From a virus: a DNA stretch of 37,677 bases. How positions within the stretch are numbered: the stretch's first letter is position 1; each line of letters opens with the position of its first letter. The stretch lies in the UHGV virus genome UHGV-0146994; one strand, written 5' to 3'. Both the position numbers and the translations under genes were made by a program. Below, piece by piece: positions 1-37,677 of the stretch. The notes below the pieces were generated by a model. That model made no database searches and had not been told where the DNA came from. It saw only the letters and a program-made list of their open reading frames with translations.

Positions 1-47
1 GTACATACCATCAATACGTCTCCTCCTCTCTACTCCTACGTTAAAGT

Positions 48-266
48 TCAATTTAACTCAGCATTATGAATTTTTTCTTTAAGTGTTGTCTTCCACGAAA
101 GCATAGCATTTACACTAACATTAACCAGCGTTTCTAAATTACTGTTCAGGCCAACTTCGTCAGCTATTCGTTCTCTGGCTTCTGGGGAAAGTAGGCAGAA
201 TTTCTGTAAATTCTTCACTTCATTATCAATATGTTCAATCTGTCTCATGGCATCTAATACTTTCAC
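48..266 (-). CDS. hypothetical phage protein (accessory cassette)
   Basis: ORF with GGAGG RBS; bounded by 14-bp sites at 280-293 and 42-55, the latter overlapping its stop. Confidence 0.7.
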   Translation of the reverse strand: MKVLDAMRQIEHIDNEVKNLQKFCLLSPEARERIADEVGLNSNLETLVNVSVNAMLSWKTTLKEKIHNAELN

Positions 267-286
267 TTTATACCTCCTTTAAATCC

Positions 287-547
287 TCATTTAACGGTCT
301 GTAACCGTTTTTTTAGTACCATTTGGCATCCGCATTCCGGACAATCCATTGCATCAAATAACTCTGGCTCTGCGGGATTACCCCCTATTGCTGCAGAAAG
401 ACCTCCGGTAATTACTCTGTCCCTCGCAATATATTCTGATTTCGGATAAAATGCCTTCCCGCACACCTTGCAGGTTATCTTTTTAATATTACGGGTTTCT
501 TCCGGAATGAAAGTTCCCCTTTTCCTCCACTGTCTGTCTCTTCTCAT
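287..547 (-). CDS. small Zn-finger-like phage protein (two CxxC), paralog of 35528-35788
   Basis: CKVC and CPEC motifs; near-identical protein at 35528-35788; AGGAGG RBS. Confidence 0.8.
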   Translation of the reverse strand: MRRDRQWRKRGTFIPEETRNIKKITCKVCGKAFYPKSEYIARDRVITGGLSAAIGGNPAEPELFDAMDCPECGCQMVLKKRLQTVK

Positions 548-574
548 GTCATTCCTCCTTAAAGTTCAATTTAC

Positions 575-1420
575 CTACCATTCCGGTATATTCACCGGAA
601 TGGTAAAAAATCGTTTTGTTGACCTCAACAAATGCTCATTTAATGAATCAGTTCCCACGTCGTCAATATCCTGGCATTGCTCCCACAGTTGCCCCAGGCT
701 CTTTTTATTTTTCCAGGTATGACACAACTTAATTTCAGCATCTACGAAGGGCTTAATCTGTTCAGGATAGCGCCGCATATTCTCTATTGCATGTGCATCT
801 GGCATGAACATGCACGCCATACAGCTGCAGCGCCCCAAATACTCATAACAAAAATGCGGTTCCAGATGCAGCTCCTTTCCCTGCTCAAACATTTTGCCTT
901 TCTCATAATCCAAGCAAGGCCGGAACCAATGGCAGGTAAAATCTCCTTTTCTTTTTGTCCACAGCGTAGTGCTGTGGTACTCTATTTCCGGCAGCTTCGC
1001 CCGGCTCTTGCTTTCATCCCGGCGCTCCCCAGATATGAAAAGACATTTATTTCCTAGGATATCCCTGTGCGACCGGATCCACTTATCGGTAATCCCCGTT
1101 TTGAGGTACGCCGTGCACCAGCGGTTTTTCATGTCAGGCCATTTCAACCGCTCCTCCAGAAGCAGATTTAAAAAGCCTTTCGGATGCTGCAGCAATACCG
1201 GTTTGATTCCCAGAAATGCCGCCGTCCTGTAAAACATTTTGATATTTTCTGGATATTCGAAACCTGTATCACAGTACAGGAGAAATATCTTATCCTTTGA
1301 GAACTCCTGCAGCGCCCAGTACAATGCCCCTGTACTGTCTATCCCATTGCTGTAGCTTACGATCACGCTGGTATAGTCCGTCTGGACTCCCTCTGTCACT
1401 ATCTTATTTGTTTTTGCCAT
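575..1420 (-). CDS. PAPS reductase family (PP-loop) protein
   Basis: SYSNGIDS PP-loop, DTGFEYPE, RWCT, GERRDESKSR, RCSCMAC. Confidence 0.85.
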   Translation of the reverse strand: MAKTNKIVTEGVQTDYTSVIVSYSNGIDSTGALYWALQEFSKDKIFLLYCDTGFEYPENIKMFYRTAAFLGIKPVLLQHPKGFLNLLLEERLKWPDMKNRWCTAYLKTGITDKWIRSHRDILGNKCLFISGERRDESKSRAKLPEIEYHSTTLWTKRKGDFTCHWFRPCLDYEKGKMFEQGKELHLEPHFCYEYLGRCSCMACMFMPDAHAIENMRRYPEQIKPFVDAEIKLCHTWKNKKSLGQLWEQCQDIDDVGTDSLNEHLLRSTKRFFTIPVNIPEW

Positions 1421-1551
1421 TTTTTTTGAAAGGAACCCGGCGCGCCTTATTCCCGGGAAGGTTCCGGCTCCTTTCTTTTATATAAAGTCCGTTCTATCGG
1501 ACTCTATTTATGTTATATTAAAAATAAAAACTATAAAGGAGGTGATCACCT

Positions 1552-1671
1552 ATGGAACTTTTTTGGAACAGTATGCTGGAAGTGGCTAAACAATATCCTC
1601 TAATTCCCATTGCGATTATTGTTTTCGGAATACTCAACCGGCTTCCTCGTCGCAAACACAAGCGTTTTTAA
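1552..1671 (+). CDS. 39-aa hydrophobic peptide with basic tail (type I toxin-like/moron)
   Basis: Manual translation MELFWNSMLEVAKQYPLIPIAIIVFGILNRLPRRKHKRF; AAGGAGGTGA RBS; downstream hairpin. Confidence 0.6.
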   Translation: MELFWNSMLEVAKQYPLIPIAIIVFGILNRLPRRKHKRF

Positions 1672-1675
1672 TCCC

Positions 1676-1705
1676 TAAGGCACTGCATTTTTATGTAGTG
1701 CCTTT
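1676..1705. terminator. intrinsic terminator-like hairpin between convergent genes
   Basis: AAGGCACTGCAT...ATGTAGTGCCTT stem. Confidence 0.55.
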
Positions 1706-1728
1706 ATTGTGCTAAAGGGTTATTTACT

Positions 1729-1986
1729 CTATTCGTTATAGAACATCTGTAATAACTGTAAACGCCCGTTATATGCTTTATCAGCCTGCTCCATAGCTAC
1801 GTTATATGAATCCGTAGCATATTTCAGCAGATTGTCTACAGCTTTTCTGCGCTTCTGACTCTCCTTTGATGTATAGCCTTTAGCCAGCACATCATTTAAT
1901 CCCTGGCGGCTCATGCCGGTTACTTCACACAACTCATTTACCGTCAGGTCAAAATTGGCAGCATATTCTTTCACGGTCATTTTCAA
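1729..1986 (-). CDS. small HTH-like DNA-binding protein
   Basis: TVNELCEVTGMSRQGL HTH-like segment; flanked by 14-bp sites at 2025-2038 and 1713-1726. Confidence 0.6.
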   Translation of the reverse strand: MKMTVKEYAANFDLTVNELCEVTGMSRQGLNDVLAKGYTSKESQKRRKAVDNLLKYATDSYNVAMEQADKAYNGRLQLLQMFYNE

Positions 1987-2040
1987 GCACCTTCTTTCTT
2001 GACATTTTAATGTGCTTTTGTCATTAAAGGGTTGTTTACT

Positions 2041-2421
2041 TCAGAAATCCTCTCCGCTGATTACAACCGTCTCTATGCTGTCTACATCGGCATATATATA
2101 CCCAACTACATCGTCACACCGCTTGTCCTCCGGATCCGATGCATCGGCACCTCCATAACTGTTTATAGCTTTCATTACTTTATTTTTGGGTATATATTCG
2201 ATACTTTTTTCATTATCCTGCTTAAGTTCAATGCAGGTTTCCACCTTATACATACCTCCGCCAATCGTAACTACCCTCTTCACTTCCCTATTCTTTATTC
2301 TTTCGTACCACGGCTCTTCCTTCAAATCGTCAATTCCACAGCCATATTCTTCACAATATGGCAAAATGGAAAAGCACGCACATCCATCATCCAGTATGTC
2401 CATCAGTTCATATAACTTCAT
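2041..2421 (-). CDS. hypothetical phage protein
   Basis: ORF overlapping the parB stop; likely start MKLYEL after GAGG RBS. Confidence 0.6.
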   Translation of the reverse strand: MKLYELMDILDDGCACFSILPYCEEYGCGIDDLKEEPWYERIKNREVKRVVTIGGGMYKVETCIELKQDNEKSIEYIPKNKVMKAINSYGGADASDPEDKRCDDVVGYIYADVDSIETVVISGEDF

Positions 2422-3622
2422 TTTCCATATCCTCCTTATCAACAACAAAATCAAGGAATCCAATAACACAGTATCCCGGAATAATACCCCCTGAGTCATC
2501 CGTCATATGTGCAATCTGGATTTTAACAATATTCCCTGTCGGTATTCCCTTTTCATGCTCCTGCAGGATTAAGGTGTTTCCGACCCGGTATTTATGCCGC
2601 ATTTTCGTTACCAGATAACGCCTGCTGCCTTCTGTGATTTCTTTCAGGAGGCTTACCCCGGCCTTCTCCCTGTATACCGCATCCTTTTTCGGCAGTTCAA
2701 TAGGCTTTGGTTCCGGCTTCTTTTCTTTCCAATCATTATCAGCATCCCTTTTCTCTGGTTGCATCATCATATCTTTTTGTTTTATCCCTGCTGCCTCTTT
2801 TTCTTCTGGTTCCTCTTCCGGTCTAACTGCTCCATCCTTTTTTTTCAGTTCCTCTACAGTGTCAGATTCTGACACCGCATCCACTTTTTTCTTCTCTTCT
2901 TTTGTCTCTTTAACTTCTTTATGACTGATATCTGTATCGGCGTATTTTTCTAATAATGTGCGCTGTTCTTCCTCTGGCAATGTGCTTAATTCATAAGCTG
3001 TAGAAAAACCAATATTTTCTCCTTTGAATTTTTCCAAAAACTCAGGAATCAACCGAGTTCCAATGCTTTCATACTGCTGCACCTTCGTTTCACTCTTTTT
3101 CATAATTTTTGCAATAATTGACCGGATTTTTCCATGTTTTAAATCATATCCCGGAATTGTTTTACCTGCTGCCTTAACTTCCTGCAGTGTGGCTTTAAGG
3201 CGAATTTCTTCCTCAAGTAATTCCGGCTCTGTTTTGTCCCGATACGCATTTGCAATAATGATTTCAAGGGTTTCTTCCCATTCACTTTTAGGGGCTGTTA
3301 TTTTGCATGTCGCAATTTCAAATTCTTTATGCTCCTGCGATACAAGCAGCTTAAGGGCCTCCCACCTGCGTTCTCCGGCAATAATCACATATTCTCCCTT
3401 ATCACAAGGAGCATATTTTATTTCAAGATTCTGCTTCAGGCCATGCCGCAGGATATCATCTGCAAGCTCTTCTATCTGTGCGATACTATAAAAATTCTTT
3501 TCATTCCGATACATTTTGAAAATGGATATATCTTTTGTCCGGAATTTTGCTGTAGGTGCTTCTTTCACTCCGGCCTTAGTAATATTATTTAACGCATCCA
3601 GCGCCGTGAATCCTGTAGCCAT
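2408..3622 (-). CDS. parB: ParB-like partition protein with C-terminal DUF3850/ASCH-like domain
   Basis: IEELADDI...GLKQNL...IIAGERRWEAL ParB motif; directly downstream of ParA; C-terminal YRVGNTLILQE...GYCVIG. Confidence 0.8.
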   Translation of the reverse strand: MATGFTALDALNNITKAGVKEAPTAKFRTKDISIFKMYRNEKNFYSIAQIEELADDILRHGLKQNLEIKYAPCDKGEYVIIAGERRWEALKLLVSQEHKEFEIATCKITAPKSEWEETLEIIIANAYRDKTEPELLEEEIRLKATLQEVKAAGKTIPGYDLKHGKIRSIIAKIMKKSETKVQQYESIGTRLIPEFLEKFKGENIGFSTAYELSTLPEEEQRTLLEKYADTDISHKEVKETKEEKKKVDAVSESDTVEELKKKDGAVRPEEEPEEKEAAGIKQKDMMMQPEKRDADNDWKEKKPEPKPIELPKKDAVYREKAGVSLLKEITEGSRRYLVTKMRHKYRVGNTLILQEHEKGIPTGNIVKIQIAHMTDDSGGIIPGYCVIGFLDFVVDKEDMENEVI

Positions 3623-3624
3623 GA

Positions 3625-4410
3625 TTATTCCTCCATATCTTCCATAATTTCATTTACAAGGTTTCTATAATCTTGTGTCACAAGACTATTCCTTAAAAAC
3701 GCAGGAAGTGGTTTTAATATCATACTTGCCTTTTCTGTGATTATGGAACGGCGGATCGCTGTATTGTATACTTCACATCCTGACTCAGTTTTAAGCCAGT
3801 ACTCAGCGTCCAGTGAAGTGCGGTTTTTCTGCCTCATAGTCATTACGGCCTTAATCCTGATGTTTTCATATTCAGGGTTCAGCTTTTTTAAATCCTCTAT
3901 CTGTTCCTGAATAAGGCTAAGGGCCACAGCTTCATAGCCTCCTACTTTCACGGGCACTATTACGATATCAGATGCAACAATCATATTAATAACTACATTG
4001 TCAAATAACCTCCCACAATCACATATACAGTAATCAAAATCAGCATGTATCTCTTCCAGGGCAAGCCGCAGCCTGTCCGCCTGATTCTCTTTCTTAAGTT
4101 CCCCAAGTATTTTGTCCGTCTGCCTGAGATATCCGTTCCCGCTTATGATTGATACATTGCTATACGGTGTTTCCTGTATCAATTCAGTTGTTGTATAGTC
4201 TCCGCCTCTGCTTACATGCCTCTCTAATAGCTCAGACATTCCGATACCTTCTGGATCGTAGCACCCATATGTACGTGATGTGTCCCCCTGCGGATCCCCT
4301 TCCAACAGAATAACCTTTTTCCCCTCATTACCGAGTATGTAAGCCACTGAGTCAGCCGTTGTCGTTTTCCCTATTCCTCCTTTTGGACTCATAACAGATA
4401 TTACTTTCAT
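3625..4410 (-). CDS. parA: ParA/Soj family ATPase
   Basis: Deviant Walker A KGGIGKTT, DPQG, DYCICD Walker B. Confidence 0.92.
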   Translation of the reverse strand: MKVISVMSPKGGIGKTTTADSVAYILGNEGKKVILLEGDPQGDTSRTYGCYDPEGIGMSELLERHVSRGGDYTTTELIQETPYSNVSIISGNGYLRQTDKILGELKKENQADRLRLALEEIHADFDYCICDCGRLFDNVVINMIVASDIVIVPVKVGGYEAVALSLIQEQIEDLKKLNPEYENIRIKAVMTMRQKNRTSLDAEYWLKTESGCEVYNTAIRRSIITEKASMILKPLPAFLRNSLVTQDYRNLVNEIMEDMEE

Positions 4411-4462
4411 TCCTTTTTCCTCCTATGAATACTATGAATTGTTGATTGTTCCCTGCTGCCTC

Positions 4463-4816
4463 TTAAAAAATATATTTGTGATACCTTACGTTCTCCCGGT
4501 TCCATCCCGGATACTTCTCCTGCATATATTCCTCAAGCATTTCCTGCATCTGGTTATGTAGGCCCTTATTCCCGTTATCCATCAGGCTATGATGATACCG
4601 GCAGCCTAAAACTCCGTTCTGTTCCACCCCAAGTCCTAAATCTGATTTTGGGACTACATGCATTATGTCAGGTATCCTATAGCCGTAATCGGAAGAGGAT
4701 TCCATATGGTATCCCCTCATGCAGAAAAAACATCCGCCGTCCCGGTTCCTGATTGCTTCCGCAGTATCCTGCGTAAAATCATATCTGGCTTTGGTTACTT
4801 TCCTTCTCCGCTTCAC
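4463..4816 (-). CDS. HNH-like Zn-binding nuclease
   Basis: RDGGCFFC...HVVPKS...N...CRYHH. Confidence 0.65.
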   Translation of the reverse strand: MKRRRKVTKARYDFTQDTAEAIRNRDGGCFFCMRGYHMESSSDYGYRIPDIMHVVPKSDLGLGVEQNGVLGCRYHHSLMDNGNKGLHNQMQEMLEEYMQEKYPGWNRENVRYHKYIF

Positions 4817-5037
4817 GCCTGCTGCCTCCTAAAATTCCGCTTCCATCTCCGCGTTCTGCGGGCATGTCTGCCATGTCCCATTAATCGGACAGTCATCCAG
4901 ATATTCACACAGCCAACACATATTTTCTTCACAGCTTATATTCTCTGCTGCCTTAATATTTTCCCTGTCCATTGACCCCTCCTTGCAGGGCCTGCGGCCC
5001 CGCACAGATTTCGTGATATACTGCATAAGCAGGTTTC

Positions 5038-5259
5038 TTAAGGTGTTTCAACCATTATTTGAGTAACAATTCCGTTTTGCATTAATTCCGCATTCGTCGG
5101 TCCTCTCCGCTGTCCGAACGCATCCTCAACTAATACCCAATGTCTATAGTGCTTAATTACACGGTATTTTTTCAGTCTCTTAATACTTTTTCCGTACTCT
5201 TCTTCTTTCCCAACAATATGAATAAATTTACCAGGAGCAAGCCTCTCATTGCATAACAT
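5038..5259 (-). CDS. hypothetical phage protein
   Basis: ORF overlapping the upstream gene, GGAGG RBS. Confidence 0.6.
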   Translation of the reverse strand: MLCNERLAPGKFIHIVGKEEEYGKSIKRLKKYRVIKHYRHWVLVEDAFGQRRGPTNAELMQNGIVTQIMVETP

Positions 5260-5698
5260 TTTTCTTCTTCTCCTCCACTATTTTCCTTAAAGTTGATTGC
5301 ATCCACATCTGATATGAATGGCCCGCATCAGTCACAGTGTAAATATGTTCATCTAAGCACTGCTTAGCCCGTTTCCATAGTTCAGTGTTTTTTATATCCT
5401 TACCCTTTGCATTCTTCCATCCATTCTTTTCCCACTGTTTCGGCCAATGGTTCTGAAGTGAATGTAAAATGTGTCCGCAACCAGTAAATACTCGTATGTA
5501 AGCTGGTTCCTCAACCCTTTCCAGTGCTCTTATTAACGCCTGCAAAACCATCTGGTTTTCGGTTCCCATTTGAAAGCAAAATGCTTTTTGCGTCTGACCA
5601 TCTCCTATACTTTCAACCAAGTACAAATATGCTCCCATTTGCACCTTTGGGCCTTTTATGGATGTCTCTATATAAATATTTATTTCCGGTCTATTCAT
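5246..5698 (-). CDS. RNase H-fold protein, catalytic residues degenerate
   Basis: WEKNGWKNAKGKDIKNTELW RNase HI signature; positions equivalent to D10/E48/D70 read E/V/G. Confidence 0.8.
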   Translation of the reverse strand: MNRPEINIYIETSIKGPKVQMGAYLYLVESIGDGQTQKAFCFQMGTENQMVLQALIRALERVEEPAYIRVFTGCGHILHSLQNHWPKQWEKNGWKNAKGKDIKNTELWKRAKQCLDEHIYTVTDAGHSYQMWMQSTLRKIVEEKKKNVMQ

Positions 5699-6441
5699 CC
5701 GCCACGGCCTCTTTTCCGTTCGACTTGTATAAGTGTGTAGGTAAAATAGTCAAAGCCATCTTCATTTACTCCTGCTGCCACAGATTCTTTATCCAGATAA
5801 TAGCCGGCTGGCACATTTATAACCTTTTTAAAATACCCAGCCTTTATTACCTTCTTTTCTGGTTCTGGAATTACAAGATTTCTCGATGCATACCAGTGCT
5901 TTGTCATAAGCGCCGCTTCTGTCCGCATGGTCTTTTCAGAGTATTTTATGAAATATTCCGCTAATTTCCGGTATTGGCCTTCCGACCATAAAGGCTCAAC
6001 CTGTATCCCACCATATGGCCAGCATTCTCGCAGGGTTTTGATATCCATTTCTTTAATAAGCAGGTGATGGTGCATTGCTCCACGTTCTCCTACTTCCATA
6101 ACATGGATGTACTGGAGTTCTTTTCCCTGTTTCTTTAATTTTCGGCGCAGCTTGTCCAGAAAATTCCTCGCGTCTTTTTTCAGCTGCATCCTATTTCCCG
6201 GCCTTGCATCCTTCCTGTAATCCAGAGTTACCATAAAGTCTCCGTCAACAAAATTAGCATTCATAATCCATGTAAGCTTGTCCACCAGTCTCCGCAGGTT
6301 CCCTTTTTTCTGAGAGGAAGAACTCTCTTTTACCTTCCTCCCCCTTTTCTCACCCTTTGATTTTCCCGGCCATCTTTTGGAGTAACACTTCCAATGCTGT
6401 TCTGTTTTACCTGCCACACATTTTCCATGTATGTATGGCAT
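5695..6441 (-). CDS. HUH rolling-circle replication initiator-like protein
   Basis: Motif I-like VTLDY, HUH motif MHHHLL, motif III LAEYFIKY, WYASRNL. Confidence 0.8.
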   Translation of the reverse strand: MPYIHGKCVAGKTEQHWKCYSKRWPGKSKGEKRGRKVKESSSSQKKGNLRRLVDKLTWIMNANFVDGDFMVTLDYRKDARPGNRMQLKKDARNFLDKLRRKLKKQGKELQYIHVMEVGERGAMHHHLLIKEMDIKTLRECWPYGGIQVEPLWSEGQYRKLAEYFIKYSEKTMRTEAALMTKHWYASRNLVIPEPEKKVIKAGYFKKVINVPAGYYLDKESVAAGVNEDGFDYFTYTLIQVERKRGRGG

Positions 6442-6518
6442 AAATGTATTTGCCCCCTATACGTTTTAAGATAATAACCTTTACCAAGCGTAAACGGGGC
6501 ACAAAAGCCCCATTTTAC

Positions 6519-6610
6519 TTGACTTTTTGGGGCCGCAGCTGTAAAATATAATTGTCATTAATTTTGGGCTACGGCCTTGCGTATGCACTCCACATGCATA
6601 CGCTTTTTTA
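6519..6610 (+). ncRNA. putative countertranscript (antisense RNA) upstream of rep
   Basis: TTGACT(6519)-17 bp-TAAAAT(6542) promoter; 9-bp stem 6579-6603 followed by a T-tract. Confidence 0.45.
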
Positions 6611-6643
6611 TTTTCATTTCTCCCTTTTTACGATTCACATTAT

Positions 6644-6892
6644 CTATTTTCTCCTCCTCTTTAATTCATGTCCAAATACAGCCTCTGTTTCTGAAACCAA
6701 ATTACTGTTTGTAAGAAGAACACGTACCATATACCAATAGGCTCCGGAATCATCCCTGTAAAAGTCATATATCCGTTTCCCCCTTGACATACTGCCAATG
6801 TACTCCACCTGCCTCCCTTCCGCCTCATGAGCCGCCATATTTTCCATGCTATATGCCTGTTCCCAGGCGTATTGAAGTTCACACTGCTTCAT
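6644..6892 (-). CDS. hypothetical early phage protein
   Basis: ORF in the early operon. Confidence 0.6.
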   Translation of the reverse strand: MKQCELQYAWEQAYSMENMAAHEAEGRQVEYIGSMSRGKRIYDFYRDDSGAYWYMVRVLLTNSNLVSETEAVFGHELKRRRK

Positions 6893-7189
6893 ATTCCACA
6901 GCTTTCTTTGTGCTTGTCCACCGTTCCCGGCTTACGCCGGTTCTTTCCCTTTGTCAATCACTGTAACTGTAAGCTTGCATCCCAGTTGGTCCTCCAACAA
7001 CTGGACGAGCCGTTCCTTAATTGCATTCGCCCTTTCGGGCGTAACTTCCATATCAAAGTCATGTTCAGGCTCCATATGTACGCCCCTTTCCTTTTTTTAC
7101 AGACTATGTTCTTTCTGATTGTCCTCATTCCTCTTTAGAGAATCTTCCTAAAGACATTTTTCTAAATGTCACAGATTTTATTGCAAAAT

Positions 7190-7417
7190 TTATTCCTTAA
7201 CGTTCCAGTCTTCTGCCATTAAATCATCTGCTGTGGGATTCCAGCATCTACTACTACGTTCCGCTTTTCCATTTTTACAGATGATTAAAATGCACGCTTC
7301 ATATGAATTTGTTGGCTGAATTACTGCATAGTTTTCACTAAACTTCTTTACCTCCTCCTCTCTATAAATACAACCTTTTGTTTTTATAGCTTTTTTTACA
7401 GCTTCATCTATTCTCAT
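7190..7417 (-). CDS. DUF2829/Tad2-like small protein (candidate anti-Thoeris)
   Basis: N-terminal M.I.EA.K and C-terminal WNPTADDLMAEDW resemble the DUF2829 signature. Confidence 0.55.
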   Translation of the reverse strand: MRIDEAVKKAIKTKGCIYREEEVKKFSENYAVIQPTNSYEACILIICKNGKAERSSRCWNPTADDLMAEDWNVKE

Positions 7418-7515
7418 TTACACCTCCTGCAGCTGCACTCTTCCTCCATTTAGTGCTTGCTTTCTTAACATAACTTTTCTATAATTTTCATATAAAATGA
7501 AATGGAGGTATTTCT

Positions 7516-7950
7516 ATGGCTACATACAAAGTTACAGAATTAATGTCCAAATTATATGAACTTCTCAACGATGGATATGAATACGTTAATATTTATGAAA
7601 TTGAGGAAGAAAATGAATATCCCACTGCTCTGTCTTTTGAAGCCATTGATGAAGCATGCAATATTGACTATGAAAGCATAGATTCAGTCAAAATACCGGA
7701 CGACTACGATTTCTACGCTCCTTTAGCCACCCTTAAGTTAGATGATCATTGCTTTTCTTCTCCATTAACCTACCGCGATATGTTTACTGTTAAACATGCC
7801 GTTAATAACGCCTTAGAATATTTTAAAGAATGCTTAAACGATCCTTCATATTCAAAAGATACTCTTTCAGATATTAAACAATCATCCATCGAATGCCGTA
7901 ACTTACAAGCTAAATTAGCTCATTATTTGAAGGACTTTTCCGTAAAATAG
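7516..7950 (+). CDS. moron-like hypothetical protein with own promoter
   Basis: Opposite strand to its neighbours; TTGCTT(7457)-17 bp-TATAAT(7480); GGAGG RBS; AT-rich. Confidence 0.75.
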   Translation: MATYKVTELMSKLYELLNDGYEYVNIYEIEEENEYPTALSFEAIDEACNIDYESIDSVKIPDDYDFYAPLATLKLDDHCFSSPLTYRDMFTVKHAVNNALEYFKECLNDPSYSKDTLSDIKQSSIECRNLQAKLAHYLKDFSVK

Positions 7951-8123
7951 GATTTGAGTATATTTCAAAACTCATTCCTCCATCTAAAAGGTGATTCTCT
8001 TTGCGAATCATCTTTTTTATGTCTGTAATAATTTTTTTTGCAACCTCCTTATCCGATGAATTCACCACAACTACTATGTGATTTTCTTTTTTATGTGCAC
8101 TTACACAGTTTAAATTCATCAAA

Positions 8124-8324
8124 TTACACCTCCTGCAGCTCCCTGCTGCCCTTTTCTTTTTTCTCTGGTTTTTCATCCAGCATTAAGATGAGGGAAAAGC
8201 CTGTCATAATATCAAGTGCTCTTCTTTTCTGCTCTGGATTCATTTTCTTGAGTACTTCTTTTACAAAGTCCTCTGCATCATCTCTTTTTTTACAAAGCTT
8301 GTAATTGTCACACTGTATGTTCAT
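8124..8324 (-). CDS. first gene of lytic operon (cro position), hypothetical
   Basis: AAGGAGGTGA RBS downstream of a consensus promoter; no clear HTH. Confidence 0.65.
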   Translation of the reverse strand: MNIQCDNYKLCKKRDDAEDFVKEVLKKMNPEQKRRALDIMTGFSLILMLDEKPEKKEKGSRELQEV

Positions 8325-8354
8325 CTACTCACCTCCTTTGTTGCTTCTGAGTAC

Positions 8355-8430
8355 ATTATACGTGCGTAACGTAACATTGTCAACAGTTTTTATGATTTTT
8401 GTTGCGCCACGCAATTTTTTATGCTATGAT
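8355..8430. promoter_or_regulatory. lysis/lysogeny switch: divergent promoters and operator-like palindromes
   Basis: Minus strand TTGACA(8383-8378)-17 bp-TATAAT(8360-8355); plus strand TTGCGC(8402)-17 bp-TATGAT(8425); palindrome TTGCG-N3-CGCAA at 8402-8414 and a similar TGCG-TAA-CGTAA at 8363-8374. Confidence 0.75.
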
Positions 8431-8452
8431 ACCGATAAAAGGAGGTGGTAAT

Positions 8453-8800
8453 ATGAATGACAGGCTTAAGGAACTGCGAGCGGTTCTTAATTTAAGTATG
8501 GAAAAATTCGGTTCACGTATAGGTGTCACACGTTCAGCAATAAGCAGACTTGAATCTGGTAATATAAATTTTACAGAACAAATGGTACTTTCTATTTGCA
8601 GGGAATTTCGTGTGAATTACTTCTGGCTTACAGAAGGTAAGGGTGAAATGTTTACGGGAACCCCAGAGACTGTTATTGATGAACTTGCAGAAGAATATAA
8701 TCTTGATAATTTAGATCGGAAAATTATTGAAAAATATCTTAGTCTGAATGAAGATAACCGTAGGGTTATAAAGGATTATCTTAAAAGCGTCTTTACATAA
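8453..8800 (+). CDS. CI-like XRE-family repressor (no S24 peptidase domain)
   Basis: RLKELR...LSMEKFG..IGVTRSAISRLESG HTH; WLTEGKGEMF; AGGAGG RBS before ATG 8453. Confidence 0.9.
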   Translation: MNDRLKELRAVLNLSMEKFGSRIGVTRSAISRLESGNINFTEQMVLSICREFRVNYFWLTEGKGEMFTGTPETVIDELAEEYNLDNLDRKIIEKYLSLNEDNRRVIKDYLKSVFT

Positions 8801-8801
8801 A

Positions 8802-8830
8802 AACAGAACGGGTTAGTTTCCCGTTCTGTT
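8802..8830. terminator. terminator hairpin after repressor
   Basis: AACAGAACGGG...CCCGTTCTGTT stem. Confidence 0.65.
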
Positions 8831-8935
8831 AATGAAAATATGATGGACATAATCAAATATCCTTTTTAAATCCTTTTCTGAGGTGATTTTCTCCAGCATC
8901 CGGATAATAAGTTGTTTGTATTCCTGCTCCGTCAT
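8813..8935 (-). CDS. 40-aa protein with upstream LexA-box-like sites (candidate antirepressor)
   Basis: MTEQEYKQLIIRMLEKITSEKDLKRIFDYVHHIFINRTGN; GGGAGG RBS; SOS-box-like sites at 8957-8970 and 9025-9038. Confidence 0.55.
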   Translation of the reverse strand: MTEQEYKQLIIRMLEKITSEKDLKRIFDYVHHIFINRTGN

Positions 8936-9350
8936 ATGTAGCCCTCCCGTTCCATCCGTACATTTGTTCGATTTAAGTGGGTGATATAATCATAACTCTT
9001 TCTCTCCTTTCTTTCAAGGATAATCGAACAAATGTTTACTTTTAGTAAATTATTCTCAACGGATAATTTGTATACAATATAATTATAGTATATTTTCAAC
9101 AATTGTGTCTGGTAAAATTTGGCATCAATACTTCTTAATGATTTTTTATAAACTAATTTAAGTATTATTTATATACTTTCCACAACATATTGGTAGTTTA
9201 TGGCTTTTTTTGTCCTCGAATGGTACGTTTTTGACCTTTAGCGGAACTAACAATTTTTAAACTTTGTTACTTTTGCCAACAAGATGCGGTTAAAATAGCC
9301 TGAAGGCATTTTAATAAAATTATATTCGAATGAGGAAGGAGATTTACACT

Positions 9351-10364
9351 ATGGCACTTATTAAATGTCCCGACTGCGGGAAGGAATTTTCAGATCAGGC
9401 AACACGCTGTCCTAATTGTGGCAGGCCTAATTCCATGAACCAGCAGCAACCAAAAACCAGCCCAATCGGAGTTTCCAATTCACCAACTAATGGATACCGC
9501 CCCAATACGGTGACATCCCAATCTGTAAAAAAGGAATCCGGTTTAGGAATCGCTGCACTTGTATTTTCAATCCTTGGCTGTACTTTTATCATAGGAGCCA
9601 TCCTTGCAATCATCGATTTATGCAAAAAGGATGATAATAAAAAGCATACATTATCTAAGGTTGCTTTGATCGTAGCTGGAATATGGTTAATTATTGGGAT
9701 TATCGGCGCTGCAAGTGGCAACGGGAAAGACCCTGAAACAGCAACAAACTCTGCTGCAGTGATAGAATCAGACACTAATGATGTTCTTGAGAAAACGGAA
9801 GAAACAGAACAAAAGGAAATTAAAGAAACGACTTCAGAAGCCAGTGATAATGAATCTTCCATTGAAGCAACTTCAGAAGCTATCAATAAGGAGCCTTCCG
9901 AAGACAATATTCCCACAGAATATAAATCCGCTTTAAATAAAGCTTATACATATAGTCAGACAATGTCTATGTCAAAAGCTGGGATTTATGATCAACTCAC
10001 CTCTGAGTATGGTGAAAAATTTTCTGCCGAAGCAGCACAATATGCAATTGATAATATGGAAGTAGACTGGAAAGCAAACGCATTGGAAAAAGCGAAAACT
10101 TACAGTGATACGATGTATATGTCAAAATTGGGAGTATATAACCAGCTCATTTCTGAATATGGTGAAAAATTCACTGAAGAGGAAGCTCAATATGCTGTAG
10201 ACAATGTCGAAGCAGATTGGAAGAAAAATGCACTTGAAAAGGCAAAAACCTATCAGCAATCAATGGATATGTCTCCCGAAGCAATTCGTGACCAGCTCGT
10301 TTCTGATTATGGAGAACAGTTTACCAAAGAAGAAGCTGACTATGCAATAGAACATCTTGAATAA
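9351..10364 (+). CDS. Ltp-family surface protein (superinfection exclusion-like) with N-terminal zinc ribbon and TM helices
   Basis: CPDC..CPNC; two hydrophobic helices; three repeats of AL.KA.TY...M.MS...YDQL.SEYGEKF..E.AQYA. Confidence 0.85.
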   Translation: MALIKCPDCGKEFSDQATRCPNCGRPNSMNQQQPKTSPIGVSNSPTNGYRPNTVTSQSVKKESGLGIAALVFSILGCTFIIGAILAIIDLCKKDDNKKHTLSKVALIVAGIWLIIGIIGAASGNGKDPETATNSAAVIESDTNDVLEKTEETEQKEIKETTSEASDNESSIEATSEAINKEPSEDNIPTEYKSALNKAYTYSQTMSMSKAGIYDQLTSEYGEKFSAEAAQYAIDNMEVDWKANALEKAKTYSDTMYMSKLGVYNQLISEYGEKFTEEEAQYAVDNVEADWKKNALEKAKTYQQSMDMSPEAIRDQLVSDYGEQFTKEEADYAIEHLE

Positions 10365-10391
10365 TATATTATTGTATTCCAGAAAATTATC

Positions 10392-10416
10392 CCCGCCCCG
10401 GTGTCAACCGGGGCGG
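10392..10416 (+). terminator. GC-rich hairpin between ltp and integrase
   Basis: CCGCCCCGG...CCGGGGCGG stem. Confidence 0.5.
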
Positions 10417-10477
10417 AGTTATAACTGTGCCAGACATTTTTATCCATGAGGATTAATATTATACTATAGGTGATAAT

Positions 10478-11854
10478 ATGAAAGATAAGATAATACGCTG
10501 TGCAATCTATGACCGCGTCTCGACAGAGGGTCAGGTGAAAGATGGGCTATCCCTTGATGCCCAGGAGGAGGCCCTTACTGAGTATGCTTTGTCACATCAT
10601 TATAAAATAGTAGATTATTACGCGGATGAGGGGATTACTGCCAGGAAGAAGATGCAGAATCGGAAAGACCTAATCCGGCTGCTGAATGATGTCAAGGCAG
10701 ATAAGATAGACCTCATTCTTGTAACCAAGCTGGACCGCTGGTTCCGAAATATAAAAGATTACCATAACACGCAGGCGATTCTTGAGGCGCATAATTGTAA
10801 CTGGAAAACCATTTTTGAGGAATATGATACATCCACTTCCAATGGCCGATTTGCAATCAATATTATGCTTTCCGTCAACGAAAACGAATGTGACCGGGAT
10901 TCGGACCGTATAAAAAATGTTTTCGAGTACAAGAAAAAACAAAGAGAACATTTGAACGGGAAGCCGGCTTATGGATATATTTCGGTTAATAAAAAGCTTG
11001 TCAAGGATCCTGAAACAAAGTATATAGTTGAGGATACCATTGAGCATTATTTTAGCTGCTATTCAAAAAAAGCAACCGTAAAATATATTCTTAGTAAATA
11101 TGCAAATGAGCAGAATCCGCCAACAATGTATCAGATTAACCGCATTCTGACCTGTGAGACATACACTGGCCGGAAATACGGTATTGATAATTACTGCGAG
11201 GCTTACATAACCCAGGAGCAGTACAAAAAAATAGTTTCCACGTCTGATGCTAAAATCATTCCGCATCAGACAAAACCATTCCTTTTCTCTTCCATGATTA
11301 AGTGTCCGATTTGCGGAAAAAATATGTCTGGTTTTGTGAAGCGCCAGAAATTAAAAAATGGGAATGTCAGCGAGTACAAAAGATATCGCTGCGGAGCAAA
11401 GTTTACAGCATATCACAATGGGGCCTGCATATCAGAGTCAGTTATAGAAGCATATCTGCTGGATAATGTGATGGGCGAACTTAATCTGGAGCTACTGCAG
11501 ATAAAAACAAAGGAACAGGAAGAAAAACAAAAGAAACCTGCTTCCAATCCTGTGAAAATAATGAATGAGATAAACCGGCTGAATCTGATGTATCAGAAAG
11601 GCCGCATAGACGATGAATATTATGACAAACAGTATGCTATACTGAATGAGAAACTCTCTGCCGCCCAACAGCCGCAGGAGCACAGAACCATAGAAAACTA
11701 TACATCTATCATGGAAACATTAAATGATGGCTGGTATGAAATGTATAAAAAGCTTGATATTACCCATAAAAAAGCCTTTTGGAAGGGCATAATAAAGGAA
11801 ATCTATATTGACAAGGAAAGCCGCCAAATATGCGGTTTTAAATTTCTGCTCTAG
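10478..11854 (+). CDS. large serine recombinase (phage integrase)
   Basis: YDRVSTEGQ catalytic Ser, KLDRWFRN, recombinase domain, CPIC...YRC zinc ribbon, coiled coil. Confidence 0.95.
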   Translation: MKDKIIRCAIYDRVSTEGQVKDGLSLDAQEEALTEYALSHHYKIVDYYADEGITARKKMQNRKDLIRLLNDVKADKIDLILVTKLDRWFRNIKDYHNTQAILEAHNCNWKTIFEEYDTSTSNGRFAINIMLSVNENECDRDSDRIKNVFEYKKKQREHLNGKPAYGYISVNKKLVKDPETKYIVEDTIEHYFSCYSKKATVKYILSKYANEQNPPTMYQINRILTCETYTGRKYGIDNYCEAYITQEQYKKIVSTSDAKIIPHQTKPFLFSSMIKCPICGKNMSGFVKRQKLKNGNVSEYKRYRCGAKFTAYHNGACISESVIEAYLLDNVMGELNLELLQIKTKEQEEKQKKPASNPVKIMNEINRLNLMYQKGRIDDEYYDKQYAILNEKLSAAQQPQEHRTIENYTSIMETLNDGWYEMYKKLDITHKKAFWKGIIKEIYIDKESRQICGFKFLL

Positions 11855-11902
11855 GGTGTAGTAACATATATTACACTGTTGAGTAATAATTTTTACTACA
11901 CC
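11855..11902. other. attP-like site for the serine integrase
   Basis: 48-bp imperfect palindrome GGTGTAGTAA..TATTAC..GT..GTAATA..TTACTACACC, symmetric about 11878-11879, starting right after the integrase stop. Confidence 0.75.
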
Positions 11903-11935
11903 TCATAGTGTAATTGCTTATGCTTCTCTCCTTGT

Positions 11936-12265
11936 ATAAATAGCGATTTAGGTGGGTATGAGTTTGATACGATAAACGGAGTCCCCAGTTATAAGGCAGG
12001 TGCAGATGCAGCATGGGTCCCATTTAAGCGGGAGCCAATAATTGAAAAAGCTTCCTTTTCGTGGGCCTATTCACCTTCCCAGACATTTCCTGCAAAGGAA
12101 GGATATAAAATCGTGGGGTTGTATGCAGATATTACAGGCATTAACTCACAAAATGCTGTGAACATAAATTTTGGCATAAGCAAAAACTTAGCAGCTGGTA
12201 GGATATCAATATCAGGGCAGACCTATGTAAATATAATGGGAGCGTTTTATTGTATTTACGCTTGA
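11936..12265 (+). other. silent tail-fibre C-terminal cassette D
   Basis: Open frame INSDLGGYEFDTINGVPSYKAGADAAWVPFK...FYCIYA* starting at site TAAATAGCGATTTA (11937-11950); no own start or RBS. Confidence 0.8.
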
Positions 12266-12276
12266 TAAAGCGGCCT

Positions 12277-12660
12277 TTATGGAATTAACTCAATCCGTAA
12301 CATGATATTAGGATTAACCGTATCTCCTTTGTAAAGTACCTGTAATTTATCAGATGCCAAAGAACTTACATCATAAGTGCCATCCGCTGTTATTAATTGA
12401 GTGCCGCATGTAACCTGATAACCATAAGGCCCCAAATTTGTAATTCTAATTTTTGAATAATTGGAATAATCAAAATTATTAAGCACAAATGTGGAGTAAC
12501 GAGTTACGTTGATACCAGAAAATGCCGCAGATGCTGTGCCATCCATCAGCACCAGTGTATTGCTAAAAGGGAGCCATGCATCAGCACCTTTTTGCCGATA
12601 TACGCCTTTCCCGCCCTGAAGGTCAAACTCAATTTGTCCGTTGGCTAAATCGTGATTTAA
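12277..12660 (-). other. silent tail-fibre C-terminal cassette C
   Basis: LNHDLANGQIEFDLQGGKGVYRQKGADAWLPF...LRIELIP* from site TAAATCACGATTTA (12646-12659); paralog of cassette B. Confidence 0.85.
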
Positions 12661-12782
12661 AGAGGCCTGCAGGTATTCACCACAGGCCCCAATAATTTTT
12701 TATAATCTTTAACTTTTTTCTTACTTATGTTACAATCTTTGTGTCGGGGAGCGGTGGCAAGCCCGCCCTCCCTTGTTTTCCC

Positions 12783-12989
12783 TTAGCCTATTCTTTTTTC
12801 CAGTGCTTCTGTTTTCTTAATCATGATTTCATGAATCCGTTCTACTTCATCAAGAATCATATCATCCATTGCTTTAAGTTCTGCAGTGCTTTTTGCCTGT
12901 TGCCTTTTTAAATTTTTAACTTCTGTTTCTAAATCTACCATTTTTTCAAGGATTAAGTCTAATTTTTGGCTGTCCGTCATATTTTCCAT
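12783..12989 (-). CDS. small coiled-coil hypothetical protein
   Basis: Heptad-rich ORF; promoter TTGATA(13065-13060)-17 bp-TATAAT(13042-13037). Confidence 0.7.
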   Translation of the reverse strand: MENMTDSQKLDLILEKMVDLETEVKNLKRQQAKSTAELKAMDDMILDEVERIHEIMIKKTEALEKRIG

Positions 12990-13043
12990 TTATATATCCC
13001 TTTCTTGTTAGGTTGCTTGCCTCTCTAACTATCTTTATTATAC

Positions 13044-13427
13044 TATATAGCATGTTATATATCAATGGCAAATCTATACAAATATATAACTTGTTATATA
13101 TCTAATTTTACTCTAACCCATCACTTGCAATTTTTTCATCCATACTTTGTAATATGAATGAGCGTAAAGACATTCCTGCCCTTTCGGCTGCTTTATTATA
13201 TCTGTCTTTTTCTTCTTTTTTTATTCTAATAGTAATTGGAGCCAATGTTTTAAGATATTCCTTTGTCGCTCTAGCCTGAGCATCGGTATAGTTTTTTCCC
13301 ACTTCTTCACCTTCCTTCCTATTTTATAAATATAACACACATTAATTATAACATGCTATATATAATATTAACATATAACATGTTATATATTTGTTAAATT
13401 TCTCATTGATATATAGCACGCTATATA
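13044..13427. repeat. five palindromic operator-like sites TATA(A/G)CATG(T/C)TATA
   Basis: Copies at 13044-13061, 13083-13100, 13347-13362, 13373-13388, 13410-13427; two lie in promoter spacers. Confidence 0.8.
13108..13302 (-). CDS. ribbon-helix-helix (Arc/antitoxin-like) regulator
   Basis: ITIRIKKEEKDRYNKAAERAGMSLRSFI beta-alpha-alpha pattern. Confidence 0.75.
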   Translation of the reverse strand: MGKNYTDAQARATKEYLKTLAPITIRIKKEEKDRYNKAAERAGMSLRSFILQSMDEKIASDGLE

Positions 13428-13551
13428 CTATAATAATATTATCAAGAACAGGAACACAAAATAAAAGCCGCCGACACTCCTACCACAGACCGCCGACGGC
13501 ACCAATCAAAGAAAGGCAGCTCCATTATATCAGGAGCGAAGGGTAAACACA

Positions 13552-13845
13552 ATGAAAAAAATCAGTAAAAAAGCTCTTATGTCCACAATCAAAAAAGAGT
13601 ATAAAAAAGCGCATGAATTTTGCAAGGCCGGCCGTGGCCGGAGCTATGCCATAATGCTCGATACAGATGATGCGCAGATATGGTCAGACGTATTTTGGAA
13701 CAAGGGAGACTACAAGAATTATCATTCTGCTACAATAGTGCGTCTGGACTACGAAGCGCGCCTACAGTGGTATACCACGCCTTATATTGTAGAGGCCTAT
13801 TTTGTGACGCCACAGAAAAGCTGCAAAAGGCTGGATGGACTCTAA
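13552..13845 (+). CDS. hypothetical protein (3' end possibly frameshifted)
   Basis: Promoter TTGATA(13406)-17 bp-TATAAT(13429); an alternative frame after the T-run near 13800 gives DATEKLQKAGWTLID*. Confidence 0.6.
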   Translation: MKKISKKALMSTIKKEYKKAHEFCKAGRGRSYAIMLDTDDAQIWSDVFWNKGDYKNYHSATIVRLDYEARLQWYTTPYIVEAYFVTPQKSCKRLDGL

Positions 13846-13920
13846 TAGATTAATTCCAATTCAATCTGGCCGGCAGAAAAATTTCAGATGATAAAATAGA
13901 TTAAAGAAAGAAGAGTGTAT

Positions 13921-14824
13921 ATGGGACTTACTTATTCTGAATTATTACAAGAATGGTTTAATCATCATACTGTAGAGATCGAAGAATCAACTGCTTATAA
14001 CTACAAAAAATCTCTTCCCTATGTTGCAGAAGTACTGGGACAATATGATATTGAAAAAAATAACAGAGCATATGATATATGACTATGTATTAATCCTGCT
14101 GCATAGTAGCTTGGCTTATTCATCGACTCGTGTATACTGTAAGGTCATAAAATTAAGCCTACGGTATGCATTAAGACGTGGTTATATCCGATACAATCCC
14201 GCAGAATGCGTCAAAATGCCGAAGCGAACTCAGGCGGAAATCCAAGTCTATACATGGCAGGAAATATCCCATCTTATAACCACAGATGGTCCTGACTGGG
14301 TAAAAAATGGTATAATCATTGCTTTCCGAACTGGTATGAGACCCAGCGAGATCTACGCATTAAAATGGACAGATATTAATCTGTCAAAAAATTACATATC
14401 TATTCAACGCGCAATATCTCGATCCGGATCCAAGACAAAACTTACTAAAACGCCTGCGGGAAGAAGGCGTGTTGATATAGATAGCCTTCTAGCACAGCAC
14501 CTTATGGAAATGAAAAAGCACAAACAATTATATCAAAAATATGTTTTCCCCTCCCCACCACATGGCCGCCGTAATTATCGTATTCCATGGAATGTGTCAA
14601 AAATTCTCCACGGAATGTGTGACAAAGCAGGAATTGAATATCGAAATTTTTATTCACTTCGACATTCTCATGCAACCCTACTTCTTGAGATGGACATACA
14701 TCCCAAAATTGTTCAGGAAAGAATGGGACATAGTGATATTAAAATAACTATGGATACATATAGCCATGTTACTCCTACGATACAGCAAAAGGCTGTATCC
14801 GCAATGGAAACAATTCCTATGTAA
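13921..14824 (+). pseudogene. tyrosine recombinase/integrase with +1 frameshift in an A7 tract
   Basis: N-terminal frame MGLTYSELLQEWF...LGQYDIEK joins ITEHMIYDYV only if one A of 14054-14060 is removed; TGMRPSE, YSLRHSHA, GHS and DTYSH catalytic motifs. Confidence 0.8.
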
Positions 14825-14851
14825 AAGAGGGGGATCTCCCCCTCTTTTTTT
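14824..14851. terminator. bidirectional intrinsic terminator
   Basis: AAAAGAGGGGG-ATCT-CCCCCTCTTTTTTT between convergent genes. Confidence 0.85.
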
Positions 14852-14864
14852 TGCGGCAAACACA

Positions 14865-16073
14865 TCACTCCAGTACCATCACCCGTCTGAGCACCGTCTG
14901 CATCCCGTGCTGAGCCAACAACTGCCCAAAGTTGGATGCATCCGTCCAGGTATAAGACAGGCCGGCTATATTGGCCCACAAGCTACCATCCGGCGCGTGG
15001 GATGCAGAACCATCAAACCGGATAAGGTTCCAGCGTTCAACTACCGAACAAAGCTTGCTTACATAATCCTTTGAAGTTGCATAGTCGCCGGCCTTTATAA
15101 TCTCAAACGCCCGTCGATAATCCCTGCAGCCGACTACACCGGCATACCGCAGGTTGCTTCCTGCCCTGGCCCCGGCCAGATATGAAGAGTGATCAGCCAG
15201 ATAAGCGGCCACTGATGGATATGCCCGGAAAGCCGCCGTTATAGTGTAATAGCTGCCGTCCTCCCGTTGCTCTGCCGTATCCTTGATGTAGACACGGCCG
15301 TCCCATGCAGAGGCCCAGGTATTTCCAGACAGTTCCGCTTTCATCCCGCCCAAGTTTAGGGCATTCAGCGCCAGCTCTGATTTTCCATATCCAGACTCAA
15401 GAATAGACTGCGCCGCTGTGACGCTTGCCAAGATACCAGATACCTGCATATCTGCTGCCGCAAGTCTCCCGATATACTCCACAAATTCCTCCCGGCTCAT
15501 TGCCGCCAGCCGTGCAGCATCTGCCGTGGTTTCCGCAGCCTGTCCGGTTATGCCGGCCACAATAGCCGCTGCCATCCGGTCGGCATTGTACAATGCCACA
15601 TCCTCCGGGTCATCCACAAAACAGCACTCTACCAACAGGGCTGGCGCTCTGGTATGTTTGAGCACATATAATCCCGGCCGCTCCTTGACTCCGCGGTTAC
15701 TGTATCCCAGCGCCGCTATGCTGTCCACAATCTGCTGTGCCCAGGGCACTGCCTTGGATGTCTTGCTATACAACAGGACTTCCGTTCCTGTTGTCTGCCC
15801 ATCCGGTACTGGAGACGCAGCGGCGTTGAAATGGATAGATACATCCAAATCCACCTCATGGCTATTACAGGCCGCCACAATACGCTTGAGTACATCCTCC
15901 TTGCTCGTGCCGTTGTTGCAGGTGCAGTCATGCACTGTATGGCCCATAGCCGTTAGTTGTGCCACTACCCTATCCTTAACCGCTCTTGCCTCCGTTGACT
16001 CCCGGATAAGCCCCACAGCGCCACAGGCGGTCATTCCGTCCGGGTTATGTCCAGCATGTATGTTTATTTTCAT
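14865..16073 (-). CDS. endolysin: Amidase_3 plus glucosaminidase (GH73-like) domain
   Basis: HAGH..E, SIHFNA, LVECCFVD amidase motifs; AQSILESGYG and YAT...Y GH73 motifs. Confidence 0.92.
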   Translation of the reverse strand: MKINIHAGHNPDGMTACGAVGLIRESTEARAVKDRVVAQLTAMGHTVHDCTCNNGTSKEDVLKRIVAACNSHEVDLDVSIHFNAAASPVPDGQTTGTEVLLYSKTSKAVPWAQQIVDSIAALGYSNRGVKERPGLYVLKHTRAPALLVECCFVDDPEDVALYNADRMAAAIVAGITGQAAETTADAARLAAMSREEFVEYIGRLAAADMQVSGILASVTAAQSILESGYGKSELALNALNLGGMKAELSGNTWASAWDGRVYIKDTAEQREDGSYYTITAAFRAYPSVAAYLADHSSYLAGARAGSNLRYAGVVGCRDYRRAFEIIKAGDYATSKDYVSKLCSVVERWNLIRFDGSASHAPDGSLWANIAGLSYTWTDASNFGQLLAQHGMQTVLRRVMVLE

Positions 16074-16100
16074 AGATTGGCCTCCTTAAAGGGAAGGAGA

Positions 16101-16535
16101 TTACTCCCCTTCCACCTTCTCCGCTTTCTGTGTAAGAATCTCTATTGCCTTTTTAATTACAGATGGAAGAGGAATCCCCATCAATCCAGCATTTTCTACG
16201 ATTGATATCAGTTCATTGGCTATAAATCCAATAATGACAGCATTGCGGATATAATCTACCCCTATCGCCAGATCTAACCGATGCGCGACCAAAACAAACA
16301 GCAGCGTCATGCCTTTCCGGCAAAGCCCCTTCCATCCGGCGCGGCTCTCTAAAGCGCCGTTCTTACTCTTCGGACTCTCCTTAAATACCCCCGCTACAAC
16401 AAGACCTGCAATATAATCAATTGACATAAAAATAACCAGTGTAATCAAAGCGCTGTCCCATCCTCCAAGTAAGTATGCAATTCCACTTCCAACAACTCCC
16501 GCAGCCGTACAGGTTATTTCTTTAATTCCTTTCAT
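16101..16535 (-). CDS. holin (phage holin 4 / toxin-secretion family)
   Basis: LLGGWD..L..L...M.IDY..G, GWKGL.RK, NELISIVENAG; AGGAGG RBS before MKGIK. Confidence 0.9.
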   Translation of the reverse strand: MKGIKEITCTAAGVVGSGIAYLLGGWDSALITLVIFMSIDYIAGLVVAGVFKESPKSKNGALESRAGWKGLCRKGMTLLFVLVAHRLDLAIGVDYIRNAVIIGFIANELISIVENAGLMGIPLPSVIKKAIEILTQKAEKVEGE

Positions 16536-16545
16536 TTGATACCTC

Positions 16546-16983
16546 CTATATGAATGTGTAATGTGGCCTTTCCCTCTGCTGAAGGTTGGGAAAGAATTTA
16601 TGGAAACATCTATAAAAAAGATACCGGATCCAGTCATCCAGAATTATCCCGGCGGCCGAAATCGGTATCCATAATAAAAAGTAGTACAAGCATATCTGGC
16701 CCAGCAAATTAAAAGGCTGGTCGGAGTAGTCCCAAACCTGCCAGCCAAGCAATAAATTAACGATACAGCCCACAATAAATTCCAGGGCCGTTATTATGCA
16801 GGCACTTATGACGGCCTGCCGCAACAGCGGCATATCCCAAGGGAGGAAATGCTCATTGAGCAAGCCCATGATTACGAAACATCCCCCACCCAAATAAAAC
16901 ATGGTCCAGTGTGTCCAGCCGCGCCAAAATATCTCTATCCAGGTGTACAGCCTTCCTCCTATTAAAAAAAGTAGCACTTCCAT
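16546..16983 (-). CDS. membrane protein (CmpB/TMEM229-like)
   Basis: IEIFWRGWTHWTM, EFIVG, WDYS..PFNLLGQICL. Confidence 0.75.
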   Translation of the reverse strand: MEVLLFLIGGRLYTWIEIFWRGWTHWTMFYLGGGCFVIMGLLNEHFLPWDMPLLRQAVISACIITALEFIVGCIVNLLLGWQVWDYSDQPFNLLGQICLYYFLLWIPISAAGIILDDWIRYLFYRCFHKFFPNLQQRERPHYTFI

Positions 16984-16984
16984 A

Positions 16985-17695
16985 TTATTCCCCCGCCTGC
17001 GCTGCAATCATAACCTTTAACGGCTCACTCTGATACGCCTCTGGCAGCTCCATGCCGTAGGTAACTACTTCCACATCCTCCTTACTTTCCAGGCTACGGA
17101 TATATATTCGCAGATCCCGGAAGTATGTAACATGCCAGGTTACCCAGGCCATAGCCGCTGTTACAATCAGCTGCATGTCCGTATTGCTATAAAACTTGCA
17201 GTGTTCCATCTCATCCGATGTATGCCAGGGGATTGCCTCCTCCCCTGCAGCCACCTGGCTCTGAAGCCCTACAAGGCTTGTCTGATCATGCTCAGTCAAT
17301 GTGAAATGTTCCACTATGCCGTCCGTCAGTGCAACATTAACACCACTCTGGATCATGGCCTGTTGCACCGCATTCATTTCCTGAACTTTCGCCTCACGTA
17401 CCTCTTCCAGCGTAGGCACATAAGGCTCCGGCTCTGGAATCGGTTCAGGTGGCACATATATTTCTCCGTTATCTGATAGCTCAAACTCAGTTTCACTAAT
17501 GCGCTTATACAGTGTGACAAATGTGTCATACCTTCCCGGAGGCGTATCTGTTTCTTCGGGAAAAAGATAAAAATAAAATCCAGTGACTTCATCATCCGTC
17601 ACTGGGTTCTCTGTTTTTATGTTTACAATATGTTCCCTCGGCTTTACAATTGCTGGGATATAATCTTCTGAATTTATGAATTTTATATAACCCAT
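16985..17695 (-). CDS. tail fibre-associated protein (DUF4376-like, possible assembly chaperone)
   Basis: PEPIPEPEP linker then TLEEVREAK; located after the fibre genes. Confidence 0.55.
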   Translation of the reverse strand: MGYIKFINSEDYIPAIVKPREHIVNIKTENPVTDDEVTGFYFYLFPEETDTPPGRYDTFVTLYKRISETEFELSDNGEIYVPPEPIPEPEPYVPTLEEVREAKVQEMNAVQQAMIQSGVNVALTDGIVEHFTLTEHDQTSLVGLQSQVAAGEEAIPWHTSDEMEHCKFYSNTDMQLIVTAAMAWVTWHVTYFRDLRIYIRSLESKEDVEVVTYGMELPEAYQSEPLKVMIAAQAGE

Positions 17696-17751
17696 AAATT
17701 TCTCCTTTCTTTCTACGATATTTTGTTAATAGTTAATTTGATTTACTTCAG

Positions 17752-18138
17752 TTAAATCACGATTTAGCGCAGGGGCAGATCGAGTTTGACGTTGATGCTG
17801 CCGGCAAGGGCTTTTACCGTAAACGAGGTGCTGATACATGGCTCCCTTTTAACAGGAATCTTGTGCTTATGAATGGTACAGCTTCCTATGCTTACTCAGG
17901 AGTCAGCGGTACATACGCAGCATTGTTTGAGCTGGACAATTTTGACTTCACAAATTACAGACAGATTTCAATAAAAAATCTGTCAAATTTTAGCTATGAA
18001 GTAACCTGTGGCACAAAAGTATTTTCGTCAGACGGTACATATGATATAAGCGATTTAATGGCGGCAAAACTTAGGGTTATGTATCATGGTAATGTAGGGA
18101 ATCCGCCCATACAGCTCAGAATAGAACTGATACCGTAA
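17752..18138 (+). other. silent tail-fibre C-terminal cassette B (inverted)
   Basis: LNHDLAQGQIEFDVDAAGKGFYRKRGADTWLPF...LRIELIP* from site TAAATCACGATTTA (17753-17766). Confidence 0.88.
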
Positions 18139-18143
18139 TAGGA

Positions 18144-18614
18144 TTAGGCAGTTATGGCAATGACAGTGCCGGTCCATGTCATAGCCAAACAATGCTGTGT
18201 AGTACCAATACTTAATAATAATTTTCCGGTTGCTGTATTGTAATCTTTGGCTATAGTACATATCCCACCGGCGGTACTACCGAGCCGCAACTGTGCATTC
18301 GAAGGTTCAAAATAGCATGCCACAATTTTGCTGACATCAAGTCCCATATCATTCAGGTCGATTTCATTTTGATATGTATTTCCGCTATTACCCGTGGTGA
18401 CAGTAACTGTTTTGGTTGCTATTTTCATGATACCCTCCTTCAATTCCTGTAAATCGTGAATTAACTGTTTAGTCACCAACGCATCCGGTGTATATCCTGC
18501 CTCAGTAATTGCCGCATTATCGTTTACATTTTTTATAACTTTAGTTGGATTCAATCCGTTGTAATACTTATTCCCCTCTGAATCCTCGATTATCATATCT
18601 TTTACATATGCCAT
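18144..18614 (-). CDS. expressed tail-fibre/adhesin gene: ~50-aa constant N-terminus plus variable cassette A
   Basis: GGAGGG RBS; internal site TAATTCACGATTTA (18463-18450) encoding LIHDL in the same frame as the silent cassettes. Confidence 0.8.
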   Translation of the reverse strand: MAYVKDMIIEDSEGNKYYNGLNPTKVIKNVNDNAAITEAGYTPDALVTKQLIHDLQELKEGIMKIATKTVTVTTGNSGNTYQNEIDLNDMGLDVSKIVACYFEPSNAQLRLGSTAGGICTIAKDYNTATGKLLLSIGTTQHCLAMTWTGTVIAITA

Positions 18615-18629
18615 TCTTTATTCCCTCCC

Positions 18630-19331
18630 TCACAGAGTTTTGAAGAAAATATTTTTTTCGACACCGGATGCATAGGAAGCGCCTACTCTAATTCTGCCTC
18701 CGTCTTTCCCAGCCGGTCCCTGTGGCCCAGTCGGTCCGGCTGGTCCCTGCGGTCCCTGTGGTCCTGTTGCTCCAGTTGCACCTGTTGCCCCCTTTGGTCC
18801 TGTGGCACCTGCTGCCCCAGTTTCTCCTTTAGGCCCCTTAATACTGCATAAATAAATCCATTTAGCGGCCGCTGCTGCACCTGCAACAGTACATTTATAA
18901 ACATTTCCTGTGCTGCTATTAAGATACAAGTCATTTACGCGTGCGCTTGACACTCCACTTCCGCTAAAGATTGCAGCAGTCGTAGATGTTCCTGTAATAC
19001 CTGTTCCGTGATACCATAAACTTCCCGGAGTACCTGCTGCCCCCTGTGGTCCCGTTGGTCCCCGATCTCCGGTCGCACCTTTTTGTCCTGCCGGTCCCTG
19101 TGGGCCTGTGGCTCCAACCGGTCCCTGCGGGCCTGTGTCACCTGTCGTTCCTTTTGGACCTTGCGGGCCTGTGGCTCCAGTCTGTCCTTTTAATGTCCCA
19201 TTATCCAGTTTTTGCTGAAATGTTTGTCCATCTGCAAAATAAACCAATTCCGCAACAGTCTGTACATCTGCATCCCCTAACAAATTTCCATCATCATCGT
19301 ATAATTGTACTCTTACTTTATAAGCAGCCAT
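18630..19331 (-). CDS. collagen-like tail fibre protein
   Basis: Two Gly-X-Y repeat blocks. Confidence 0.88.
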
Positions 19332-19340
19332 GTCATCCTC

Positions 19341-20060
19341 CTAATTAATTAATCTGTATCCAACCGTAGGGCTGGCTTTTATTTCCGTTGTTCCCGGTGC
19401 TACCGCTTTTCCATTGACAACAAAATAAAATGTATTTGCGGTACGCTCACTTACCGGTATATTTCGTTCCGTTACTACAATGCGTGCATATCCTTCCTTT
19501 TCCAGGTCGGATATCATTTTTTTAACTTCTGCTTCCTGTGCAGCAAAAAATTGGTCAAACTCATGTTTGTACTGCACATTTTGCTCTGTGATTGCGTTCC
19601 ATAGCGTTTCAATTTTAATAATCTCCCGCAAATCCCGGAAACTGCTTACGCCATCTACACGCTTTATGTATTGACACCAGGGCATCTGATACAGCATTCC
19701 TCCATTATCCAGATCTTCCTGTGTCACTTCAGGATATCCCTTTTCGTCCAGCAGGACCCGGAAATAACCCTGTTTGAAATCGCTCGGCGTGTTTGTCTTT
19801 GACAGGTCTATCTCGAATACCACCTTGCAATACACCTGCCCGCTGATAACGCTTGGTGAAGGAATTGTCTCCACCCCCACAACCTGTACCCATCGTCCGC
19901 ATACTACAAAATATCCTTTCTGTACATATACATTATTCTCAGCAGTGCTGATTCCACATCCTTTCGTCACTCCGTTTGCTTTATTTAAAAAAGTATTCTG
20001 GAAATGTGCAAAGTCAGCGCTGGTATTAAGCTGTTCGGCAAATGTTATACCTCTGATCAC
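19341..20060 (-). CDS. baseplate/minor tail protein
   Basis: Position in tail module; FEIDLSKTN and QEDLDNGG..YQMP segments. Confidence 0.65.
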   Translation of the reverse strand: MIRGITFAEQLNTSADFAHFQNTFLNKANGVTKGCGISTAENNVYVQKGYFVVCGRWVQVVGVETIPSPSVISGQVYCKVVFEIDLSKTNTPSDFKQGYFRVLLDEKGYPEVTQEDLDNGGMLYQMPWCQYIKRVDGVSSFRDLREIIKIETLWNAITEQNVQYKHEFDQFFAAQEAEVKKMISDLEKEGYARIVVTERNIPVSERTANTFYFVVNGKAVAPGTTEIKASPTVGYRLIN

Positions 20061-21130
20061 TTTTCAAGCCTCCTTAATTTCTCTATCAGCGTAACCTGCA
20101 GATTCCCCAGTGCCACCTGATACAGATTAGAACTGCTGCTGCGCGTTAATCCTGTTATCATAGATTCCCTGATTCCGGCCTTCGTCCTGACTTTACACTG
20201 TTTACCCAAATACAGTTCTTCAGCAGGATAAAGTTTAGAAGGGATAATGTTGAATGTAATTTTATGATTATACGAGTTTGCCGAAAAAGCATCATATACC
20301 GCCTGCAGCATCTCCTGTTCTGTTGCCGTTTCCACATATAAACTGTCAATGGAACCCTTTGCTCTATCCCTGGAATTTTTATCTTCTGAAATTGTTCTGT
20401 CTGCCAGAAGAAAAAATTCACGTATATGCACCGCTCCTATTATGGGATTCCCCACTTCATCCTCAGCATCCGGTATCTTCCATCTGACTTTAAGCTTTGA
20501 TAATACAGTGACTTCATAAGTTTCATTGTAATCTGTTATGTCTGATACATCTGTAGCGATATTCATAGGAGTATTCGCTTTCTTGTAGATCCGTATCAGC
20601 AATGCTGCACCGCTGAATTCAAAATCAGTAAATATCCCATAATATTGCCTGCAGTTTCCCAGAAATGTTTTCAGATTATAGATTCCGTTATCCGTATCAA
20701 CCCTTTTTGCTAATTTTGTATGTGTATCAACGGAAACCCGTATAAACTTTTTATCCGTCAGTTCATCACCCGCAGAAACAAAATTATTCATTATTTCTTC
20801 AGCAATAAAATCCTCTATCCCCTGTGACAAAATAATTTCATCGTTTCCACAGAATATTTTCCTGTCAAATAATGTTTCCTTCTGCCTTAGATTTATTGTA
20901 TAGTTCGTTGTCAGACTGCTATTATCACAGGTATCACAAATTCCGGTAAAGAATACCTGGTTATCATCATTTTTGAGCAACACAAAATCGTCATCTGCTA
21001 TATCTGGCTGCCTTGACACTTCCAGACTTCCCTTATTGGTATAATCAATATCTTCCTTCAATTCATATGAATTGAATTGAAGGATATCCTTAATTGACAA
21101 ATCCATGCTGTCTAAAATATAAGCAATCAT
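20057..21130 (-). CDS. Tal-like/minor tail protein
   Basis: Second gene after the tape measure gene; size and position. Confidence 0.65.
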   Translation of the reverse strand: MIAYILDSMDLSIKDILQFNSYELKEDIDYTNKGSLEVSRQPDIADDDFVLLKNDDNQVFFTGICDTCDNSSLTTNYTINLRQKETLFDRKIFCGNDEIILSQGIEDFIAEEIMNNFVSAGDELTDKKFIRVSVDTHTKLAKRVDTDNGIYNLKTFLGNCRQYYGIFTDFEFSGAALLIRIYKKANTPMNIATDVSDITDYNETYEVTVLSKLKVRWKIPDAEDEVGNPIIGAVHIREFFLLADRTISEDKNSRDRAKGSIDSLYVETATEQEMLQAVYDAFSANSYNHKITFNIIPSKLYPAEELYLGKQCKVRTKAGIRESMITGLTRSSSSNLYQVALGNLQVTLIEKLRRLEK

Positions 21131-21139
21131 AGATACCTC

Positions 21140-21976
21140 CTATACCGTTTTGTAAAACTGATAAATCTGCATTATCGTCTTATTGGTAACACCTGTAGTA
21201 CTGGTAAAACGCACAAGACACTCCCCTGTTGGCAGCTTAAAAAAATTCGTATTATTAATATCAAGGGTTGATGCAATATTTTCCTGCCTTCCGTCTGCAT
21301 ATATCTTGTAACAATACAAGTCCCCGTCCAGTGAACTGTACAGTATGCGTTCTCTCTCTTGCAGGATTACATCAAATTGCACCTTTGACAGTATCGCTCC
21401 ATTGACTACTATCTCAATCACTGGATTCTCTGTGTAACCAAAAATCTCAGCTGTAAAAGATGCAGGAACATGTCCCTTGTTATCAAAAATAACTGTACGC
21501 TCACTATAATCATTAAACCTGGCCGGCCAGCGGAAGTCGAATCGCAGCTCCCCTTCACTCCGCTCAATTACGAATCTGTCCTCTTTATTAATATAGAAAA
21601 GGCTCCTGCACTTAAATGATACTGTACAGGATAACACTCCTTTTCCCATTTCCCCCTTGTCAATAGACACCATGTCTACATCACGGAAATACTCGCCAGT
21701 AAACGGAACATATACAATTCTAAGCTTCTGGGCTGAATTAACAAAATCTACATACTTTTCATAACTTTCATACGGGTTTCTTCCTCCAAACACAAGCGTG
21801 CCTTTTATATCTGCCTGATTGGTATTCATGTAGCTGTTAAGATAGCTGTTCCCTATATTTACGTAATTTGCTTTCATGCTGTATCCCAGCCCGGAAGGGG
21901 ATGTCAGGAACCCAACATCCGGGCTGTTTAAGTTAAGCCTTACTCCATATTCGTTTTCCAGATAGAATTTGCGCAT
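21140..21976 (-). CDS. distal tail protein (Dit)
   Basis: Immediately after TMP; C-terminal FFKLPTG. Confidence 0.75.
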   Translation of the reverse strand: MRKFYLENEYGVRLNLNSPDVGFLTSPSGLGYSMKANYVNIGNSYLNSYMNTNQADIKGTLVFGGRNPYESYEKYVDFVNSAQKLRIVYVPFTGEYFRDVDMVSIDKGEMGKGVLSCTVSFKCRSLFYINKEDRFVIERSEGELRFDFRWPARFNDYSERTVIFDNKGHVPASFTAEIFGYTENPVIEIVVNGAILSKVQFDVILQERERILYSSLDGDLYCYKIYADGRQENIASTLDINNTNFFKLPTGECLVRFTSTTGVTNKTIMQIYQFYKTV

Positions 21977-24792
21977 TATAACCTCTTTCCAAGCTGTTCG
22001 TTTACCTCATCCACCAGTAATTTGTTTCCAACAGTTACAATATTATGGTTTACAAACGTTGGCTGCATAACAGCAGTTCCATCCATTCCAACAGTAAGCG
22101 CCATGTCGGAAGTTAATGCTTTCAGCTGGGCCTGTATCCTCCACATATTCGCCTTGATTCCTGCTGCCAGTCCCTTCATCATATCCGGCATCCATTTTTC
22201 ATACTCTCTAAGCGGTCCTTCATCCGGCCGCGAGAAATGAAGGAATGACCGGATTTTATCTGCCACACTTTCAACGGCATCCTGTACAGCGCCGATCATG
22301 CTTCTTATACCATCAACTAACCCCTGAATCATATCCTTTCCCCACTGGAGGAACTTATCTGGCAGGCTTGTAATAAATTCTATTGCTTTATTCAGGCCTT
22401 CCGTGATTGCGTCAACTACCTTGAGTACTGTGGTTTCCACACCTACTTTCATTTTTGTGAACATATCCACTGCAATCTTTTTCAGTTTCTCCGGCAATAG
22501 CCGCAGCCACTCCATGACACTGTTCCAAGCTTTTTTTATGCAGTTTGAAATATTGGTTCCGAACGTAATTACCGTAGTTAATATGGATGTCCAAGCTGTC
22601 AAAAAGATACCCTTAAGCGCTTCAAATACGCCCCCGAAATACAGTTTAATTCCTTCCCAAATGGTCTGTATCGCCAGCAGGATATTGTTCCATACCATAT
22701 CCATATCCAATTTTAGCTGGTCAAAATTTCCGGTAACCAAATCGCAGATGAATAGGACAGGGGCCATGACAATATTCTTAATCAGCTCCCATGCCCCGGA
22801 AAGAATCAGCTTTATTCCTTCCATTGCTTTCATAATTCCATCTTTGGCCGAATTCCAGAGTGTCATAATATTTCTGATTGTGGGTGACAGGATTCCCATA
22901 ACCACTGTTTTAATCGTCTCCCATGCCTCAGAAACCGTCTGTTTTATGCCTTCCCATAAATTGTTCCACCACGCAGGTATACCGCTGAAAAAGGCTATAA
23001 CAGCGTTCCATGCACCAGGTATGGATACGGTAAAAAAAAGCACCAACGATTCTATAACCGCTGCTGACGTCTGCTTAATATTCTCCCATAACGTTATCCA
23101 GAAATTTCTGAATCCTTCACAATTATTCCATAGAAATGTGAAAGCTGCCGTTAAAGCAGCTATGACCGCAATTGCGATTCCCACAGGCCCTGTCAATGCG
23201 GCGAAAGCCCCTTTTATAACTCCCAGTATTGGCCCCAGGGATGATGCAAGGCTCATAAGCGCGCCTATGCCCGTCGCTATTTTCCCAATAATGATTAGTA
23301 CCGGTCCAACTGCCGCCAGGACTAATGCAATAACCATAATCAGCTTTTTCTGCGTATCCGACAGGCCATTCAGCCAGTCTACCATTCCCTGTATATGGGT
23401 TACAACATCCCGTATAACCGGCATCAGCATATCCCCGAAACTGATTGCCAGTTCCTGAAGCTGGCTTTTCAGTATAGTTATCTGTCCGTTCAGGTTGTCC
23501 TGCATGGTTTCCGCCATGCTTTCCGAAGTCCCATCGCATTTATCAATAGCCGTACTTAATTTTTCAATATCGGCCGGCGCCGCCTGCATGACAGCCAGGA
23601 AACCACTCATGGCATTTTTCCCGACAATGCTTTCTGCATTACTTGCGGCCTCTGCCTCTGTCATTTGGGAAAAGCAAAATCTTAAGTCTGTGAGAATGTC
23701 TCCTAATTCCCTCATAGATCCATCTGCATTTGTGGTTGCAACTTCCATCACGCCCATAGATTCTGAAGAAAGTTTTACATTCCCGGCCAGGCTTGTAAGC
23801 ATGGTACGCAGTGATGTACCTGCCTGTGAAGCTTTGATTCCTGAATTTGCCATCAGGCCGATAGTCTCCGCGACATCCTCCACGGAAAAGCCCAGAGCAC
23901 CGGCGACTGGCGCGGCATACTTGAACGTTTCCCCCATCATGGATACATTGGTGTTCGCGTTACTGGATGCTGCCGCCAAAACATCCGCAAAGTGCCCGGA
24001 ATCAGCTGCGGTCAGCCCAAAAGCAGTCAAGGCATCTGTCACAATATCAGAAGTAACTGCCAACTCTTCCCCGGAAGCGGCGGCAAGATTCATAATGCCT
24101 TCAATACCGTCCAGCATATCCCCTGTTTTCCAGCCAGCCATAGCCATGTACTGGAATGCATCTGCAGCCTCGGAAGCGCTGAATTTAGTTTTTTCCCCCA
24201 TCTCCCGTGCTTTTTCCCGAAGCTGTTCAAATTCATCCCCTGTAGCTCCGCTGATTGCGGAAACTTTTGACATGGATTCATCAAAATCTGCCACAGTCAC
24301 AACCGCTGCGGTTCCCAAACCTGCAATTGCCGCAGTTACCGGCAGCAATTTCTTTCCCGCGGCCTCTACTTTTCCGCCGAATTCCTGAAGCTTATTCCCG
24401 GCAAGGCTTATATTTTGAAGCGTGGCATTTGACTTTTCAGCCTGTGATTCCAATGATTTCAGTTTCTGTTCTGTTTCCGCAATTTCCCTTTGCAGTCCGT
24501 TATACTGTTCCTGGCTTATCTTCCCTTCCGCAAACTGCTGCTGCGCCTGTTTTTCCGCCTCTTTTAGCGTGGCAAGCTTATCTTTTGTGTCAGATACAGC
24601 CTGAGCCAGAAGTTTTTGCTTCTGGCTCAGTAACTCGGTGTTTGAAGGATCTAATTTCAGGAGGCGTTCTACATCTTTCAGCTGGTCCTGCGTACTTTTT
24701 ATGTTTTTATTGGTATCCTTAAGTGCCTTGTCTAGTCCAGTGGTGTCCCCGCCGATCTCAATTGTTATGCCCTTAATTCTTCCGTTTCCCAT
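21976..24792 (-). CDS. tape measure protein (TP901-family core)
   Basis: RIKGITIEIGGDT N-terminus; TKFSASEAADA..YMAMAGW core; Trp-spaced repeats; HFSRPDEGPL. Confidence 0.95.
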   Translation of the reverse strand: MGNGRIKGITIEIGGDTTGLDKALKDTNKNIKSTQDQLKDVERLLKLDPSNTELLSQKQKLLAQAVSDTKDKLATLKEAEKQAQQQFAEGKISQEQYNGLQREIAETEQKLKSLESQAEKSNATLQNISLAGNKLQEFGGKVEAAGKKLLPVTAAIAGLGTAAVVTVADFDESMSKVSAISGATGDEFEQLREKAREMGEKTKFSASEAADAFQYMAMAGWKTGDMLDGIEGIMNLAAASGEELAVTSDIVTDALTAFGLTAADSGHFADVLAAASSNANTNVSMMGETFKYAAPVAGALGFSVEDVAETIGLMANSGIKASQAGTSLRTMLTSLAGNVKLSSESMGVMEVATTNADGSMRELGDILTDLRFCFSQMTEAEAASNAESIVGKNAMSGFLAVMQAAPADIEKLSTAIDKCDGTSESMAETMQDNLNGQITILKSQLQELAISFGDMLMPVIRDVVTHIQGMVDWLNGLSDTQKKLIMVIALVLAAVGPVLIIIGKIATGIGALMSLASSLGPILGVIKGAFAALTGPVGIAIAVIAALTAAFTFLWNNCEGFRNFWITLWENIKQTSAAVIESLVLFFTVSIPGAWNAVIAFFSGIPAWWNNLWEGIKQTVSEAWETIKTVVMGILSPTIRNIMTLWNSAKDGIMKAMEGIKLILSGAWELIKNIVMAPVLFICDLVTGNFDQLKLDMDMVWNNILLAIQTIWEGIKLYFGGVFEALKGIFLTAWTSILTTVITFGTNISNCIKKAWNSVMEWLRLLPEKLKKIAVDMFTKMKVGVETTVLKVVDAITEGLNKAIEFITSLPDKFLQWGKDMIQGLVDGIRSMIGAVQDAVESVADKIRSFLHFSRPDEGPLREYEKWMPDMMKGLAAGIKANMWRIQAQLKALTSDMALTVGMDGTAVMQPTFVNHNIVTVGNKLLVDEVNEQLGKRL

Positions 24793-24801
24793 CACGCCCT
24801 C

Positions 24802-24996
24802 CTAAAACCGGTCAAAATCTTCCTGCTGCGCCATCTGCGGATACTTATATTCGTCATTAATGCTCTCCGTATACATGTCAAGCACCAGCCCGATAGACAG
24901 CAGATCCAGGTCCCGGATTGCAATTCCCAGCTGGGAAGCCCGCAGCATAAACAGCGGCGTTGTCATTTCCCGGCTTGTTGGTTTCTGTTTTTTTTT
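24802..24996 (-). CDS. tail assembly chaperone -1 frameshift extension (gpT-like)
   Basis: Overlapping -1 frame (..KKQKPTSREMTTPLFMLR..QEDFDRF) entered at the A9 slippery run 24996-24988. Confidence 0.75.
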   Translation of the reverse strand, partial: KKKQKPTSREMTTPLFMLRASQLGIAIRDLDLLSIGLVLDMYTESINDEYKYPQMAQQEDFDRF

Positions 24997-25337
24997 GCTT
25001 CGCTGTCCTGCTTCATGTTTAATCCCCACAGTTCAAGGAGCTGCGGAAGGACGCTGTAAATTGAAAAAACATTAAACTGCTCAAGCCACTCCTCCGGCGT
25101 GTCCGGCTGTGAAGGGTCAGCGTGTTTTGCCATGATATATGCTACATTTTCAAACAGCTCAAGGTCCTCGATTTCAAGCCCCGATTCCTCTTCGTCAGAC
25201 TGGTCAACCGATTCTTTTAACCGGCTCAAGTCCTTAAAAATATCCCTGTGAAATGTTGCCCTGTATAATCTTGGCACGGTTGCTGACGCCCGGAATGGTA
25301 TCATTTTTCCATCCACTTCAATATCTTTCTTAATCAT
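24963..25337 (-). CDS. tail assembly chaperone (gpG-like)
   Basis: Between major tail and TMP genes; ends EAKKN over the slippery site. Confidence 0.85.
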   Translation of the reverse strand: MIKKDIEVDGKMIPFRASATVPRLYRATFHRDIFKDLSRLKESVDQSDEEESGLEIEDLELFENVAYIMAKHADPSQPDTPEEWLEQFNVFSIYSVLPQLLELWGLNMKQDSEAKKNRNQQAGK

Positions 25338-25349
25338 TGTTTTCTCCTT

Positions 25350-25925
25350 TTATACGCCAGGCGCAACTTCCGATGTCACATAAACGCTTTTGTACCATCC
25401 TTCATAAGTCTGTGGATCTGTTTCATCCCCTGTTTTTGCCTTAATCTGTCCATTGGAAAGCGCTGTGGCAGAAATTGTCAGGGTTTCCGTTGTCGGTTCT
25501 ACGGTATCTTCCTTCGTTTCTGATTCAATGCTTGGCCGCGTTGCTGCACAGTTATACAACACATGCCTAATTGCTTTCTGGTCCCCGTCAAACTCAAACA
25601 ACAGCGCAAATGATTTCTGCACCGCATCCGCGTTTTCAATCAGCACTTTTTTGCTGTCCAGTGTCTCGCCGAGAACATCCGTCCTGAAAGATTCCGGCAG
25701 CAGTGCAACTTCCAAATCCCCCTCGTAGCCGTTATTACTTGACGTTTTATAAAAGACAATGCCATCAGCATAAAACGGGCTGATTTCCCCCTGTGCGTCT
25801 AATGCAATGCTCACAGAACCCTTAATAGGCACCGGCGTGCCGAACGTGATTTCCCCCTCTGCACTTTCCGTCTGTACTGCATAATGTGTGTTTTTAAGAT
25901 TATATTTGACCTTATTCTTTGCCAC
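25350..25925 (-). CDS. major tail protein (phi13-like family)
   Basis: FYADG, GYEGDLE, FALLFEF, LYNC...RP. Confidence 0.9.
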   Translation of the reverse strand: MAKNKVKYNLKNTHYAVQTESAEGEITFGTPVPIKGSVSIALDAQGEISPFYADGIVFYKTSSNNGYEGDLEVALLPESFRTDVLGETLDSKKVLIENADAVQKSFALLFEFDGDQKAIRHVLYNCAATRPSIESETKEDTVEPTTETLTISATALSNGQIKAKTGDETDPQTYEGWYKSVYVTSEVAPGV

Positions 25926-26247
25926 TGATTAATACCTCCATTTCGTATAGCACTTCAAACATTCTCTCTGTTTCAATGTAACTCTCTGTTTTTTCAAAAT
26001 AAAAGCCATGCTCTGTGAGCACAGCTTCTACTTTTCCTTCTATATCCGGTTCCTTTTTTTCTGTATATAATTCTATATCCAGCCTGTTTACTGCCTGGTA
26101 TACAATGCCATCCGCAGAAAAATTGTTGCTCTCTGGATACAGATACACCATAAAAGGAGGATCTGGTGACTGGCCCTCTTCAAAGTGATGGTATGCCACC
26201 GGAATACCGGCTTCTTTTATCATCTGCAATACATCTTCCATAGTCAT
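25912..26247 (-). CDS. tail completion/terminator protein
   Basis: AYHHF..PPF.VY..NF.ADG..Y; gene order. Confidence 0.75.
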
Positions 26248-26636
26248 TTTGACAGCCTCGCTTTCAACCTTTTTTCATACTCTTTTGCCGCCTGCTGTTC
26301 GGCAGGGGCAATATGTGGTATTCCTGCCACCCTGTCCCCGCCTCTTTTGGCATGTCCCTTTTCAAGTAAGTGTGTAAGCCCCGGCTTTTTTCGGTTATAT
26401 ACCTGTATTCCGATAGCAGATGATTTTTCGCGTTCTATGGTAGATGTCCAGCCCGCATTATAATGCCCTTTACGACTTCCACGCCCTTTAGGTGATGTTT
26501 TTTTCAATTCCTCTGCAGTTTCTTTTGCTACCGTTTTTGCCTCTTCCTTCATGTCCTCGGTCACATCTGCGGCATATTCTTCCATTAACTTTGCAATTTC
26601 AGAAGCAAGAGCACCTATTTTAGTTCCTGACACAAC
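26244..26636 (-). CDS. HK97 gp10-like neck protein
   Basis: SP...[18 protein letters not shown]; start approximate. Confidence 0.8.
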
Positions 26637-26637
26637 A

Positions 26638-26967
26638 TCACTCCTTCGCCGTAGCCCTGATTTTAATAGTTTCATTTTTGTACTGTACGTTATCAATGCT
26701 GTTGATATTGTACTCCCGGCCTCGATGCATCACCCGGTATCCTTTCGTGCTCATGGAACCCAGCAACGGATGATACCGCAGCACAAACATGACCGTATTT
26801 TGTGATTGTGTCTGCGCAGCTTCCCAATATTCCGAACCGGAGAGATTATTCATATACGCATAACCTTTGTAATATTCAACCCATGCAACAACCTGGTTTC
26901 CGATCTCATCCTCCGTGTACCCGCTTTTCTCAATCGTTACCGGTTCCCGGTACGCTCCTGCATTCAT
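26638..26967 (-). CDS. head closure protein (SPP1 gp16-like)
   Basis: DEIGN, GSEYWEA, F.LRY, YNI.SID. Confidence 0.85.
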
Positions 26968-26979
26968 TCCATCACCACC

Positions 26980-27276
26980 TTATAACAGGTTAACGCAGTA
27001 CATACCCAGAATGGTATCCACCACACGGTTCACACTGCTTTTATCTACTGTCATCTGCCGGTTATCGTACATGTCCGATATGATGACAAGGACAGCAATC
27101 GTAATATCCTCATGGGCGTCAATCGCAGCATCATCCAGTCCAGTATAACCCTTCACGTACTCCACAGCCGCTTTCTGCAGGATGACAAGATGCTGCCTGT
27201 CATCTTCCGTCAAATAAGCCTCATCTGCCCGAATCTGCCTGCAGATATCACTCAGCTTTATCTCGCTTACCTTCAT
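26980..27276 (-). CDS. head-tail connector (gp6-like)
   Basis: AA.EYV..YTG, AVLV.ISDMYDNR. Confidence 0.85.
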   Translation of the reverse strand: MKVSEIKLSDICRQIRADEAYLTEDDRQHLVILQKAAVEYVKGYTGLDDAAIDAHEDITIAVLVIISDMYDNRQMTVDKSSVNRVVDTILGMYCVNLL

Positions 27277-27424
27277 TTTTTGCGCCCCTTTTCTGCGGCG
27301 GCACCTGGTCAATATAACCTGCCTGGGCGAGGTCACGAATCAATTCCATATCCGTAAGTTCCCTGACCTCACCCATATGCATTGACACCCGCCCTGTAAA
27401 AGATTTCAATGCTTTAACCTTCAT
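27248..27424 (-). CDS. small protein after the major capsid gene
   Basis: Manual translation MKVKALKSFTGRVSMHMGEVREL...AGYI; AAGGAGG RBS. Confidence 0.7.
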   Translation of the reverse strand: MKVKALKSFTGRVSMHMGEVRELTDMELIRDLAQAGYIDQVPPQKRGAKNEGKRDKAE

Positions 27425-27435
27425 ATTCTGCCTCC

Positions 27436-28626
27436 TTAAGCGGATGCTTTCATGACCAGTTTCGCAATCTTCTGCGCATTTTCCACCTTGGAGTCAATTT
27501 CGATCCATCCCACTACGCCGATTGCGTGCTGCGTTGCGAACTTTTCGCGCAGAATCTCAATTGACACATCTTCTGACAGTTTTACGGCCAAACCGGACAT
27601 ATCCCCGTAGTATATTGCTGTCTTTCCAGCCTCCATATCGGGCATATTGTCTGATGTATAGATATCCTTCCCAAACAGTGTATAGCCCCACCTGGCCGTT
27701 GCGTCTTTATTCAGGATATAATTTCCATCATTATCCTTCAGCTTGCGGATGTCCTTCCTAGTAGCCTTATTCATGATCCATATGGCTCCAGCCTGGTAGG
27801 CATCGGGGATCGCCTCCTGGATATCAATAAGCTCATCCGCTGTAATGGCTGCGGCCGCGGCGGCTGTGATAGTCTGTTTTACCGTGCTTAGTCCTGCCAC
27901 CTTTTCGGCCGTCCCATGCAGCAGTTCTTTCTCAATCCACTTACTGATTGCCTCTGCCATTGCGGTTACGACAAAAGACACGATGTCAAACTGACTGTTA
28001 TTGACCAGTGACTTTGACACTTTGGACAACGCGCCCGCCAAGAACCCCTTCAGCTCAATGCTTCCAAATTTCCCGGAGGTGGATTCCAGTTCCTGAAACT
28101 CTGTGGCGTAGGCCATTTGAATGGCCTGTGTATCCTCATCATAATAGGGGATGGAAAGAGTTCCACCTACGTTATACCGGGTTGCCAGCTGATAAATCGG
28201 GCAGATATCATATACCTTTTTGATGATTTTCTGCGCAATTGAATTTGGAATCACTGCGCCATTATCCCCAGCAGTCAGATTGACATCTGCGCGCTCCTGA
28301 AGCTTCTCCCCACGGATATATGCGGCAAACGCACGTTCTTCCAGTTCTTCCTGCTTCAGTTCCTCATGCTTCTTTGTGCTTGTGACATTCAGTTTCAGAT
28401 CCCTTGCACGCTCCATTTTCTCGATTGTGGAATCCAATGCTTTCACCTGCTTATCCAGGTCATCAAACTTTTTGTCCTCTTCTGTGCTGAATGCCCTTTT
28501 TTCAGTTTCTGCATTAGAAGTCAGGTCCTTCATCTGCTGCACCAACTCCGCCCGCTGCTCGATCAGGCTCTTTAAGTCCTCCGCGCGGTACTGCATGTAC
28601 TGTTTTGCAATTGTTTTCTTTCTCAT
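27436..28626 (-). CDS. HK97-fold major capsid protein
   Basis: Coiled-coil delta domain, G.VIP, WIMN..T...IRKLKD.DG.YI. Confidence 0.95.
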   Translation of the reverse strand: MRKKTIAKQYMQYRAEDLKSLIEQRAELVQQMKDLTSNAETEKRAFSTEEDKKFDDLDKQVKALDSTIEKMERARDLKLNVTSTKKHEELKQEELEERAFAAYIRGEKLQERADVNLTAGDNGAVIPNSIAQKIIKKVYDICPIYQLATRYNVGGTLSIPYYDEDTQAIQMAYATEFQELESTSGKFGSIELKGFLAGALSKVSKSLVNNSQFDIVSFVVTAMAEAISKWIEKELLHGTAEKVAGLSTVKQTITAAAAAAITADELIDIQEAIPDAYQAGAIWIMNKATRKDIRKLKDNDGNYILNKDATARWGYTLFGKDIYTSDNMPDMEAGKTAIYYGDMSGLAVKLSEDVSIEILREKFATQHAIGVVGWIEIDSKVENAQKIAKLVMKASA

Positions 28627-29225
28627 TCTGCTGTCTCCTTTTCTAATTCTTTAATTCTGTTGTGATACTTACTCATATCAACGGTTTTCTTTTCTTCCTT
28701 AACTTCTACGTAATCCGCCCGAACCTCTAACGGCTCCGGCGTCAGTACCACTTCTCCCTCTGCCCTCACCTCAACACTGGTGCCCTCATAACATGGCTGT
28801 TTCCTCTCATCTATGATAGACACTTCCACAAGGTCCATATCCTCCACAAAACGACGCTCTAATGCATCGTTGATATCCTCCTTGCTGGCATCCCGTTCCC
28901 TGAACCCAAATGACCACCCACGGAGTTTTTTCTTCCGCGCCTTGTCAATGACTTCCGAATCCGTGACCTCTGCCCTGGCATGAAGCCCGATGCTGTCCTC
29001 GTACAGTTCCAAGTTGGTACTTGTAGAACCCAGGTTCCGGGTCTTATCATGGTTTAGCAGCAGCTGTACCTCATTATGGCGAAGTGCCCGCTCAAATACC
29101 CCCGGAACAATCTGCTCCACGAAACGTTTTCCGGTCCTCCTGTCCCTCATAGGCCGCGAATCTCTGGCTACGGCATTGACGTAACCTTCAATCACCACGC
29201 TGTCCGCTCTGATTTCAATCCTCAT
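28623..29225 (-). CDS. HK97-family prohead protease
   Basis: IEGY, LLNHD, GWSFGF, EVSI..P.Y.GT. Confidence 0.92.
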   Translation of the reverse strand: MRIEIRADSVVIEGYVNAVARDSRPMRDRRTGKRFVEQIVPGVFERALRHNEVQLLLNHDKTRNLGSTSTNLELYEDSIGLHARAEVTDSEVIDKARKKKLRGWSFGFRERDASKEDINDALERRFVEDMDLVEVSIIDERKQPCYEGTSVEVRAEGEVVLTPEPLEVRADYVEVKEEKKTVDMSKYHNRIKELEKETAE

Positions 29226-30468
29226 TTATCTCTTCACCTTCTTTCTTTTCCAATCCCTCCGGTTCCTGCCCCAGCCCGCCTGTCTGGTTCATGTTCGGCA
29301 TGTAAAATTGTTTGGTTGATGGGTCATATAGCACATCCTGCAATCCCAGGCGTACAAAATCCAACCCTAACGGCGGAAGATTCTCTTTCAGACGAATTTC
29401 ATCAATCTGCATGAATCCATTCTTGCTGGCCGTCTCATAAGCACGGAATCGCTTTTCAATATCCCCCTTGGTAAGCTCCGAAGTATCTGCGGCAAAATAA
29501 AAGGCCCCCTTCTCAGATTCAAGAAGCAGGTCCCGGTTTACGGCACATTCAAATTCTTTTAGTATTGGATTCAGGCAGTATTGAACAAAATTCGTCTTAT
29601 CCTGTTCCGTAGCCCCTCCGTTTATCATGGCAGGCGGCATATTCATCAGTTTGCAGATCTCATCACTGTTGGTCTTTTTATTTTCATTCAGCTGCATCTC
29701 CACAGATGTATTGCTTGCCTCCTGGAACTCAAGCCCCTCATTCAGAATAACAACATTTTCTGTATTATTCTGATACAGGTTCCGCCATGCGTTTTTAAGG
29801 GCATCTATAGCGGTCTGTGCTAATTTCTTAGGTGATTTTATAAATCCCTTCTTATTTCCTCCTGTCTTAACCAGATTCTTCTCATATTCTATGGAATAGT
29901 AGGCAACGCTCAGAACCTCGCTATTCTCATCAATTATACTCTTCCCTGAGCGCCCATCCTCTGTATTCCGGAGCACTTTCAGGAACTCAAATGGCTTATA
30001 CTTCGTCCCCTGAATCATGATGTCGTAATCCTTATATATCGGATCTGACGTAAACATGAAAGACACCTCTGACTCTTTTACGTAATGCAGTGACTTTATC
30101 CGGTTTCCTGTCCGGTTAATGAAAGCATAACCTCCTTTTCCGGTCATATAATCCCTTATTAATGCCCGCTTAAACTGCACCCCGTCCAGGGTATCCCCTG
30201 TATCATCATTCAGGAGCCGTGTTCTTCCATCGTCCTTTACTTCCTCAAGTTTTCCATCCACTATCCTATACAATTTGATTGGTATGGTCGATATTGTCTC
30301 TGTAATCTTGTTTACACAGGCTGCAAAGGCCGGTACATTCATGGCCTGGTCCCTGGTCATACAATCGCTTGCCAGGATGGTCCTTAGCAGGGCATCCCCG
30401 CTAGTCTCTGTTTCAGTCTTTTTCGGTTCCGGCTCTGCCCTCATTCGAAACGGCCACATCTTTATCAT
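29215..30468 (-). CDS. HK97-family portal protein
   Basis: ACVNKI..TI...PI, VILNEG, DEIR..ENLPP; start approximate. Confidence 0.93.
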   Translation of the reverse strand: MIKMWPFRMRAEPEPKKTETETSGDALLRTILASDCMTRDQAMNVPAFAACVNKITETISTIPIKLYRIVDGKLEEVKDDGRTRLLNDDTGDTLDGVQFKRALIRDYMTGKGGYAFINRTGNRIKSLHYVKESEVSFMFTSDPIYKDYDIMIQGTKYKPFEFLKVLRNTEDGRSGKSIIDENSEVLSVAYYSIEYEKNLVKTGGNKKGFIKSPKKLAQTAIDALKNAWRNLYQNNTENVVILNEGLEFQEASNTSVEMQLNENKKTNSDEICKLMNMPPAMINGGATEQDKTNFVQYCLNPILKEFECAVNRDLLLESEKGAFYFAADTSELTKGDIEKRFRAYETASKNGFMQIDEIRLKENLPPLGLDFVRLGLQDVLYDPSTKQFYMPNMNQTGGLGQEPEGLEKKEGEEINED

Positions 30469-30489
30469 TCCTTTCTTTTTAGCTGCCAA

Positions 30490-32187
30490 CTAACAAATCT
30501 GCACCGTAAATCCTCCGTCCCCATACAAAAGTTCCTGCTGCAGAAGATATACTGCATTGATCAGCGCTACAACCATATCCACTTTCCCGGATGATTTTTT
30601 CTTGTTTACGTATTTATTCAGGTTGGTATCTTCGGTGCATCTGGCGTTCTGGAAGTTTATTTCCAAAAGCCTGCTGGCGTCATATGCGAAGGCCTTTTGT
30701 AAGATTCCTTCTTTTAACAGCTTAGTCGGCATGTGTAAGACGGAACTATGCTGCTTTATCTCTACACATTCCAATCCCTTTTCTTCCAGTTTCTGCACGC
30801 TTGATATCGCATTCCAGCGGTCATACCCTATCTGCTGGATCTCCACTCCGTAAACTTCTTCCAGGCTCAATATATACCGTTCAACCTCTCCATAATCAAT
30901 TACCTCATCACCGCAGGAAATACATTCTCCTGCCTGGATCAACCGTTTGTAATCCACTTTTTCTTTCGCCGTCTTGAAATCGATTTTCCCGGCCGGTAAA
31001 AATCCCACAACCCTGGCATAAATGTTCCCGTCCTCTTCGGCAACCATTGCAACAGCCGTATTGTCATCAGACTGCGAAAGATCAAGGCCTATCCATACGC
31101 GGCGTCCTTCCCACCATCCATCATCTTTCGGACGGCTGCATAACTTCACCTTCTGTACGTCCAGATATCCCTCAACGCCTAACCCTTTATATAGGATATT
31201 GCAATGCTTGCAAAGGAAATTTTCTCGTTTATTTTCGTATAAAATTGCCAGTGCGCGCTTTTTCTGCAATTCCTTCAGGATATATTCGTGGGAAACGGCT
31301 ACCGGATTGCTCTGGTATAAAACCCGGTCATCCTTCTGCCATATATCCCCCTGCTGCAGTTCGTTATCTGGTTCGTACAGCAGCGCAAATGTCCTGCGGT
31401 CATCCAGCAATCCATCTAATGTCTTTTTCGCTATGTCGATTTCATCTATCATAACGTTATTGTCATTCGGATATTGTGTACTGATAATGATTCCAAGCTT
31501 GTTAAACAGGGTAATCTGCGATGACCGCATGGCCTCAACCGGGTATTCGTCCAATGCACCTGCTTCGTCCGCCAGGAACGCATTCGCAAGCTTTCCATCC
31601 ATCCCATCATTGCTGTATGCTAACGGTGTATATTCGTTATCATTTAACAGGCAGATAATCTGGCTTCTAAGCAGTTTAAACGCCGGGTCCACTTCGTCAT
31701 ATAATGCAGGACTTACTTTTATAATCTTTCTGATAGCGTTTTTCAACTCGCTTGACAATGCTAAATCCGGCGCTACGGAAAAAAATCTTGAAAAATTCGG
31801 TTCTGTAAGCATGAGAAGTATAAATATAACTGCTGAATTAAATGTTTTAAAATTTTTTCTGGCGATTTCCAGCAGCACAGTAGTATAAAAACGGATGTCT
31901 TGTTTTTCATTCCTGCATTTCGTACACAGGGCCGCCACAATCAGAAACCACGCATAATCCTCCAGACCGTCATATGTCGGACAGTGAAGATCCGGGTGAT
32001 TCATGATTTTCAGCAGTTTACAGATTTTTGTATGGGTCTTTTCATCTACAAACGCTTCCTGATCGTCCCCATCCGCTATTATCAGCCAGTTTTCCGCCTG
32101 CTTTTTAACATATCCGGGGACCTTGCCCTCTGTTTCATCCACGCACCATTTCGCATACTGATATGCCTTTCCCTCTTTAATCTCCAC
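30490..32187 (-). CDS. terL: terminase large subunit (Terminase_1)
   Basis: IARKNFKT Walker A, ADE Walker B, GLDLS..DD, YDRWNA, KVDMVVA. Confidence 0.95.
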   Translation of the reverse strand: MEIKEGKAYQYAKWCVDETEGKVPGYVKKQAENWLIIADGDDQEAFVDEKTHTKICKLLKIMNHPDLHCPTYDGLEDYAWFLIVAALCTKCRNEKQDIRFYTTVLLEIARKNFKTFNSAVIFILLMLTEPNFSRFFSVAPDLALSSELKNAIRKIIKVSPALYDEVDPAFKLLRSQIICLLNDNEYTPLAYSNDGMDGKLANAFLADEAGALDEYPVEAMRSSQITLFNKLGIIISTQYPNDNNVMIDEIDIAKKTLDGLLDDRRTFALLYEPDNELQQGDIWQKDDRVLYQSNPVAVSHEYILKELQKKRALAILYENKRENFLCKHCNILYKGLGVEGYLDVQKVKLCSRPKDDGWWEGRRVWIGLDLSQSDDNTAVAMVAEEDGNIYARVVGFLPAGKIDFKTAKEKVDYKRLIQAGECISCGDEVIDYGEVERYILSLEEVYGVEIQQIGYDRWNAISSVQKLEEKGLECVEIKQHSSVLHMPTKLLKEGILQKAFAYDASRLLEINFQNARCTEDTNLNKYVNKKKSSGKVDMVVALINAVYLLQQELLYGDGGFTVQIC

Positions 32188-32725
32188 CGGCTAACGCCTC
32201 CAGTAACGGATTCTTTTTCTTTTCTGTTTTTTTCGGTACTGACCTGAGAGAAGAAGCGATTGTCATGATGTTTTCTTTTTCAATATCCAGCAGCATCTTC
32301 CGTTTAACCTGAACCTGCTTATCCAGCGCCAGAATATTCTTCTGCATGTTCATCTGAAGCTTGTAATACTCTCCCAACTCCCCTGTCTCTGCAAAAGATT
32401 CCCTGTCCTCTTCCAGTTCTTCGATCTGCTTATAAAACCTCTCCCGCTTTTCCTGAAACTCAATGCATTCCGCAGTAAGCAGGCAATAGCGGTTAATCGT
32501 TGCCCCATACAGATCATCGTCTTTATCAATATTTTTTAAAAGCTTCCGAATCCTCTGGAACTCTCTATGCGCCAGTTCATTTTTCCTAACTTCCTTTTGT
32601 TCTTTAATTACTTTTCCGGTCAAAAGCTGTGCTTCTGTCCGCTCCCTCTCGGCCAGCTCCCGTTTAGTCCTGTGTGATTTTCCTTCCAGCCGTATCACAT
32701 TTGCCGGCTTAGTTGGTGTCGGCAT
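32177..32725 (-). CDS. terS: terminase small subunit (P27-like)
   Basis: MPTPTKP N-terminus, overlaps terL, AAGGAGG RBS. Confidence 0.85.
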   Translation of the reverse strand: MPTPTKPANVIRLEGKSHRTKRELAERERTEAQLLTGKVIKEQKEVRKNELAHREFQRIRKLLKNIDKDDDLYGATINRYCLLTAECIEFQEKRERFYKQIEELEEDRESFAETGELGEYYKLQMNMQKNILALDKQVQVKRKMLLDIEKENIMTIASSLRSVPKKTEKKKNPLLEALAGGD

Positions 32726-32749
32726 ACGGCACACCTCCTTCCAAAAAGC

Positions 32750-32835
32750 TGATGTGGGAATAAATTATGTAAAAGGGTGGGGCGTCGGTGTCCGCCGCAC
32801 TGTATTACGCTAAAGTGCATCCCCGGGGGGATACC
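32750..32835. other. probable cos packaging region
   Basis: GC-rich stretch (CCCCGGGGGG, GGGGCGTCGGTG) between HNH and terS, the usual cos position in HK97-like phages; cut site not determined. Confidence 0.4.
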
Positions 32836-33038
32836 TGGGCCACCAGCCTTATTCCTCCATCAATAAGGACGCATTCATGCCCTGTCCGCTCCCTGATGTA
32901 TTCATGGAAGTTCTTTCTGTATGGTTCCGCCATTCTTCTGTCTGCTTCAAAGACCAGCACACTGTCTGGAACGCTTACCGTCTTAACCTCTTCACATTCA
33001 ATCTTGTTTCCCTTGTCATCTTCAATCCATATCTTCAT
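32805..33038 (-). CDS. hypothetical protein
   Basis: ATGA overlap with the HNH stop. Confidence 0.55.
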   Translation of the reverse strand: MKIWIEDDKGNKIECEEVKTVSVPDSVLVFEADRRMAEPYRKNFHEYIRERTGHECVLIDGGIRLVAQVSPRGCTLA

Positions 33039-33424
33039 CCTTCTGCCTCCTGCTCATCAATAATCCTCTTGATTTCCTCGTATGGTATTTGCCCGGCCTC
33101 TGCCATTTCATGATGTATCCCGCATACTGTCAGCAGGTTGTCATCATCCAGGCGTTTATCATAATCGGCTTCTATCGGTAAGGCATGATGAACAGATAAG
33201 TTCTCGTAATTGTACTGCCGGTCTGCGCCATACAGGTTTCGTATGCATATCTGGCACAGGTTCTTGTCACGTTCCCTTATCTTTTCCCGTTTCTCCCTCC
33301 AACGTCTTGAGCTGCGGAAACGGTCTATGTAGGTTATCTTTTTTTGATGCTGCGGCTTCTTTCCACAACTATATTTAGTATCATGTATTTTCCCGCAGTA
33401 TTGACATGATTTAAGCATATGCAC
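33035..33424 (-). CDS. HNH endonuclease (terminase-associated, gp74-like)
   Basis: RDKNLCQIC, VHH, NLLTVC..HH. Confidence 0.9.
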   Translation of the reverse strand: MHMLKSCQYCGKIHDTKYSCGKKPQHQKKITYIDRFRSSRRWREKREKIRERDKNLCQICIRNLYGADRQYNYENLSVHHALPIEADYDKRLDDDNLLTVCGIHHEMAEAGQIPYEEIKRIIDEQEAEG

Positions 33425-33532
33425 CTCTATTAAGGCCTTTCAAAAAATAAAGGCACCTGATTTCTCAGATGCCCTCTTACTTTTTCTTATGTTATCATAG
33501 TATCATACTTAACAATCGAAAAACGGCCATCT

Positions 33533-33940
33533 TTAAATTTCCCCAATTTTTTTTCCTACTTCAAAAATAAACTTTTCGCATACTCTTCTAATCTGGCGCT
33601 CCGAATAGCTGACGCACCTTGGCATCCATCTATATGGCATATTTTTGTACCTTTCTGACCAGAACCGTATCCGTATAATTTTCTTATAATCATCCTCCAG
33701 CTTTAAATAAACATCCTCCACTGCTTCTATTTCTCTTTTGATTCTTTCCATTCTGGGATCGTTAAGTGCGCATACCGTTGCTTCAAGTCTGTTAGAAGGT
33801 AAATTCCCCCTGGGCTGTCCATCATTTACCGGCGTTCCTTCTAAAAGTTCCGTTCTTCTTTCTTCATATAATTGCTTATTTTCTGGATATCTTCTGATAA
33901 CGGCCTGAATAATAGCCCAGCTGTCCCTCTTTATTTTCAT
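33533..33940 (-). CDS. ArpU/RinA-like late transcriptional activator
   Basis: Last gene before packaging; KKIIRIRFW...YSERQIRR sigma4-like HTH. Confidence 0.75.
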   Translation of the reverse strand: MKIKRDSWAIIQAVIRRYPENKQLYEERRTELLEGTPVNDGQPRGNLPSNRLEATVCALNDPRMERIKREIEAVEDVYLKLEDDYKKIIRIRFWSERYKNMPYRWMPRCVSYSERQIRRVCEKFIFEVGKKIGEI

Positions 33941-33974
33941 AACTCCTCCTTTTTATGCCTGCTGCCGCTGGCAA

Positions 33975-34997
33975 TCATGCTATACATGCCTTATGCACCT
34001 GCCGGAGCTGTCCCGACGTCTGTGCAGCATAGTATCCCTTGGTTACTGCCGTGCTTGCATGGCCTAACAGGTCCGCTATATCATCAAGGCTTGCCCCGTG
34101 CTGCCTCAGGCTGGAAGCCATTGTCTTGCGCATAAGGTGCGGATACACTCGGCGCCGCAACTCCGCCTTAGCCTTGATATCCTGCAACAAGTCCCGGAAG
34201 GCGCTCTCATGTATAGGCGTGGCAGGCTTGCGTAAGGACACAAACAGATACGGGCTGTCATCCTGCCGGCTGTCCAGATAGCGCTTGATGTGCACCCGGG
34301 CGGCATCATTAAGATATACCTCCCGGTACTCCCTGTCCTTGTGGCCGTAAATCATCAGCGACCCGGAAACAAAATCTATGTCAGCTATCTTGACATCCGG
34401 CACCTCTCCCACCCTGGCCCCGGTGCTCAGCAGGAATTCAAGCACAGCTCTCTCACGCTTGCCTTTCTGGGTATCCTGGTCGCATGCGGTACGTAGTTCT
34501 TCCACTTCCACACCCTGCAGAAAGTCAATCGGCTTCCGGGGAACCTTCTTTTTGGGAACATTTTCCACCGGATTCTGACTGATAAAATTACACCGGCGCA
34601 ACCATGTGAATACGGATGACAGGAACTGCCGCTCATTGTTGACACTCTGCGGGCTATTGGCCTTAAGCTTGCCCCGCGCAAACTCATTAAGGTAATATTC
34701 AATGTCCGTTGGAACCACATTACGCAGGTTTTTGTGGACTACATCCAGAAACATCCTCGCAGCCCGCATATACTGCTCTATGGTTTTACTGCTCAGGTCG
34801 CGCTTCTGCATGTTCAGGCGGATAGTGTCCAACATATACTGGTTATCATCCAGATCCGTTGACAGCGCAGTTTCCATACGGACCACCTCGACACTGTACA
34901 TTACGGCCAGCAGCACTTGCTCCAATGCGCGGAGCTGTTCCCTATTGATTACTTCCTGCATCTTTAATAACACGTCATTGATAAGCTGTTCTTTCAT
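33975..34997 (-). CDS. XerC/D-like tyrosine recombinase
   Basis: SAM-like N-domain (LS.KTI.QY), STGARVGE, GHKD, YPHLMRKT, LLGH, T..YY; catalytic set intact. Confidence 0.93.
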   Translation of the reverse strand: MKEQLINDVLLKMQEVINREQLRALEQVLLAVMYSVEVVRMETALSTDLDDNQYMLDTIRLNMQKRDLSSKTIEQYMRAARMFLDVVHKNLRNVVPTDIEYYLNEFARGKLKANSPQSVNNERQFLSSVFTWLRRCNFISQNPVENVPKKKVPRKPIDFLQGVEVEELRTACDQDTQKGKRERAVLEFLLSTGARVGEVPDVKIADIDFVSGSLMIYGHKDREYREVYLNDAARVHIKRYLDSRQDDSPYLFVSLRKPATPIHESAFRDLLQDIKAKAELRRRVYPHLMRKTMASSLRQHGASLDDIADLLGHASTAVTKGYYAAQTSGQLRQVHKACIA

Positions 34998-35015
34998 AGT
35001 TTGCCTCCTTCGCGC

Positions 35016-35094
35016 TTGCCTAAAGGACGCAATAATGCTATAATCCTCTTAGGCACAAAGCGGCAGCATTCATCTTGGCGGGTGGGCTGCCGCT
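35016..35094 (+). promoter_or_regulatory. antisense promoter plus hairpin in recombinase leader
   Basis: TTGCCT(35016)-17 bp-TATAAT(35039) with extended TG; stem AGCGGCAGC...GCTGCCGCT at 35059-35094. Confidence 0.5.
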
Positions 35095-35176
35095 ATCTCT
35101 TTGTTCAATTATTTTTCCAATAAATGGAATTAGTTATTGACCTCATGCGCATGAAGGTATACAATAAACATGTAAT

Positions 35177-35190
35177 CGAACATGAGTTCT
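35177..35190. promoter_or_regulatory. LexA (Cheo/SOS) box-like site
   Basis: CGAAC-ATGA-GTTCT matches the Firmicutes GAAC-N4-GTTC consensus; ~180 bp upstream of the recombinase. Confidence 0.55.
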
Positions 35191-35242
35191 GTACCATAAA
35201 GGGGATGCAACCCTGGTGCAGGACTCTTTTCTTATTCAATTG

Positions 35243-35350
35243 TTAATCTAACAACCTGTCCTCATGCCGCATCTTGATACATGCGGCCACGGCCAGTATG
35301 TACGCCGCTGCGAATATGCAGCAGCCTATAATTACAATCACATTAATCAT
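35243..35350 (-). CDS. 35-aa membrane peptide
   Basis: MINVIVIIGCCIFAAAYILAVAACIKMRHEDRLLD; AAGGAG RBS; stop inside site variant TAGATTAACAATTG. Confidence 0.55.
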   Translation of the reverse strand: MINVIVIIGCCIFAAAYILAVAACIKMRHEDRLLD

Positions 35351-35531
35351 CTCTGTGCTCCTTAATTCTTACTTCTACCGTATTCCACCTGCGTCCGCAG
35401 GTCCTACAGCTCCGGCGCCGGACTACCCTTTTAAGGCTCGGCCGATACCGGATATTAATTATTTGGCTGTCGGTACTGCCGCAGGAAGGACATTGTTCGC
35501 CTTCTGCATATTTCATAGACACCCTCTTCAT
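35343..35531 (-). CDS. NrdR-like N-terminal zinc-ribbon protein
   Basis: CPSCG..DSQI...RRRSCRTCGRRWNTVE. Confidence 0.75.
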   Translation of the reverse strand: MKRVSMKYAEGEQCPSCGSTDSQIINIRYRPSLKRVVRRRSCRTCGRRWNTVEVRIKEHRDD

Positions 35532-35788
35532 TCTTCTTTCCTCAACCGTTTTTTAAGTACCATTTGGCATCCGCATTCCGGACAATCCATTGCATCGTAT
35601 ATTTCCGGTTCGGCTGAACTTCCGCTCATTGCTGCGGAAATTCCTCCGCTCATAACCCTGTCTTTTGCAATATATTCTGATTTCGGATAAAACGCCTTTC
35701 CGCATACTTTGCAGGTTATCTTTTTAATATTATGGGTTTCTTCCGGGATGAAAGTCCCCCTTTTTCTCCACTGCCTGTCTCTTCTCAT
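35528..35788 (-). CDS. small Zn-finger-like phage protein, paralog of 287-547
   Basis: Near-identical to 287-547; preceded by site variant at 35802-35815. Confidence 0.8.
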   Translation of the reverse strand: MRRDRQWRKRGTFIPEETHNIKKITCKVCGKAFYPKSEYIAKDRVMSGGISAAMSGSSAEPEIYDAMDCPECGCQMVLKKRLRKEE

Positions 35789-35812
35789 GTCGTTCCTCCT
35801 TCAAATTGTCAG

Positions 35813-36049
35813 TTATTCTGATGCTATAAAGGAACCAATTGCTACCCCAATATAAGCAATAGTTCCTCCTGCCACGCTCGCAAATATGCATTTTAATATT
35901 GTAATAACTATTACTGTACTGGTTAACGTTCCAGTATCAAATGCCGCACAGGCATCCAGTATCGGCTTTATAAATAAAATCCATCCCCCTAAATAAACTC
36001 CTCCAGCAATACTTGCAATGATAATTACAACCCCTATTAATTTCTTCAT
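35813..36049 (-). CDS. two-TM membrane protein (accessory cassette)
   Basis: Hydrophobic ORF MKKLIG...; bounded by sites at 36069-36082 and 35802-35815. Confidence 0.7.
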   Translation of the reverse strand: MKKLIGVVIIIASIAGGVYLGGWILFIKPILDACAAFDTGTLTSTVIVITILKCIFASVAGGTIAYIGVAIGSFIASE

Positions 36050-36135
36050 TTTCCCTATCTCCTTTATATAAATCCTCATTTACCATTCAACAGTTTCCCC
36101 AGGATAATAAGTCGGCTCCTTTTCTAAATCCTCAT

Positions 36136-36882
36136 TTAATGCATTAATATTTCAGGAAATTCCTGTGTCAATGGTTCTCCCCATATGTCCGTCAAACTAG
36201 ATTTCATAAATACTGGAATATCTACTTTGCGGCACTGCTCCACAATATCTTCTATCCACTCACGCTTCGGAATGACCTTATCCTTGCGCCTTCCCGTTTC
36301 CGCGCCAATGATAACCCACTCTACTCCACGAATATGGAAATCTGCAAATGGCTTTAGCAGCGGTTCAATGCTTATAAAAGTCTGAACAGAGTGGTGTGTT
36401 GAGAAAGAAAAATCTGTTCCCACAGGCCCTGTCTGCGACCAACCAAACCACATATTAGGCGGCATATAGCAGTTAAGTAGTTTCTCATACCGCTTTGGAT
36501 TCTTCGTAAGGAATAAATAGTTGTGCTGCGGAGCTTTTCCACATGCCTCAAACACTTCATAAATCCAAGAATCTGGCACCCAATCCCCGAACAGATCAGC
36601 CATTGAGCAGACAAAAATGTTCCTTGCCTTTCGGTTCTGATATTCGTTTAAGCGATATCTATGTAATGTCGGAACGAACCCATATGGGTACGGTTCTGAC
36701 CGCTCCTCCTCTGGCGCGTAAACTTTTTCGTCAAGCACATGGATTTTCCTATCATCCCACTTGTCCCCGTGAGAAGAAAACCTGTTTGCTATCCCTCTGG
36801 CATAACAGTATTCGCAACCATGCAGACAACCGGTAACCGGATTCCATGTGCTATCACACCAATCAATTTTTGTCTTATTCAT
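36136..36882 (-). CDS. DUF5131 / phage Gp37Gp68 family (radical-SAM-like)
   Basis: TKIDWCDSTWNPVTGC..GCEYCYA, IFVCSMADLF, LTKNP, SIEPLL, WVIIGAETG. Confidence 0.92.
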   Translation of the reverse strand: MNKTKIDWCDSTWNPVTGCLHGCEYCYARGIANRFSSHGDKWDDRKIHVLDEKVYAPEEERSEPYPYGFVPTLHRYRLNEYQNRKARNIFVCSMADLFGDWVPDSWIYEVFEACGKAPQHNYLFLTKNPKRYEKLLNCYMPPNMWFGWSQTGPVGTDFSFSTHHSVQTFISIEPLLKPFADFHIRGVEWVIIGAETGRRKDKVIPKREWIEDIVEQCRKVDIPVFMKSSLTDIWGEPLTQEFPEILMH

Positions 36883-37146
36883 AAATTCCCTTTCTGAGTT
36901 AAATTTTCATTTAACTACCATCCCGGTTCATTCACCGGAATGGTAAAAATCGTTTTGTTGAGGTCAACAAAACCTCATTTAAATTATTTAGTTGCAGGTA
37001 TCAGGACACAATATATTGTGTTATACATTTTACATTGCATATATATTGTATATATGTATTGACTTCCTAATACTTTTGTATATAATAAAAGATACAAAAC
37101 GTTACTTTATTGTAAAAACGCATCTGGCAGAAAGAGGAGGACTATT

Positions 37147-37311
37147 ATGTCAAAGCAACCTATCAAACCTGGAACTGACAACAAACCCGCTGGCACCTAT
37201 CATGAGGTAGGCCCAAGAGGGGGACAAATTCCCGATGGACGTACCGTCCACATTGATCGGGGTGATCGTTTACCCCCTACTCAAAAGCCTGGACGTGGTT
37301 GGTCTAAATGA
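37147..37311 (+). CDS. YjzC-family small protein
   Basis: Manual translation MSKQPIKPGTDNKPAGTYHEVGPRGGQ...GDRLPPTQKPGRGWSK; AGGAGG RBS. Confidence 0.8.
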   Translation: MSKQPIKPGTDNKPAGTYHEVGPRGGQIPDGRTVHIDRGDRLPPTQKPGRGWSK

Positions 37312-37342
37312 TGTATGGAAGCCGCTGTAACCGCAGCGGCTT

Positions 37343-37459
37343 TTATATTGCAATTCTCCGCTTCCAGAAGCAAAAACTAAACCCAAAGACTGTAATTTGA
37401 AACCATGCTTCTGCATACCGTCTGCCTTCTTCTTCATATTTCGTGACATAATGATGCAT
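37343..37459 (-). CDS. 38-aa hypothetical protein
   Basis: MHHYVTKYEEEGRRYAEAWFQI...; GAGGAGG RBS. Confidence 0.55.
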   Translation of the reverse strand: MHHYVTKYEEEGRRYAEAWFQITVFGFSFCFWKRRIAI

Positions 37460-37676
37460 TCTCTTTTGACACCTCCTCTCTCTGGTACAGTTCGTGTATA
37501 TCCACATCCAATGCTTCCGCAATGGCCGGCATATACTCCACACGTAAAAGTTTTCTACGTTCATTGAGCATGTTGGAAAATTCCTGTGGGGAAAAACCAG
37601 CCCGTTCCGCGACCACTACCTGTTTCATTCCTTTGGCTGCAAGGATGCGTTTTATGTTGTTGATAATATCTTCATA
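37434..37676 (-). CDS. XRE-family HTH protein, 5' end beyond window
   Basis: NIKRILAAKGMKQVVVAERAGFSPQEFSNMLN...IAEALDV. Confidence 0.85.
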   Translation of the reverse strand, partial: YEDIINNIKRILAAKGMKQVVVAERAGFSPQEFSNMLNERRKLLRVEYMPAIAEALDVDIHELYQREEVSKENASLCHEI

Positions 37677-37677
37677 G

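Follow-up and report, generated by a model that had tools for sequence, protein, structure and literature searches.

How can a phage store alternative ends of one tail protein beyond its lysis genes and still bring them into use? The locus that raises this question lies in UHGV virus genome UHGV-0146994, a stretch of 37,677 nucleotides (here, the window) from a circular siphophage of Eisenbergiella type, the ends of which are contiguous in a relative, G002. The locus is bounded on one side by a gene for a large serine integrase (10478-11854, + strand; Resolvase, Recombinase and Zn ribbon domains; phrog_95 integrase). Immediately 3′ of it is an inverted repeat with 10-bp arms (11855-11902), which is likely attP given its position after the integrase and the contiguous ends in the relative. 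Next come silent tip cassettes D (11939-12265, +, 108 aa) and C (12277-12657, −, 126 aa), three small accessory ORFs of 68, 64 and 97 aa (12783-13845; the 64-aa one is ribbon-helix-helix-like), a frameshifted integrase-type tyrosine recombinase gene (13921-14824, +; domain search), an amidase and glucosaminidase endolysin (14865-16073, −), a holin (16101-16538, −; Phage_holin_4_1), and genes for a CmpB-like membrane protein and a DUF4376 protein (16546-17695, −), two genes that L120 and L127 also have between their pairs. Silent cassette B (17755-18138, +, 127 aa) then faces the expressed gene (18144-18614, −), which encodes a 51-aa constant head and a 105-aa tip, A, and has a collagen-repeat tail fibre gene directly upstream (18630-19331, −; domain and PHROG searches). 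We find the two tail-to-tail cassette pairs reported in a preliminary description of this DNA, with holin and endolysin in the ≈5.1-kb block between them; the "morons" that it placed there are present too, but they include the tyrosine recombinase, which it overlooked. An Rfam search of 11800-14000 gives no match, and promoter-like sites are at chance level (20 observed versus 18.6).

Each tip is led by a 14-bp site, and the four positions given earlier hold: 18450-18463 (−) inside the expressed gene, 17753-17766 (+) before B and 12646-12659 (−) before C match the site pattern exactly, while 11937-11950 (+) before D has two mismatches. The centre of D's site, TAGCGA, differs at two of six bases from that of the other three (TCACGA). 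The sites open frames in one shared register, L-[IN]-[HS]-D-L, with lengths of 105 codons for A, 127 for B, 126 for C and 108 for D, and B, C and D are start-less as described, the interval from the preceding in-frame stop to the site containing no ATG, GTG or TTG; an internal GTG in B and another in C give 91-aa ORFs. The dyad TAAA-N6-TTTA occurs 13 times in the window (mean 1.78 and maximum 7 in 100 dinucleotide shuffles), and other spacings of the same arms (3-5 and 7-12) occur there 0-3 times each. A motif scan also reveals a central site where D and C end (12266-12279), TAAA-GCGGCC-TTTA, and eight further sites of this form in the gaps between early genes. These lie not far from an intact Xer-like tyrosine recombinase gene at the end of the early region (33975-34997, −; domain search). 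Neither the central site nor the early ones are noted in the preliminary description. The early-region matches are at 36069, 36125 and 36900 (exact) and 36968 (one mismatch) within 36069-36981 (−), and at 42, 280, 560, 1713 and 2025 within 42-2038 (−). The A/B junction holds a degenerate central site with a 5-base centre (18136-18146). The TAA-N6-TTA junction of the D/C central site recurs in the pairs of L001-L005, L007 and L012; in sequencing runs X2 and X3, D occurs with two partners, which diverge at the central site. Of the 14 positions, 8 are the same in all 23 sites taken from Eisenbergiella-type loci, and conservation falls off after 4-5 bases on each side. Centres are uniform within one phage in most relatives, with a one-base difference in L005.

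The gene at 18144-18614 has no Pfam or PHROG match, so that its "tail fibre" label rests on position and predicted fold. The tip A model is a lectin-like β-sandwich that most resembles C-terminal domains of tailspikes and H-type lectin domains: 9qrm (Z 8.0, a level that the comparison tool calls common; rmsd 2.4, 84 residues aligned) and discoidin (Z 7.0, rmsd 2.7, 88 aligned). It also matches phage tail proteins (E 5e-4). Mean pLDDT is about 60 or under both for this model and for that of P0001, a natural protein ending in C, for which it is 69-92 over the last 80 residues. Tip C is predicted to form a generic sandwich with no specific match (best Z 6.6), and Foldseek with the P0001 model finds no match at E ≤ 0.001. 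The best Atlas score, 0.83, is a lead only. The earlier proposal that inversion swaps a receptor-binding C-terminus divides: chimeric proteins and relatives bear out the swap, and receptor binding stays a prediction. Tip exchange likely lets the phage alter which bacteria it binds.

The chimeras confirm that the sites are crossover points exchanging the C-terminus. P0001 is this exact 51-aa head joined to distal cassette C at the site, with this genome's centre and zero mismatches; it is encoded on a 1816-bp contig that may derive from a deletion product or another strain, and two further proteins join the head to C. Among 38 candidate head relatives, 36 have a constant head and a variable tip, with the junction always at the site (LIQNL in 25, LIQDL in 7, LIHDL in 2, LIRDL and LISDL in 1 each) and 23 tip groups. 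All four window tips are found joined to a head in some protein: D to this head at 86-90% in P0009, P0010, P0017 and P0021 and, at 100%, to a different head in P0117, and B, which shares 57-58% protein identity with its paralogue C, to close head variants in P0033 and P0140-P0143 (identical past the site in P0140-P0142). That distal cassettes are used, as the preliminary description supposed, is evident from P0001 and from the D/C pair occupying the expressed slot in four of the eight runs compared (X2, X3, X4 and X14); X12 and X9 contain nothing matching the distal pair. The best run contains 0.17 of the window's words. The runs compared consist of contigs from other phages, which makes them uninformative about both switching in this phage and habitat. 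Scans of genome contigs returned no relative, scans of viral sequences with the head alignment, C and D no usable locus, and GenBank phages no match.

Comparison with related phages, all of it between metagenome assemblies, which can mis-join at repeats, shows that the split layout of pair, lysis genes and pair recurs in five other lineages: L005, G001 (L013), G003 (L012), L069 (with its distal site at a contig end) and L127/L128/L130. The last three are 97-99% alike, and whole pairs have traded places across a 5.7-kb block carrying endolysin and holin, with block orientation kept. The expressed pair of L127 (8445-9858) corresponds to the distal slot of L130 (15459-16872) at 98.7%, ending at the sites, with the middle colinear at 97.4%; L127 18977-19950 corresponds to the expressed pair of L128 at 99.0%. 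In relatives, the 14-bp sites are where the breakpoints lie, and the flanks specific to each slot are retained. L118, with a reversed middle, is the exact product of an inner inversion: compared with L119 and L121, its middle is 99.96% alike and its flanks 100% alike and inverted. In L004, the distal accessory block lies reversed beside the proximal pair, and its middle is probably inverted. A reading of the DUF4406 gene of L004 as an early-type cassette at a tail site was dropped, since L120 has a similar small gene after the holin (without a Pfam match there). The split is optional, as G002 (complete), G004, G005 and G006 show one pair only. Among 79 lysin-anchored loci, six have a pair and three of these are split; a pair detector finds pairs in at least 16 of 94 sequences, two from the same phage, and its counts are lower bounds because the pairs in L001 and L007 were missed.

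We consider it likely that the locus holds four interchangeable C-termini, exchanged by an Xer-like recombinase crossing at the 14-bp palindromic sites, and that bringing in a distal tip requires two crossovers if the lysis genes are to be neither lost nor reversed. Two of the alternative ends of the tail protein lie beside the gene and two past the lysis genes. A and B, whose sites have identical centres, would switch by a single 0.7-kb inversion, and the distal pair would act as a reserve, with two events swapping the pairs and leaving the 5.1-kb block unchanged. The outer sites are 6527 bp apart, the inner sites 5093 bp and the direct pairs 5804 and 5816 bp. The two events would be inversions between the outer and between the inner sites, or else excision through one of the direct pairs followed by re-entry through the second; moved pairs mostly, not always, keep their orientation, so that pair orientation is compatible with both routes. 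Single events, reversing the block or losing 5.8 kb, would be dead ends selected against, because the lysis genes would be cut off from the late operon; the earlier point that recombining the direct sites at 18450 and 12646 would delete the lysis block stands. It is also likely that single tips exchange partners through the central sites between stop codons. The 6-bp centre of D counts against this model, as all non-deleting routes to C or D go through D's site, and because this centre differs, inversion between the outer sites may be an infrequent event here. A wider form of the model is a tentative one: a single Xer-like recombinase might run a genome-wide address system in which 6-bp centres decide partners, the early-gene array is reordered, tip pairs are traded across the lysis genes by double crossover, the lysis genes filter out single-crossover products, and tips pass between unrelated sipho- and myophages via the same sites.

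The most likely enzyme is the intact recombinase encoded at 33975-34997, which would act from ≈15 kb away. The only serine recombinase detected in the window by domain and PHROG searches is the 458-aa integrase, and a small serine invertase by the segment, the hallmark of Gin, Cin and Min, was not found there. Homologues of the candidate are present in G001, G002, G003, G005, G006 and G008. An Xer-like recombinase lies between the pairs in 18 loci, all retrieved by that recombinase, and is 31-34% identical to the candidate, no higher than early-type copies are among themselves (29-46%); a 13-row tree with no proper outgroup does not establish orthology of the early and tail types, NCBIfam scores of the recombinases are all below cut-off, and no recombinase of the L090/L127 type is linked to the tail genes in the window. 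It is possible, if clearly less probable, that another enzyme makes the same rearrangements: the internal tyrosine recombinase, turned on by slippage in a run of A, host XerC/XerD, or the recombinase of another prophage. G009, complete and with a pair, has no match to the candidate, and a trans-supplied invertase is proposed for a bifidophage locus in the available text of PMC6109161. The internal gene sits inside the locus and has intact homologues in L004 and L012, but the window's copy is frameshifted at a seven-A run (14054-14060), the gene is absent from split G001 and from the middle of the likewise split L005, and at 22-26% identity to the Xer-like group, the type found between pairs in relatives, it belongs to a different subfamily. 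We reject it as the main candidate; it is probably a passenger. The middle of L005 has a split serine recombinase that is not common to the window.

It is unlikely that A and B alone flip here, with the D/C pair derived from another phage, locked by its mismatched centre, and brought to the expressed slot only by rare exchange among co-resident phages or over evolutionary time. The TAGCGA centre is indeed the type found throughout L012 and L088, phages with other heads carry an almost unchanged D/C pair (3 differences in 724 bp), and the broken internal recombinase and the degenerate A/B central site point the same way. P0001, however, joins exactly this head and this centre to C, close head variants carry TAGCGA-type junctions (P0013 and P0137), so that unlike centres do get crossed, and the L127 group swaps pairs across the lysis block. 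The form first proposed, in which one 6.5-kb inversion installs D and phages propagate with lysis genes reversed, is very improbable. The sites permit it, and L118 and L004 have reversed material, but the L118 middle lacks lysis genes, the L004 locus, truncated at one edge, stops short of any lysin, and the lysis genes are reversed in none of the eight split loci that show them (the window, L005, L012, L013, L069, L127, L128 and L130); pairs do change between distal and proximal slots in relatives, with a swap and not a lasting flip as the net result. Exchange of tips by homologous or micro-homology recombination at a conserved coding joint, for which the short similar N-terminal stretches among tips and the modelled coiled-coil-like character of the joint might speak, is scarcely credible given the fixed codon choice at the sites, the left arm retained in non-coding positions too, breakpoints at the sites with slot-specific flanks, and the same dyad at early-gene borders and stop-stop junctions.

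A shufflon with segments that bracket essential lysis genes offers a simple answer to a question left open for the Rin shufflon, namely how cassettes escape deletion by an armless tyrosine recombinase, since deletion here would remove genes that the phage needs. The published phage shufflons compared are compact, and scans for nearby inverted repeats alone would miss such distal reserves. Gut Lachnospiraceae phages have a common tip pool, with 23 tip groups on one head and tips shared by three unrelated heads, and the short natural sites with variable centres are usable for orthogonal recombination tests. A literature search covering mainly the main text of openly available papers found no lysis-spanning or Lachnospiraceae phage shufflon, which is not proof of absence.

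The sites recall Xer/dif and pdif modules, in which a short dyad with a 6-bp centre is used by Xer-type enzymes and modules are bounded by sites; in the window the arms are conserved over only 4-5 bases and sites lie inside coding sequence. The locus is a variant of the Rin/R64-type shufflon: as in shufflons generally, a constant 5′ part carries the site in frame and the same site leads several silent 3′ parts, and alternative arrangements with breakpoints at the sites are found in relatives and, for this head, in P0001. The earlier likeness to Gin and Cin fails on the enzyme, since Gin, Cin and Min are serine recombinases (PMC6109161, available text) and the evidence here points to an Xer-like tyrosine recombinase. 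These systems, FR-phi (PMC13418256), where the isoform sets the host infected, and BV01-like phages (PMC13596623) share inversion that swaps tail-fibre C-termini; as far as the available text of these papers describes them, the FR-phi and BV01-like loci are compact (1.7 kb in BV01), beside their recombinase and not split by lysis genes. The likeness to R64 is borne out: in the pilV shufflons of R64, R721 and TP114 each segment has two convergent ORFs, each led by a site, the recombinase is a tyrosine recombinase (the likeness being by description), and the system works with the enzyme in trans (PMC9045228, available text). They differ in being plasmid pilin loci with contiguous segments and in their sfx sites, where a 7-bp core adjoins a conserved 12-bp right arm, absent from the window sites. 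Also among the closest systems is Rin, which the available text of PMC6109161 and PMC8778435 describes from Bifidobacterium and Eggerthella lenta prophages, respectively, and which shares a constant N-terminus with a crossover site in the gene, silent variable C-termini, an XerD-like tyrosine recombinase, a second position type after the 3′ end for re-priming cassettes and, in E. lenta (PMC8778435), H-type lectin tips, with which the tip A model may be compared. As described there, Rin is compact, with its recombinase at the edge and asymmetric 11-bp rix sites; the window instead has TAAA-N6-TTTA dyads with a variable 6-bp centre, tail-to-tail pairs with a central site, half of its cassettes past 5.1 kb carrying the lysis genes, and a locus that ends at a serine integrase with no flanking rin gene or other intact recombinase adjoining the cassettes.

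The predicted switching locus is present: on re-check of the sequence, its four sites (site 1, 18450-18463, -; site 2, 17753-17766, +; site 3, 12646-12659, -; site 4, 11937-11950, +), their orientations and three start-less open frames are all borne out. In tail-gene direction, the switched gene (18144-18614, -) consists of a constant 51-residue head, site 1 and tip A, followed by silent cassette B, reversed, and site 2; a 5.1-kb block then carries DUF4376, CmpB-like, holin (16101-16538), endolysin (14865-16073) and broken recombinase genes and three small ORFs, after which come site 3 and cassette C, cassette D reversed, site 4 and the integrase. The general site form is a dyad, TAAA-N6-TTTA, present 13 times in the window vs 1.78 expected, and TAAA/TTTA dyads are in excess in the window only with a 6-base centre. 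The centre is TCACGA in sites 1-3 and TAGCGA in site 4. Where C and D meet end to end there is a fifth site, its centre rich in G+C; this junction type is also found in pairs of the relative loci L001-L005, L007 and L012, and the central junction between A and B is degenerate. A short G+C-rich stretch at 12725-12794, matched at 89-94% in L012, L013, L014 and many short run contigs, has no Rfam match and may be a terminator or small RNA. Elsewhere, a 42-bp inverted repeat (13035-13076/13395-13436, 86%) flanks a ribbon-helix-helix gene, with a near-consensus promoter directed outwards in each arm, and an intergenic stretch (13865-13896) has an unexplained 32-bp inverted match (88%) in a tail gene (20377-20408).

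The sites are crossover points: the 51-residue head recurs at 87-100% identity in 36 of 38 candidate proteins, which diverge at the site into 23 tip groups. The database protein P0001 joins the head to C with zero mismatches, P0136 and P0137 join close head variants to C, P0033 and P0140-P0143 have B as their tip, and P0009, P0010, P0017 and P0021 carry D-like tips (86-90%). A 74-residue head unrelated to this one likewise carries C and D. Myophage G001 has the tail-to-tail cassette pair of L003/L004 on a third head, and L092 has it flipped on the 74-residue head. In phages other than the window's, the window's D/C pair occupies the expressed slot in contigs of sequencing runs X2, X3, X4 and X14, and X2 and X3 contigs show D with two partners, parting at the central site. 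G001 also has a tail-tip pair including tip A (94% DNA identity) among its early genes (L001 10002-10638), with a tail-type site at one edge and an early-type site at the other; the tail gene is ~21 kb away.

The window encodes terminase, portal, HK97-type capsid, tape measure, Dit, collagen-repeat fibre, holin, endolysin and a large serine integrase, and is a temperate siphophage, probably a whole circular genome, as relative G002 has the two ends joined without a break. For the switched gene and cassettes, the named homologues come from Eisenbergiella porci and E. tayi. An Ltp-like superinfection-exclusion lipoprotein with three repeats (9330-10364) adjoins the integrase. The switched gene, unnamed by any profile library searched, comes after the collagen fibre gene; the fold modelled for tip A (mean pLDDT 58) is similar to tailspike C-terminal and H-type lectin domains, while a head-C model (pLDDT 60) has a terminal sandwich without specific match, and the tips likely bind receptor.

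The order pair, lysis genes, pair is found in L005, G001, G003, L127/L128/L130 and L069 (in the last, one distal site and then the contig end), and G002, G004, G005 and G006 have a single pair; the split layout is thus recurrent yet optional. Among 79 loci fetched by endolysin, many of which stop shortly past the lysin, six have a detectable pair and three show the split layout. At least two distal pairs are present in G001, along with one more among its early genes. An extra 262-residue ORF of L127 (16478-17266), placed between its second and its third pair and with a start that resembles a tail-protein head, is a possible second constant region.

Assemblies of relatives show pairs on the two sides of the lysis genes changing places. 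The loci L127, L128 and L130 are mutually 97-99% identical, with a colinear 5.7-kb middle (recombinase, DUF4376, endolysin, CmpB-like, holin), and the distal slot of L130 holds the expressed pair of L127, while the expressed pair of L128 is the third pair of L127, both exchanges ending at sites. In a compact family whose middle lacks lysis genes, the same pairs occupy either slot in either orientation with changing partners, and L118 is an exact inner-inversion product. The accessory block adjoining the distal pair of L005 lies reversed beside the proximal pair of L004, which is truncated and contains no lysin. The preliminary description held that use of the distal cassettes would flip the lysis genes; of the eight split loci that show lysis genes, none has them reversed. 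Two recombination events would yield a viable pair swap, with selection presumably acting against single events. All rearrangements come from assembly comparison, where mis-joins at short repeats are possible. Separately, L004 2868-2881 is a hybrid site, made up of a DUF4406 gene end and the distal inner site's arm, which suggests that a cryptic site has recombined.

Within the window, site 1 x site 2 would flip A and B, and site 2 x site 3 would reverse the block with the tip unchanged; site 1 x site 3, the direct sites (18450/12646) correctly predicted to delete the lysis block, would give head-C with 5.8 kb lost. With the genome intact, every route to expression of C or D needs site 4, which has 2 of its 6 centre bases different from the other sites. 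Use of the distal pair may thus be rare in this genome, and P0001 may have arisen by deletion. Because centres match inside one phage in most relatives, they appear to matter; the expressed pair of L005 has a one-base centre mismatch, and the head is found with five junction types.

Eight exact TAAA-N6-TTTA sites lie between early genes (42-2038, 36069-36981), dyads with other centres and all but independent of coding. The high-identity blocks in common with G001, G002 and G006 have seven ends, all of them no more than 5 bases from a site (one mismatch allowed; background 8.6%) and together only three distinct borders; the order of two such blocks in G002 is opposite to that in the window. The same border has different centres in different phages, so strict conservation of centres does not hold.

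The block contains a tyrosine recombinase gene that the preliminary description missed; it is frameshifted in the window, L004 and L012 have intact copies, and it is missing from G001 and the middle of L005. The frame shifts at a seven-A run (14054-14060), which may be sequencing error, decay or slippage. L005 has, in the same post-lysin place, a serine recombinase as two overlapping ORFs (13928-14799). The L090 and L127 families carry an intact Xer-like recombinase between pairs, and its sole window match is 33975-34997 (31-32% identity), which has the family's catalytic motifs and scores best, below cut-off, with XerA/XerD models. The dyad itself seems similar in form to Xer sites. Homologues of 33975-34997 occur in G001, in 4 of 5 records of one set and in 2 of 5 of another (one weak), but since G009, a complete genome with a pair, gave no match, it is only a candidate switching enzyme. 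Enzyme identity and activity in the window's genome are putative.

Tail shufflons as such are already known; a lysis-spanning one is unreported in the papers searched, whose supplements may hold such loci, and PMC13418256, PMC13596623, PMC9881135 and PMC5903667 describe, in the portions available, compact tail inversions or general surveys. As far as the available portions of the source papers go, the locus works like Rin (PMC6109161, PMC8778435) and shares paired segments with R64-type shufflons (PMC9045228), the part of the originally proposed R64 layout that holds; its sites and layout match those of neither system, and we therefore assign it to neither type.

Follow-up and report, generated by a model that had tools for sequence, protein, structure and literature searches.

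Phage mosaics break at gene borders, and why they do so is an old open question, to which the usual answer is random joining plus selection. A stretch of viral DNA of 37,677 nucleotides (UHGV-0146994; the window hereafter means this whole stretch) raises the question in a specific form. Its accessory genes are separated by 14-base sites beside a tyrosine recombinase gene, an arrangement that an earlier note had read as an integron-like cassette array. Are these sites the places at which an enzyme exchanges genes and, if so, which enzyme?

The window comes from a temperate phage and is circularly permuted; the host, judged from relatives, is likely a member of the Lachnospiraceae. Because a minus-strand reading passes in frame from position 1 into position 37677, and because relative L001 aligned over the junction of the window ends (777 bases, 96% identity), the array wraps across these ends. 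The phage encodes ParA, ParB, and a plasmid-like Rep. Its large serine integrase is likely the enzyme of integration, and HNH, terminase, and head genes lie downstream of the RinA-family gene (Table 1).

The array consisted of 11 co-oriented TAAA-N6-TTTA sites on the minus strand, and was thus larger than first described. The earlier note had placed it at 33975..36981, with six boundary sites. All six 14-mers were found where it had put them on the minus strand and five are true sites, but six further sites, at 42-2038, had been missed. The remaining candidate (35237-35250) was rejected as an array site, based on its low score, its position at the edge of a conserved leader, and the failure of relatives to retain TAAA-N6-TTTA there. 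The site at 36968-36981 also scored low, yet is a breakpoint in relatives.

Sites were scored with a weight matrix built from 59 sites of relatives, the window being excluded (some cassettes are common to the relatives and the window), with a threshold of at least 11 bits and 300 dinucleotide shuffles as background. Four sites reached this threshold in positions 33975-36986 (shuffles: mean 0.12, maximum 2) and ten in the full 4,577-base array (mean 0.32, maximum 2). All array sites scored on one strand. The remaining 33,100 minus-strand bases held three matches (12659, a tail-tip site; 29228; and 6516) and the entire plus strand two, both tail-tip sites. In the clade of the window's recombinase, a site accompanied 44 of the 116 array-zone gene starts, 0 of 105 late-gene starts, and 1 of 78 far-upstream starts, so the scan at gene boundaries proposed in the earlier note gave enrichment above the stop/RBS background. 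In two host chromosomes (6.4 and 5.6 Mb), the site-plus-GGAG pattern occurred twice per chromosome. The sites overlap stops and precede ribosome-binding sites (RBSs), and translation shapes the motif too, since nearly all array spacers or arms include a stop codon. Each arm had 4-5 conserved bases, with conservation confined to about 14-16 bases overall; Xer recombinase arms are 11 bases long, and 4-5 conserved bases are short for a tyrosine recombinase site.

Table 1. Positions of sites, genes, and predicted elements in the window.
Feature	Position	Strand	Remarks
Site TAAA TTGAAC TTTA	42..55	-	19.3 bits; contig pieces end at 39-56
Site TAAA TGAGGA TTTA	280..293	-	22.5 bits
Site TAAA TTGAAC TTTA	560..573	-	16.8 bits
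Site TAAA TGAGCA TTTG, in 3' end of PAPS-reductase-like ORF	629..642	-	16.1 bits
Site TAAA TAACCC TTTA, first-in-array spacer class	1713..1726	-	17.0 bits; order test
Site TAAA CAACCC TTTA, array 5' end	2025..2038	-	15.7 bits
Candidate sixth site, edge of conserved leader (rejected)	35237..35250	-	9.2 bits
Site TAAC TGACAA TTTG	35802..35815	-	13.5 bits; L006/L014 alignment begins here
Site TAAA TGAGGA TTTA	36069..36082	-	15.7 bits
Site TAAA TGAGGA TTTA	36125..36138	-	21.3 bits; contig pieces of runs X1, X5 stop at 36135
Site TAAA TGAAAA TTTA	36900..36913	-	21.9 bits; contig ends at 36900-36912
Site TAAA TGAGGT TTTG	36968..36981	-	10.4 bits; L001 alignment stops at 36969
72-aa cassette gene	48..266	-	224-base unit
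86-aa CxxC cassette gene, first copy	287..547	-	no named family
PAPS-reductase-like ORF	575-1420	-	profile match
85-aa gene, after array 5' end site	1729-1986
Large serine integrase	10478..11854	+	profile matches
Inverted site pair, spacers TCACGA and TAGCGA, around two start-less tips	11937..12659
Second tyrosine recombinase gene, out of frame near 14054-14061	13921..14824	+	profile match
Inverted site pair, both spacer TCACGA	17753-17766 and 18450-18463	+ and -	18450-18463 inside gene 18144-18614
RinA-family late activator	33533..33940	-	profile matches
Simple tyrosine recombinase, 340 aa, XerA-like, candidate enzyme	33975..34997	-	Pfam PF00589 + PF13495
Promoter match TTGCCT-17-TATAAT + hairpin	35016..35112	+	3/12 pairs with two-sided changes
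Promoter match TTGACC-17-TACAAT, GAAC-N4-GTTC box, hairpin with T-run	35137..35242	+
Last unit: 86-aa CxxC protein, 57-aa zinc-ribbon protein, 35-aa hydrophobic ORF	35243..35801	-
78-aa hydrophobic cassette gene, likely membrane	35813..36049	-	weak phrog_34548
Gene-less mini-unit	36083..36124	-	single open frame, upstream site to stop at next site
DUF5131 cassette gene	36136..36882	-	Pfam PF07505
Gene-less mini-unit, two hairpins	36914..36967	-	fold z -6.0 and -5.3
HTH gene + divergent YjzC gene	36982..37677	-	737-base unit running on into 1-41 over window ends

The claim that synteny breaks fall inside the sites was borne out: among 154 unique alignment ends in the array zones of 19 close loci, 83 lay at most 8 bases from a site (3.2% expected), the other 71 being away from any scored site. 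A motif-blind search of breakpoints returned the motif in about 77% of 85 ends in clade 3. In clade 0, whose enzyme is 38% identical to that of the window, a related motif, AAA-N6-TTT, emerged from about 58% of the 260 ends sampled; no motif was returned for clades 1, 2, and 5 (17-20 ends each). Just beyond the 14-mer, identity between junction partners dropped to near background, so that the common DNA amounted to about 14 bases. Scanning viral contigs for the exact pattern yielded 29 loci, eight of which contained an array-type recombinase within the 12-kb locus; the 21 others were mostly chance-like, with one true cluster (L263).

Cassettes were common to, reordered, and duplicated among relatives. 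For example, the DUF5131 cassette recurred in L173 (99.7% identical) with different neighbours, and the 224-base unit with both its sites was 98-99% identical in phages whose recombinases are only 34-35% identical. Cassette order differed between L010 and the window, with the HTH/YjzC unit in first position in L010; L012 carried a tandem duplicate between equal spacers; and the L183 alignment spanned from site to site at the array 5' end. In the window, the block between two equal TTGAAC sites (573 to 55) resembles an inserted circle. Many different array junctions, not one, varied among loci. The cassettes are co-oriented and mostly without promoter. Both gene-less mini-units described in the earlier note are present: the one at 36914..36967 has a second copy at 574-628 (71 of 83 columns match), and the one at 36083..36124, for which no match was found in the other loci compared, resembles the 3' remnant of a gene since lost and may be a scar. 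The 86-aa gene of the last unit matched its first copy in 219 of 261 columns; atlas look-ups gave no named family for the 86-aa and 72-aa proteins. PADLOC assigned candidate models to the DUF5131 protein (PDC-M41B, PDC-M30B), the PAPS-reductase-like protein (SspD/DndC), and, weakly, the HTH protein (PDC-M69A); these matches are not taken as defence function.

The order of spacer classes along arrays was retained in 74 of 78 pairs, which could partly reflect shared ancestry, and the TAACCC class was always first in the array, far from the recombinase. Among flank families with at least two partners, a single spacer was kept by 5 of 13 on the left and 9 of 13 on the right in clade 3 (shuffle means 1.2 and 1.3, maximum 5), and by 10 of 25 and 16 of 28, respectively, in clade 0 (shuffle means 1.0 and 1.6). 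On the left in clade 3, more than one spacer was thus found in 8 of 13 families, and the single-spacer count equals the shuffle maximum. Overall, joined sites tended to keep their 6-base spacer. The fixed class order and the shared spacers at joins fit slot-by-slot, pdif-like exchange, not stacking at one attI. Of the capture, excision, and reordering that had been proposed, reordering and duplication of units were found, but integron-style capture does not fit these two observations.

An intact tyrosine recombinase does end the array, but it is XerA-like rather than XerD-like as first supposed. It scored below the IntI, XerC, and XerD cut-offs, and its best PDB match by sequence and fold was archaeal XerA (5hxy), to which the profile aligned nearly ungapped; IntI4 (2a3v) matched in two stretches. 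IntI models gave 62 bits versus a cut-off of 265 (TIGR02249) and 23 versus 435 (NF011946), and neither profiles nor structure comparison revealed the IntI catalytic-domain insertion. The catalytic set R-K-H-R-H-Y was kept in every non-gapped row of 177 homologs (R195 and K220 in 177, H287 in 175, R290 in 174, H313 in 174, and Y323 in 175; the rest were gaps). The array-type family was found at 230 full-length loci and is common in Lachnospiraceae prophages. An enzyme 38% identical to it occurs, together with three sites, in phiCs5676-1, a phage of Clostridium scindens that is in culture. The second tyrosine recombinase gene of the window, which is out of frame, was rejected as a general enzyme. 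It had no strong match in G001-G005 and was not common to the relatives examined, a search with it returned one locus, and it had little or no contig cover in four sequencing runs (these comparisons used contigs of relatives, the best share of the window phage in any run being 0.20).

Upstream of the recombinase, the GAAC-N4-GTTC box noted earlier is present at 35178-35189; its LexA-type reading follows the LexA consensus. SOS control of the recombinase is not supported. The box sits immediately behind a promoter match on the plus strand that points away from the recombinase, and it overlaps an RNA stem with covariation. It was present in 13 of 14 unique clade 3 leaders but in none of the 71 leaders of clade 0, the largest clade. 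The leader is predicted to encode a small antisense RNA (35016..35112) and a small RNA pointing into the array (35137..35242); Rfam gave nothing in 33400-37677 at E up to 1.

That the neighbouring recombinase acts on the sites, as had been proposed, is likely, but the link is correlative because arrays also occur in prophages without the enzyme. In a 100%-complete prophage (G010), the plus strand bore ten sites, of which seven had an RBS, with a lambda-type integrase alone; three sites were found in G013 and four in G006 (75% complete), and the sole locus from a ParB search (L249) had sites and no recombinase in 19 kb. In a terminase-anchored control, confounded by unknown hosts, the enzyme was present in 1 of 30 unique loci, and RBS-linked sites only there. 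In a Rep-anchored control, classified by whole record and with L451 left out, at least one site was observed in 14 of the 19 loci with the enzyme and in 10 of the 33 without it, and at least two sites in 8 of 19 and 7 of 33, respectively (Fisher p 0.13; rank test p 0.006), which is only moderately supportive. Two host genomes gave 18 and 20 tyrosine-recombinase matches. In one of these (G056), where a portal search marked no prophages, 3 of the 18 matches were near-full-length array-type enzymes that could act in trans.

Sites with the same arms also occurred as inverted pairs. The pair at 17753..18463 surrounds two convergent tips behind a collagen-like tail fibre gene and is predicted to bound an invertible tail-tip segment; we infer the tail role of the tips from their position, and they had no PHROG match. 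The pair at 11937..12659 is predicted to be a silent tip store. The tail-tip sites are read in frame within genes, where they have no part in stops or RBSs. Four relatives (G001, G003, G004, and G005) each had tail-tip sites in an inverted pair whose arms were the same and whose spacers were equal; as in Rin-type shufflons, these phages and the window had inverted sites, one inside an expressed gene, with alternative 3' ends. Three types of tip were found at the end that is expressed in one phage and at the silent end in a different one. A double-tip segment of L275 was joined to an array site, and the same tip start followed a TCAGAA spacer in L482; the match of contig X6 stopped at site 18450, and a 35-base piece like the window's silent tip lay within X6's own segment. 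No dedicated invertase was found beside the tips in the four relatives and no resolvase-family gene in five records; in G003 (87% complete) and G005 (85% complete), the array-type enzyme was the only tyrosine recombinase detected. In the window, only the out-of-frame recombinase gene lies near the tips, 1.3 kb from the silent pair. Among 40 more distant records, the tail-site pattern gave a loose match in 21 and no clear inverted pairs.

Taken at the level of sequence, TAAA-N6-TTTA sites cut the accessory zone into cassettes that related phages have exchanged, duplicated, and reordered, probably by crossovers of a phage-borne family of XerA-like recombinases encoded at the array end. One recombinase subunit would bind each arm, and strands would be exchanged across the 6-base spacer, so that equal-spacer sites would recombine best and the spacer would serve as an address. 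When a cell contains two genomes, of phages or prophages, crossovers would swap blocks slot by slot; within one genome, or with an excised circle, equal-spacer crossovers would delete, insert, or duplicate units; and between inverted sites they would switch the orientation of tail tips. The spacer order would be disturbed now and then by joins of unequal spacers, and prophages without their own copy of the enzyme would be served in trans. Because arms and spacers supply stop codons and sit before RBSs, such exchanges would leave whole, translatable genes.

The same sites might instead be stop-to-RBS linkers that act as micro-homologies, the recombinase doing other work, e.g., resolving genome dimers at its own site, which a phage with ParA, ParB, and a plasmid-like Rep could use. 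We consider this unlikely. Enzyme-less arrays and the overlap with stops and RBSs would fit, and micro-homology also predicts spacer matching, but it does not account for junctions sharing only about 14 bases, for a motif missing at late-gene starts and, with GGAG, found twice in each of the two host chromosomes, for symmetric arms that stay fixed while the centre varies in classes, or for the same arms on in-frame inverted pairs; moreover, no annealase was found among the ORFs scanned (part of all ORFs). It is quite improbable that the sites truly recombine through a host Xer-type enzyme, as XerC/D does on pdif, with the phage gene a passenger. The 11-base XerC/XerD arms were not found, sites cluster beside the phage gene, and outer bases and spacer classes vary by enzyme clade (which may track host or detection bias), although the AA-N6-TT geometry is like that of dif sites, arrays occur in prophages without the enzyme, one cassette is exchanged among phages whose enzymes are only 34% identical, and two host genomes contain tyrosine-recombinase matches. 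Three of those in G056 are array-type enzymes that could act in trans.

A true integron-like platform, in which cassettes excise as circles and insert at one fixed site, newest first, appears very unlikely. The co-oriented, mostly promoterless cassettes, the changed order in L010, the special TAACCC class, and the circle-like block would all suit it, but spacer-class order is fixed and many junctions change. The distinctness from attC integrons that had been claimed was supported: profile comparison showed no IntI insertion in the recombinase, and five single sites with flanks folded no better than shuffles (z -1.95 to 0.2), only the mini-units folding strongly. Finally, the sites could be operators of a regulator, possibly the recombinase-fold protein itself, with passive breakpoints. 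Their position just before RBSs agrees with this, and SPbeta MrpR is a repressor with a recombinase fold whose binding site is a repeated element (PMC10516654). However, MrpR is reported there to have lost catalytic residues, all six of which are kept here, and sites inside tail genes and base-precise junctions would be left unexplained, making this reading extremely improbable.

Lambdoid phages have short conserved linker or boundary sequences at mosaic gene borders, which are thought to serve homologous recombination; the sites described here differ in being a 14-base inverted-arm motif with spacer classes that also flanks inverted segments. The retention of spacers at joins and the kept order of spacer classes resemble pdif-module exchange more than integron stacking. 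In Acinetobacter Rep_3 plasmids, accessory modules between inverted-arm sites with 6-bp spacers are likewise shuffled between replicons, with recombination mainly between identical or near-identical spacers (PMC13141974). Those pdif sites have 11-bp XerC/XerD arms, alternate in orientation, and use host XerC/D, whereas the phage array described here has arms of 4-5 bases, sites in a single orientation, and a phage-encoded XerA-like candidate enzyme. Integrons (PMC8618304, PMC8138268) similarly have tandem small cassettes, mostly of unknown function, beside a tyrosine recombinase, and the enzyme-less arrays are CALIN-like; the array differs in its lack of an IntI insertion and folded attC, its conserved spacer-class order, and unsupported SOS control. 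The Rin shufflon of bifidophages also switches tail receptor-binding tips at short sites, and its description (PMC6109161) includes a XerD-like enzyme without arm-binding domain, one inverted locus without an adjacent recombinase, and rix as an asymmetric 11-bp repeat with rin beside the tips. Here, by contrast, tip sites share arms with the early-gene array and the candidate enzyme is about 15 kb away. SPbeta MrpR/SPBRE likewise pairs a recombinase-fold protein with an intergenic repeat in a temperate phage of Firmicutes, but MrpR acts as a repressor (PMC10516654). A literature search that covered few subscription papers found no description of such a system.

On a broader reading, to which we would assign slightly less than an even chance, temperate phages of gut Lachnospiraceae have their own addressed exchange system, in which a XerA-like family acts in cis and in trans and one minimal 14-base site serves both for slot-by-slot swaps of early accessory genes between genomes and for flipping receptor-binding tail tips. 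If true, phage mosaicism at gene borders would have a dedicated enzyme among its causes, in a system that differs from both integrons and pdif modules. With the site defined, a candidate enzyme named, and junctions precise to the base, programmed mosaicism becomes testable, and a recombinase working on 14-base sites with orthogonal spacers would be a useful tool. Given how often Lachnospiraceae prophages carry the recombinase family, it could influence how accessory genes and host range vary among gut phages.

The window is the genome of a temperate siphophage, encoding terminase, portal, protease, capsid, tape measure, and lysis proteins, a large serine integrase, a repressor, Rep, ParA, and ParB. 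On the minus strand, the reading frame of an HTH gene continues from position 1 into 37677, and the alignment with one relative's locus (L001) spans the junction of the window ends (96% over 777 bases). The sequence is therefore circularly permuted, with the HTH gene and the array crossing the window ends, and apparently represents a complete phage genome. A Lachnospiraceae host is likely, since the closest recombinases in named genomes are found in Eisenbergiella, Clostridium sp., Hungatella, Lacrimispora, and Enterocloster. The array lies in an accessory zone, with replication genes on one side and a RinA-type late activator on the other.

Positions of features discussed in the text or observed alongside them
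Feature	Position	Setting	Description
Ltp-family superinfection-exclusion lipoprotein	9330-10364	adjoins integrase	three repeats
Inverted site pair	11937-12659	adjoins serine integrase	around convergent start-less gene ends
Second tyrosine recombinase gene	13921-14824	between lysin and silent tips	out of frame in an A-run; without arm-binding domain
Inverted site pair	17753-18463	behind collagen-like tail fiber gene	around convergent start-less gene ends
Site-like 14-mer	29215-29228	portal-protease junction, outside array	TAAA TGAGGA TTGA, 13.1 bits; chance or stray site
Two conserved promoter-plus-hairpin units	35016-35242, plus strand	antisense to recombinase leader	covarying stems
GAAC-N4-GTTC box	35178-35189		
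Mini-unit	36083-36124		reads as the C-terminal codons of a protein whose start is within the site
Hairpin mini-unit, two copies	574-628 and 36914-36967		gene-less; two strong hairpins; first palindrome centered on CC in one copy and on GG in its counterpart, as though inverted

Within the window's recombinase clade (clade 3), TAAA-N6-TTTA was the top gapped 4+4 word (6-base gap) on the 5' side of the recombinase gene, with 44 unique contexts upstream versus 2 downstream. All six 14-mers claimed by the earlier note were found in the window; relatives do not retain the sixth (35237-35250), which corresponds to the edge of the conserved leader. A weight matrix built from relatives alone detected 10 sites of at least 11 bits in the 4,577-base array, whereas 300 shuffles gave 0.32 on average and never more than 2; the test is not fully independent because some cassettes are common to the window and its relatives. 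With a 10.4-bit site at 36981, the array total is 11. Enrichment over the stop-codon and ribosome-binding-site (RBS) background, on which the earlier note had staked its proposal, was evident from gene-start counts in clade 3, where a site was present at 44 of 116 starts in the array zone, 0 of 105 in the late zone, and 1 of 78 far upstream. In clade 0, the largest clade, the corresponding counts were 159/466, 9/527, and 8/255. In two host chromosomes, the site-plus-GGAG pattern was found only twice apiece, and both matches in the record G056 fall between two array-type recombinase genes.

Recombinase loci were drawn from three collections, and the 230 full-length ones were kept (28 clusters at 60% identity). 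Synteny among relatives often breaks at the sites, as the earlier note had anticipated: in 19 close loci, 83 of the 154 unique alignment ends lay within 8 bases of a site (3.2% expected), and the other 71 lay away from sites, some of them 10-35 bases off or within genes. When breakpoints alone were searched for motifs, tTAAATgA..atTTAa emerged from about 77% of the 85 ends in clade 3. In the largest clade (102 loci, 93 used), whose enzyme is about 38% identical to that of the window, the motif was AAAtTaa.ATTT, recovered from about 58% of the 260 ends sampled. This search gave no motif in clades 1, 2, and 5 (17-20 ends available), and clades 4 and 6 had no ends available to it. According to a site scan, the clades lacking a breakpoint motif also carry sites, which in clades 1 and 2 lie on the 3' side of the enzyme gene.

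Individual units travel as blocks. From site to site, the 224-base unit at 293-55 shares 98-99% identity with its counterparts in L010, L172, L250, L257, L260, and L275, with differing neighbors, and the recombinases of the last four loci are only 34-35% identical to that of the window. In L173, the DUF5131 unit has other neighbors than in the window, and L010 holds two window units in opposite order, in line with the reordering proposed in the earlier note. A tandem duplicate was present in L012, and the window itself contains two copies each of an 86-aa gene and of the hairpin mini-unit. Pieces of gut metagenome contigs from separate studies end at 36135, 36900-36912, 36982, 39-56, 287-294, and 574. 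In a 37.4-kb relative from sequencing run X6, a PAPS-reductase-like gene is joined to the site at 55, the block lying between the two TTGAAC sites of the window is absent, and the 86-aa unit is present but placed later. The content of the second mini-unit suggests that a gene was severed at a site occurring within it by chance.

Immediately beyond the 14-mer, sequence identity at junctions drops almost to background, and the 6-base spacer tends to act as an address. Among pairs with one common flank, which are non-independent, the spacer was the same in 22/36 and 23/30 pairs in clade 3 (13% at random), and in 30/51 and 25/49 pairs in clade 0 (6% at random). By flank family, one spacer was kept in 5 of 13 left-hand and 9 of 13 right-hand families in clade 3 (shuffle means of 1.2 and 1.3), the left-hand value being borderline because the shuffle maximum was 5; in clade 0, this was the case for 10/25 and 16/28 families (shuffle means of 1.0 and 1.6). 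Across 17 arrays, 74 of 78 ordered pairs respect the order TAACCC, TTGAAC, TGAGGA, CTGAAA, TGAAAA, a regularity to which common ancestry may add; three of the four exceptions belong to the window. Spacer matching is a tendency and not a rule.

Array-type arms also form two inverted pairs in the window, around four start-less gene ends, presumed from their position to be tail tips, which had no PHROG match. Each of four relatives carries one inverted pair whose two sites have equal spacers, and three tip types that occupy the expressed end in one phage were found at the silent end of a different one. No resolvase-family gene was found in five records; the array-type enzyme is the sole tyrosine recombinase found in G003 and G005, and G001, G002, and G004 have a second, weaker match, likely the integrase. 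In L275 (6239-6870), an early-gene array has a double-tip segment attached to its last site, and one of the two tips shares 94% identity with the expressed tip of the window; in L482, the same tip start is preceded by a tail-type spacer. The strongest reason to regard the arms as binding sites for a recombinase comes from the tail sites, where the motif lies in frame within genes with no stop or RBS role, although a coding constraint (L-N-x-x-L) could contribute.

The 340-aa recombinase, called XerD-like in the earlier note, scores below the IntI, XerC, and XerD cut-offs and has archaeal XerA as its nearest match in both sequence and predicted fold. Residues R195, K220, H287, R290, H313, and Y323 are kept in all non-gapped rows of 177 homologs; Y323 is the invariant tyrosine, one residue beyond the usual spacing from H313, and Y322 is variable (residues 322-323 at 34029-34034). 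Since the window has a serine integrase, this enzyme is not needed for integration. The second recombinase gene was absent from the relatives examined. A 38%-identical enzyme followed by three sites at small-gene borders occurs in a cultured Clostridium scindens phage, phiCs5676-1 (L293; OR574845.1, 36127-38090).

Controls anchored on other genes gave a mixed answer. Among 80 terminase-anchored loci, 30 were unique with enough upstream DNA, and the only one with the enzyme was also the only one with RBS-linked sites, a comparison confounded by host. With Rep as anchor (52 of 80 loci classified), at least one site was present in 14/19 enzyme-positive versus 10/33 enzyme-negative loci, and at least two in 8/19 versus 7/33 (Fisher p 0.13; rank test p 0.006). 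The enzyme is not needed in cis, as ten sites but no array-type enzyme are present in G010, a record assessed as 100% complete; action in trans is plausible, since G056 holds three near-full-length copies. CALIN-like site arrays without an array-type recombinase were observed in L445 / G010, L412 / G013, L263 / G006, and L249.

The reading we favor, and hold to be fairly probable, is that enzymes of the phage XerA-like family, acting in cis or in trans, carry out site-specific crossover between sites with matching spacers. Crossover between genomes would exchange slots, crossover within one genome would delete or duplicate units, and crossover at inverted pairs would invert tips. The sites could instead be translational linkers serving as micro-homology, or substrates of a host Xer enzyme, and the G010 array is compatible with both; the in-frame tail sites speak against linkers, which we regard as unlikely, and action by a host enzyme seems more doubtful still. 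Integron-type stacking is improbable. By comparison with published integrons (PMC8618304, PMC8138268), the array is not an integron; the earlier note had likewise set it apart from attC systems. For sites acting as operators of a non-catalytic regulator, MrpR offers a precedent (PMC10516654), but we give this very little credence.

The box upstream of the recombinase, a possible LexA-binding site, is present in 13 of 14 unique clade-3 leaders versus 0 of 71 clade-0 leaders. A plus-strand promoter match pointing away from the recombinase is located 13 bases in front of the box, which also overlaps an arm of a covarying hairpin. Closer to the recombinase gene sits another plus-strand promoter with its hairpin. 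These units, for which there was no Rfam match, may encode small RNAs and lie before the recombinase and late activator genes; if LexA binds the box, the simplest target would be a small antisense RNA and not the recombinase promoter. In several relatives, short tandem AAATGGAAATT repeats of varying number were also observed in the leader, about 140-115 bases 5' of the recombinase in L010.

No description of this system was found in the largely open-access literature searched, and the matching passages of a C. clostridioforme prophage paper make no mention of such sites (PMC11318856). Tail-fiber inversions are common (PMC9881135), and the likeness to the Rin shufflon (PMC6109161) concerns the tail-tip part. 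In the way it works, the system is nearest to pdif modules, whose crossovers occur between 6-bp spacers that are the same or nearly so (PMC13141974); however, the array sites fail both the pdif arm test and the orientation test. Overall, cassette-boundary sites in gut phages are real, widespread, and apparently undescribed; the XerA-like recombinase is the probable enzyme acting on them, and the system would be a variant of spacer-matched module exchange.
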